DNA of 64,000 nt from Savitreella phatthalungensis (taxonomy: Eukaryota). Under the pieces are notes generated by a model. It was not told the origin of the DNA, made no database searches, and was given only the letters and a program-made list of their open reading frames with translations. Positions within the stretch are counted from its first letter, which is position 1. Every line of letters starts with the position of its first letter. Positions 1 through 64,000 of this stretch are shown piece by piece. A program made the position numbers and the translations under genes. The DNA is taken from assembly GCA_051599415.1 (NCBI GenBank), contig AP039704.1, positions 62,001-126,000 of the forward strand, written 5' to 3'.

Positions 1-394
1 TGCATCTAGCGGCGGCGTGCGTTCTGGTGGTCTGAGTATCGGGCTGAAACCAGCTAAACCAGCGGTTCCCGCGACAATAGCATCGAAGACGGCCACGCAG
101 CCTCCACCACCGCCGCCGCCGCCGCTCCGCTCGACCAGACAGCCTGTCATGGCAAGTCTGCCGAGACCACCAGTGCGCCAGCGGCATGTATTTGGTCGCG
201 ATGATGACTATGATAGCCGGCACGGACATGCTCGCAGCAGAAGTAGAAGCAGGAGTCGGAGTCCAGGTCGGCACTCCACCAAACGGCGACACGAGCGGAG
301 TGTTGACGAATGGCGTCACGAGAGGGATCATAACGAGCGGCGTCAAGAGCGAAATTATGATGAGCGGCGTCACGATGACCGTCGATGGCGTTAG
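1..394 (+). CDS. 3' end of a gene truncated by the window edge; Pro-rich linker then RS/RD-rich C-terminus (splicing/RNA-processing-factor-like tail)
   Basis: Frame open from position 2 to TAG at 392-394; PPPPPPPP, RSRSRSRSRSP and RHD/RHE repeats. Confidence 0.55.
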   Translation, partial: ASSGGVRSGGLSIGLKPAKPAVPATIASKTATQPPPPPPPPLRSTRQPVMASLPRPPVRQRHVFGRDDDYDSRHGHARSRSRSRSRSPGRHSTKRRHERSVDEWRHERDHNERRQERNYDERRHDDRRWR

Positions 395-630
395 CATCAA
401 CGAAACTTTCACATCCTTGCATTTACGCATCACGACAATGTTCACGAACACTCCCGCTACGTCATCCCCACGTCTTCTAGGATGCCTCAGAATTGTATGT
501 ATTTAGTGAGCCGTGTGCATGAGTGCACACATACACGTGGTGGTAACTGCCAGTGCAAGTGCTATCGTGAGGAGTTGCGATATTGCAATTGCGCTAGACC
601 TGGATGGATGTGGAGTTTTGGAGATAATGC

Positions 631-1304
631 TCAGTGGTGGTGGTCGTCGTGGGCGTTGTGGTCACCGATAAAGTTGAGCTTGAAGACGGATCCGCACTCT
701 GGGCATCGTGACAGCTTGCCCTCCTCGACCGTCACCCAGAGTGTCTCGTGTGACTCGTGCTCACCAGTGCAGCCGACGTACCGGAAAGTGTCGAGCGAGT
801 CAACCATGATCGGCTCCTTCACCGTGCCGAGCTTCGAAAACCGGATAGGCTCCATGTCGAAGATGTCAACACCGGCCATCTTGCCCAAAATCTCCAAGCG
901 CTCAAGACCAGTAGACTGCTCGAGGTCAGTCGGCACCGATCCAGGCGCAGCACCGGGAGGAAGCAGGTCAGAAGCCGACTTGATGTCTGCCAAGCCTATT
1001 GAAGAGAAAGAAAATGTTAGTAGATGGATCACGGCAATGGAGAGTGGATGAGCTGCAGGAGGAGAGCTAGACAATGAATGCATGAACCACAACTGTGATC
1101 ATGTGGCCCCTCATTCATCCTTCCGCTCAAGTGCCGTGAGCACTCTTGGAGTGACATACTCTTGCCAGCATTAGTGTTGGCGCCGGTGTTGGCGTTCATG
1201 AGGCTGGCGGAAGTGCGGAGACCACGGGACATGACCATGGTCGAGCTCATTGAGCTTCGACCAATGGTTGTCCGTGCTTGTGCGAAGATGTTGCGCGATA
1301 GCAT
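631..1304 (-). CDS. COX4: Cytochrome c oxidase zinc-binding subunit (yeast Cox4 / mammalian COX5B), 2 exons (1304-1160, 995-631)
   Basis: Presequence MLSRNIFAQARTT; intron 1159-996 with GTATGT, CTAAC branch and TAG; motifs GSVPTDLEQSTGLERLE, RYVGCTG, RCPECGSVFKL; spliced CDS 510 nt. Confidence 0.92.
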
Positions 1305-1761
1305 GTGTGTGTGTGTTGTTGATCTTGATTGATTGACTCCCGAAGACGACCTTCTTCTTGTCGTTTGGAGGTTGAGAGGTACTGACGTCCGAGACTTGCT
1401 AGGACGGTTGTGCGGTTGTTGCTGTTGCTGTGTGACACGGGCAAGGCGGTCGCAGTGGATCGCTTGTCCGAGGTCTTCCACCTGCGAAAAAAAGATGCAA
1501 AAAGAGAATTTTAAGAAAATCTGAAAACTTTCAATGGATTTCTGTAAAGTCATTAATATTTTCTAATGATCAAGTCAACTTGCACGTCGAATGCACAAAA
1601 TCAAATCATCTTCCAAATGAATGCACACTTCCATCATAGCTCATCCATCCAACCCTAAGTCATCATCGTCCTACTCCTTCTCCTGCTTCTACAAGAGACG
1701 TGAGCAGCCGGTGAGGTGAGCTAGAAGGGTGCTAGAACGGCGGTAGGAACTGCTCATAGAT

Positions 1762-3498
1762 ATGCTCAGAAGGTCTCACATATTCGTGTGTAGATGCATC
1801 CATGTACGCCCTCTATGGTCTCCACATGAAGCCCGCATCCGTACTCGCTTCATCTCCCGTTCCATCCACATTGGGCGGCTCTCCCGTATGTTTATACCCT
1901 CAGGTACAGCTGTGCACAAGTCGGGAACAGAAGCAGGGAGTGGCTACAACCTCTTGTTCCGTGCAGGGCTCGTGAGACAGTCTGCTTCAGGGATATTCAC
2001 CCTGCTACCGCTCGGGAAGCTGGCAATAGGCAAGCTCGAGCGGTTGATAGATCTCTATATGACCCGAGGCCTGTCTTCATCACGCCTGTCGCTGCCTGTA
2101 CTGGGTACACGTGAGCTGTGGGAAAAGTCAGGCAGATGGGCTTCCCAAGCTGGAGAGATGTACCGCATGAAGGACAGAAAGGGTGCTGATTTCTGCCTGA
2201 GCCCGACACATGAGGAGGCCGTGACGCGTTGTGTCGCTGCGGACGTCAATTCCTTCAGAGCACTTCCAGTCCGCGTTCACCAGCAGACTGTCAAGTTCAG
2301 AGACGAGCTACGTCCACGAGGTGGTCTCCTTCGCGGCCGCGAATTCATCATGAAGGATCTCTACACCTTCGACGCTGACATCCCATCCGCACACGAGACC
2401 TACAAACACGTGACTGACGTCTATCGCCGGTTGTTCAACCGACTTGGGATGTCCTACGAGGTCGCTGTGGCCGACAGTGGGGCGATCGGTGGTGACCTGA
2501 ATCACGAGTTCCATGTCGCCTCTGCGCTCGGTGAGGACACGCTGCTGAAGTGTGATGGCGGATGTGGCTACACAGCCAATCAAGAGCTCGCCGGTGTGGA
2601 CGCAGACAGACTCGTGGCGGAGACGGCCATGTCCGGCTGGCAGGTCGTCCGATTTGCTCACCCTGTCGAGCGGGACACCCGATTCTACGAGGCACGAATC
2701 CCCGTCGGCAGATCCCTCGACCTCCGACGCCTTGCCAAACTCGCTGACTCGCAACTAGACAAACCCCTGATTCAACTTCATGACGCATTCTCCGTCCCCT
2801 ACGGCGCCACGGCCACCCCAATCTCAGACGCCCTCGAGTGCCTTGTGGCGCAGGCAGGCGACCCATGTCCGTCTTGTGCGACGCAGACCGATCATGGAGA
2901 CGGCTCAGCTGGAGGACGGCTTGTGGAGATGACGACGATCGAGTGTGGTCATACCTTTCACCTCGGGCAGAAGTACACTCGTCCGCTCAACTTCGTGTTC
3001 ACCGATGGCGGAAACGGAACAGTCGTGCCGGAGATGGGGTGTCACGGGATTGGCGTCACCAGACTTCTTCAAGTGATCGCAGAGACCCTTCGTGACGACG
3101 CTGGCCTCACTTGGCCACTCGGTCTCGAACCACTCCCAATCGTCGTCGTCCCTGCACGCCAGGAGCACCTGGACGCCGCACTCGCAGTTGCGCAACGCCT
3201 TGCTCGGCGCACTCTCGCGCAGCGCGCCCACGCAGAAGCTGACGAAACCACAAACTCAGAGTCAGACAATTGGTCGTTTGAGAAGTGGCATGACTATGGG
3301 GACATCGACGTCGATGGGACGGCAGCTGTGGTTGACGACAGATTTGGCAAAACTTGGGGCTGGCGGATCAAGGAAGCCGAATTGGTCGGTGCTAGAGAAG
3401 TCTACCTGGTAGGTGCACACCACGCCTCCGACGGCTCGACAGCCGATTTGGTCACGACTCGCGGCAAGAAAGGATTCACGACAGTCGAAATTGCTTGA
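1762..3498 (+). CDS. AIM10: Prolyl-tRNA synthetase, mitochondrial (bacterial-type)
   Basis: Arg-rich presequence; LSPTHEE, KFRDELRPRGGLLRGREFIMKDLYTF, ECGHTFHLG, MGCHGIGVTR class II ProRS motifs. Confidence 0.9.
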   Translation: MLRRSHIFVCRCIHVRPLWSPHEARIRTRFISRSIHIGRLSRMFIPSGTAVHKSGTEAGSGYNLLFRAGLVRQSASGIFTLLPLGKLAIGKLERLIDLYMTRGLSSSRLSLPVLGTRELWEKSGRWASQAGEMYRMKDRKGADFCLSPTHEEAVTRCVAADVNSFRALPVRVHQQTVKFRDELRPRGGLLRGREFIMKDLYTFDADIPSAHETYKHVTDVYRRLFNRLGMSYEVAVADSGAIGGDLNHEFHVASALGEDTLLKCDGGCGYTANQELAGVDADRLVAETAMSGWQVVRFAHPVERDTRFYEARIPVGRSLDLRRLAKLADSQLDKPLIQLHDAFSVPYGATATPISDALECLVAQAGDPCPSCATQTDHGDGSAGGRLVEMTTIECGHTFHLGQKYTRPLNFVFTDGGNGTVVPEMGCHGIGVTRLLQVIAETLRDDAGLTWPLGLEPLPIVVVPARQEHLDAALAVAQRLARRTLAQRAHAEADETTNSESDNWSFEKWHDYGDIDVDGTAAVVDDRFGKTWGWRIKEAELVGAREVYLVGAHHASDGSTADLVTTRGKKGFTTVEIA

Positions 3499-3559
3499 CG
3501 GATGAGGGACGACATGGATGACGTATGCATAGACGAACAAACGCTACCAGAGGGGCCGA

Positions 3560-4855
3560 TCAGATGATGAGTGCGTTCTGGTACTTTTGGAGCTTGTTGA
3601 GCAGCTTGTCGCCCTCAGCAATCACCTGGCGGTACCTGGTGTCCCTGCCTGTGCCTCTGCGTGTCTGGACGACGTTGTCGACGCGGTCGATGACTGCGTG
3701 GATTCTTGCCTGCCTGATGAACTTGGCGAGGTCGCCGTCAAGCCAGTCGACCGTGACGCCGAACGACCTGGCCATGCTGTCAAGCGCGAGGGACGAGTAT
3801 GACTGGAGGAGCTGGTTGTAAGCCTTGACACGGAGCTCGCGGACCCAGTACCGCGCGTGCGCGTGCAGGAATCTGTCCTGCTCCAGCAGCCGCTGTGCGT
3901 CTGCAAGCGCAACAAAAAACGAAGCATAGTCAGCCAAGTACAGGGAATCCGTGGCAGAGCCTAGAGACTCCCACGCAGATCGCGTCGCGAGAATTTCAGG
4001 AGAATCCACCAACTTCCGCTTCAGATCAGCGCGATCAAGTGAGATAAGACCAGCTACCACACAGTATTTGACAATGTCCGCGTACGAGCACAGCTCAGTG
4101 GATGTGAATGTGGCGACCGTGTCCTGGAGGACGTCGCTTGCTTCTGAGAATTTGCGAATGCTGGCAAGATAGATGCCTCTGTATGCCTTGAACCTGTTAC
4201 GTCTGTCCCAGTCTCCGCCTTTGTCGATGAGGGCCTGTGCGCGGTCTAGGAGTGTGGCTGTCTCGTCGTGCTGCATGAAGAAGAGTGCGAGTCTGAGCTG
4301 TGCAAAGAGCAGATCGATCTTTGCTCCAGACGTCGACGTCTTCTCCTCCGCGACCTTGTAAGCCTCCTTCGCACGCTTGTCGTCGCAGATCAACGCCAAA
4401 TACTCTGCCCGATCACGCAACACCCCAAGCAACTCCATATCACCTTCCTCCTCCTCGTACTTCTTGTACTTCTCGTCCAGCGACGCCAGGTGCGCATCGT
4501 TCGCAGACACCATCCCCTCGTACTTCGTCCGGTCAAATTCACCGACATTCGACAGGCACAGCGTGTGGTGGATGTGGTCATACAGCGGCGCCATCTGGTG
4601 TAGATCGATCTGTTCTAGCACCAGCGTCCGTGCTCCCTCATGCAGGTCCGACAGCTCAGACTGACCGAGCTGGAAGAGTGCCTGAGCGATCCGCAGATCA
4701 GGTATCGGTGGCAGCGAGTTGTCATCTAATGGTTTGACAGTCGTGGCTGTCGACTCTGACCCTGTTGCCAGAGTGTCAGCGGCAGGAGCAGCGTCTGTGA
4801 CCTGCGTTTCTACAATGTCAGGGACAACAGTATCTGCAGGCTGATCTGCTGACAT
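3560..4855 (-). CDS. RPN7: 26S proteasome lid subunit Rpn7
   Basis: GGDWDRRNRFKAYRG, TFTSTEL, C-terminal PCI domain and YRQVIAEGDKLLNKLQKY. Confidence 0.95.
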   Translation of the reverse strand: MSADQPADTVVPDIVETQVTDAAPAADTLATGSESTATTVKPLDDNSLPPIPDLRIAQALFQLGQSELSDLHEGARTLVLEQIDLHQMAPLYDHIHHTLCLSNVGEFDRTKYEGMVSANDAHLASLDEKYKKYEEEEGDMELLGVLRDRAEYLALICDDKRAKEAYKVAEEKTSTSGAKIDLLFAQLRLALFFMQHDETATLLDRAQALIDKGGDWDRRNRFKAYRGIYLASIRKFSEASDVLQDTVATFTSTELCSYADIVKYCVVAGLISLDRADLKRKLVDSPEILATRSAWESLGSATDSLYLADYASFFVALADAQRLLEQDRFLHAHARYWVRELRVKAYNQLLQSYSSLALDSMARSFGVTVDWLDGDLAKFIRQARIHAVIDRVDNVVQTRRGTGRDTRYRQVIAEGDKLLNKLQKYQNALII

Positions 4856-5060
4856 CCCTGCTGCTGTGTGTGTGATTGCAGTGTGCTCTGAAGGGCGATT
4901 GACGTGGATGGGTCTGTTAATTGTGCGAGGTTACGCGTCGTCGTAAATGACGATGTGCCCAATTCAGAAGTTGATCTCAAAAGCACAAAACACAGCACAC
5001 CATACAAAGCACAAGCCAAGAGCTACGGCTGGAGTCAAGAGCGGTAGATCAAGGACGTCT

Positions 5061-5867
5061 ATGAATACGGTGTATGAGGCGGCTCTTGCAGGTGATGATG
5101 ACTTGCTCAGGTCTTTGCTGACGAAGGACGGTGGACTTGCTCAGAGTACTGACGGTGATGGCCGCTCTGCTCTGCACTGGTGCTGTGTGTCTGGGTCTGT
5201 GAGATGTGCACGGGTGCTTCTGTCGCTGTCGGATGACGCACCTACCTCGGGAGCATACGTCGGGGACGATGGACTTGTGGGGTCGTTCAGGGTGGATGTA
5301 AATGCTGGGGACTCTGGCGGATGGACGCCGCTGATGATTGCGGTGTCTGCAGGTCACGATGCACTCGTCCAATTGCTGCTGAGCGTGCCGTCCATCCAGC
5401 CCCAAAAGGTCAACCGCGGCGGACAGACAGCACTCCATTTTGCGTGCTCGAAGAACCGACCGGAAGCAGCACGCGCGATCCTCGACAAGGTCGCTGCCCT
5501 CGACGAAGCAGAGTCCGGGACCAGCGCCACGACAGGACGACCGCGTGTGACGCGTGTCAAGCAATTGCTCCGGCAGAAGGACCTGCAGGGTCAACTGCCA
5601 TTGCACCGGGCGGCTGCAGGTGGGAATTTGTCGATTGTGGAGCTGGTGCTGAGTCGCGGTAGCCCAGTGGACGGGAGTGACGCTGGCGGGTGGACTGCAC
5701 TGCACCACGCGTGTGCTGAATCGCACGGCGACTGCGCTGCCGCACTTGTCCACCGCGGCGCAGACACCGATCGCACTGACGCCGACGGACTCACACCGGC
5801 CAAGCTGATTGCAGACGATAAGGTCCGCAGATTCCTACTCCAGCAGTGCCCCGAGATGTTCTCCTGA
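5061..5867 (+). CDS. NAS6: Ankyrin-repeat proteasome assembly chaperone (Nas6/gankyrin-like)
   Basis: Protein is essentially ankyrin repeats: DGRSALHWCC, GWTPLMIAVSAGH, GQTALHFACSKNR, GQLPLHRAAAGG, GWTALHHACAESH; first ATG in the repeat region at 5061. Confidence 0.8.
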   Translation: MNTVYEAALAGDDDLLRSLLTKDGGLAQSTDGDGRSALHWCCVSGSVRCARVLLSLSDDAPTSGAYVGDDGLVGSFRVDVNAGDSGGWTPLMIAVSAGHDALVQLLLSVPSIQPQKVNRGGQTALHFACSKNRPEAARAILDKVAALDEAESGTSATTGRPRVTRVKQLLRQKDLQGQLPLHRAAAGGNLSIVELVLSRGSPVDGSDAGGWTALHHACAESHGDCAAALVHRGADTDRTDADGLTPAKLIADDKVRRFLLQQCPEMFS

Positions 5868-6073
5868 GCACTACGATATCCTCCAGACATCCACACCTAC
5901 GTAGCTACGAATGACGACAATCTACAATCATCACCGCTCCTGACAATTTGCTGTGACTGTGACCGTGACCGCGACTTGTGCATCCATATTATCATATCAG
6001 CAAGTTACACTGCAACACGCGCACATAGAACAACAAGCATTATACGCAAGATACGACACTACTTTCGGACTTG

Positions 6074-6508
6074 ATGCAGCGTGCAGGTGCAACGGCTGGT
6101 GCTGGTAGCAGTGGCGCTGGCGGTGCGAAGTCGAGGATGCTTGCTGGATTGAGCGGTCGGAGTGATCGCCTGCTTGGATTGGTTGATGGTGGAGGTGAAT
6201 TGCTAGTGAGCCGGTTTGTCGCGCTGGTGCAGTCGCTCTCGTCTGTGGTAGGGGAGGATGGGGTATCCACAACGACGACGGCATCTGCTGCTGCGCTTTC
6301 TGCCACATCACACTCCGCAGCGATTGTTCGCGGGATCGAGGATCTGCAGAAAATCGTCAGGGAGGTTCGAGCGGCTTGGGTCCTGGGCACGCCGTCTACA
6401 ACGCGGACAGAGGAACAGGACGGGGATGGAGCAGGGGAAGAGGAGGTACTAGAACTGGATGTGGATGCGATCGACGCTTTCGCGACATCAGTCTTGCTCG
6501 ATGGGTAG
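6074..6508 (+). CDS. MED22: Mediator complex subunit Med22 (Srb6)-like
   Basis: Helical pattern LVSRFVALV...AAIVRGIEDLQKIVREVRAAWVLG resembles fungal Med22; acidic tail. Confidence 0.6.
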   Translation: MQRAGATAGAGSSGAGGAKSRMLAGLSGRSDRLLGLVDGGGELLVSRFVALVQSLSSVVGEDGVSTTTTASAAALSATSHSAAIVRGIEDLQKIVREVRAAWVLGTPSTTRTEEQDGDGAGEEEVLELDVDAIDAFATSVLLDG

Positions 6509-6563
6509 GTGGAGATTATTTGGATGGGTACGGAACCAGGGCAGGTGGGTTATAGGGAACTAC

Positions 6564-9500
6564 CTACATGTTGTTCTGGGATTTGAAGACGTCCCAGGCG
6601 GCGTTGAGCTTGGCAAAGACTGCTGCAGCTAGCATTTTTTCCTGGACGGAGGCCTCGCGGTGGATCTTGTCCGGGTGGACTTTAGCGAGGGCGCGCATGT
6701 AGACGACTTTGCACTTGGCTGGGACGACGAGGTCTGCGAGTGTGACGGATTTCCAGTTGGCTGAGGGCCAGAGGACGAGATCCATCGAAGCCAGCAACGC
6801 TCGCAGATTGGTCTCCTTGCCCTTGCTCCAGGCGTCCAGCTTCCCGGCCACGGTATCGTACAGGGCCACGCGCTGAGTCTCCTCGTCGGCCGTCGCTGCA
6901 GCCTCTGCACGCAGCTTCCGTACGGCTGCAGCTGCCGCTCGCGATTCCACGGGGGCTGAGACCGGCCTGGTGGGCTGCGGCGCTGGCTTCGACTTCGGCT
7001 TCAGGGCATTCTCGCAGCGCGTGCGGGATTCAATCGCGCTAGGACCACCTAAACCACTCCGGACGAGTTCTTGCCAGACGGGTAGTGCATCAGAATGTCG
7101 CTCTTGCATCTCAAGCGCTGTCGCTTTGCGCTGCATTGCTTTCGCCCATATAGTGTTGAGCGCGATCGGCTTGTCGTCGACGCGAGTGCCTGCCGACACG
7201 GTCTCACCTTCGCCTCGGCCGACGCCGATGAGGGATATCGCAGCTTGCGCGTCTTCGACGGCCTCTCGCGCAGATCCCGTCTGAATCCGGACGAGCGCGC
7301 GATTCGTGAGTGAGACCGCCTTGAGTGGGTGATCATCTGGTAGACCTTGTAGAGATCGGTCATAGGCAGCGAGCGCTGCTGTGAAGTCACCTCGCTTGAA
7401 CGCTTCTGAACCACGCTGCCTGAACTGTGTGGATGTGGTGAGGATACTTGCGTCGACGTGTGGGATACGCCGCTTCGGTCTCGTGGTTGCTCCAGGAAGA
7501 GAAGCACGTCTGCCTGATCCGAATGTTGACTCTCGGCCTTTGCCCTTGGCAGTGCTCGAGCTGGGTCCTGATCCCGATCCCGACGGTGCTCCAAATAGAT
7601 CGTCTTCCTCGATCGGTGCGGCCGACCTCGCTTTGCCTTTACCGCTGGCCGAGGCCCTCGAGCTTGAGGATGCGCCAAACAGATCCTCCTCCTCGACAGG
7701 CGCAGGCGGTGTGCTCTGTTGCTGGGGACGACGCCTGCGCGACGACACGTATTGCGAGGTATCGTCCTCGTCGGCCTTGAAACGGCGAGCGTCAAGCGTG
7801 GCTGCGGTGGCTGTGACGGCAGCAGCACTAGATGCTCCCCAGCCAGCACCGAACTGACGGAGGGAGTCTGGGATGCTGCGCATCGAAGTGAAACTCTTAC
7901 CTGACTTTGTCGAGTCGACGCTGTTGCGGCGAGAGCCACCACCGCTCGCTGAGCCGCCGTAGAGACTTGGGCTCTGGTTCTGCTGCGATGGAGGTAGAAC
8001 GCCGTTGGCCTCCAACCTCTTACGCTCAGCCGGATGCATCGGTAGACCTTCCTCACGAATACCGCGTACCTCGTCGCCGTCGTTGTCGTCGAACCGCGCG
8101 CGGGATTTGCCTTTAGATTTGGCTTCCTGCTGCTGCGTTTCTCGCATCCACTTCGGCCGGTCGTCTTTAATGTGCGGCGTCGTAGCAACACTGCGATTGT
8201 ACTCAGCCAGCTTACGACGGGCCATCGCGGACTTGTTGACGAACCAGGTATTAGCGGATGCCAATGTCTTCGAAGCCATCACATACGTTTGATCTACCCA
8301 GTCGGCGTCATCCTCGGCACTAGTACGTCCTGATTGCGTATGCCGTTGCTGAGGAGCTTGCTCTTGTCGGCTTTTTTGTGTGCGCTCGCTTGGTCTTTTG
8401 GGGGCGTCGACGGGAGTGCCCTGCAAGGACAGCAGGAGATCTAGGGCGGCTCTGACATCGGTACCATTTTCTGTGTTGGCAAGGGCCATGCGAGCTTGCA
8501 TGTCTGTGAATCCCATCTCCATGATACTGGCGACCGCGCGATCTTCCTCCCTCTCCCGACGCGCGTGCATCTGCTGTGTCTGCGCATTTGTCCGCAGGCT
8601 CTCTTCCTTTGCTCGCCGCATATCTTCGTCATCGTCATCGCTATTATCGTGGTCGTGGTCGTAAGTCGGCGCTGTAGGCCGTCTTGCAGGCTTTGCAGGT
8701 GGATTAATCTCGTCAGCACCATCAGTCGGACGCACTGCACGCTTGCCGCGATCGACGGATGTATCGATTGGCTTACCGAGTGCCCCTAGAATGTCTTCGT
8801 CATCATCGACGGCGGCGACTGCTCTCGACTTACCGTGCGCCCGCGCCGCCGCAAACATATCCACGAACTCATCGTCGAGCGACTTGGCGGCGTTGCCATT
8901 TTGACTCGCTGATGAGGCATTCTGCTCGTTGCGATGTGCTTGCGGCTTCGTTTCAGGTTCCAGTATGGATGTTCTGGTTGGACTTGCTGGAGGCGGGTAG
9001 TACGAGTCGCCCCGAGTGAAAGGACGTTCGCCGTTGATCTGAGCCATTAGATCTTCTGCGGTCTCCGAGTCCTCTCGTCCACTCGTCAGTGATGGGATGC
9101 CTGCGGCAGGTGCTGGCGATGGTACTGACGGCGTACCGCTGCGGGAAACTCCGTGAATGGACATGTTGCCGAACTGCCGGTCGAGCGCTGCTGCCTGCGA
9201 CCTCCGCTGCGCCTCGTTCGCTGCAGCCTGCTGCTGCATAGACATCGGACCAGTCTTGCCGCTCCCACTTCCCTTGCCGAAGTCAACAAGACCTCCAAAG
9301 CTGTCGGCCGCCGGGGTGGCTGACCGTGTGTTGTAGGCACTAGAAGTACCGTTCGTGCTGCTGCTGCTGCCACCGCCGCCGCCACCACCAGCTACATTGT
9401 TGAGCGGAGTGGACGAGCGACTTGGGGCGTTGTTGATGGAGAAAGGGTTGTTCTGCTTACCAGCGAGCGGTGAAGGAACGTTGAGCTTCAGAGGTGGACT

Positions 9501-9599
9501 GATCATCGTGGGTATATTGGCAGCTCTACTGCTACTGCTACTGCCGTGGTTGTTGCCGTTGGCCTGAGGCTGCCAGGACATGTCCAGAAGGTCATCCAT
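6564..9599 (-). CDS. SWA2: Auxilin-like clathrin-uncoating co-chaperone (UBA-TPR-DnaJ; Swa2/Ucp7)
   Basis: MDDLLD start; UBA (SIMEMGFTDMQARMAL), TPR (RGSEAFKRGDFTAALAAY), auxilin J-domain (WSKGKETNLRALLASM...KVHPDK). Confidence 0.9.
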   Translation of the reverse strand: MDDLLDMSWQPQANGNNHGSSSSSRAANIPTMISPPLKLNVPSPLAGKQNNPFSINNAPSRSSTPLNNVAGGGGGGGSSSSTNGTSSAYNTRSATPAADSFGGLVDFGKGSGSGKTGPMSMQQQAAANEAQRRSQAAALDRQFGNMSIHGVSRSGTPSVPSPAPAAGIPSLTSGREDSETAEDLMAQINGERPFTRGDSYYPPPASPTRTSILEPETKPQAHRNEQNASSASQNGNAAKSLDDEFVDMFAAARAHGKSRAVAAVDDDEDILGALGKPIDTSVDRGKRAVRPTDGADEINPPAKPARRPTAPTYDHDHDNSDDDDEDMRRAKEESLRTNAQTQQMHARREREEDRAVASIMEMGFTDMQARMALANTENGTDVRAALDLLLSLQGTPVDAPKRPSERTQKSRQEQAPQQRHTQSGRTSAEDDADWVDQTYVMASKTLASANTWFVNKSAMARRKLAEYNRSVATTPHIKDDRPKWMRETQQQEAKSKGKSRARFDDNDGDEVRGIREEGLPMHPAERKRLEANGVLPPSQQNQSPSLYGGSASGGGSRRNSVDSTKSGKSFTSMRSIPDSLRQFGAGWGASSAAAVTATAATLDARRFKADEDDTSQYVSSRRRRPQQQSTPPAPVEEEDLFGASSSSRASASGKGKARSAAPIEEDDLFGAPSGSGSGPSSSTAKGKGRESTFGSGRRASLPGATTRPKRRIPHVDASILTTSTQFRQRGSEAFKRGDFTAALAAYDRSLQGLPDDHPLKAVSLTNRALVRIQTGSAREAVEDAQAAISLIGVGRGEGETVSAGTRVDDKPIALNTIWAKAMQRKATALEMQERHSDALPVWQELVRSGLGGPSAIESRTRCENALKPKSKPAPQPTRPVSAPVESRAAAAAVRKLRAEAAATADEETQRVALYDTVAGKLDAWSKGKETNLRALLASMDLVLWPSANWKSVTLADLVVPAKCKVVYMRALAKVHPDKIHREASVQEKMLAAAVFAKLNAAWDVFKSQNNM

Positions 9600-10000
9600 G
9601 GTCGCGTGGGATACCGCTGTGTGATGTATCCACGCTCTCTCCTGGATAATGATCCGATCCCGATGAGTGACTTGCGCCTAGACTTCCATGTGAGAAGGAT
9701 GAACTATCAGTAGAGTAAGAGGGCGCTACAGAAGGAAGATGATTGGAGTTATTGTCGTTGTTGTAGGAGATGAAGATGACGTTGAGGTTGACGATGGTTA
9801 CATTCAGTGGTGTAGATCATATGGTTGAATGACTGAATATGAATGAATGTATGAAAATGAGAAGAAGGAGGCTTGGCAGTTCAAGTACACGTGTATTTCA
9901 CCTGGATTTCTCTCTGAATGCACAAACACTCCAGCACACGTACAGGGTTCAAGACACACCTTTGACTTCAGTGTTGGTCCTTGTTGTCAATCAGGTGGAG

Positions 10001-11437
10001 ATGCCTCGAGGAAAGAGACGGAAGCTCAGCCCAACTTCATCCTCTAGAGGCAGTGGTGACGATGAACTGGCCCCGGATGATCAAACAACTACAGCTACCA
10101 GGGTGTCTACAAGACAGAGAAGAGCACCAAATACCAAGAACGCTTCTACATCGACGACGCCGGCTGTTGCAAAAGGCAGGCGAGGCAAATCCGCTAGATT
10201 GAATCATGAGGATGCCGCTGCCAGACTGCTGGCTCAAGTCGGGAGGGAGGAAGATGACGATGACGACGATGATGAGGATGATGAATATGCTGATGAATAC
10301 ATGCACGATGTTAATGACGCTGCAGCTGCGAATGGTTTGTATGCTAATGGCGGTGCTCACGACAGAGACGATGATGATGAGGACGACGACGACACGCGTG
10401 GTGGCAGAGCTGAACCGACAGGGTTCGAGGCGTACTTCGAGCAAGTTTCTCGCCGAACCAAGACGTCTGACAATACGCTGTCTCGGCTGCCACCGATGAC
10501 GCGGCAGGAGTACACGGACTTGTTGGCTGGCTATACGAATGATGACCAGGTGAAGCAGTCCGCTGCGCTGATGAAGGCGCACGTCGAGCTGTACGAGGAG
10601 TGGGCGCTTGAGCTTGAGCACGGCTTCAACTTGTGCTTCCACGGATACGGATCGAAGAAGGCCGTTCTGGAAGGTTTAGCAGAGGAGGAGTTTGCCCACG
10701 TGCATGCTGTCATTGTCGATGGATATCATCCTCGTGCTGATCTAAGAAGCTTGTGCGGGAGCATCACCGCAGGCCTTGGAGCTGCGGGAAATGATGTGGA
10801 CGCCGCGTTGCGAGCCCTCGATGAATACACCGTCGACGAGGGCGAGGATGATACGGTCCTGCTGGTGATACATAATATCGACGGCGAAGGTCTCCGGACT
10901 GAGAAGACGCAGGCTGCGATTTGCAGACTTGTGGGTCACGAAAAGGTGAAACTGATCTGCTCGATCGACCACGTGAAGGCACCGCTGATGTGGTCCACGA
11001 GTAAGTTGCTCCAACTGGGAGTGATCTACCACGATGCCACGACGCTCGTGCCGTACGATGTGGAAACGGCTTTACTCGGCGGCGGATCTGGCGATGTCTT
11101 TGCAGACAGAACAAAGCTGAGCGGTCTGACTGGGGACCGCGGGATCAGGTGGATTCTGCAGACGTTGTCGCAGAATGCCCGGTCAATCTTCAGGATCCTG
11201 CTGCAGGCACAGATCCAGACTGGTTCCGGGCTTGAGAGCAGCAGATTGTACCAGCTCTCGAGTGAAGCTTTTGCTGTATCGAATTCAACCTCGTTCAATG
11301 CACAGCTCGGTGAGTTCCTCGATCACGAGATCATCACCGTTGCGAGGGAACAAGGGCTTGGGGAAGTGTACAGGATTCCATTTGAGAAAGAGCAGCTGGA
11401 GAGGTTGTTGGAGGAGATTGACGCTGAGGGTGACTGA
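10001..11437 (+). CDS. ORC2: Origin recognition complex subunit 2
   Basis: FEAYFEQ...KTSDNTL, GFNLCFHGYGSKK, LVIHNIDG, ICSIDH, YHDATTLVPY; start inferred at MPRGKRRK (10001), ORF open from 9839. Confidence 0.92.
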   Translation: MPRGKRRKLSPTSSSRGSGDDELAPDDQTTTATRVSTRQRRAPNTKNASTSTTPAVAKGRRGKSARLNHEDAAARLLAQVGREEDDDDDDDEDDEYADEYMHDVNDAAAANGLYANGGAHDRDDDDEDDDDTRGGRAEPTGFEAYFEQVSRRTKTSDNTLSRLPPMTRQEYTDLLAGYTNDDQVKQSAALMKAHVELYEEWALELEHGFNLCFHGYGSKKAVLEGLAEEEFAHVHAVIVDGYHPRADLRSLCGSITAGLGAAGNDVDAALRALDEYTVDEGEDDTVLLVIHNIDGEGLRTEKTQAAICRLVGHEKVKLICSIDHVKAPLMWSTSKLLQLGVIYHDATTLVPYDVETALLGGGSGDVFADRTKLSGLTGDRGIRWILQTLSQNARSIFRILLQAQIQTGSGLESSRLYQLSSEAFAVSNSTSFNAQLGEFLDHEIITVAREQGLGEVYRIPFEKEQLERLLEEIDAEGD

Positions 11438-12613
11438 CGGAGTAAAAATGGTCGTGACATGATAGATGAAGTTCAGACGGGCAAATGCCGATTCAGAATT
11501 GTCTACTTCACCCACGTGACCTTTGCGTTTCCCGTCAATGACACCCGGTTCAATCGCTGAGCGCTCAATGAGGATGGTAGACTATCCCGCCACCAAGTAC
11601 CGCAGCGTCTTGCGCTGAGTTGTTCCGCTGCAAATGGATCCGGAGGACCTTGAGGATTGGTCTTTCCATGGCAAATAGGTTTGAAAACGGATCATCCGAA
11701 AGTTAGCGTCATATGCTTCGACAAGAATGCTAATGAGCGTATTTTTGTCTTCCCAGGGATGACTTGTACACGAATTCGCCACGGAAAGTATTACAAACGA
11801 TGATGTGTAGCGGGATCTAGTTTTGGCTTTGTGCACGTGCCAGTTGCATGAACAATGTACACTCCAAATCTAGTATGAAGCTGCTATACGGTCATCGAGA
11901 TTCTGACCTATGTTCTCCTGCTGCTGAGTGCTCGAGCAAGGTCATGACTTTGCAACATCTCTCAAAGAACTCTCGAAGGAAGCCTACCGGCGGGCGCTTT
12001 TCATCCTGGACTTTATGTACTGCTATCAAGTGAGTAATCAGCATCATGTGCGCTCTTGGTAAGTTGTTGAAATGACCTTCAGCAGCAGCAGCTCAATCCC
12101 CATCTCTTGGACTGTGGCGAAGATGTATGTATTCTTCCAGTTCAAGCAGAATATACCCGGCCTGATAAACAGTGGCGATCACGTGTGTCAAAGCCCATGC
12201 ATTTGTGCATTCTTGTCAAATTCAGTCGATTTTCAAAATCAGATTTATAATTCTTCGCTAGAGACTGATCGAGCTCTGAGACTAGACATTATGGATCACG
12301 TGCACAATGATCTAAGAATTCTATTATTCAGACTGTGTAAGTATAATAGAATATTTGAATTCAAATTGAGTCCTGTACGTATAGCTACAGCTATAGGAGC
12401 ATTATATTCATCTTGCACGAGATTTCTCTCTCACCACTCTCTTAATATATGCACACGTACGTCCTCCACTGTACGTTCAGCCTGGAAAGTCACTCACACA
12501 CACTGACACAGACAGACAGAGACAGATTGTAGGGTAACGTTAGACGCGCCTTCCACTCTCTGCACTCCTCATACCCATACACCCACTTACACTCCCACAT
12601 ACACACGCCCACT

Positions 12614-12661
12614 CACACCCACACCCACACCCACACCCACACCCACACCCACACCCACACC
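12614..12661 (+). repeat. (CACACC)8 microsatellite upstream of the DUF2433-like gene
   Basis: Eight tandem CACACC units read directly, embedded in a CA-rich tract. Confidence 0.9.
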
Positions 12662-12963
12662 TACACTCGACTGCAGACGTCATCCTCCCCCCGAAAGACG
12701 CGCGCCTGCAACGCTCCTCTCCAAACAACCTGAAGGAGAAGAATCTCACTTCTCATTACAGACTATTACCCCCAAAAAACCCACTTGTTCCTCAAAACCC
12801 TCTCTTTGGAACATCTCTCTACTTTCCCCCTAATCATCCCCTTCGTTGACGACCTCCACTTCAGTCAGCAACACTCTCCTTTTCTTAGATCTTCTAACCG
12901 ATCGTCAATTCTACCTTTGAGTCATTTGAGCCAACCCCGAAGATCTTTCCTCTCTCCTACGTC

Positions 12964-15195
12964 ATGTCGCGTTATCATCAGCAGCAGCAACAACAACAAC
13001 AGCAGCACCACCATCACCATTCCTCTGCTCATCCTCACGCTCACGGCCACCATGCTCACATGAATGGCACAACTGCAGCACCCCCATCGTCCACTACACC
13101 CACAGCACCAGGAGGAGCACAGGTCAACCAGGCAAACGGGAGACAGGCAGCCTTACACGCCGGCCACTCATCAAATCCTCCCTCGGCGCTCTCACAGCCT
13201 CGCATGGTCACCTCCAGGGACGGCACAGCACGGATTCTCTGTCTTGCAGACATTCGAGGACAGCTCTCCAGCCTCAACCACCTCGCAAGGCAGTACGATG
13301 CAACCCACATCCTCCATACAGGTGATTTCGGCTTCTATGAGAAGGAATCGGTCGAGCACATGGGCGACAAAACGCTCAGGCACGTCCTCCAGTACTCACC
13401 TCTCGTCCCACACAACCAGCGCTCCTCCACCTTCAACACCTCTTCAGCAGCGGACATCGCAAACCTGCGGAGGGCAGTCAAGCAGGCAGAAAACCCGGTC
13501 CTGTCCGAGCTGGAGGACTTTGTCAGCGGCAGGCAGCGACTCGACGTGCCCGTCTACACCGTCTACGGAGCCTGTGAGGACGTTCGCGTGCTCGAAAAGT
13601 TCCGGGCAGGTCAGTACACCGTCCCGAATCTCAACATCGTCGACGAGTCATCCTCTCGCCTGCTCCAGGCAGGAGGTCTCAGCCTCCGACTGCTCGGTCT
13701 CGGCGGTGCAGTCGTCCTTCACAAGCTCTTCGACAACGGTGACGGCAAGAGCACTATCGCCGGAGGACAGGGCACCATGTGGACGACCGCGCTCCAGATT
13801 GGCGAATTGCTTCAAACGGCAGAGCGCAACTACGCAGCATCCGAGACGCGCATCCTCATGACTCACCACTCTCCCGGCAGAGAGGGGCTCCTCACCCAGC
13901 TCGCACACACCGTCAAGGCGGACTTCACCATCAGCGCTGGCCTCCACTTCCGCTACGGTTCCTCCTACAACGACTACAGTGTCAGCGGCTCTACGAGCAT
14001 CTTCAATGCCCGCCTTGCAGCATCACGTGCCAACATGCTCGCCATCTACGAGGTCGTCAAGCCTGAGCTCACCCAGCTGCTCTCTCCGCAGCAATCGCAG
14101 CTGCTCGATGGTCTCCTCGCCATGGTTCAGTCGATGCCAAAGGATGGATCCGACATCTCCACCCTCGCAGAGACGCTCTACAAGAACGTCTGGCACTTCA
14201 ATCTCCCGGACGCCCAATTTGGATCGCTCCTGCTCGATGTGCGAGATGGCAAGGTGTCGCAGGAGATGCGCTCCCAAGGATTCAACTTTGGCTACCGCCG
14301 TGCCGCAGGACAGCACTCATCCCAGTCGCAGCATCCTCAACAGAATTTCGCCGACAAGAACAGTCGAACCGTGTCCCAAGCACATCTCCCGCCCACGACT
14401 CTCCCACAGCAGGCACGTGCACCACACCAGGCAGGACCACCGCTGAAGCCACAGCAACAGCCACAGCAGCAGCAGCAGCAGCTTCCTCAGTCCCAGACTC
14501 ACGCAGCTGGACCTGCATCAAACATGGCATCGACGAAGCCTGAGCGGAAGCAGAAAGACAAGAAAGATCTTCCAACTGCAGGACCCGCCGGCGGAAAGGC
14601 AGGAGACAGGGCTAGACTGCCTCCTGTGCCGACTGCTGCCGCGATCGAGGGCAACAGCGGCGGCAAGACGTCGACGAGTGCCGCGACAGCACCTATCGCA
14701 GCGACCAACACGCCGCTGCCGAGCGAGGATGTTGCTGGCGACGACGACTCTGCGGACGATGCCGGCAAGCCTTCTGCCGGGGGCGATGCACCGCCACGCC
14801 ACCTGGGACTGTGGGTCTCACCCTGCGCGTCAGAAGAGCGCGCGCGTGAGCTGTTCCCAAGCCTCGCACGCGTCGAGACGCGAGGTGGCAACCCTGGCAG
14901 ACCATACTGCTACGTCTATTTCCAGACGGTCGAAGCCATGAACCAAGCACTCGAGTCCTTTAACGCCAAACCCGACAAGGAAGGCGTCCTTGCAAAAGAA
15001 ATGGACGCGCCTTCGGGATCAGGCGCACAGAGCCGTTCAAAGCGTACGGGATCCGCCAGAGGTGGCAAGAAAGCGCGAGCAAAGAAAGCTCATGCAGAGG
15101 CAACCGCAGCAGCAGCCGCAGCTGCAGCAGCCGCACCAGGAGGAGCAACATCCTCAGCACCAGCATCAACACCAGCAGCAGGACCAGCATCATAG
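12964..15195 (+). CDS. Fungal metallophosphoesterase-like (DUF2433-type) protein with Q/H-rich termini and a C-terminal RRM-like segment
   Basis: ILCLADIRG, ILHTGDFGFY, VYGACED, ILMTHHSP, SAGLHFRYGSSYN; RNP-like YCYVYF near the C-terminus. Confidence 0.7.
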   Translation: MSRYHQQQQQQQQQHHHHHSSAHPHAHGHHAHMNGTTAAPPSSTTPTAPGGAQVNQANGRQAALHAGHSSNPPSALSQPRMVTSRDGTARILCLADIRGQLSSLNHLARQYDATHILHTGDFGFYEKESVEHMGDKTLRHVLQYSPLVPHNQRSSTFNTSSAADIANLRRAVKQAENPVLSELEDFVSGRQRLDVPVYTVYGACEDVRVLEKFRAGQYTVPNLNIVDESSSRLLQAGGLSLRLLGLGGAVVLHKLFDNGDGKSTIAGGQGTMWTTALQIGELLQTAERNYAASETRILMTHHSPGREGLLTQLAHTVKADFTISAGLHFRYGSSYNDYSVSGSTSIFNARLAASRANMLAIYEVVKPELTQLLSPQQSQLLDGLLAMVQSMPKDGSDISTLAETLYKNVWHFNLPDAQFGSLLLDVRDGKVSQEMRSQGFNFGYRRAAGQHSSQSQHPQQNFADKNSRTVSQAHLPPTTLPQQARAPHQAGPPLKPQQQPQQQQQQLPQSQTHAAGPASNMASTKPERKQKDKKDLPTAGPAGGKAGDRARLPPVPTAAAIEGNSGGKTSTSAATAPIAATNTPLPSEDVAGDDDSADDAGKPSAGGDAPPRHLGLWVSPCASEERARELFPSLARVETRGGNPGRPYCYVYFQTVEAMNQALESFNAKPDKEGVLAKEMDAPSGSGAQSRSKRTGSARGGKKARAKKAHAEATAAAAAAAAAAPGGATSSAPASTPAAGPAS

Positions 15196-15443
15196 TTAGC
15201 CTTTGACAGAACTAAACTCAAGACCTGATTAATTCAATATGGCTCTCTATATGCTCTACCGTCTTCGTAACCCATCCTAGATCTAGAATATCCTTCTGCT
15301 TGTACTCCATCTGAGAATTTCAATTTTGTCGTCATGCGATCGACGATACGCGTCCTGAAATCATATATTGCACAAAAAGGTTGCGCGTAAAGACGAGTCG
15401 CTCATCACACCCATTCACAGCCACTCCTATCCAACACCCAGTC

Positions 15444-16566
15444 ATGTCGCTCTGGGTAGATAAGCATCGTCCTAAACAGCTATCAAAGCTAGACTATCAT
15501 CCTGATTTGACCAAATCACTCTCTTCACTCGCTCGCTCACCTGACTTCCCACACATCCTGTTCTACGGACCGGTAAGCGTGCGACAATCCCTGCCTTTCA
15601 CCCTACTGACACACGTAGTCCGGTGCTGGAAAGAAGACGCGGGTGGTGGCGACACTTCGTGAGATTTATGGTTCTGGTGTTGAGAAACTGCGGGTTGACC
15701 AACGTGTGTTTGTGACGCCTTCTAATCGGAAGCTTGACATCACGCTGCTTCAGAGCAACCACCACATCGAGCTGACTCCTTCAGACGCTGGGAACTACGA
15801 TCGCGTTGTGATTCAGGACTTGCTGAAGGAGGTTGCTGGGAGTGCGCCCGTGGAGAGCGGTGTGCGGCGGCGGTTCAAGGTGGTGGTGATCCACGAGGCG
15901 GACTCGCTGACAAGGGAGGCGCAGGCGGCGCTCAGGAGGACGATGGAGAAGTACGCTCGCAATCTCAGGCTCATCCTAGTCGCCAACACCACCTCACGCA
16001 TCATCGCACCCATCCGATCCCGATGTCTCCTGGCGCGCATCCCAGCACCCTCCGATCCACAGCTCGTCGCCGTCCTACACAAGACAGTGGCCAAGGAGAA
16101 GGTCACGCTCGGCGACGCACTCGCCGCCAGGATCGCAAAGGCAGCCGATGGAAACCTCAGGAGAGCGTTGCTCATGCTCGAGACTGTGTATGCAAAGGAT
16201 GGGTCACTAGGAGAAGGAGCGGTGGTGTCACCGCCTGATTGGGAGACGTATGTGGGTGGTCTGGCAGATTTGATGGTTAGGAAACAGGACAACACGACGA
16301 TTTTGGAGGTCAGGAGTGGTGTGTATGAGTTGCTGACTCACTGTATTCCTGCGCAGCTGGTGATGGCTGGCTTGTTGAAGGAGTTGGTCAAGAGGGTGGA
16401 TGATGCGTGCAAGCCTGAGATTGTCAAGTGGGCTGCGTTTTACGAGCACCGGCTGGCGCTTGGGTCAAAGGCGATCTTCCACATCGAAGGGTTTGTCGCG
16501 AAAGCGATGGTCTTGATCAACGCCAGCTTGAACGGCATGGATTTCCCAAATGACGACGACTTCTAA
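15444..16566 (+). CDS. RFC5: Replication factor C subunit 5, 2 exons (15444-15572, 15619-16566)
   Basis: MSLWVDKHRP; 46-nt intron GTAAGC..CTGAC..TAG restores Walker A GPSGAGKKT; AQAALRRTMEKY, PIRSRC, GSKAIFHIEGF. Confidence 0.95.
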
Positions 16567-16920
16567 AACCCTATGAATGAGCCAGGGTCACGACCTATAG
16601 CAACCTCACGCTCATAAGCACGCCAGCACGACCACCCGAGTCGATCGATCGCTAGCGACCGCAGCGACCGAACGGTGTCTAAGAGTGCGGCATCCCCGTA
16701 CAGGCCACCGGTAGGATTGTCTGCTAGCGCTTTTGACGCAGCTAGGATCTCGTTCAACGCACGACCGTTCTGTCCGCCGGCGAGGTACATCCGGCTTCGC
16801 AACACACATGCTCGTGCCTTGTCCTTTCCGGACCCGTCGCCCGTGGACCATCGTAGGTAGGCTAGTACCGCAGGTCCCTGATCCAATCCCTTTCCGAGAA
16901 CGCCACTGTCGCCTGTCGCT

Positions 16921-16951
<31 letters not shown>

Positions 16952-19900
16952 TTCGTACTAGCTCCACACGCACCTGCTTGTCGAGTGCCTTGATGAGCCA
17001 GTCCTTGCGTTCGCTGAACAGCCGGCGCTTCTCTCTAGCAGCGTCGTCCATGAGTGGGTCGTCCTCAGGAAGGTCAGCTTTGCCGTCTTGGCGGGTGCCG
17101 TAATAAAGTGCGAGCTCGTCCGCCTTGCACAGATCTTTGACCGAGTTGGCCAGGCGGTCGAGTGTGTCGAGGTCCTTGCTGTCGTCTGCAGTGATCACTT
17201 CGTCCTTCCCGGCGGTCGAGGAAGTGAGTGAGGATAGAAGCTTCTCGGTCGGGTCAGGGACAGCTTCCAGCAACGCACCTAGACACGCCAGGTCTTCGGG
17301 GCTTCCACGATGGAGGTCCTCCAGGTACGCAACTCTGTCCTTGGCGTCCACAATCCGCGTCGACAAATCGATCTGTAGATCTAGCAACCGCTTCTTCTTT
17401 GCCGCAGACTCGTCCGCCTCGCTCTCCTTCTTCTTGTCAGACTTGGACGCGGAAGATTTGCCCGATGAGCCGGTAATCTTCGCCGGCGGGACAACGAGCT
17501 TTAGCCGCGTGCTTAGCTCCTTTTGCGCGCCGAGCTGCAGGGATCCCAGGAGGATGTCGCCGACCGCCGCTTCTTTCGGCGTGTCACAGCTGGTACCAAC
17601 GACGAAGCTACGCAGACCGCCACGCGAGAGCCTCTCGTTCTTGAAGTCGTGCTTCGGTCCAGTCCAAACGGTCAAATGTGTGTTGTAGAGATCAAGGTCG
17701 ATCGCCTTGTCGAGCTTCGTATCGATGGCAACAATCCAGCCGGCCTTGTCGAGTTTGTCGAGCAAGGCGCGGTCCGAGTGAACGAGCTCTGCACGCAAGG
17801 TGTACGTACCGCGGTCGAGCTTGATTTTCTCAGGATAGGTTGATCCGACCTTGACCAGGTTCTTGCGGCCGTCGTAGATCTGGTAGAGGGAGCTCATGAA
17901 GGGGGTTTCGTACAGCGTGCCGCTGACTGGGAGGACAACGCTGATCTCCGCAGACGGATTGTCCACCTTGACAGTGTATTGCGCCACGAGCTCATACAGC
18001 CTGTCCTTGTTTTCAAGCACGTCACGCTCGCCGAGTGCTGTTAGAGTCGACTCGGTCGGTCGCAGATGGCGTCGGACCATGTCGAGTCGTGCGGATGGTT
18101 TGACCTCTTCCACGCCAATGTTGGAGCAGAGGGTGAGACGCTTGTACCCGCTACCTCCCTCGAGCGCGACTTCTGAACCGCCGTCGAGCAGCGACAAACC
18201 GTGCAGGTCGAGCTCAAAGTCCAGGACTGCAGCCTTGTCGGCCAGAGAGGACCAGAATTGTGCGAAGCAGATCTCTGCCGTCACGCCGCCCACAAGCTTG
18301 AAGGTCTTCGTAAAGGCTGCTGCTTGAAGAGAGTCTCCGAGGTTGGTCGCAAATGCCGTAGACGTTCTCGTTCGCCGCTCGAGAGGCAGGAACTGGGTGA
18401 CTGCTCCCCAGAGCTGAACGGGCGTCGCAATGTCGCGCGAGGTGACTCGCAAGGTCGCTCCACGTACGCCCTTTGGAATCGCGAAAAAGCGTCTCTCAAT
18501 TCTGCCGGAAGTGAAGGTCAAGTCGCGCAGCTCCACCTTGCGCTTGCCCTCGATAGCCTCTGGCTTGATGACTGTAACTGGAATGCTGAACAGGGTCTGC
18601 TCGTCGATCTTGGCTTCGATGGAGGAGATGTACAGTCCTGGTGTCAGGGACGTAGGGTCGACTTTGACTTGGATAGTCCGTCCTGTGTTGTTAAGTGTGA
18701 TGAAGCTGGCTGTCGAGACGTGCGATGCGGTATTGTGTAGATTGAGGTGCAGATCGAGATCGAATTTCTTTCGAGTCGCCTCCTGCCTGAAGAAAGGCTT
18801 CAGTTCGACGTTGAAGACTGTAGGGACGAGAGCCTCAAGCTCACGCAGAAGAACACCGCGTGCTTGACCGTCAACCTTGACATCGATGTAGAACTCAGGG
18901 TCGATCGGTTCGCCCTTGACGAGGTCGACGTGGGCTGCAACGACGTCGAGCATACGCGTGCCGAACTCGTCACCGACATCCTTGCCGGTGCGAACGAGGG
19001 CACGACGGAGGCTTCCGGGTGTGTACGGCTTGCCTTCTGCCTTGAGAGCAGAGATAAGCAAGGCGATGTTGCCACAAGCGTTGGGGCTCGACATGGAGGT
19101 ACCGTTCATGAGTTGGGAGTGGTTGAGTGCGTAAGGTGGGACGCAGGTGACTGCTGCACCAGGTGCGAAGATTGTCACTCCGATATCTCCGTCGATGGAT
19201 GGTCCACGTGATGACCAGGTATACGGAGAGTCGCCGGCAGAGGACCGCAGAGCGTACATGGCTTCGGCCATCTCCTTCGAGACGTATGCGCCCACAGACA
19301 CAACGTCAGTGGTCATGCCACCGGGAGCTCCGATCGTGCTGTATCCTGGGCCGTTGTTGCCGGCGCTTGAGACGACAGTGATGCCGTGCTTTCGGATGAC
19401 CTTGTCACGCATGTAATCCATCACGGGTCCGGCGTTAGCCAGGTCGGAATCTTCGCCGAACGAGATGTTGATGCAATCCACGCCGAGGTTGATGGCAGCC
19501 GTCATGGCACGCATGAAGCTCTGGGATGTCTCGAGCGAGTCGAGACGATCATCACCGATCTTCATCGAGATGATCTGTGCGCCTGGAGCTACGCCATTCA
19601 GCACAGGGTTCTCCTCGAAGTTGGCGGCGACGATGCCTGCGACGTGCGTGCCGTGGGTTCCGGAGCAAGTCACAATCGACAGGATATTCTCGTCGTAGAA
19701 GTTGAAGGAATAGCTCATCAGAGATTCGTCGCAGAAGCACGCCCACTCCTGAGCGATGTGATACGCGCGCATCGCTTGGCTCTTCGAGAGATCACCGGTC
19801 TCTGACACATCGACAATTGCCCAGGGCTGCTTCTCAGGAGAGGCCTTGTCCAGTTCGGTGGTGATTTCTGGGCGGAAGACTACGCAGTCGACGGCGGGAC

Positions 19901-20522
19901 CAAGCTCCGTGTACTCCTTCGCCAGGCTCTCGAGGGCGGCAATTTGCGCCTCTGCCTCCTTGCGGCGGAGTAGAGCATCGTCCTCATCCTCACCCTCCTT
20001 CTTGTCCTGTGGTTTTTGTCCAGTGCCCTTCGCGAGGTTGTCGATGGCCGATTGGGCAGCAGCAACGGTCGTGTGGTGTTCCTGCATGAAACGCTCTTTT
20101 CGCTGTTTGGAGACCCGTCTGACGAGGTCTTTTGGCCAGAGCTCATAGATGCGCTTGAGCCCGAGCTGCCATGCTCCAGGACCCGTGACAAGCTTACTCG
20201 GGAGGATTAGAGTTCTGCCGGAGAGTCCAGTGAGCTCGTAGATGCCCTTAGTGGCATCCAGTCTCACCTTGTCTTGTGCGAGAGGCTGCAGTGTTACATC
20301 TCCTGCGCCTGTACAGTCGAGAAGATCCACAATCTTTGGCTGGCCATGGGAAGTCTTGTTTAGACCTGCGCTGCCAGGATCCACACCAGTGTCAAAGATG
20401 GCCACTTTGACACCACGGCCGTCGTATTCTGGGTTCTCTTTGAGGAAACGGTCCGCATTGGTCTCGCGCTTGGGCAGGAGACTAGCGATAAGTGGGTTGG
20501 TCTGATTCGCTGGCGTAGCCAT
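16563..20522 (-). CDS. TPP2: Tripeptidyl-peptidase II (subtilisin S8 family)
   Basis: PEYDGRGVKVAIFDTGVDPG, HGTHVAGI, LMNGTSMSSPN catalytic triad; first ATG at 20522 with an open in-frame extension to 20654. Confidence 0.95.
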
Positions 20523-21254
20523 GCTAGAAGAAGCTCTCCCTACTATGACGAAAGGGCTTGTAGATGTTTTGAGAGCGACTGGATGAAGCAGCCTAGCTAA
20601 CGGTCTGGCTGATATAAACGCCAGTCTAGATGTCGCCAGCGTATTGCAGGACAATAGATAACGGTGTGAGATGATGTGATTGAAGGAAGCTCTCGGGTTG
20701 TTTGGTCAGCAGAGCAACAGAGGGTCACGAGCTTCCAGCCAGTGGATGAACGAGCGAGCAAGGAGTGCAGAGAAAGGCTAAGCGGTCCCAACACAGCTTG
20801 AAACGAGGTGAATGTGCGTGGGAGCGTCCGTGTGATGGTCTGATCAATCCGAACACTGTATCACGAGTCCTTCAGAGGAGAGCAGATAGTACCACGCTCA
20901 ATGACTCAGACAAGCAGATGGACGGATCAAGGACTGGTATAGATACGAGATGGATGATGTCGTCGTCTTCTTTGTGCAACCGTCTGTTGTCGTAGATGTG
21001 CATGCGTACCACAGTGATACTGCTGTTTGTGCATCTGGAATAATAGGGTGGAAGTGGTCAATTACACGTGATGTCATATCAGAGGATATTGCTTTAGACG
21101 CGTCTCACGAGCACATACTTGGCATCCACCTTCCTCACCCTCCTCTTCATTTTCTTCTACTTCTACTGTCCTCCTTCGCGGTATAACGCGTCATTCGCTT
21201 GGCTATGGCGATCTAGACTGCTGTAGCTGCTGAAGAGGATGCTCTCCCAATGAT

Positions 21255-24203
21255 ATGAGAGCTGGCGGAATGAGTGCTGACGACGTTGCCATCTTCGAGA
21301 ACATCAAGGTGTCCCTGGATATACATGTGCCTCGCGGGCTGCATGAGAAGCTTGTGTCACGCGGTGCAATATGCTTGGGCGTGGAGGATGTGACGAGCTA
21401 CCTGGAGGACAATCAGCACACTTCTGCCGTTCACTTCATCACATCGACGTTCAACTCCCCGGCAAGCTTGCAGCTGAGGACGAGTGCTTCGCAGGCGGTC
21501 AAGCGCGTAATATGGGTACATCCAGACTGGGTCGAGCACTCCATCGTCCGAGGCAGACTACAGGGTCCCGAACGATTCTCTCCTGATCCGCGGATGTTCT
21601 TCACAGGTGTTTCAGTCACGTGCTCGGGCCTTCCTGTTGGTGACAAGGAGGCGATCTACGGTGGAGTGCTTGCTCGAGGCGGGAGGTACAGTGACTCGCT
21701 GACGCGCGGGACGACGCATGTAGTTGCGCTGTCGACAGAATCGGAAAAGTGCCGGACATCCCTGAGACTGCAGGAGGAGCACAAGGCGAAAGAGGCAAAG
21801 GACGTCGTCCAGATTGTTCTACCTCACTGGATTGATGACTGTCTGCAGGTCGGACGAAGACTTCCGAGCGAGCCATACAGGCTACCGAATCCGAGCATCG
21901 CAATGACGGGCTTTCCTGACCAGAATCTATCACATCGTCGCGCCACCGATGACTTCACCTATCTCTCAAGTAAGCGGACGAAGCTGAGCGATGTGGATGT
22001 CCAGAGTGTAAAACACGATCAGGTGTTCACGAATTACCGATTCCTCTTTGCCACAGACCTGGATCTCGAAACACGGATTATCGAATCGCTCAAAGGCATC
22101 GTCCAGGCTGCTGGCGGCTCTATCGCTAAAAGTTTCGAGGATGATGCAAACGTGTACATATGCCAGTATCGCGATGGCGCTGCGTACGAAGAAGCCGAGC
22201 GGCGGAAGCTGATTGTCGGCAATGTCGCGTGGACGCATTGGTGTGTTGCGAGAGGTCGTTTCTGCATGCCTCGGGACCACTTACTCCACTATCCGATCCC
22301 GAAGTATGGAGTGCCAGGGTTCGAAAACTTCCACATCACCCTGAGCAACTACACGGGTTCTGCACGCGTCTACCTCGAGCAGCTCGTCGTCGGTCTCGGA
22401 GCCAACTTCACGAGATCGATGAGCGACACTAACACACACCTCGTGACTGCGCTCGAGTACGGTGCCAAGTACGACAGGGCGGACGAGTTGGATGTCCAAG
22501 TTGTCAGCCATATCTGGCTGGAGGAGTGCTTTGCCAATTGGCGGCACGAGCCTGAGAGCAGGAAGAAATACACGACATGGCCGCGGGGAACGAATCTGAT
22601 GGACGTCGTCGGGACTGCTCAACTCGATCCGAAGGGGCTCGAGCGGTCGTTGCGCAACGGAGACGAAAAAGCAAACGAGCCTGACGCGGTCGCTCCCATT
22701 GCTGTGCCGGATTCAGAGGACGCCGGAAGTGACAGCACGGTCGATGCTGCTGAAGGATTCGTGCACGCTGCACCACTGGATACCGAGCTGCCACCAACCT
22801 CGGATGGACAAGGAGGTGACGTCGCAGTGCGTCAGCCCACAATCGAGCAGTCAGCCGCCGATGGAAGTCTGCCTGAGCTTGAGCAGGTTGTGGCCGGCAG
22901 GATTGAGCATCCTGAACCTGATGAGCTGACGATCGACCACGCCGAACCTGAAGCACCACAAATCACGCCTGCCGTCGCAACCGCCCAGACACAGACGCAG
23001 ACACAGCCAAGCCGCGGTCGACGGCGGTCGAGTGTAGCGAGTGCCAGCACAGCCGGTCGCGGCACATCTGTTCGCCGGAGCAGCCGTGCCACAAGCGCCT
23101 CCCGATCTGCCAGCCTCGCGAGCCGTGTCGGCAACGACAAAGACATAGATGCCGCAAGTGTCATCTCTGCGCGGAACCCCATAGGGACCCCTGCGACGCC
23201 ACAGGCTGGACAGCCGCAGACACCAGTGGCTGGCGGTCGTGGATCTACCGCTCGCAAGTCGAAATCGGTCGCATCAGCCAAGCTGAAGGAGAACATGGAC
23301 GATATGAACGCTTGGCAGAAGGAGTCAAAGCGTAAGAATCCCGGATTTCTGCCTGTGCGTGCAGCCACGGAGATCTCGCACACGCTCCAGGAGAGGAGGA
23401 AGCGCGATGTGGGCGTTGAAGTCGTGGTCAAGACGCCAGCTGGGAAACGGCGTAAATCTGGTGTGGATGGGGTGCGTGCATGTTTAACAAGCTGCAAGAC
23501 GCCTAGCCAGAAGATGGTGGATTCTCTGGGAAAGATCGGGATCGAGCTTGTCCCTGATATTCAGACTGCTACACATCTCGTTGCGCCTTGGGTCGCTCGG
23601 ACGATGAAGGTGCTTGTAGGGTTGGCGAAGGCTGATATGCAATTTGTCACGTACTCGTGGCTGGAGGCATGCAACAAGGCAGGCAAGATGCTCCCGGAGT
23701 CGGACTTCCAGTTGACGCTGCCGGACAAGGGTGCGCGGGAATCTGGGTGGCAATCGGCGTTCGTGATCGACGAGGTCCTCAGGCGCGCCAAGATCCACCA
23801 CGACGCAGGCGGGCTGTTCCACAACACCGTCGTCCTAGCCAGTGACGCTGTGGCCAAGGACAAGACGACCAAGTTCGGAGATGTTCGTGAGGTCATCGTT
23901 GCCAACGGTGGTGACCTCAAACCGTGTCCGAAGAAGCAGCTCGCAAAGCTCATCGCCGATGCCCTCACCCAGTCATCCACGACGCCCGATCAGGATCTCA
24001 CTCCACAGCAGCAGCAGCAGCAGCAGCAGATCATTTTCCTGCTCAAGGACAACAGTGACCCGCTCGCAGACGAGATCGAGCGTCACCTAGCTGAGCACCC
24101 GAAGGACGTCGTCGATCAGCAGGAGATCCTGAGCATCCGGACGCGCGAATGGCTGATGCAGAGCGTCATGCTTCAAGATCTTCTCGACGACGAGCTGTTG
24201 TAA
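21255..24203 (+). CDS. BRC1: Multi-BRCT DNA-damage scaffold (Brc1/Rtt107-like)
   Basis: FSPDPRMFFTGV...DKEAIYGGVLARGG, IVLPHWIDDCL, LLHYP, ITLSNYTGSARVYL, C-terminal BRCT pair. Confidence 0.85.
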   Translation: MRAGGMSADDVAIFENIKVSLDIHVPRGLHEKLVSRGAICLGVEDVTSYLEDNQHTSAVHFITSTFNSPASLQLRTSASQAVKRVIWVHPDWVEHSIVRGRLQGPERFSPDPRMFFTGVSVTCSGLPVGDKEAIYGGVLARGGRYSDSLTRGTTHVVALSTESEKCRTSLRLQEEHKAKEAKDVVQIVLPHWIDDCLQVGRRLPSEPYRLPNPSIAMTGFPDQNLSHRRATDDFTYLSSKRTKLSDVDVQSVKHDQVFTNYRFLFATDLDLETRIIESLKGIVQAAGGSIAKSFEDDANVYICQYRDGAAYEEAERRKLIVGNVAWTHWCVARGRFCMPRDHLLHYPIPKYGVPGFENFHITLSNYTGSARVYLEQLVVGLGANFTRSMSDTNTHLVTALEYGAKYDRADELDVQVVSHIWLEECFANWRHEPESRKKYTTWPRGTNLMDVVGTAQLDPKGLERSLRNGDEKANEPDAVAPIAVPDSEDAGSDSTVDAAEGFVHAAPLDTELPPTSDGQGGDVAVRQPTIEQSAADGSLPELEQVVAGRIEHPEPDELTIDHAEPEAPQITPAVATAQTQTQTQPSRGRRRSSVASASTAGRGTSVRRSSRATSASRSASLASRVGNDKDIDAASVISARNPIGTPATPQAGQPQTPVAGGRGSTARKSKSVASAKLKENMDDMNAWQKESKRKNPGFLPVRAATEISHTLQERRKRDVGVEVVVKTPAGKRRKSGVDGVRACLTSCKTPSQKMVDSLGKIGIELVPDIQTATHLVAPWVARTMKVLVGLAKADMQFVTYSWLEACNKAGKMLPESDFQLTLPDKGARESGWQSAFVIDEVLRRAKIHHDAGGLFHNTVVLASDAVAKDKTTKFGDVREVIVANGGDLKPCPKKQLAKLIADALTQSSTTPDQDLTPQQQQQQQQIIFLLKDNSDPLADEIERHLAEHPKDVVDQQEILSIRTREWLMQSVMLQDLLDDELL

Positions 24204-24599
24204 AGACCAGCAAAAGATAGAGACATCCTGAACCTCTGATCTAACACGGAAATTGATTGATGACGTTGTACTCTTTGCCAGAGCTTGTTAGAGACTGATT
24301 GTAGCGTTCATCGTGGACTGAACTGGACGATTGTAGACTGCTCTGCCTTTGTTCTGCCGTTGCTGTTGTGTAATTCTTGTGTGATGTGCATGTGATTGTG
24401 TATTTGATCAAAGTCTTTTGTGTGTGGGGGAGTTTGTGATTGGTCTGATTGAATCGGCTACGATGCCGAATTCTCGGTACATAGCACACCACCTCCGCAT
24501 GCAGTCGCCCTCTGAGGATCTCGAGGTGGGGGGAAGAAGAGGCCTTTCAGGAAGCCGGTCTGTGTTGAAACGACAGAGCATCACATCCTCACGCCCGTC

Positions 24600-25970
24600 A
24601 TGCACATCCAGTCGTTTGTGATCGATGCTGCTCACCCTCGCGTCCGTCCTCGGGCGACACGCCGACTGACAGATCGATTAAAGCTCTCCGGTGACTGTCT
24701 GTCCCTAGCCCCTCTCCCTTCTCTCTCCGACACGCGTCCGATCCCTCCGGACGTCTCTTCCGCCGCAGCGGCAGCGGCAGTATTCAACCTCGTCTTCCTA
24801 CATGGCAACGGCCTCCCCAAAGAACTCTACTACCCAACCCTGTCCCGCATCCTGGCCGCCGCAGGCACCTCATCCACCCACCCGCCTTCCCCGACCCGCT
24901 GCGTCCGCGCAATCTACGCCGTGGACGCGGCGACGCAAGGCAAATCATACGCGCTGAATCGCGACAAGCTTGGTGACGAGCCTGATTGGGGTGATTTGGG
25001 ACTGGATTTGGTGTGCTTGGTGGAGCGCTTCGGGCTGGCTCGTGTGAGTCGTGTGGTTGGGATTGGTCACTCGATGGGTGGTTGTGGCACGCTTCTTGGT
25101 GCGATCACGAGACCTGGCTTGTTTGCCGGTGTGATGGCGATCGACCCTGTCATCTACCCGTTCCTGCCGCTCGACATCCATGCGCTCACGCCGGAAGCCG
25201 CGCGAGCGAGAAAGGCACAGATCACAGCAGTCTCGTACATCGCAGAGCGAAGAAGAGCCTCCTGGCCTACCTACGACGCCGCAGTCGAGGCCGTTCGCAA
25301 GTCGGCCTTCTTCAGAGACTGGAACCCGGACGTGGTCGATCGGTGGATCGCTCACGGGATCGTGGAGGAGGATGGTGGTCAAGGTGGGTGGAAGCTGAGG
25401 ACGCCGCCTGCGGCTGAGGTGCTTGGGTTTCTGGGTGTGCCGATGGGGCTGCGTCCGCGTGTGAGGAGGCCTGTGACGTATTCGGATGGGGACCCCGCTG
25501 ACGCGCCCGCGGAGATCGACACGGTTGCTGAACGTGGTGAAACGCCTGGGACCCCACCTACCCACGTCCACTTCAACATGCACGACACCGCGACCATGGT
25601 CATGGATCACCTTGAGAACATAGCTCATCCTGTCGCCCTCCTGTACGGTCGTGAGTCGACGCCGCTGCCGACAGAGATGCAGTCCGTGTATACGGGTCGT
25701 GCGATCGCCCGTGGCAATCCGTGGGTGTATACGAAGGTGCTCGATGGCGGTCACCTGCTGCCGATGGAGAACCCAGCAGACGTGGCCAACCATTGCCTCA
25801 CCTGGCTCACCACCCACGTCGTCCCGGCGTATACCGCCCTCCAGCGTCACGCAGCATCGGACAGACCTACACTCGGGGATGAAGGTCTCGGTAGTCACGC
25901 AAAGAGGATGAGGGAAGAGGTGGAGAATCTTTGGCCGCTCACGTACGAGGTTGTCAAGGCAAGGCTCTGA
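24600..25970 (+). CDS. Alpha/beta hydrolase with peroxisomal PTS1 (Lpx1-like)
   Basis: LVFLHGNGLPKELY, GIGHSMGG nucleophile elbow, GGHLLPMENP, C-terminal ARL. Confidence 0.8.
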   Translation: MHIQSFVIDAAHPRVRPRATRRLTDRLKLSGDCLSLAPLPSLSDTRPIPPDVSSAAAAAAVFNLVFLHGNGLPKELYYPTLSRILAAAGTSSTHPPSPTRCVRAIYAVDAATQGKSYALNRDKLGDEPDWGDLGLDLVCLVERFGLARVSRVVGIGHSMGGCGTLLGAITRPGLFAGVMAIDPVIYPFLPLDIHALTPEAARARKAQITAVSYIAERRRASWPTYDAAVEAVRKSAFFRDWNPDVVDRWIAHGIVEEDGGQGGWKLRTPPAAEVLGFLGVPMGLRPRVRRPVTYSDGDPADAPAEIDTVAERGETPGTPPTHVHFNMHDTATMVMDHLENIAHPVALLYGRESTPLPTEMQSVYTGRAIARGNPWVYTKVLDGGHLLPMENPADVANHCLTWLTTHVVPAYTALQRHAASDRPTLGDEGLGSHAKRMREEVENLWPLTYEVVKARL

Positions 25971-26282
25971 AGGCAGTGTGGTAGAGGTAGACGTGGAGAT
26001 AGAAACGAAGAAGCTTTTATGACTGATTGATTGACTTGATAAAAATTCGCTGTACAGACGGAGGGATATGGAGAGAGAGGAGGGGAAGGACGGAGAGAGG
26101 TAGGTATTGAGGATTTAACTTGGACTGGAATACCCGAGAGTCGTCCAGATTTGCGAGACTCGTGTGGAGGGTGTGTGGTGTTTAGTTTGGATAGAATAAG
26201 TGAATTGAGACTGAGACTGCTTTGTGGCATAGGTACAAGAGACGATTTAGAGAGTTGGCATTTTCTTTCTCTCTTACTTCTT

Positions 26283-27245
26283 TCAGGTCGACGAAGCCAT
26301 GTAACGCTCCATCTCGCGCTTGTACTTCTCGTAGTCGACCTTGGCCTCCTCCATGTACTTGGTCTTGTCCTGCTCGGTCAGGGTCTTCCACTTGGCGCTC
26401 ACTGCCTTTGCGAGCTCGGTCACGGGCAGACCACGGAACTCTGGCGTCTCGCGCGACTCCATGAAGAACTTGATGTACGCCGACTGTGGCTTCTTTGGCG
26501 CACGTGGGTCCTTGATCTCACGCAGGTTCGCCATCGAGTTCTTGTTGAGGGTTCCGGCCTCCTTCTGCTCGCGACGGAGCTTCCGGCGGAGGGCGTTCTC
26601 CTCACGGATCTGACGAGGCGTCAGGGTGGAGACGAACTCGTCGTACGCCTGCTTGCGGTCGGCGAGGACGTTTGGCAGCTGAGCGAGGAGCTTGGCCTTG
26701 TCGTCCTCGGTCAGACCGCGGTAGGCGCGCCAGGCGTCCGCGAGCACAAACGTCTCGCCGGCAGCCTGCTTCTCCTTGGCGAACTGGGTGATGAAGAGGT
26801 TGGCGGCGGTGACCTTGCCCTTCTTTGGCTCCTTCATCGGCTTGGCCGGCTTCGCAGGCTTCTTCGGCGCCTTCTCAACCTTGGCGTGGTTGCTGTGGGA
26901 GGCGGCGTGTGCTGGTTGAGGGACCTGGGAGAGGTGGGAGAGGTCAGGACCGGTGTGGAGTCCGTGCTGGAGGTGCGGAGGAGCCTGGTGACCGTAGTGC
27001 TGCGGGTGGTGCTGCTGGTGGTGGGGTGGGACGTAGTGCTGGTGGTGCTGCGGGTGGTGCTGCTGGTGCTGCTGGTGGTGCATCGGGGGCGCGTACGGCG
27101 GCTGGTCGACGTAGTCGGCGTACGGGTTCGGGGTAGCGTGGAAGGCACGGTCCCACTGCGGGTTGAAGCCATAGGCGCCAGCGCCTGCCTGGAGAGCGCT
27201 GCCGACCTGTCCTGGCCTACCGTGGCCGACAAACGATCGGAGCAT
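26283..27245 (-). CDS. Tandem HMG-box protein, probably mitochondrial nucleoid (Abf2-like), with His/Gln-rich linker
   Basis: DPRAPKKPQSAYIKFF...KWKTLTEQDKTKY HMG box plus a degenerate first box; N-terminus MLRSFV...RAFHATP is presequence-like; strong GC3 bias; start uncertain. Confidence 0.75.
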   Translation of the reverse strand: MLRSFVGHGRPGQVGSALQAGAGAYGFNPQWDRAFHATPNPYADYVDQPPYAPPMHHQQHQQHHPQHHQHYVPPHHQQHHPQHYGHQAPPHLQHGLHTGPDLSHLSQVPQPAHAASHSNHAKVEKAPKKPAKPAKPMKEPKKGKVTAANLFITQFAKEKQAAGETFVLADAWRAYRGLTEDDKAKLLAQLPNVLADRKQAYDEFVSTLTPRQIREENALRRKLRREQKEAGTLNKNSMANLREIKDPRAPKKPQSAYIKFFMESRETPEFRGLPVTELAKAVSAKWKTLTEQDKTKYMEEAKVDYEKYKREMERYMASST

Positions 27246-27512
27246 CTCCGGGTGGCTGTTGTGCGGGTCGAAGAGATTCGGATCCAGGTTGGGCAACTTT
27301 TGTATCGATGAGCTAAGGTAAAGGTCTTGTAAGAAACCTTTGCCGCTCAATCAAGTGAAGACGTTAGAGGGAACGTTTGCCTTGCTGAAAAGGGTCGTTG
27401 GTGTGGAGTTCTTTGCGTGTTTCACGTAAAGAGTAAAAGGCCAGTTACGTCAAAGAGGCAACGTAGAGTTTGACGTGAATGCTTCAGATAGGCAAGTTGA
27501 AGTTTCCAAGTC

Positions 27513-27546
27513 AAGTGAAGTGAAGTGAAGTGAAGTGAAGTGAAGT
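27513..27546 (+). repeat. (AAGTG)6 pentamer repeat in the HMG gene upstream region
   Basis: Read directly. Confidence 0.9.
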
Positions 27547-29816
27547 AGAGCCGAGCTGAACTGAACTTGAACTGTACTGTACTGATGGTAGCCCGAGTAA
27601 ATTGAACTTGGAAGGGCAAGTATTGACTTTGACTTTGTTTTTGTGGAGGATTTTGGAGGATGTTACGCGTCTGAGGTAGAACGGCGTCAAAGGTCTTTGG
27701 ACACTATTGTGGAAACCTGGACAAACTGAACCAAACACGGACGGTGGAAGTGTGGGTGGATCCGGACGGGTGAGGATATCGCAAAGGGTTTCTGGGTAGT
27801 GTTGTTGGCTTGTTGAGCTGATGAGCTGAAGAGAGTTTCAGATGAAGCCTTTAGAAGGGACAAGGGGAGTGTGAAGTCTTCGAGAGTTGATAGAGGTTTG
27901 AGTAGTTTTGGGGGAGCTTCGGCTGAAGGTTTAGATTTCTAGCGTCCTGGGAAGGAGTAGATGGATGTTTTGGGTGTTGTGACTCTTGCAGGGTTATTGT
28001 TACACACAGAGAGACACACAGACACGGTCGCTCACGAGAGAGCGGTGCAGCGAGTGAACGGGCGTTGTGGTGTTTGGAGAGAAGACAGTAGAGTAGAAGG
28101 TAGGGTGTAGAGCAGAATTGGGCGGTGTAAGGCCTCGAGAGTACAGGGTAAAGGGTTTCTCGGTCGATGGATGAGGTGTCGTGAGTTTGGAGAAAGGGAA
28201 AGGGCGAGTGGATGGGTATTAGGAAGGAAGGAAGGAGGAAGGGAGGAAGGGTCTGGAAGGAAGCAAGGAAGGTAGAGAGAGAGTTGGCAGGGGTGCCTGT
28301 GTGACAGAGACAGTGCACCGACTGGAAAGTGACCCAGTAAGTGTGACTCGCAGGAGGGTGGATGAGCGTGGTGCGTGGTTGTCCTCGTTCGTTCGTTCCC
28401 TGGCTCACCTCTCTCGGCTAGCTGGCTTACTGACCCAACTGCACCGTCCAGCACTCACACAGGTGCTTGCTCCAGGCTCGAAGGGCAGTCACAGTCCAGG
28501 AAGTGAAAGGAGGTGTCGTAGCAGGAGGAAGAGCGATCGTTCGAGGGTGCGGACAACGGAGTAGTCATTCCCAAACTCTGGATTCTGACGGGCTGCAGTA
28601 TCGATTGAAAGAGGGGAAAGCTCAGACGAAAAATTCACCTGAAAGAGATTGGGATCGGCACTGATCGGGGAACATTTGCGAAAAGGTATCTAGATACCGT
28701 CAAACACATACAGACCATACATGCTGATCAAAGCAGCATGGAATCCACGCGTCATTTTCCACGTTGCCATAGCAACAATCGAGGTGAATAAAATAAAATT
28801 ATCTCTGGACATAAATACTCACAAAATAGAGACGGTACGTCCAAGGTATAATTCAGTGAGGGAGTGTAAACATCGGCTAAAACGTTTGAAAACACGTGAT
28901 GTTCAAATCTGTCTGTAACCCAACACACGTGTCATGTGTAAGAGCAGCAAGCACAGCCCCAGAGAGCTCAGCCTCGTCTGTGCTTCGAGCATGCTCACTA
29001 CAGAGGTATTCTCATCCGAGATGCCTGACAGCCTAGACTGGCTCACAGAGTCAGAGGTTCACAGAATCAGAGACACTTCATTGCAAGGCATGACGGTCGG
29101 TCGAGGTGATTAGTCTCTCTGCTCTTCTGCATCGGTACTCTGCATCGCTATGAACATTCGACAAGCTTTCCTCTCACGCGCTCTACCCTACCAGGTGGAG
29201 AGTGCATGTGGAGGCGCAGCCGTCCGACTCGACTCGCGTGCTCGTGTGCATGTCCGTGTGTGTGTGGATGTCTGTGTTTGTATGAGACGACTGATACACA
29301 TGGGGTCACATACTTACAGACAGCTAGGCGATCGAATGTGCCGTTTCATTGACTCGGACTGTATGAGTATGCACAAAGATCATCGTGTATCAATCGCTCA
29401 CACTTACACACCTGGAAGCATCCAGAATTAATCCATGCATTGCGTCTCTTCCTGACTCGCTCGCTTGCTCTATGAAGAATAAGGTGATCGGGGAGACTTT
29501 TCAACAGCACTGTTTGCACTGTCTCCACTGACGATCCTGTGTGTATGAATGTGTGTGTGTGTGTGTGGTTTCGGAAAAAGGAAAGCGCTATTTGGACCTC
29601 ACTTACCCGGAGCCAGATCGTTTAAACGGTTCTTGGCGATTGCGGCATTGAAGAATCCGTCTCGGCGAGGCTAGTCAGGTAGTCCGTTCCACAAAGAGTC
29701 CGGCACTCGGATGGTATCACGTCCGAGTCAACCGAGTACAACCCAAACGCCGACGCCTTTCCACCTGACCTGACCTGTCCTGACCTGACCTGCCGACACC
29801 GTCCTACTTCTCCCTC

Positions 29817-30185
29817 CTACTTTGTCACGCGGAGTGCAAAGTTGGTAATGACGGCAGCGAGGAGGAAGATGCAGAGCATTGTCGGTCCGAATCTGTCGTC
29901 GTACGGTCCTGAGCCTCTCTTTCTGATAGCGTTTGCGCGCCAGTGGTAGGTGACGAGTGCGTAGATCATGGTAGCCATGGCGACGAATGTGAATAGTCCA
30001 GCAGAGATCCTACCGACCCGGTCTCCAAAGTTGAGCAGGCCGACAGCGAGTCCGCCGAGGATGACGGTGAAGTTGAGCCAGGAGAGGAAGGTGCGCTCGT
30101 TCGCGAAGAATACCTTTGGCTCAACGCGCACAGGCAAGGCGATCCGCTTGCCAGGCGCAGACTGTAGCAGCGGCTGTGTAGACAT
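29817..30185 (-). CDS. VTC1: Vacuolar transporter chaperone 1 (polyphosphate synthesis complex)
   Basis: [37 protein letters not shown], three TM helices. Confidence 0.96.
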
Positions 30186-31459
30186 GGTTGTGGTGGTAAA
30201 ATGAGAAACCCTCTTGTCTTGTACGACCCTCTGACGTCTGTAGATTATCGACCCGGGTGATCGTTATCGATCAAGTTCGAGCGCTCTGTTACAGAAACTA
30301 GTGCTTCGACACACAGATGCTTCTCCCTCGATCGAGTGTTGCAGACGGTGTGATCGTTGCGCTGCCCATCATAGCTCCTGTCACCTGGCTAGCCTAGGCC
30401 AGTCAACCACTGGCTGAAAGGTGCTTGCTGGCCGTTGTGCAGGGTTCGGCCAATGAGGAAGGGCACGTGTCAAGGTGATTAACTTGAGCAGGGCTGGATC
30501 ACAAGATTTCAATACAAAATTCCCGAACGAGAAATATATACTTCAAAGTTAAATGAGAAGATTAGATTGATTGGATATCGCATACATAGGCGTTCATATG
30601 GTATTGAATAATTATAAGTCTATTCTTGATCCGATCAACGAATGCATGATTTTCAACATGGAAGAAATACATGTTCCGGCAATCAGTAATTAATCATGCA
30701 ACACATGAATGCATGTCTGTTTGGTCGGTCGTCATTGACATGGGATCGCTTCTGATCGCCTGGCAAGGCTGCCACTCTTTCGTGCATACCACTCACTCTC
30801 TTTTACATCCCCGGCAGTAGCCTGTACCCGTCCGCCCACAGTCCAAACACAGCGCCGTGTACACTCCATTCGCGAGGGCATACGCTTGAGGCGCCCAGAT
30901 CACAGCGACTGTGCTTCACAGCTGCCTTACGAAATACTACTACTATTACTTTCACGAGTGGTTTGCGCTGATCGTCCTTGTCTTCTTCTGCTGAACGTAC
31001 GAGAAAGTCAATGACACTGATACTGGCTCGGCGAATGTCAACACTCTCTAGATGGCTGGAGCAAGACTTGAAGCCATCAGATTGACTTGCTGCCTAGATT
31101 GTAGACGCTGATTCCGCCAGCTCGGACTACACTTACCTGCCCGACGAGCGTACTCCCATCCACCAATCCCATATTGCCAGTGAATTTAAATGATTCGGCG
31201 GTGCATTCACACTCTCTGTTCTTCGCCCAAGTACGTGCACGTGAATGTGGGGTGAACTTATTGGATCGTACGTACGTACATATCTACTCGAACAGATTCA
31301 TCCATCATACACCAGTCTGTGATTACATCCCACAGAACAGTAGCAACGGCCATACCTTGCCTCACGCGCCCTTCCTATCATCATTCTCAAAGCTAGCGTT
31401 CGTCAAACTTATCTATACGGCCACACGTACTGCGAACGAGCATCATATCGACTGCCACC

Positions 31460-32356
31460 ATGTCTGTTCGCGGTCCAGTCAAGGCTCCAACAGGAAGCTA
31501 TCCGAAGCTTTGGCGCTTGATTGATCAATACTTCCTCAAGGATGAGCACCCCGACAGAGATAATGTCTCGGCCCTCGAGCTCATCTGTGAGGTCAATGCG
31601 AAAGTCCTGGCGAACGACAAGTCCGTGAACGCACGCACCATCAGAGCAAGGGACATCTCCGTCGTTTTGAACACCGGTGCGGTCGAGGTCTTGGTCGAGT
31701 GTGGATGGAATTACCGCGTGCAGCGAATGGAAGAGAGCTATGTCCTGCCGTTCGATGCCGATCTCGCCGACTTGGCAGAGAAGCAGGCAAAGCTGGACGA
31801 GGCTCTTAATCGCGTTCGTGACAAGTTTGTCACCCAGGAGAAAGCCGTCAGACAGGCAAAAGCACAGCAGGACGCTGAACGACTGCGCATCATCAAACAG
31901 ATTGATGACGATAGGGCTGAACGACAATACAAGCAGGCCCTCAAATCCGGTATTCAAAATGCCCCTCGCACGGTCTCACTCGACGAGCAGCGCAAGCAGG
32001 CGATTCTTGAGCGAATGGAACGAGAGCGTCGGAAGAAAGAGCGGCTCGCCGCTGAGCAGCAGCAGCTTGGCTCCGAGACAGTAGTACCAGAGGAATCTAC
32101 CGAGCGGCATGAACCCATTCAACAGCATGCGCGGGTACCGGGCGCATTTCCTGCATCGATGACGCCGCTCGAACACCGCGTCTCTCCACACAACAGCCGG
32201 AGGCCGCAACGACAGAAGCCCAGACCGACGTACGAAGGAGGTAGTCATAGTCTAGGGGGACAGGCTCTCGACCCAGAAGAGGTGCACCATGATGCGCAGA
32301 CAGCAGACGAGGATGAGGGAGACTATCCACCGAGCGACGATTCATACGTCGACTGA
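31460..32356 (+). CDS. Putative PUB-domain-like protein with coiled coil (possible Cdc48 cofactor)
   Basis: ALELICEVNAKVLAN...RTIR...GAVEVLVECGW resembles PUB; RIIKQIDDDRAER resembles coiled coils of UBX-type proteins. Confidence 0.5.
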   Translation: MSVRGPVKAPTGSYPKLWRLIDQYFLKDEHPDRDNVSALELICEVNAKVLANDKSVNARTIRARDISVVLNTGAVEVLVECGWNYRVQRMEESYVLPFDADLADLAEKQAKLDEALNRVRDKFVTQEKAVRQAKAQQDAERLRIIKQIDDDRAERQYKQALKSGIQNAPRTVSLDEQRKQAILERMERERRKKERLAAEQQQLGSETVVPEESTERHEPIQQHARVPGAFPASMTPLEHRVSPHNSRRPQRQKPRPTYEGGSHSLGGQALDPEEVHHDAQTADEDEGDYPPSDDSYVD

Positions 32357-32661
32357 CGCGGACGCGGGGGTGCAGTATAGCATAAATAGCGATGAGCACG
32401 ACAACTCTATGAATGACTTGGACGACACCTCTGCTGCAGAGATACCTTGTATGATCCCTTGCTGAAGCGCAGACTAGGCCTGTCTCACATTGTGCTGTGA
32501 AGGCTACTCCGATATATCTCCGGTGGAAATGCATGTGCACCAACACACACGTGCCATAGCACAATGCACGAGCACATGCACATATGTCGACCAACTCGAT
32601 CTTCAAGACAATAATTGTCAAGGCTACAACGACCGCCTACTCTTGCGTATCTCTAGCACAC

Positions 32662-42754: not shown

Positions 42755-43254
42755 TGAGTGAATGCAACAGATTGTCGCTGAAGATCCTGCTGAACAAAGT
42801 CAGCTTGATGCTGCTAGCGTCATATATCTTTAAGTTATGCCTGCGCAGAGGATGAGGATGACTGGCGTAGGCGTCAGAGGGATGAGAAGGTGGATGCGTC
42901 GTGAGTCTAAGTGCTAGAACTTTACAGAGCAGAGACTGAAACCGGGTATGTAACGTGTAGATTGAATTTGGTCGTTTGATCTTATCAGATTTTATTGGAA
43001 TATGTATCAAGCACCTATTGAAACTTCTAACTTGATTAAAATGATCTCTTCAAATTATTGGTTTGAAATCTATCACCAATCATTAGTTGAATTGATTGAG
43101 GTCACACATGCACAGAAGGCATGTTATACGGCTTCATCATGGTCGAGCAGTCAGCTCGCTCCTTTGATTGACATTAGACAACGGCAATGATTTCTCTCGT
43201 TACTTGAATCGATCCTGACTTAACGATAAACTGGTTGAAGCTACTGAACGGTCA

Positions 43255-43743
43255 GACTGACGGCGCGGCTATCAAGCGCTGTGGCTTCTCGCTCGGCCGT
43301 GTCCTTGGAGGACCGGAGGAGGTCGCGGCGGAGTGCGTTGGGTAAGGAGTCCGACCGCGGACTCCGTTGCCGAGTTTTGCGCTGGTCCGACGTCATCTAC
43401 TTGAGAAAGTCGCATCGCTCAGCCATGAAAAGCCGGACTTCTTCCTCACATGGAAGGAGGCCATCCAGATGCTGGCCGCCCCGGCCGAAGTGAGGAAGAA
43501 GTCCGGATTTCGAAGCGCCGGCCATCATCTGGGTGGCCTCCTTCCATGTGAGGAAGAAGTCCGGATTTTCCTGGCTGAGCGATGCAACTTTCTCAAGTAG
43601 ATGACGTCGGACCAACGCAAAACCCAGCAACGGAGTCCACGGTCGGACTACTTACCCACCGCTCTCTGCCCCGACCTCCTCCGGTGCCTCCGAGGCCACA
43701 GTCGAGCGAGAAGCCACATCGCTTGATAGTCGCACCATTAGTC
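43255..43743. repeat. Long gene-derived inverted repeat (arms 43255-43478 and 43519-43743, 40-nt loop)
   Basis: Manual alignment: about 24 differences in about 225 nt; perfect runs of 28 and 31 bp; arms encode peptides homologous to the 44154-45107 C-terminus. Confidence 0.95.
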
Positions 43744-44153
43744 ACTTACTCAGTCTCATCGATCAGTCTCATCATTCAAGTCAATCGTAGTCGTTCAGTC
43801 TCGTCAATAGATTTCATCATTCAATTCAATCGTACTTGTTCAGTCTCTTCGTCTCACCGTTCGAGTCCATCGTTCATTGTTCAGTGTCAACGTTCAGTCT
43901 TTTCATTCAGTGTCATTGTTCGGTCGCTAAGCGGGGTAGACACCTGTGGTGAAGTCCAAGACTAGATTCTGGTGCTGAAATGACGGAAGCGACAGCGTAC
44001 GATAGTCTCACCATTAAGTCTCACTGTCGATTCTTCTCTCAGCACATGGATTGATGCTGGTTGAATGCATGGACTGAACGGAGAGACAGAACGATCGGAA
44101 TGAACGATAAGACTGATTGAAGCTACTGATCGGTTAAACTCAACGCGCGGCTA

Positions 44154-45107
44154 TCACGCGCTGTGGTTTCTCGCAAGACTGTGGCCTTGGAAGACCGGAT
44201 GAGGTCGCGGCGGCGACCTTTGATGGAGCCCGACAGTGGACTCAGTCGCGGGATTCAGCTGGAGTGGGACTACAGCTGCCGGAGACGTTGCCGACTCCGC
44301 CGGCGCTTCGGACGGGGCCAGCTCCTCGGTGGCGTCCCGCCATGTCAGGAGAAAGTCAGGAGTTTCCTGACTGAGGGACTCGATACGCTCAAACACTCCG
44401 GAATAGCCGATCACAGAGATTCGTACGTTGCAGGTCACTGGAATCCCCTCTTCCAAGCCTCGAAATGCCTCGACTGTCAAAGCAGGAAGGACGAACGTCG
44501 ATACAGCCGGCGTACGACGTGCCACAACTTTCAGGTCGAAAATTCCTGAGGCGGCAGAAACTGCCTGATCGAGGCCACGCGGCGTGGCAGCCAAAACATC
44601 CACCGTGTCGGATACTGACCGATGAGCCGGCTTGATCGGAGTCGGCCATCTCCTTTGGAAGAACCTGGCTTCGACCATTGACACTGCCGCCGCCGGGTAC
44701 TCCACTTCGACGAGACCGTTTGTCAAATAAAACTCGATTGAGCCACTCCTGAATGCGGAACAGTTGTGGTCGCTAGGTCCTTGGTCGCGCAGCACCTTGA
44801 TGAAGCTTTCGATCGCCAGCCAGGCCGAGTGTACCGTCAGGTTCACTATGAACCAATCCTGTGCGAATGCATGGGATCTTGTGATAGTGTGGTCCAGGAA
44901 GATGAACGCGACGACCGGAAAGTTAAGTAGGGTTGACAACGCGAGAGCCAGTGGCAGGTATGGCACAAGTAGTAGAATGGATACGCTCATCACCCATAGC
45001 AGGTCTAATCCGGCTGTCATGATCGAGGATAATCGGTTGCGTGGTGAGCGACTGGCGCTGCCGGTATCAGCTGCTCCGCTGGCGGCGGGATCGATTGTCG
45101 TGGCCAT
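44154..45107 (-). CDS. Orphan protein, 317 aa, with an N-terminal hydrophobic (1-2 TM) region
   Basis: Uninterrupted ATG-initiated ORF; hydrophobic stretch LLWVMSVSILLLVPYLPLALALSTLLNFPVVAFIFL; locally duplicated homologous fragments. Confidence 0.65.
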   Translation of the reverse strand: MATTIDPAASGAADTGSASRSPRNRLSSIMTAGLDLLWVMSVSILLLVPYLPLALALSTLLNFPVVAFIFLDHTITRSHAFAQDWFIVNLTVHSAWLAIESFIKVLRDQGPSDHNCSAFRSGSIEFYLTNGLVEVEYPAAAVSMVEARFFQRRWPTPIKPAHRSVSDTVDVLAATPRGLDQAVSAASGIFDLKVVARRTPAVSTFVLPALTVEAFRGLEEGIPVTCNVRISVIGYSGVFERIESLSQETPDFLLTWRDATEELAPSEAPAESATSPAAVVPLQLNPATESTVGLHQRSPPRPHPVFQGHSLARNHSA

Positions 45108-47267
45108 CTTGAAACGTAATTTAGATTGACGACAGGTCTTACTCGTCTTCTTCTTCTCCGTCTTGTGTCAGCGAGCTAGCTCTATGCTCCCGCTGTCTGA
45201 CGATGGAGATAGCTCCTGGCGTCAGTGCGAGAGGATCAGGATGTCTCGCAGCAAAGCCAGAGGGTCGAGCGAAGAGGTGACGCGTCGTTGGCAACTGTGG
45301 GCTAGAGGATCATAGGGGCAAAGGTTTACTGCATCGAGTACCTAACATGTGAAATTGAGATTGAAAATGATCAATTGCATTCATTCAATTGAATTGGATC
45401 TCGGCAGCAAAGACCAATCTCAATTAAATTTTAATAGACGTCAGGGATCACAAGATCAAAATTAAATTTGAATTTAGGCATTAATTAGAAATGATCGATA
45501 CAACTCACAGTCGATCACCAGAGTCAAAGACACCACTCGGTCAGCCCTTGCACGTGAGTGTACAGACCATTACATACCGCTCCTCTCTCGCTTGTACCTT
45601 CTAGCCTGTCGGTGTAGGTACTCAAGCTTCTGATCATGCTCCGTACTTCTGATGCGTTCCTGTGTGATGTCCCGGTATCAAAAATCGTGGTGAAGGGCCA
45701 AGTCAACACACTTCAGGCATGGATTCTCGCCTGCTTGGCTTACACGTCACGGCCAAGTCGACGTCGAATGCATAATTGTTAAGAGCAATTTGATGGTACA
45801 GCGGCGGGTCTGAGCGAAGACGACTGTCAAGATCACAATGCGCTGTGTCCGCGAGCATCGATTCGAGCGTGTGTAGCGTAATGCCTCGAATGTTGCTCTC
45901 GTCCTCGAGAGGATATGTAGGAAAGGCTCATACCAGTCGATCAATGGTGAAGCTATCCCATTCTTCACGCAACTGAAGTGACTGCTTGTACGTCGGTTGA
46001 TTCTTGAGTCCATGGGCGAGCGCGTGGAAAGCGGGAGCACAAGCACAGGCACCACGACGGGCCTGAGCACAAGTATCGACGGTGGTGGGCACGGAGACGA
46101 TTGCGCTGTGTTACGAGCTGGTCTGCAATGGCCTGCGCTGCGCTCGTACACTCGTCGCCTTCTAACTTCGCTGCCGTTCAATCGGACTAGACTTCTCTGC
46201 GATAGACTGATCCTTTGTTGATGTCTTGCTGAACACTTGCTAGGTCGCGTGTCTCCCGGCCAGTAATTTCGGAGGTTTTCAATTCAGTCGCATAGACTTA
46301 CTGAAGTCACGGGTGCTTGCGACTATTCCCAGCTCGATTGACACGAGAATCGTCGCGTCGCCCAAAATCCCAGCTGCTGTTCCCCTTGAAGCGCTTGAGA
46401 GACTAGCAAGGCTTCAAAAGCTGGTCGATGTGACCGAGATTTCACCTGTGAGCGACTAGACCATGCGTCCGACGCGTCATCATGATCGTTGATGCTGGAG
46501 AGGATTGCCACATCGTCGTGAGTAGTTGTCATGAGATATTTGTCTCTCGGCTAGCAGAGCGGACCGCTCTTGAACGCGACTCCGCGACCTTCAGGCGCAC
46601 ACGTCAACATGATCTCTACTGAGAACCAAGTCCCCAAGATTCCCGCAGGCCACTCTCACGGTCTCGATCATACGCACCAAGGCATGTCAAGTCGTGTCGT
46701 TTACGAGCGCAGGAGTTGTTTGATGGTGGCGGTCTCGTTTGAGGTTGGAGCGCTCGATGATGGCGGCGGCGTCGAGATCATTGTGCTGGCAGAACACCAG
46801 AAGCATCTAGCACCTTGACGGTCGGCACAGATGTTGATTAAGTACTTGTAGAGACCTGTACTTAGACCTGAGGCCGATCCGATTGGTATGGACGAGTACG
46901 AGTGTTGACCGCACGGGCTTAAGTGATCTTGCACAGAATCAGCCGAGCTTTGCACGAATTCATGCAAAAAGGCCGTCCGTCTTTGAAAAGGCGCTTGGTC
47001 GGAAGGGATGCACAAGAATTCAGATACGAAGATTGATTCCGATGACTTCTCGCAAAGACACTCCGACTCCAGCACGAGCTGTGTCATCGTTCGATCGACA
47101 AAACTGGAGCTCGACTCGCAGGTTTGCAAAAGGCCTCTGAAGATATCGCGAACGCTCAGCCTTGCGGGACGCATCGACGCTAACACATACTTTGTTGTGC
47201 CCTACAAGAGGTCCGCGGTATTTCCCTTTTTAGTTCGAAGCTCCACTACTCTCTGCTTCTCCATCTG

Positions 47268-48308
47268 ATGGGCGTCCTTGGCTTATATGCGCATGCTGAC
47301 ATCTCGGTCGATCTGCGCACGGGCAGAGATGTCCCGCTTCCCCTTGCGGTCGATGGTCAGTGTCAACTCGCTATCGTGGTTGATCTACCATTGGAGCAGA
47401 GGCTGAAGGACGACGCTAGCCAAGACGCGATCGAGCTGATCTTTGACCTGATCCAGCCCGTGATTCGCGCGCGGATCATAGACCACGGGCAGGCGATGAG
47501 TATGGAAGAATGGTGCGGCGGTATACCCGTCCTCCAAGGCTTCAGGATCGACTCGCAGGGACAAGATTACGCCCGACACAGGTTTCCCGAATGTTTCGAT
47601 CTGCTCGATCTCAAGCTATCGATGAGATTCGATTGCCGCCGGCCGCCATCGCCCGTCTACGTTTCTCGCGGCTGTGGTCGCAGGATGCTTGCCCGATTTC
47701 ACAACGGTGCACTGTGCCTTCGTATAGAGAAGGACAGTAGGCCGCTCGATCCCTTATATAAAGCGCTCGATCAATCTTCCATAGGCCGATGCAACAAGCT
47801 CAAAGAGGATCAACCGCTCGTCCGCCACCTGATCGGCCTCTCGGTAGATCGCCAGAACTTCCAGTCGCCTGGGAGCTATTTGTGCCTCCGCGTGGGTGCG
47901 TATATCAACCAACGGAGATTGCAACATTTTCAGGTGGCGCTCTACAAGAAGTCTCTCGCTCGCGGATTGCTCGATAGCAAACTGATCAAGTCGTACAAGG
48001 AGTTCTGCGCAAAGGCGAGTGCGATGAACCTCGACAACATCCTTGTCAGACAATCTCGAACGCAGGCCACCTTGATCGCCTGGCAGTCGAATCCTGGCAA
48101 TCTTCACCGCGAGCTCGTCCAATACCATGACTGCCTATCAAGCTTGCCGACGTACGAGGAAGTGGTCGATAAGGATGGACCGTCGGAGATTTTGAATACT
48201 AGACGGTGCTTCCGTCGCACCCTCACGCTGTCCAAGTACGACGATGATCTGTCGGCGTGGGCGCAAGCGGACCTCATTCCCGGCACCAACGAGGTCATCG
48301 ACATCTGA
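47268..48308 (+). CDS. Orphan hypothetical protein, 346 aa
   Basis: Long ATG-initiated ORF with globular-looking composition; no family recognised; LPTYEEV resembles a PY motif. Confidence 0.55.
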   Translation: MGVLGLYAHADISVDLRTGRDVPLPLAVDGQCQLAIVVDLPLEQRLKDDASQDAIELIFDLIQPVIRARIIDHGQAMSMEEWCGGIPVLQGFRIDSQGQDYARHRFPECFDLLDLKLSMRFDCRRPPSPVYVSRGCGRRMLARFHNGALCLRIEKDSRPLDPLYKALDQSSIGRCNKLKEDQPLVRHLIGLSVDRQNFQSPGSYLCLRVGAYINQRRLQHFQVALYKKSLARGLLDSKLIKSYKEFCAKASAMNLDNILVRQSRTQATLIAWQSNPGNLHRELVQYHDCLSSLPTYEEVVDKDGPSEILNTRRCFRRTLTLSKYDDDLSAWAQADLIPGTNEVIDI

Positions 48309-48690
48309 CACATACCATCGATTTCCATGCTGACCGATCGAGCACCTGATGCTTGACCTGATATAGTGCAGAAATATCCTTCTCTGAGCGTAGCAATCTT
48401 GATTCCCGTATCTTATCGACCCGTGCCAAATCCCGTGCTTGCTTCAACGAAGAAAATCCCCGGCCGCGGGGGTGCTTAATTTCATGGAGAAAATCCCCAC
48501 ACGTGCTTTGATCGAAGAAAATCCTCGTGCGGGTGGCCATATCACGAGGAGTAAAACACGTGCTCCAATCTATTCGACTACCTGAATCGTGAATCGAACA
48601 GCACGCCAGCAGAAGTCGTCCGGACGTACCGCTGGTCGTCGTAACCTCAAACCCAAACGCAGACCCTCCACCGTCAGTCCAGATAACGAT

Positions 48691-49910
48691 CATGCAGCTG
48701 TGACTGTGCGTCTCCCGTGTCTGTGTAGCTCGGAATCTCTGCATCATAGATCGTCCGAGAAGATGGGAAAGAGAGTGTAGGACTTGTTTCTGGATGAGAC
48801 GCGTTTGAGGTCTAGCGCAACGACAGAGAGCGATCTGCCGTCGGGTTTGTGATGCCGTCTGGCATTTGCGATTTGGGAAAGCCGGCGCGCGCCATGTACA
48901 CCGCTGGGCGATTCCACGTCTGTCGAGAGAGAAGAAAAGTGCTCCGAGGGATGACTAGGAAGCGACGTAGATAGGAGCTTGGAAGCACTCTCTCTGAGAT
49001 ACGCATTGACCGGTCCTGAGTACTTGGATGTGTGTGATGACTTCAATTGGCGCGCGCGTGTGCAGTGTTGGTGACGTGGGGATAACGCTTGAGCGGTCGT
49101 GCTAAAGGGCGAATGCGAATCGCAGATCTCTGCATCACAGATCGTTTGAGAAGACGGGAAAGAGATTGTTGGACTTGCCCTTGGCTGAGGTGCGTCTGAG
49201 GTCTAGCACGACGACGATGGAACTTGAACAGTGATTTCTGTCGAGTCTGTGACGCTGGCCGGCATGTCAATATGTGAAAGCCGGCGCGCACCAATGCAGA
49301 GCGCTTGGGCGATTCTGGAGCAACAATCCTGCCACGTCCCCGAGAGGGAAGAGAGTGCTGTAATCGATGATCAGGCAGCGAGGTAGATAGCAGTCTGGGA
49401 GTACTCGCTCTGAGATACAAATGATTTTCTCAGGGTGTTAGGATACATGCAGCCGTGACTGTGAATCCCCCATGTCTGTGTGTAGCTCTGGATTTCTCGG
49501 TTCGGGAGGCCATCGCAGATTGTCCGCGTGGACGGGGAAGAGATTGCCGGACCTTGTCCGGGTGATTGGGAGTGCGATGACGGAGAGCGATCGGCCGTCG
49601 AGTCTGTGATGCCGGCCGGTATGTCGACATAAGGAAAGTCGGCGTGCATCATGCAGAGCGCTGGGCAATGCAGGAGCAATAATCCTCAACATCCACCGAG
49701 AGAGAAGAAAAGTGCTCTGTGGGATGGCTATGGGAGCGACGTAGACAGCGGCTTCGAGTGGCCTGCTCTAAGATATGATTGGCGAATCTGAGTGTTTGGG
49801 TGTATGTGATGGCGTCGATTGGCGCGCGCGCGCGTGTGCCAGTGATTGGTGATGTGGGGATGACGCTTGATCGGTCGAGCCAAAGAGTCACAGCCGAATC
49901 GCAGATCTTT
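48691..49910. repeat. Degenerate tandem triplication (unit about 320-460 bp)
   Basis: Recurring blocks GGGAAAGAGA, GAAAGCCGGCGCGC, GAGAGAGAAGAAAAGTGCT, GTAGATAG; CATGCAGC(T/C)GTGACTGTG at 48691 and 49446; GAATCGCAGATCT near 49120 and 49900. Confidence 0.85.
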
Positions 49911-50222
49911 GTCGATAAGAGAGAGAAAGAGAGAGACGAAGTTGTTGATGATGAGGAGGAGTCAAGGGAAGGACGAGTAACTTCTTTGGACGGTGAAGAG
50001 TGACACTCCAGCTTTGGATCGATTCGAGTGATTCAATTGTGCATCTTCAAAACAATCTCGTCAGTTATCATGCAATGCAGTGCAAGACGAGAGACTCACT
50101 CGTATGGGAGAGTTACGGATCATAAATAAATAAGAGGGTGTCTGTAGGTCTACGACGAGAGAAGGAATAGAAGGTTTAGTAACTAGAGAGAGAGAGAACT
50201 CTATGTGTTGGCGACAGGGTGT

Positions 50223-51665
50223 CTAGGCCATGTCTGCAACACGCTTCTCTGATGCTGACTCTGAGACTGAGTGAGTGGTGTCCTGGACGACTGGTTTGCC
50301 TGCGATGACGGTGCTGTCTGGGTAAAAGTCACGCTCCTTCTCTACCCAGTCAAAGGCGAATTCACCGTGCTCGACCTCGTCGATGCCGCGGATCTCCTCA
50401 TCCTCGGTCACGCGGAGCGAGAGTCCTGGAATGAAGTTCATGATGGCGAGGAGGATGCAGGAGACGGTGAAGGACCATGCTGCGCCGGCGCAGATGCCAG
50501 CGAGCTGGTAGCCGAGCTGGATGTAGTGGTGGTCGATCCAGCCGCCTGGGATCTGGGATGCGCCGTCGAGGGCTGCGACTGAGGATGAGGCAAAGAGACC
50601 TGTGAGGATACCACCGACGATGCCACCGACCGCGTGGGAGGCAAAGATGTCGAGCGCGTCGTCCACGCGGATCCAGTACTTGAGCTTGGTCGCCCAGTTG
50701 CAGGCCGTGCCACCGCACACGCCAATCACGAACGCCGCCCATGGCTGGACGAATCCAGAGGCTGGGGTGATGGCGACCAGTCCAGAGACGGCGCCAGAGC
50801 AGAATCCGACGACGGACCACTTGCGCTCGAGACGGTAGTCCCACAGCATCCACGTGAGACCTCCGGTGGCAGCGGCGAGGTTGGTGACGACGCAGGCCAT
50901 GACGGCACGCAGGTTTGCACCGAGTGCGGAGCCACCGTTGAATCCGAACCAGCCGAACCAGAGGAAGACGGTGCCGAGGACAACATGGGTGACGTTGTGT
51001 GGGCGGTAGTTGAGCTCACGAGTGCCGTGTCCACGACGCTTGCCGAGCATGACAGAGTACGCGAGTGCGGCCATGCCGGATGAGATGTGGACTGGCGTTC
51101 CTCCTGCAAAGTCGAGTCCACCGAGGGTGAAGATCCAGCCGTTCGAGTTCCAGGTCCAGCATGCGATCGGGTCGTACACGAGGGTGGTCCAGCAGAAGAT
51201 GAAGACGATGCACGGGAGGAGACGACCACGCTCTGCAGCTGCACCGATGGCGAGTGCTGGGGTGATGGCAGCGAACATGAGCTGGTAGACGGCGTAGAGG
51301 AGGTCGGGTAGACCGGATGCGCCGCTGGATGGAAGTGCGAGGGTGTTGCGCATGGCAAACATGCTCAGGTTGCCCATGAATGCGGATCCGTCGTGCGCAA
51401 AGGTGAGTGAGTATCCCCAGAAGAACCACTGGAAGGAGACGACTGCAAGAGACATGAGTGAGAGCCAGATGAGTGAGAGTGCGGATTTCCGGCGTGCTAG
51501 ACCAGAATAGAAGAATCCGACGCCAGGAACCATGAGCCAGACGAGTGCGGTGGATGTTAGAATCCATGCAAAGTCTGCCTTGTCGTAGAGTGCATTGAGG
51601 TTGTACTGCATTGAGTCACCGCCGTTTGAGCCGGTGAACTCTGTGATGTCCGGTAAGCTGGACAT
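50223..51665 (-). CDS. MEP: Ammonium transporter (Amt/Mep family)
   Basis: LMVPGVGFFYSGL, YQLMFAAITPAL, DFAGGTPVHISSG, LWFGWFGFNGGS, DDALDIFASH. Confidence 0.96.
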   Translation of the reverse strand: MSSLPDITEFTGSNGGDSMQYNLNALYDKADFAWILTSTALVWLMVPGVGFFYSGLARRKSALSLIWLSLMSLAVVSFQWFFWGYSLTFAHDGSAFMGNLSMFAMRNTLALPSSGASGLPDLLYAVYQLMFAAITPALAIGAAAERGRLLPCIVFIFCWTTLVYDPIACWTWNSNGWIFTLGGLDFAGGTPVHISSGMAALAYSVMLGKRRGHGTRELNYRPHNVTHVVLGTVFLWFGWFGFNGGSALGANLRAVMACVVTNLAAATGGLTWMLWDYRLERKWSVVGFCSGAVSGLVAITPASGFVQPWAAFVIGVCGGTACNWATKLKYWIRVDDALDIFASHAVGGIVGGILTGLFASSSVAALDGASQIPGGWIDHHYIQLGYQLAGICAGAAWSFTVSCILLAIMNFIPGLSLRVTEDEEIRGIDEVEHGEFAFDWVEKERDFYPDSTVIAGKPVVQDTTHSVSESASEKRVADMA

Positions 51666-52328
51666 GATGTATAGCGATGACGTTGACTTTTAGAGATAGA
51701 GATTATGTGTCAAAAGTTGCGATCCTTGTTTTGGTGTACTAGTCCCGTGCGTCCGCTGTGTTTGAATGAAGGCGCGGGAGTACGAGGAGGATGGGGATGT
51801 TGGAGGTGGTGGAGATGTGGTCGGAAGGGGTGATGAAGGATGTCTCCCAAGGTAGAGGAGTATACAGTAGGTTATATACTTGAGACGTTTTCAGGATGTT
51901 TGAGGATCTTGCGGAAGAATGAATCGTATAGATAGACGGCTTTCGGAACAGCTCGGTAGACTGGGGTTGTTCCACTGTTCAGATCACAAGAGTAGACGAG
52001 TGTGTATCCCCGTGTGTGGATGACTGAGTGATTGACTGGGTAACACTAGCTGCTGGATGTGGGTTCAATGGAGAGAGCGGATGGACAGAATCATTGCTCA
52101 CCCCCCGCTATCCGATCTGTGATTGACTCTGAGCGTCTGGCTGAGACCCTGGGTGGTTGATAGACTGACCCACTTGACTTGATTTGACTCCACCTGACTT
52201 GATTCGATGGATGGCTTGACTTGATGAATGGCTGAGTGGGCTCGATCGATCGAGGTCCGTCCGTGCGTCCCGGTCGAATTACCCGCGATTGTCGATAATC
52301 TCCGTGTGGAAAAGAAGAGGACGATTAG

Positions 52329-52785
52329 GATAAGAGGATGTTGCTAGCTGCTGGAGGTGAAGACGGGGTGGAGGAGCGGTTACGAGGCTGACTTGCTTCA
52401 GAGGATTTGAGTTGGAGTTTGAGGAGCGCCTCCCTTTGACCCTGAACAACTTCCCCATCCTGAACGATGAACGATGAACGATGAATTGGTGAGTGCTCAA
52501 TCTAGGTATACTGAAGATAGGTATCTTGCTTGAATTACGAGTGTGAGGGTGAGTAGATTGTAAAAGATAAGAGACTGTCGCTTGGATTTGCCGAGATTAG
52601 GAGAACTCATTTGAAACTGATCCAATCGTCCAATCAAAATCAGTACAACAATCAGAGCATCTTCATTGGACGCCACTCATACTTTCCCTAATCATCATCC
52701 TCGATTTCTTATCAGTCAAAGCTGAGCCACCTTGCAAACTCGAGAACGTTTTAAACACACATGTGAATTTGTACTCCAAGATAAG
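52329..52785. promoter_or_regulatory. Cluster of GATAAG elements upstream of the ammonium transporter (nitrogen-catabolite GATA factor sites)
   Basis: GATAAG at 52329, 52566 and 52780; CTTATC at 52708. Confidence 0.55.
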
Positions 52786-52864
52786 CTTCGATGACCCCAA
52801 GTCGATACAGCATCACGTCCAACCCCAATAGACTCAATGCACGACATCGTCTTTCCCCCAAGTT

Positions 52865-52911
52865 CTTGAGTTAGACTTGAGTTAGACTTGAGTTAGACTT
52901 GAGTTAGACTT
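52865..52911 (+). repeat. (CTTGAGTTAGA)4.3 perfect 11-bp tandem repeat just 3' of the Pol X stop codon
   Basis: Read directly. Confidence 0.92.
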
Positions 52912-52919
52912 TGGAATAA

Positions 52920-54869
52920 CTACGTGATGCACCTCTCGCTCGGTGATCTGTAAGGGATTCCTAGCTTTGTAAAAATGTCTGCCTCTGTGGTGGCTGCGAG
53001 TCTGATTCCTGTAGATAGATCGAAGAGTCCTTTGTCGTTGAGCTTGAATCCCTTTTTCTTTGCTAGGAGCCTGATTGACCTGTTGAAGATTGCGCTGCCT
53101 GTGAAGTAGAGGAGTGCTGCACCATGGGCGCTTTCTTGGGTCACTAGTAAATCCAGCCTCCTGTACATGCCTGGGTGACCATCGACCTTGCTGATTTCAC
53201 CTGATTTGGGCTCGTGCTTTTCTCCGAGCCGTGCGACACCGAGCCACTTGCGTGAACAGTCACGTGAGGATGACAGGTCGTGAGTCAGGTAGCCGTGCCA
53301 GTTCCTCAACCCATCCACAACCTTCACCAACACCTCCCTGCACGCCGAAGCATCTTCCAACCCAGGACGCGTCAACAGCACATCGATATCACCTGACGCC
53401 TCCGCACCACGTCGATATGACCCGACCGCCGTCACCACCAGATGGCGATCGATTTCGTGACAGATGCGCGTGATTGCTCCAAGGTGAGCGGTGACTTGCT
53501 TGCGGGGTATGGGCCTGGTGATGTCAGGGTGTAAGAGGATTGCTAGTTTTTGGATTGAGGTTGGAGGTGGGTTTGCGCGCGCTAGGACTTGATCGAAGGT
53601 TGTGAGTCCTTGATTGACCCATTTGTGAGCGGTGTGCTCGCCGACGCCGTGGACGGTGAGGAAGTGCCTGAGGACGTCGAGCTGCGGGTGGGTGAAGGTG
53701 TGGGTTCGCCAGTTATCGAATCCGTCCTCGACCATCTCTGCGATCGACTGAGCGATTCGGTCGCCCACGCCGCTCACCGCTCGCGCCTCCGCGTACGTCC
53801 GCACAGGCGTCGGGTGCGTCCGTAAGCCTACAATCGCTCGACGGTATCCCAACACCCGCCACCGATCGTCCTCCCTCACAGAAGTCCCATACACGGAGAG
53901 CATCGCCTGAAGTCGCTCGATGATCGCCACATTCTCGTGTGCGCCACACTCGCGAGCAGGCGCGTTGACGCGGTGGGCTTGCGCACACTGAAAGTGCTGC
54001 TGCAGCACCTCCTGCCGGTTACGGTTCTGGGTTTTAGCGGGAAGATCATCTTCGTCAGACTCGCTCGCGCTCGGGCCGACGAGGGCGTGATCACTCCCGC
54101 TCGATCGCACGTGGTCGATGGCTTGGTCGAGTGCGTCTGTTGGGCGCTCGGTGGCTTTTGGCGGGGTTTCGAGCACGCGGTCCTGCCTTCTGAGCCTTGT
54201 GATGTGGGGAGCTGTCGCTTGGACGAGTGGTGTGGGTGGTGATTCTTCTGGCGTGGTGGTTTGCGTTTGTGAGTGGTGACGTGGGCGTGGCTGCTTGATC
54301 TGAAGACTTGTCTGGGAGGCCGAGTGCTCTGCTGCCTGTGCAGGGACGGGGGACGGCTCGAGCCCCGGGACAAGGAAGTCACCATCGATTGGTAAAATTC
54401 GACCCCAGGCCACACACTCCGGTGTGTATGTCTCGCTCACAGCGGTAGAACATCCTTGCAGCGCCTCCACACCCAGCCGTTTCAGGACCTCAGAGACACC
54501 AAGACCGCGGCCGCAGACGACAAAGTCACATTTGTGCTGAGCATACTCATCCTCAGAGATGATCGTCCCACCAAGGGATGCGACTTTGTCCATTCGCGCT
54601 CGGCGCGCGGCATTCGCGCGGGAGGATGGGACGAATACAAGAGTGAGACCTTGAAAAAGAAGGGGTTTTGGCTGTGGAGGGAGGACTGCAGCTGAAAGCT
54701 TGCGCTTCTTTCGTGGCTGTCGTGCGGAAGATTGATCGATCCATGAGGTGAAGAGGTCGTCTGCGTCTGCGTCAGCGTTCAGCAGGCCTTCCGAGTGGCG
54801 CCAGAAGTATGCGGCATCGCGACTGGCGAAGAACGCAGCCTTCGAGGTCGCCTCTACAGACTCAGTCAT
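52920..54869 (-). CDS. POL4: DNA polymerase X family, lambda-type (BRCT + lyase + polymerase)
   Basis: BRCT N-terminus; WRVLGYRRAI, VHGVGEHTAHKW, GSYRRG...GDIDVL, RRLDLL, LYFTGS (YF as in Pol beta/lambda rather than GW of Pol mu). Confidence 0.92.
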   Translation of the reverse strand: MTESVEATSKAAFFASRDAAYFWRHSEGLLNADADADDLFTSWIDQSSARQPRKKRKLSAAVLPPQPKPLLFQGLTLVFVPSSRANAARRARMDKVASLGGTIISEDEYAQHKCDFVVCGRGLGVSEVLKRLGVEALQGCSTAVSETYTPECVAWGRILPIDGDFLVPGLEPSPVPAQAAEHSASQTSLQIKQPRPRHHSQTQTTTPEESPPTPLVQATAPHITRLRRQDRVLETPPKATERPTDALDQAIDHVRSSGSDHALVGPSASESDEDDLPAKTQNRNRQEVLQQHFQCAQAHRVNAPARECGAHENVAIIERLQAMLSVYGTSVREDDRWRVLGYRRAIVGLRTHPTPVRTYAEARAVSGVGDRIAQSIAEMVEDGFDNWRTHTFTHPQLDVLRHFLTVHGVGEHTAHKWVNQGLTTFDQVLARANPPPTSIQKLAILLHPDITRPIPRKQVTAHLGAITRICHEIDRHLVVTAVGSYRRGAEASGDIDVLLTRPGLEDASACREVLVKVVDGLRNWHGYLTHDLSSSRDCSRKWLGVARLGEKHEPKSGEISKVDGHPGMYRRLDLLVTQESAHGAALLYFTGSAIFNRSIRLLAKKKGFKLNDKGLFDLSTGIRLAATTEADIFTKLGIPYRSPSERCIT

Positions 54870-55088
54870 GCACTGCTCTCAAAATGCTTTCATCCCAGAC
54901 TGCTTGCTAACCATCCAGTTCGATTGCTCGAGCGCGTGCTTTATTTTGTGTACACCCATAGAGACACACATGCACATGAGAATGCACACAATTTCCAGAA
55001 TGCATGTAGACGTGTGAATGCTCGTGAAGCCCGCTCACTATACCTTAATTTGGCTTGTTCTACGCTCCTGTGTATGAAAGCAAGATGT

Positions 55089-56150
55089 CTAGCGTTGGGG
55101 CGGAGGGAGACCAAAGACGTCCCTTGTGACGTACGGTGCTTCGATTGCCTTTATTTCTTCTTCTGAGAGTTGGATATTGAGTGCGTCGAGTGATTCTTGG
55201 AGTCGCTTGATTGAGGAGATGCCTAGGATTGGTGCTGTGATGCGTGTGCGTGACCAGGCGATGGCGATTTGAGCCATGGGAACGCCTCTGGCCTTTGCGA
55301 CTTTCTCGACGGCGTCGACGACTGCGCCATCTGCTTCTTCTACCGCCTTGTTGCCGTGGAAGGCCTTGAAGGTCGGGTCGGATTGCGCTCGCGTGCTCCC
55401 TGTCTTTTCCGACCGCGGGCGAGCGAGGACACCTCTGGCAAGGGGCGACCACGGGATGATGCCGACACCTGTGGACTTGCACAGCGGCAGCATCTCTCGC
55501 TCCTCCTCACGGTACAGCAGGTTGTGGAAATTCTGCATGCTGATGAACTTGGTCCAGCCGTGGCGTTCAGCAATCCCCTGAAGCTGTGCAAACTCCCAAG
55601 CGTACATGCTGCTCGCACCGATGTACCTGACCTTGCCTTGCTTGACGACGTCGTGCAGGGCTTCCATGATCTCTTCCGGCTCGACGTTCTTGTCTAGTCT
55701 GTGGATCTGAAGGACGTCGATGTAGCCTGTGTCGAGGCGCTTGAGGGAGGCATCGACGGCTTCGATGATGTGCTTACGCGATAGACCGATCCGGTTGATG
55801 TACTGTGCACCGAATTGCTCGTCCACCACCGCAGATGGCTTGCCCATGATGTTGGAGGTGCCGTCATCTGCGACGCCGAAGAAGCATTTCGTCAGGATCA
55901 CCACCTGCTCACGCGGGATCGAGTGCTGCTTCAACGCTTTCCCGAGAACCTCCTCGCTCTTTCCGTTCGAGTACGTGTCTGCACTATCGAACGTGTTGAT
56001 GCCTGCATCAAATGCAGCCTTGATCAGCTCGATTGACTCCTTCTCGTCCAGTACCCAGTCCTGCCACTTGCTTGACCCATATGACATGCATCCGACGATG
56101 AATGGCGAGACCCGAAGGCCGCTCTTACCAAGTCTCCTGTACTCAAGCAT
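55089..56150 (-). CDS. Aldo-keto reductase (aryl-alcohol dehydrogenase-like)
   Basis: YRRLGKSGLRVS...GCMSYG, FDSADTYSNG, LKRLDTGYIDVLQIHR, GKVRYIGASSM, IPWSPLARG. Confidence 0.92.
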   Translation of the reverse strand: MLEYRRLGKSGLRVSPFIVGCMSYGSSKWQDWVLDEKESIELIKAAFDAGINTFDSADTYSNGKSEEVLGKALKQHSIPREQVVILTKCFFGVADDGTSNIMGKPSAVVDEQFGAQYINRIGLSRKHIIEAVDASLKRLDTGYIDVLQIHRLDKNVEPEEIMEALHDVVKQGKVRYIGASSMYAWEFAQLQGIAERHGWTKFISMQNFHNLLYREEEREMLPLCKSTGVGIIPWSPLARGVLARPRSEKTGSTRAQSDPTFKAFHGNKAVEEADGAVVDAVEKVAKARGVPMAQIAIAWSRTRITAPILGISSIKRLQESLDALNIQLSEEEIKAIEAPYVTRDVFGLPPPQR

Positions 56151-56526
56151 ACTAGTAACGTTCCAATGAAGATCCTCTGTGCTCTACTGACCGTTTTTAA
56201 AACATGCTAGATGAGATGTGGTGATTCTCGCTTTACTCGGTACACAAGTGATGGAAATGCGGATGCGAATCTGGTGAAGGTTGGATCAGAGTTATGACGT
56301 CGTATTGATCCAGAACTTGACGCGGAATTCAACCAAACTAGCAGCGGAATGGAAATTGAATTCAGCCAGTGGAGACAAAGGTGAGGCAAAGGTGAGGCAA
56401 CGGAAAGGAGGGCGTTGCACAATGTTGGAGTCTGACCGAGAATAAAGGATACGTACATAGAGAATGCTAGGTCAAGGGATTAGCTCGCCTGATTGACTCC
56501 ACTTGATCGATTCGCAATCGATCCGG

Positions 56527-58074
56527 CTACTTGCTCTGAAGCGAGTCATTGGATCGAAATCTCGCGCCGATAGACGACATGAATTTGCGTGCTCTTCCGA
56601 CTGACGAGGTTGAGCTTGTGGTAGTCATCGAGTCTGAGGTGTCAGTGTGTGCAATCGTAGGCGCTGTGGCTCTGCGAGTTGAAGTGACGGCTGGTGAGGA
56701 AAGCCCCGGTGGATGCATCTTAGTTTCCACGAGGGTGGATGAGGCAGAATCGGTCGAAGGTGTTCCTGCAATGCTACCGGATAGAGGAGTCATTTGCGGT
56801 GGCGGCATGTTCTCTCGATCCATTGCCGCCTGGCGAGATGCCCTCTGACGTTCAGTGGATGTGCGAAGGGCGTTCGTCCCTGTGGATGTTTGAGGTGCTG
56901 GTGACGTGAGGGATGAGAGGATCTCTGTGGATCTCCTGCCGAGACGAAGACTGCCACGCTTTTTGTGGGTTGCCACGTGATCACGCTTTTCTGCGGCTGC
57001 CGCAAGACTTGCTGCCACTTCTTCGTTGGCAGCTGCATCGACAAGATGGTGCCTCGGTATCGGTGGCACTTCCGGCACACCCGGGTGATGCTGATGCTGC
57101 TGATGCTCCTTCTGCTGCTGATGAGCCGCCGTCGTCGTACTGAGCCTGTCAGATGACATCCACGCGCCAAGAGATTTCAGACGTGAGGTAGAGCCATTCG
57201 GTCTGACGGAGGTTGTCGAACCCGGTGTCTGCATACCGGCGTTGCTTGAGAGTGACAGGGCTGAGGTACCTGCCGGTGCGGTTGAGCTCCCGGCGACAGA
57301 CTTGTTTAGGACATGTGGAGAGGATGAGCTGCTGTTAGAGGCGAGATCGCCGTCAAATGGCGTGACGGTGCCGACGCAGGAGTCCGAGCCGAGGTAGGCA
57401 AAGTAGGCGCGCATGGCATCGTCACTCGTGGCAAAGTGTATCAGGGCTGAGCCGTCTGCTCTCCATTCGAATTCGACGGACTGTGGTGGGATAGGCGGCG
57501 GTGGTGGTTCTGACGCTACCGGTGTCACGTCGCCTGACGTTGACGGTCTGCTGGTGCGGCTGTGCGTGTTGATGCCACTGCCACCACCGTTGGCGCTGGC
57601 GCTGCTGACCGACTGGGTCTGCCTGTGTGTGTGGCCGACTTTGCTGACGGTACCCATGCCGAACGCCGCAAGTAGATCCTTTGCCGTGGTACCCTTGACG
57701 ATGCGTGACACGTGGAGTGTCTTGACGGAAGGCTCGCCGATGCTGCCGCCGAACAAACTGCTGCGCTCAGATGCTGGCGTCTGTGGTGCAGATCCATTAC
57801 CACTGCGAAGTGACGGTGGCACGGGAGGTTGCAGACCTGCTAGAGCGCCAAGTGACAAGTAGCCAGGTGTGCCAGATCCTAGACTGCCCCGCATCCGCAG
57901 CGGTCCTTCCTCCCCATCGTCACTCGAATCGTCGAGGTCGAGCCGTCTGTGGGATGCTGCGGGAACTGTATGTGAGAGAGTGGAAGGGAGATGCCGGAGA
58001 TCCTCTCGTGATCCTGCGCCGTAGATGCTGTTTGCACGTGAGGCTTGCGCTGATCGTCTGCCTGGAAGGAACAT
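56527..58074 (-). CDS. Low-complexity protein with a split RRM-like domain (Thc1/R3HCC1-type)
   Basis: KTLHVSRIVKGTTAKDLLAAF ... VEFEWRADGSALIHFATSDDAMRAYF flanked by S/T/P-rich disorder. Confidence 0.55.
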   Translation of the reverse strand: MFLPGRRSAQASRANSIYGAGSREDLRHLPSTLSHTVPAASHRRLDLDDSSDDGEEGPLRMRGSLGSGTPGYLSLGALAGLQPPVPPSLRSGNGSAPQTPASERSSLFGGSIGEPSVKTLHVSRIVKGTTAKDLLAAFGMGTVSKVGHTHRQTQSVSSASANGGGSGINTHSRTSRPSTSGDVTPVASEPPPPPIPPQSVEFEWRADGSALIHFATSDDAMRAYFAYLGSDSCVGTVTPFDGDLASNSSSSSPHVLNKSVAGSSTAPAGTSALSLSSNAGMQTPGSTTSVRPNGSTSRLKSLGAWMSSDRLSTTTAAHQQQKEHQQHQHHPGVPEVPPIPRHHLVDAAANEEVAASLAAAAEKRDHVATHKKRGSLRLGRRSTEILSSLTSPAPQTSTGTNALRTSTERQRASRQAAMDRENMPPPQMTPLSGSIAGTPSTDSASSTLVETKMHPPGLSSPAVTSTRRATAPTIAHTDTSDSMTTTSSTSSVGRARKFMSSIGARFRSNDSLQSK

Positions 58075-59010
58075 GTGCGTCTAATAGAGAAGTTGGGCGA
58101 GTGTTGTGACGTCGCTAAATGCAGGCTCAGAGGTGCGAGGTCATGCCGAATGGAGGAGGATAGAGAGTGATACGGAAACGAGCGTGACTTTGAAAGTGAA
58201 AAGTGTGAATTGATGAGTGAGCGCAAGGCGCAAGCGTTGGCTTTTCTGAGGTCAAAGGTCAAGTTGAGGGGATCAGTTGTTGCGTGTTGATGATTTGTTC
58301 GAGCCCGGGGGGGGGAGATTCAACGGGAGAGAAGAGTCGATGGGCGGGAGAAGGAGAAGGCCTCTGGAGATGATGTGGACAGAGGAGCTGAAGATAAGAG
58401 AGTAGAGAGTAGCGAGTAAGGAGTAGAGAGTTGAAGATGAAGAGTAGAGAGTATGGATGTGATGATGTGAGCTGTGTTTAATAGGTAAAGGCTTGGCTTG
58501 ATACTTTTGCCTGTGCGTGTCTCCACTTCTTAGCTATACTCTGCTGCACGTACGGCGTCATATGGGAATTCATCAATCCATCGCTGATTCATGCATTTCA
58601 TGATCATTCTTCAAAACAATGATGAAATGCATGGAATGGAAATTGATTTTGACAGGCGCTCACTCATTCATTACTCTCCAGTCTCCAGTTTACGGCAGAA
58701 CACGCAAACCAAGCAGATGGATGCACAACATCCAACAGGTCTATGATCCTCTCTCTACAGCTCAAGGGGTCTGCCTGATTCGACTTCTGAGTTCCATGAT
58801 CATTCTTGTCTGGACATCTTCGACCACAGCTACCGTCCAATTGTCTGACTCGAATGGTAGCCACACGAATGGACACGCAATGCTTCCTGCCCTGCATCCA
58901 TCACTCCATTGTCACGCTCAGAAGCACATCCAAACAAGCCGGTTTTACTACGAAGGTCCTTGAGAATCTCTTCCCATAGTAGCTGGCATTTTAGCTCTCT
59001 AATCTCCCTC

Positions 59011-59592
59011 TCAACGTCCACCGAGCTGCTCGCTATCGCGCAAAAATCGTCAGCCTCTTTTACCCATGCACCTGGAAAAATAAAAAAAAACTTACATCAT
59101 GACCTCGATCTGATCACCGTCGTCGAGCTGGAGCTCGTCTGGTGTCTGGTGTGGTTGGATCCGTTCACCGTCGACTAGGAATCGGACTGCTGAGAAACTC
59201 TTTCCCTGTCGCTCGCAGTATGTCTCCATCAGCTTCTTCAGCTGCGTCGTCCGCTTGATCTTGAAGAATACCTCTGCGCCATCCTAGAGCATGTTAGCCA
59301 CACTAGCCTTCCAACGCATATCGCAAGGTCGAGCCATAGATTCTCGGCACGACCCCTCCCTAAAAAAAAAGTTGCGCTTCCTGAGACGGTCACGAGATCG
59401 ACTGGCGCTCCTTGGTGATGATGATGATGCTTACAGATCCGACAACCTGCAATCTGGTTAGTCATCTGTATAACACGAGATATGGAGAGCATATTGGTGT
59501 CTTACCTTGAGGTTGACGTGCTCGGCAGCTGGCTTCTTCTCTTCACGCTCTTCGCCTGCCTGGTTATTGCTGTTGTTGTACTCGTCTGCCAT
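59011..59592 (-). CDS. SMT3: SUMO precursor, 4 exons (59592-59506, 59446-59435, 59283-59096, 59032-59011), 102 aa
   Basis: Spliced product ...[37 protein letters not shown]...RFLVDGERI...DQIEVMIEQLGG-R*; all three introns have GTAAG, a CTRAC branch and YAG. Confidence 0.93.
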
Positions 59593-60960
59593 TTGTGATG
59601 GATAGTCGTAGAGTGCAGCTGTAATGAGTAAAGCGGTCGTTTGACTTTGATCGGAAGACAAAGAGCGCGTTAGGAATCTGTGGTGGTCAGGGATCCGGGA
59701 GATTGGCTACTGGAGAATGTAGTGTGCAGTGTATGGAGAGCGAGAGTGTATACACGTACGTACGTCAGGCGAGATCTCGATTGGGTTGATGTTGAGTTTC
59801 TGTGCACGTGATGAAAGGTCAATTGACGCCACAGATGCACCAAATCCATCAGTCACCACTTGGTCATATAATTTATATATAGTCATTGTACTCAGAACAC
59901 AGAGAATCTATAGTTCGTGCTGGCAAATTATTACAATATTTCACAGATGATACAAACCTCCAGATCTGTGTGCATTTCACCCTCTTGCAGCAGTAGCAGT
60001 AACCACAACGAGATCCTGCATACGGTTTCACGTGTTAGTATTGCAAACCCTCGCTATCCAAGCAGGTGAGCCCTTGCAGAATCAGGAGCCCTTTGCAGGA
60101 TCAGGAGCTACATTCTAGACAATTCATTCCAGGCTTAGGATCACTCGGTAAAGGGCACAGTTCTGTCTTCTTTCGAATGTATATCGAGTCATGCACCCAT
60201 GAAAAAAAGACTGCATGTGACTCGCGTTTGTCACGTTACATCTGACAACAGCCCGGGTCACATGCAGGTCTCTCACTCATGGTAATCAATCGATCTTGAT
60301 GTGTACCTTGCCCATCGACGCGCCCCGGTCGCCGGCATTTGTGAAAGCCTGATTGGCGCCAGGGTGAGACAGTGTGATGGCCAGATGGGTCAAGGTCTAC
60401 GTGTTTCCACGCAGCTGCTCTGAGAATCGACCGAGCGCCCAGGTGTTTGAAGTCTCCTCTGCTGGTGTTTCCTTCACACCCCCGAAAGGCGATCTGGATC
60501 AGCAGAGGCGAGGCCATGGTGTAGGACCACGGAGCGACTCTATGGTCTTCTACAGAGAGCACTAAGATCACCGGGTGAGATGACTATTTTGTACGGTGTT
60601 GGACGTCGTGTGTGACAAGGCACAGGTGGAAAGTTTCCCAAACGGTGAATGCAGTGAGTGCAACAGACGGACGCGTCAATGCAGATAAAATGTTTGAGCT
60701 ATGCACGTAATTCACGAAAATAGACACAAATACATTTACAGCTTTTAGCCTAGGAATTTAGAGGCATCTAACTGCTCGCTCACGCACATACGTGCTCGAG
60801 TTCGCAATCATGACAGCAACCACTCCACGGGTAAGCATGAGCTCGCAGATGGTCACCGAAGAAACGCAAGCACGTATAGGGTAGAAAGCTAGTTCGTGTC
60901 CATGTCAAAGTCATGTCATATCTTACAGCTGCTACCTGGAATGTTACCATTCCACCTTAA

Positions 60961-61893
60961 CTAGTCGCTGTCATCGTCATCGAGCGCCTCATCGACGATC
61001 CCGCCACGACCAGGTTCGTCTTCCATGTCGTCGACGAGATCTGGATCTTGTCCCGTGAGTGCTGTCCGATCTAATGCTGTGATGTCCTCTTCCTCCTCCT
61101 CTGCATCTTCCTCATCGCCATCACTGTCTGACGATTGACCTCCTGCATCTGCGTCCTCGTCCTCGTCGTCGACAATCTCATCTTCCTCCTCCTCGTCGTC
61201 CTCGCCCTCCGCCTTCTTCCGCTTCTTCCTCGCTCCCGCGCCATCACCCTCCTCGTCCCCTTCGTCTGGGTCCTGCAACTCAAGCTCAAGTCCTTGACTC
61301 TTTCGCTTTCCTAGTTCCCTCTTTTCGATTTTCCGCTGCTCTGCCTCGTCGTGATCGGCCTTGAGATCTTCCACGAATTGTGACATCTCTGCCTTCTCCA
61401 ATGCTTCCCAGACGTCTTGCGGGAGCACTGTCTTTCGCCGCTTTGCTGCACACGCTTCTTGGGCGAGCGCTGCGATGTAGGAGATGAAGACGCTGGTCCC
61501 CTTTGTCAAGGCCATCAGCGCGTCCCGCGTGATCGTCCCCGTACCATCCGTCGGCAACACCGGCCGCGCCAGGTTCCGCACTGTCGATCGAGGTACCGTG
61601 CTCTCGTCAAACGTAGGCAACGTCATCGGACCCCACAGCGACACACCGTTCCCATCTTTTCCACCACCACCACCACCACCACCAGACTTCCGGCTCCGCG
61701 TACCCGCAGTCTTACCACCGCTCTTGGGTGTGCCGTCGGTCTTGGATCCCTTGGGTTTTGGGCCTGCGGAAGGTGCCTTCTTGGCCTTGGACGGTGTAGA
61801 CTTGGTGGGTGTGTCTGTGACGCCTGCGACGGTTGTGTCTACCGGAGGCACAGATACCTCTTGGAGGTCTGCTACCGATGACACTTCTGCCAT
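60961..61893 (-). CDS. DPB4: DNA polymerase epsilon / CHRAC histone-fold subunit Dpb4
   Basis: VPRSTVRNLARPVLP...ITRDALMALTKGTSVFISYI...KRRKTVLPQDVWEAL; acidic tail. Confidence 0.85.
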   Translation of the reverse strand: MAEVSSVADLQEVSVPPVDTTVAGVTDTPTKSTPSKAKKAPSAGPKPKGSKTDGTPKSGGKTAGTRSRKSGGGGGGGGKDGNGVSLWGPMTLPTFDESTVPRSTVRNLARPVLPTDGTGTITRDALMALTKGTSVFISYIAALAQEACAAKRRKTVLPQDVWEALEKAEMSQFVEDLKADHDEAEQRKIEKRELGKRKSQGLELELQDPDEGDEEGDGAGARKKRKKAEGEDDEEEEDEIVDDEDEDADAGGQSSDSDGDEEDAEEEEEDITALDRTALTGQDPDLVDDMEDEPGRGGIVDEALDDDDSD

Positions 61894-62111
61894 CTCTGCG
61901 TCGCTCGAAGGGCTACAAGGAGTTCGGTGTAGATGTGAGTTCTTGAGACGCGTCGTCTGGAATTAGACCCGTCTCCACGTGATCCTCATTTGATAGGTAA
62001 TGTAATCTTCGGGTGAGCTGACTGCGTCAAGGCAAAAAAATTGAACACGAGAGGACACACACCCCTATCGACCACACTGGAGACCTAGGGCGTCACCCTT
62101 TGTACGCACAC

Positions 62112-63326
62112 ATGCTCTCTTCCCGCACTTCACATCGCCTCCACAAGGCATGTCAGGCTGGTCTGGCCGGACGACGATGCTTCCGATCAGCCCCAGCCGC
62201 GTGCGATCGCTCGACACCTCCTAAACCAGTGTCGCAGGCTGATGGCGAAGCTCCACCGGCGACGACGCACTTTGGCTTCAAAGACATCCCATCGTCGATG
62301 AAGGAGTCGTTGGTGGGTGGTGTATTTTCGTCGGTGGCTTCGTCGTACGATGTGATGAACGATGTGATGTCGTTGGGCGTTCATCGTGTGTGGAAGGATT
62401 CGTTTGTGAGACGGTTGTCTCCTGGGCGGCGTGGTGGGTATGCTGGGCAACGTATCCTGGACGTTGCCGGTGGTACAGGTGACATTGCACTCCGACACCT
62501 CGACCATGCGACCGACGTACACTTCGACAGCGCGACCGACGTCCACGTGGTCGACATCAACGGCGCGATGCTGACGCAGGGGATGATTCGTGCGCGCGCG
62601 ACGCGGTACTACGACGCCTCCGTCGGTCGAGGCAATACCACGCCTGCTCGCACGCCCGAACACCCAGAAAGCGACGGCAGGGTCGGCCCCAGACTCAGAT
62701 TTTCTGTGGGCAACGCAGAAGACCTCGACTTTATCGAGGACAACTCGATCGATATCTACACAATCGCCTTCGGCATCCGCAACGTCACACACATAGATCG
62801 CGTCCTCAAAGAGGCATACAGGGTCCTCAAACCAGGCGGCGTCTTCTCCTGCTTGGAGTTCTCGAGTGTGAGGCCTGTGAAGCCACTCGTCGGGGAGAGT
62901 TTCGAGACTGCGCGCGGTGATGGATATGGGACCAGTCGGTTCTACGGCGGTGAGGGAAGGGATGATGTGGTGAAGGTGGATGGAGCTTGGAATACTGTAC
63001 GGTCTGCTTTCAGCCGCGTGTACGAGGGTTACTCGTTCAGTGTGATTCCCCTGATGGGAGAGCTCGTTGCTGGGGATCGGGCGAGTTACCAGTACCTTGT
63101 CGAGTCGATCGCTAGATTCCCTGACCAGGAACGCTTTGCAGGCATGATTGCAGACGCAGGATTTTCATTCCCAGGCGTACCACTCGGACACCCGATCCCC
63201 TCAGGTTCACTAGAGGGCAAGGCTTATCATAACCTCAGTCTCGGCATCGCAGCCATTCATACAGGTATCAAGCCTGTCGCGACGAACACAGCTCAGGACA
63301 AGAACTCTACATCTGAACATCTGTAA
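62112..63326 (+). CDS. COQ5: Ubiquinone biosynthesis C-methyltransferase, mitochondrial
   Basis: THFGFK, VFSSVASSYDVMNDVMSLGVHRVWKD, LDVAGGTGDIA, YTIAFGIRNVTH, YQYLVESIARFPDQ. Confidence 0.95.
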   Translation: MLSSRTSHRLHKACQAGLAGRRCFRSAPAACDRSTPPKPVSQADGEAPPATTHFGFKDIPSSMKESLVGGVFSSVASSYDVMNDVMSLGVHRVWKDSFVRRLSPGRRGGYAGQRILDVAGGTGDIALRHLDHATDVHFDSATDVHVVDINGAMLTQGMIRARATRYYDASVGRGNTTPARTPEHPESDGRVGPRLRFSVGNAEDLDFIEDNSIDIYTIAFGIRNVTHIDRVLKEAYRVLKPGGVFSCLEFSSVRPVKPLVGESFETARGDGYGTSRFYGGEGRDDVVKVDGAWNTVRSAFSRVYEGYSFSVIPLMGELVAGDRASYQYLVESIARFPDQERFAGMIADAGFSFPGVPLGHPIPSGSLEGKAYHNLSLGIAAIHTGIKPVATNTAQDKNSTSEHL

Positions 63327-63578
63327 TACATCTTATGACGTGGTCCGGTGATGGTAATTGTGATTAGGAATGGGGATTTGATTAAGGCGGAAAGGCCGTG
63401 CGTTGTCGTTAGCAATGGTAGTGGCAGCGAAGTGAAAGTGAAAGTGAAAGCGTTGCATCTAGTGCTGGTCTATAGAGAATGAGTGAAGCCTGAAGTCGTG
63501 CTGTGGCTGTTGTAAGAACCGTACGTTTGTTACGTTAGCGTGAGAAGGGGAGGAGGCGCGTGTTTGGAAGGAGGGTCT

Positions 63579-64000: not shown

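Follow-up and report, generated by a model that had tools for sequence, protein, structure and literature searches.

A 489-base fold-back in an orphan gene cluster of Savitreella phatthalungensis, probably a scar of nested template switching

In a 64,000-nucleotide window of the Savitreella phatthalungensis genome (assembly GCA_051599415.1, contig AP039704.1, positions 62,001 to 126,000 of the forward strand), bases 43255-43743 form a long fold-back, hairpin B, which is probably a template-switch inverted duplication: the remnant of a third member of an orphan gene family, destroyed in place and now drifting. An original prediction, made from the DNA letters and their open reading frames, had proposed that it arose when a member of the adjacent orphan family was duplicated in inverted form, and our results support this proposal. 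The genome comprises 12.7 Mb in 27 contigs, with telomere repeats at both contig starts examined, and a protein encoded on contig C2 has 100% identity to one labelled Savitreella phatthalungensis. The species is a leaf yeast of the Taphrinales, for which no ascospores and no disease on tested leaves are reported (PMC8877625). Coordinates are those of the window unless a contig is named.

Hairpin B belongs to a cluster of three related orphan loci, of which A is broken, B is a hairpin remnant and C is intact. The surrounding features are as follows:

44154-45107, − strand: gene C, an intact 317-aa orphan with hydrophobic N-terminal helices and the sole candidate target in the genome
41967-42754, − strand: gene A, a broken paralog of C with a truncated 114-aa ORF at 42410-42754
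42116-42333, no strand assigned: hairpin A, a second fold-back inside gene A (218 bp, z −21)
42901-43100, no strand assigned: AT-rich island on the upstream side of gene A, at a distance of 155 bp from hairpin B, to its left
45301-45500, no strand assigned: AT-rich island upstream of gene C

Genes A and C are homologous at residues 3-64 and 252-301, each with a shuffle p of 0.003, and more weakly at residues 97-106 (p = 0.02); 36 frames were tried, yielding seven alignments with p < 0.05, and the other four look like low complexity or chance. The island at 42901-43100 resembles the region upstream of gene C, in gene A's orientation. It is a putative promoter and a possible source of divergent transcription into hairpin B; a separate gene B promoter on the + strand was looked for and not found. 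Hairpin A, which lies about 1 kb left of hairpin B and is absent from the original prediction, occurs once in the genome and contains perfect runs of 37 and 24 bp, a 10-nt bulge and a loop of about 16 nt. It is built like hairpin B, with a mid-gene segment copied backwards and a short stretch of a later segment copied in front of it.

The family is an orphan in every collection searched: it has no Pfam family and no homolog by word index, its profile recovered only itself from 1.84 billion proteins, none of 222 candidates from JGI metagenomes was confirmed, and no relative was found in the ESM Atlas. Single-sequence fold prediction for gene C was unusable (pLDDT 39), and a likeness to wtf drivers was considered and dropped as there was no Pfam hit. 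Within the genome, a distant paralog of gene C on contig C2 (135573-136931; E = 0.009 in the genome search, pairwise E = 6e-6) has the last 70 residues and a hydrophobic stretch at the N-terminal end in common with gene C, and likewise has no homolog outside this genome. Sequencing run X4, which comes from another study, contains a piece matching 42215-42315 with unlike sequence on both sides, which implies that this segment also exists without the fold-back, and two versions of the gene A 3′ end (20 differences in 435 bases and 18 in 217). The second of these (window 41835-42051) has an unrelated flank and represents an extra family member in another strain. Because of these pieces, copy number and state of the orphan family appear to vary between strains, as judged from single contigs at depth 2-4 that may hold errors.

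Two other repeat-bearing loci were observed in the window. At 48691-49911, 5 kb from hairpin B, lies a decaying tandem array of about three degenerate direct repeats, each 360-420 bp long and 70-75% identical to one another; it adjoins an orphan ORF at 47268-48308 (346 aa, no Pfam match). A 417-aa ORF at 33939-35192 on the + strand has internal repeats (D4, D6, D8, D16) split by KR motifs and no Pfam match; by eye it looks like a Kex2-processed repeat protein, and an antisense frame of equal length overlaps it.

Hairpin B itself, with gene C standing in for its ancestor, resolves into the following parts:

43255-43478, no strand assigned: left arm, identical to the right arm at 201 of 225 columns
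43519-43743, no strand assigned: right arm, from arm alignment and RNA fold
43479-43518, + strand: loop, in which the gene reading continues from the left inner arm, with a templated insert interrupting it
43490-43510, + strand: the 21-nt loop insert, an exact copy of 43548-43568, that is, of the inner segment in antisense (exact-match map)
43517-43522, no strand assigned: GCCGGC palindrome, at the fold-back point
43389-43394, no strand assigned: GACGTC palindrome, close to where inner and outer parts of the left arm join, with its partner at 43603-43608
43395-43489, + strand (gene sense): inner segment I, matching residues 238-271 of the gene C protein at 53% identity (tblastn)
43609-43828, + strand (gene sense): outer segment O of the dead paralog B together with its 3′ flank F, from flank alignment to gene C
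43208-43388, − strand: inverted copy of O and part of F, 80% identical to 44103-44249, in the place of B's 5′ part
43742-43925, + strand: short degenerate tandem copies of a 3′-flank motif (repeat family D13; slippage)

Across its 489 bases the arm identity is 89.3%, and the 24 differing columns comprise 14 transitions, 9 transversions and 1 gap; together with two perfect runs, one of 31 bp and one of 28 bp, and a loop of 40 nt, this reproduces the anatomy originally described (arms of about 225 nt at about 89%). Folding of both strands, which had been suggested as a check, gave −421.5 kcal/mol on the + strand (z −35, with 0 of 100 shuffles equally stable) and −429.6 kcal/mol on the − strand, so the locus does have a long fold-back stem. 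The peptide matches reported for the inner and outer arms to the ORF at 44154-45107 hold by tblastn, and the reported likeness of 43222-43365 to 44103-44252 was recovered as 43222-43370 against 44103-44249 (80% over 150).

The fragments had also been described as inverted relative to their order in the gene, which is true within each arm, where inner and outer parts are opposed, but not of the locus as a whole: left inner arm, loop, right outer arm and right flank follow gene order on the + strand. Read in this way, segment I, the loop and linker, a backward copy of I, segment O and the 3′ flank are colinear with gene C. Segment O corresponds to gene C residues 285-305 and on, and 43511-43522, 12 nt at the end of the loop, equal gene C 44299-44310 inverted, which makes them a gene-sense linker. 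Beyond the right arm, 43700-43828 aligns to 44180-44047 at 67% over 135 columns, extending the likeness to the gene C flank about 85 bp past the stem; no likeness to the distal flank of gene C was found left of about 43210. Because of this colinearity and flank likeness, the donor would be a gene at the hairpin's own spot, most simply on the + strand and tail-to-tail with gene C. A donor paralog elsewhere had been inferred previously, but a DNA search of the genome with hairpin B returned four matches, namely the query, its inverse and two to the end of gene C, all of them self or the adjacent gene.

Palindromes are a known class of assembly artefact, and an artefact, or the termini of a foldback transposon, was weighed as an explanation. 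It is very improbable and largely refuted, and hairpin B is confirmed as real. The arms differ at 24 of 225 columns, a divergence of 11% that an assembly artefact would not produce; they are fragments of host genes; and no other copies of the hairpin A or hairpin B sequence were found in the genome, as a multi-copy foldback transposon or MITE would require. Contigs of run X1, from which the assembly may have been made, cover the locus with 0 differences, the perfect 31-bp run being collapsed at about double depth (75 versus 40-45). In run X4, a contig over 43310-43518 spans left arm, inversion junction and loop and differs at 11 of these 209 bases; the 15 letters that follow the loop look, by eye, more like 43371-43385 than like the other arm. 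In run X2, neither 42212-42441 nor 43380-43789 is covered by a contig and depth between them is low, and this run was not used as evidence, and run X3 has no piece on either hairpin among the pieces listed.

From this anatomy we infer an order of events. Gene B would have started on the + strand, tail-to-tail with gene C. A polymerase would have copied segment I and 40 nt of linker, turned back at GCCGGC, copied I backwards and rejoined near GACGTC, before segment O, in what is termed a '3-2-1-4' switch, which yields an inverted repeat without inverting the spacer (PMC5453318). A small extra detour would have left the 21-nt insert in the loop. The new stem could then have primed fold-back synthesis, in which O and part of the 3′ flank were copied over B's 5′ part, and this extension would have lengthened the arms to 225 bp and deleted about 240 codons. 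A smaller lesion, made by the same two steps, would have struck gene A.

Several observations bear directly on this scheme. With gene C as the ancestral stand-in, an inverted copy of adjacent sequence replaces part of the original, and microhomology is present at the switch points (GCCGGC, GACGTC and a CGAAG repeat on either side of the insert, at 43486-43490 and 43511-43515), although GACGTC is only presumptively the switch point and exact junction. These junction microhomologies and the templated insert match the four-point model, and the template switches described by Loytynoja and Goldman in 2017 resemble hairpin B in that the opposite strand is copied before a return, the spacer keeps its orientation and microhomology of 2-6 nt occurs at switch points (PMC5453318). 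Unlike those events, as described there, hairpin B involves about 90 bp and then about 180 bp, nested rounds and a large deletion (PMC5453318). Its scale is nearer to FoSTeS/MMBIR. No intact B that would fix the four points was found, and run X4 shows only short loose ends.

Two results fit the scheme less comfortably. The inner stem is more intact than the outer one (80/85 versus 115/134; Fisher p = 0.075), the opposite of what the two-step order predicts in the absence of homogenisation of the inner part. Inside the stem the arms are 86-94% alike; immediately beyond it, the left flank has 83% identity to gene C and 63% to the right flank. The closeness of the left flank to gene C also fits a different, and in our view unlikely, origin, in which two head-to-head paralogs, one on the − and one on the + strand, had their 3′ ends fused by deletion and their arms then made alike by conversion. 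Such a fusion would explain the drop in identity at the stem boundary, as well as the direct repeat (D10) that the left outer part forms with the gene C end, but the duplicated inner segment, the templated insert and the palindromic junctions would need an added template switch, and the divergence of the right flank is explained by local slippage (D13). Under nested template switching, both awkward results would be accounted for if the arms were homogenised close to the loop and the right flank changed by slippage.

We next considered how unusual such structures are. A fold-back scan of 864,000 bases of the 12.7 Mb, a non-random sample made up of the window and 80 stretches from contigs C16, C1, C2 and C3, returned four rows: hairpins A and B, a C16 pair of solo LTRs, and a pairing of the right arm with gene C. 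Twin fold-backs in adjacent paralogs, compared with one (the solo LTRs) in the other 860 kb, count against a mere scar; the rough probability of two fold-backs within 1 kb is 0.002 under independence, calculated post hoc. A hotspot of fork stalling would predict twin hairpins, and selection for silencing would predict them equally. Also against a scar are the retention of Argonaute with an intact-looking DEDD set and the run X4 contig, which does not enter the other arm after the loop. An Rfam search of 41000-46500 gave six matches at E ≤ 1, none of which reached the gathering score; the miRNA matches, all scoring far below it, reflect the stem alone.

The solo LTRs belong to a 425-bp family with TGTC...GACA ends whose 144 matches fall into a single cluster on each of the 27 contigs, and 5-bp target duplications were seen in two stretches (L108 and L110). 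These per-contig clusters are probably centromeres. At C16:280700-281335, one full solo LTR and an inverted partial one form a 458-bp fold-back (z −24). Between two copies of the LTR, 13 of 22 transitions fall at CpG. This fold-back was considered as a functional RNA (16 G-U on the + strand versus 5, p = 0.027) and rejected, the LTR strand being T/G-rich and the bias not trusted.

The mutation pattern of hairpin B offers little sign of a maintained RNA. Its mismatches comprise 6 G-U pairs on the + strand, 8 on the − strand and 9 transversions (binomial p = 0.79), indicating no strand bias, and CpG sites account for 8 of the 14 transitions (p = 0.005 with all columns as reference, 0.067 with G/C columns). 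In run X4 the arm has diverged at 11 of 209 bases compared with 65 of 1,464 in six other pieces (p = 0.59), a comparison that leaves out the paralogous piece and six unlisted pieces. Five of eight listed X4 differences carry the right-arm letter, which probably reflects uncorrected pairing decay in this lineage; a flipped loop would read alike. With one low-depth contig and 23 mismatches, these neutrality tests have low power and are weak singly, and none appears to point to a maintained RNA. Nor is there a near-perfect target in this genome, where gene C is the only match and is 64-73% identical to the arm segments: among 469 21-mers of hairpin B, none matches gene C perfectly, 3 do so with one mismatch and 19 with two, and all 198 21-mers of hairpin A have six or more mismatches.

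A survey of the genome for RNAi machinery, another of the checks originally proposed, gave a split answer: Argonaute is present and a canonical Dicer was not found with four models. The single Argonaute gene (C4:668669-669571; E = 4e-80) has the N, L1, PAZ, L2, MID and PIWI domains and a DEDD tetrad that reads as intact. The RNase III set consists of a Pac1 ortholog (C2:871650-871922) and two mitochondrial-ribosomal-like proteins; the Pac1 ortholog, with one dsRBD match, is the only catalytic-looking RNase III found, and no duplicated Dcr1-type gene was seen. Seven RNase III matches were examined as possible Dicer queries and none has the Dicer domain set. No canonical Dicer was detected with PF00636, PF14622, PF03368 and PF24995, for which the controls were prokaryotic and no true Dicer served as query, and no RdRP was detected with one model, which had no eukaryotic positive control; both are likely to be absent from the genome. 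The genome also has two C5-methyltransferase genes (C4:619977-620789 and C27:141851-142345), with frames of 508 aa and 2,085 aa, of which we take the 508-aa frame to be RID/Masc1-like and the 2,085-aa frame DNMT5-like.

A possible partial loss of RNAi within the Taphrinales, with Argonaute kept and Dicer and RdRP not found, would differ from Taphrina deformans, for which two reports (PMC3648899, including Table S2, and PMC4159005) list Dicer, RdRP and Argonaute. Incomplete RNAi sets are reported from some species of all main fungal lineages (PMC5751038), and in budding yeasts Dicer is described as derived from RNT1 (PMC3579876). A search of the open-licence literature, mostly at the level of titles and abstract starts, brought up nothing about hairpins or RNAi genes of Savitreella.

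The original prediction took hairpin B for a hairpin RNA (hpRNA) that silences the gene family. This inference is not supported, given that no Dicer or RdRP was found, the mismatches have no strand bias and 0 of 469 21-mers match gene C perfectly; it is weakened rather than refuted. In its most specific form, which we regard as unlikely, hairpin B would be read on the + strand from gene A's AT-rich promoter to B's 3′ flank, gene A mRNA would carry hairpin A, and Pac1, acting as a single-domain Dicer of the budding-yeast kind, would feed the one Argonaute against gene C or closer paralogs in other strains. The full domain set of Argonaute and the presence of two hairpins within one gene family favour this, the two X4 versions of the gene A 3′ end mean that closer targets may exist in other strains, Dsim-hp58 is a reported precedent for birth one gene from a progenitor (PMC10317233), and the RNT1-derived Dicers of budding yeasts keep the reading alive (PMC3579876). 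Against it stand the missing canonical Dicer and RdRP, the single dsRBD match of Pac1 compared with the second dsRBD described for S. castellii Dcr1 (PMC3579876), the poor fit of the 21-mers from both hairpins, and the lack of either strand bias or slowed divergence. It is unlikely that a Taphrinales yeast without Dicer or RdRP that has kept a slicer-type Argonaute silences an orphan, copy-variable membrane-protein family via Pac1-cut fold-backs, with two hairpin births serving to silence remaining or incoming members, in the way that Drosophila hpRNAs act on meiotic drivers. If this were true, the C16 LTR fold-back, at its centromere-like cluster, would feed the same Pac1 route.

Likeness to known systems is partial. 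The Drosophila hpRNAs (Dsim-hp58, Nmy/Tmy, hp-pncr009/825-Oak) likewise have a long imperfect stem from a young, fast-evolving family and adjoin a family member, but are defined by Dcr-2-dependent 21-22-nt RNAs with fully complementary targets (PMC10317233). Hairpin B has no perfect 21-mer to its only target, no canonical Dicer was found, and because the target test fails in this genome and the class is defined by RNA we do not file it as an hpRNA. Budding-yeast RNAi is similar in that Argonaute is kept and canonical Dicer apparently lost, and differs in that only a Pac1 ortholog with one dsRBD match was found here (PMC3579876). The Pac1-cleaved stem-loops of fission yeast share the enzyme family and the subphylum, and a nascent stem-loop would be a substrate, but those stems are described as regulatory and within live genes, whereas hairpin B is a 225-bp stem in a dead gene for which cleavage is predicted (PMC8421224).

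The inverted partial gene duplication seen in hairpin B also recalls the birth of plant MIRNA loci by inverted gene duplication and maize Mu killer, both of which need DCL enzymes. Another unlikely reading is a cis element kept after an accidental birth, either a Pac1-dependent terminator, with the stem lying between divergent transcription from gene A and the convergent gene C, or an inverted repeat that attracts DNA methylation to the cluster. Its position between the AT-rich island and the gene C 3′ end would suit such an element, the presumed DNMT5-like and RID/Masc1-like genes are present, and the decay leans to CpG, but no constraint is seen, a far shorter stem would suffice, and with G/C columns as reference the excess at CpG is marginal (p = 0.067). 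For the terminator version, a Pac1 ortholog is present, and Pac1 is reported to terminate transcription at stem-loops (PMC8421224). Returning to the template-switch scar, if either hairpin is transcribed, Pac1 would be at hand and the default outcome would be destruction of the RNA rather than siRNA, because the fission-yeast ortholog is described as cutting nascent stem-loops, leading to termination and nuclear decay (PMC8421224).

As a scar, the locus is a clear, small case of nested template switching that killed two neighbouring paralogs, useful for dating and for mechanism and involving no new system. The genome is also a test case, with an Argonaute apparently without canonical Dicer or RdRP compared with all three reported for Taphrina deformans (PMC3648899). 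Long fold-backs are rare in the scanned part of the genome, and these hairpins could show whether a Pac1-type enzyme replaces Dicer outside the budding yeasts.
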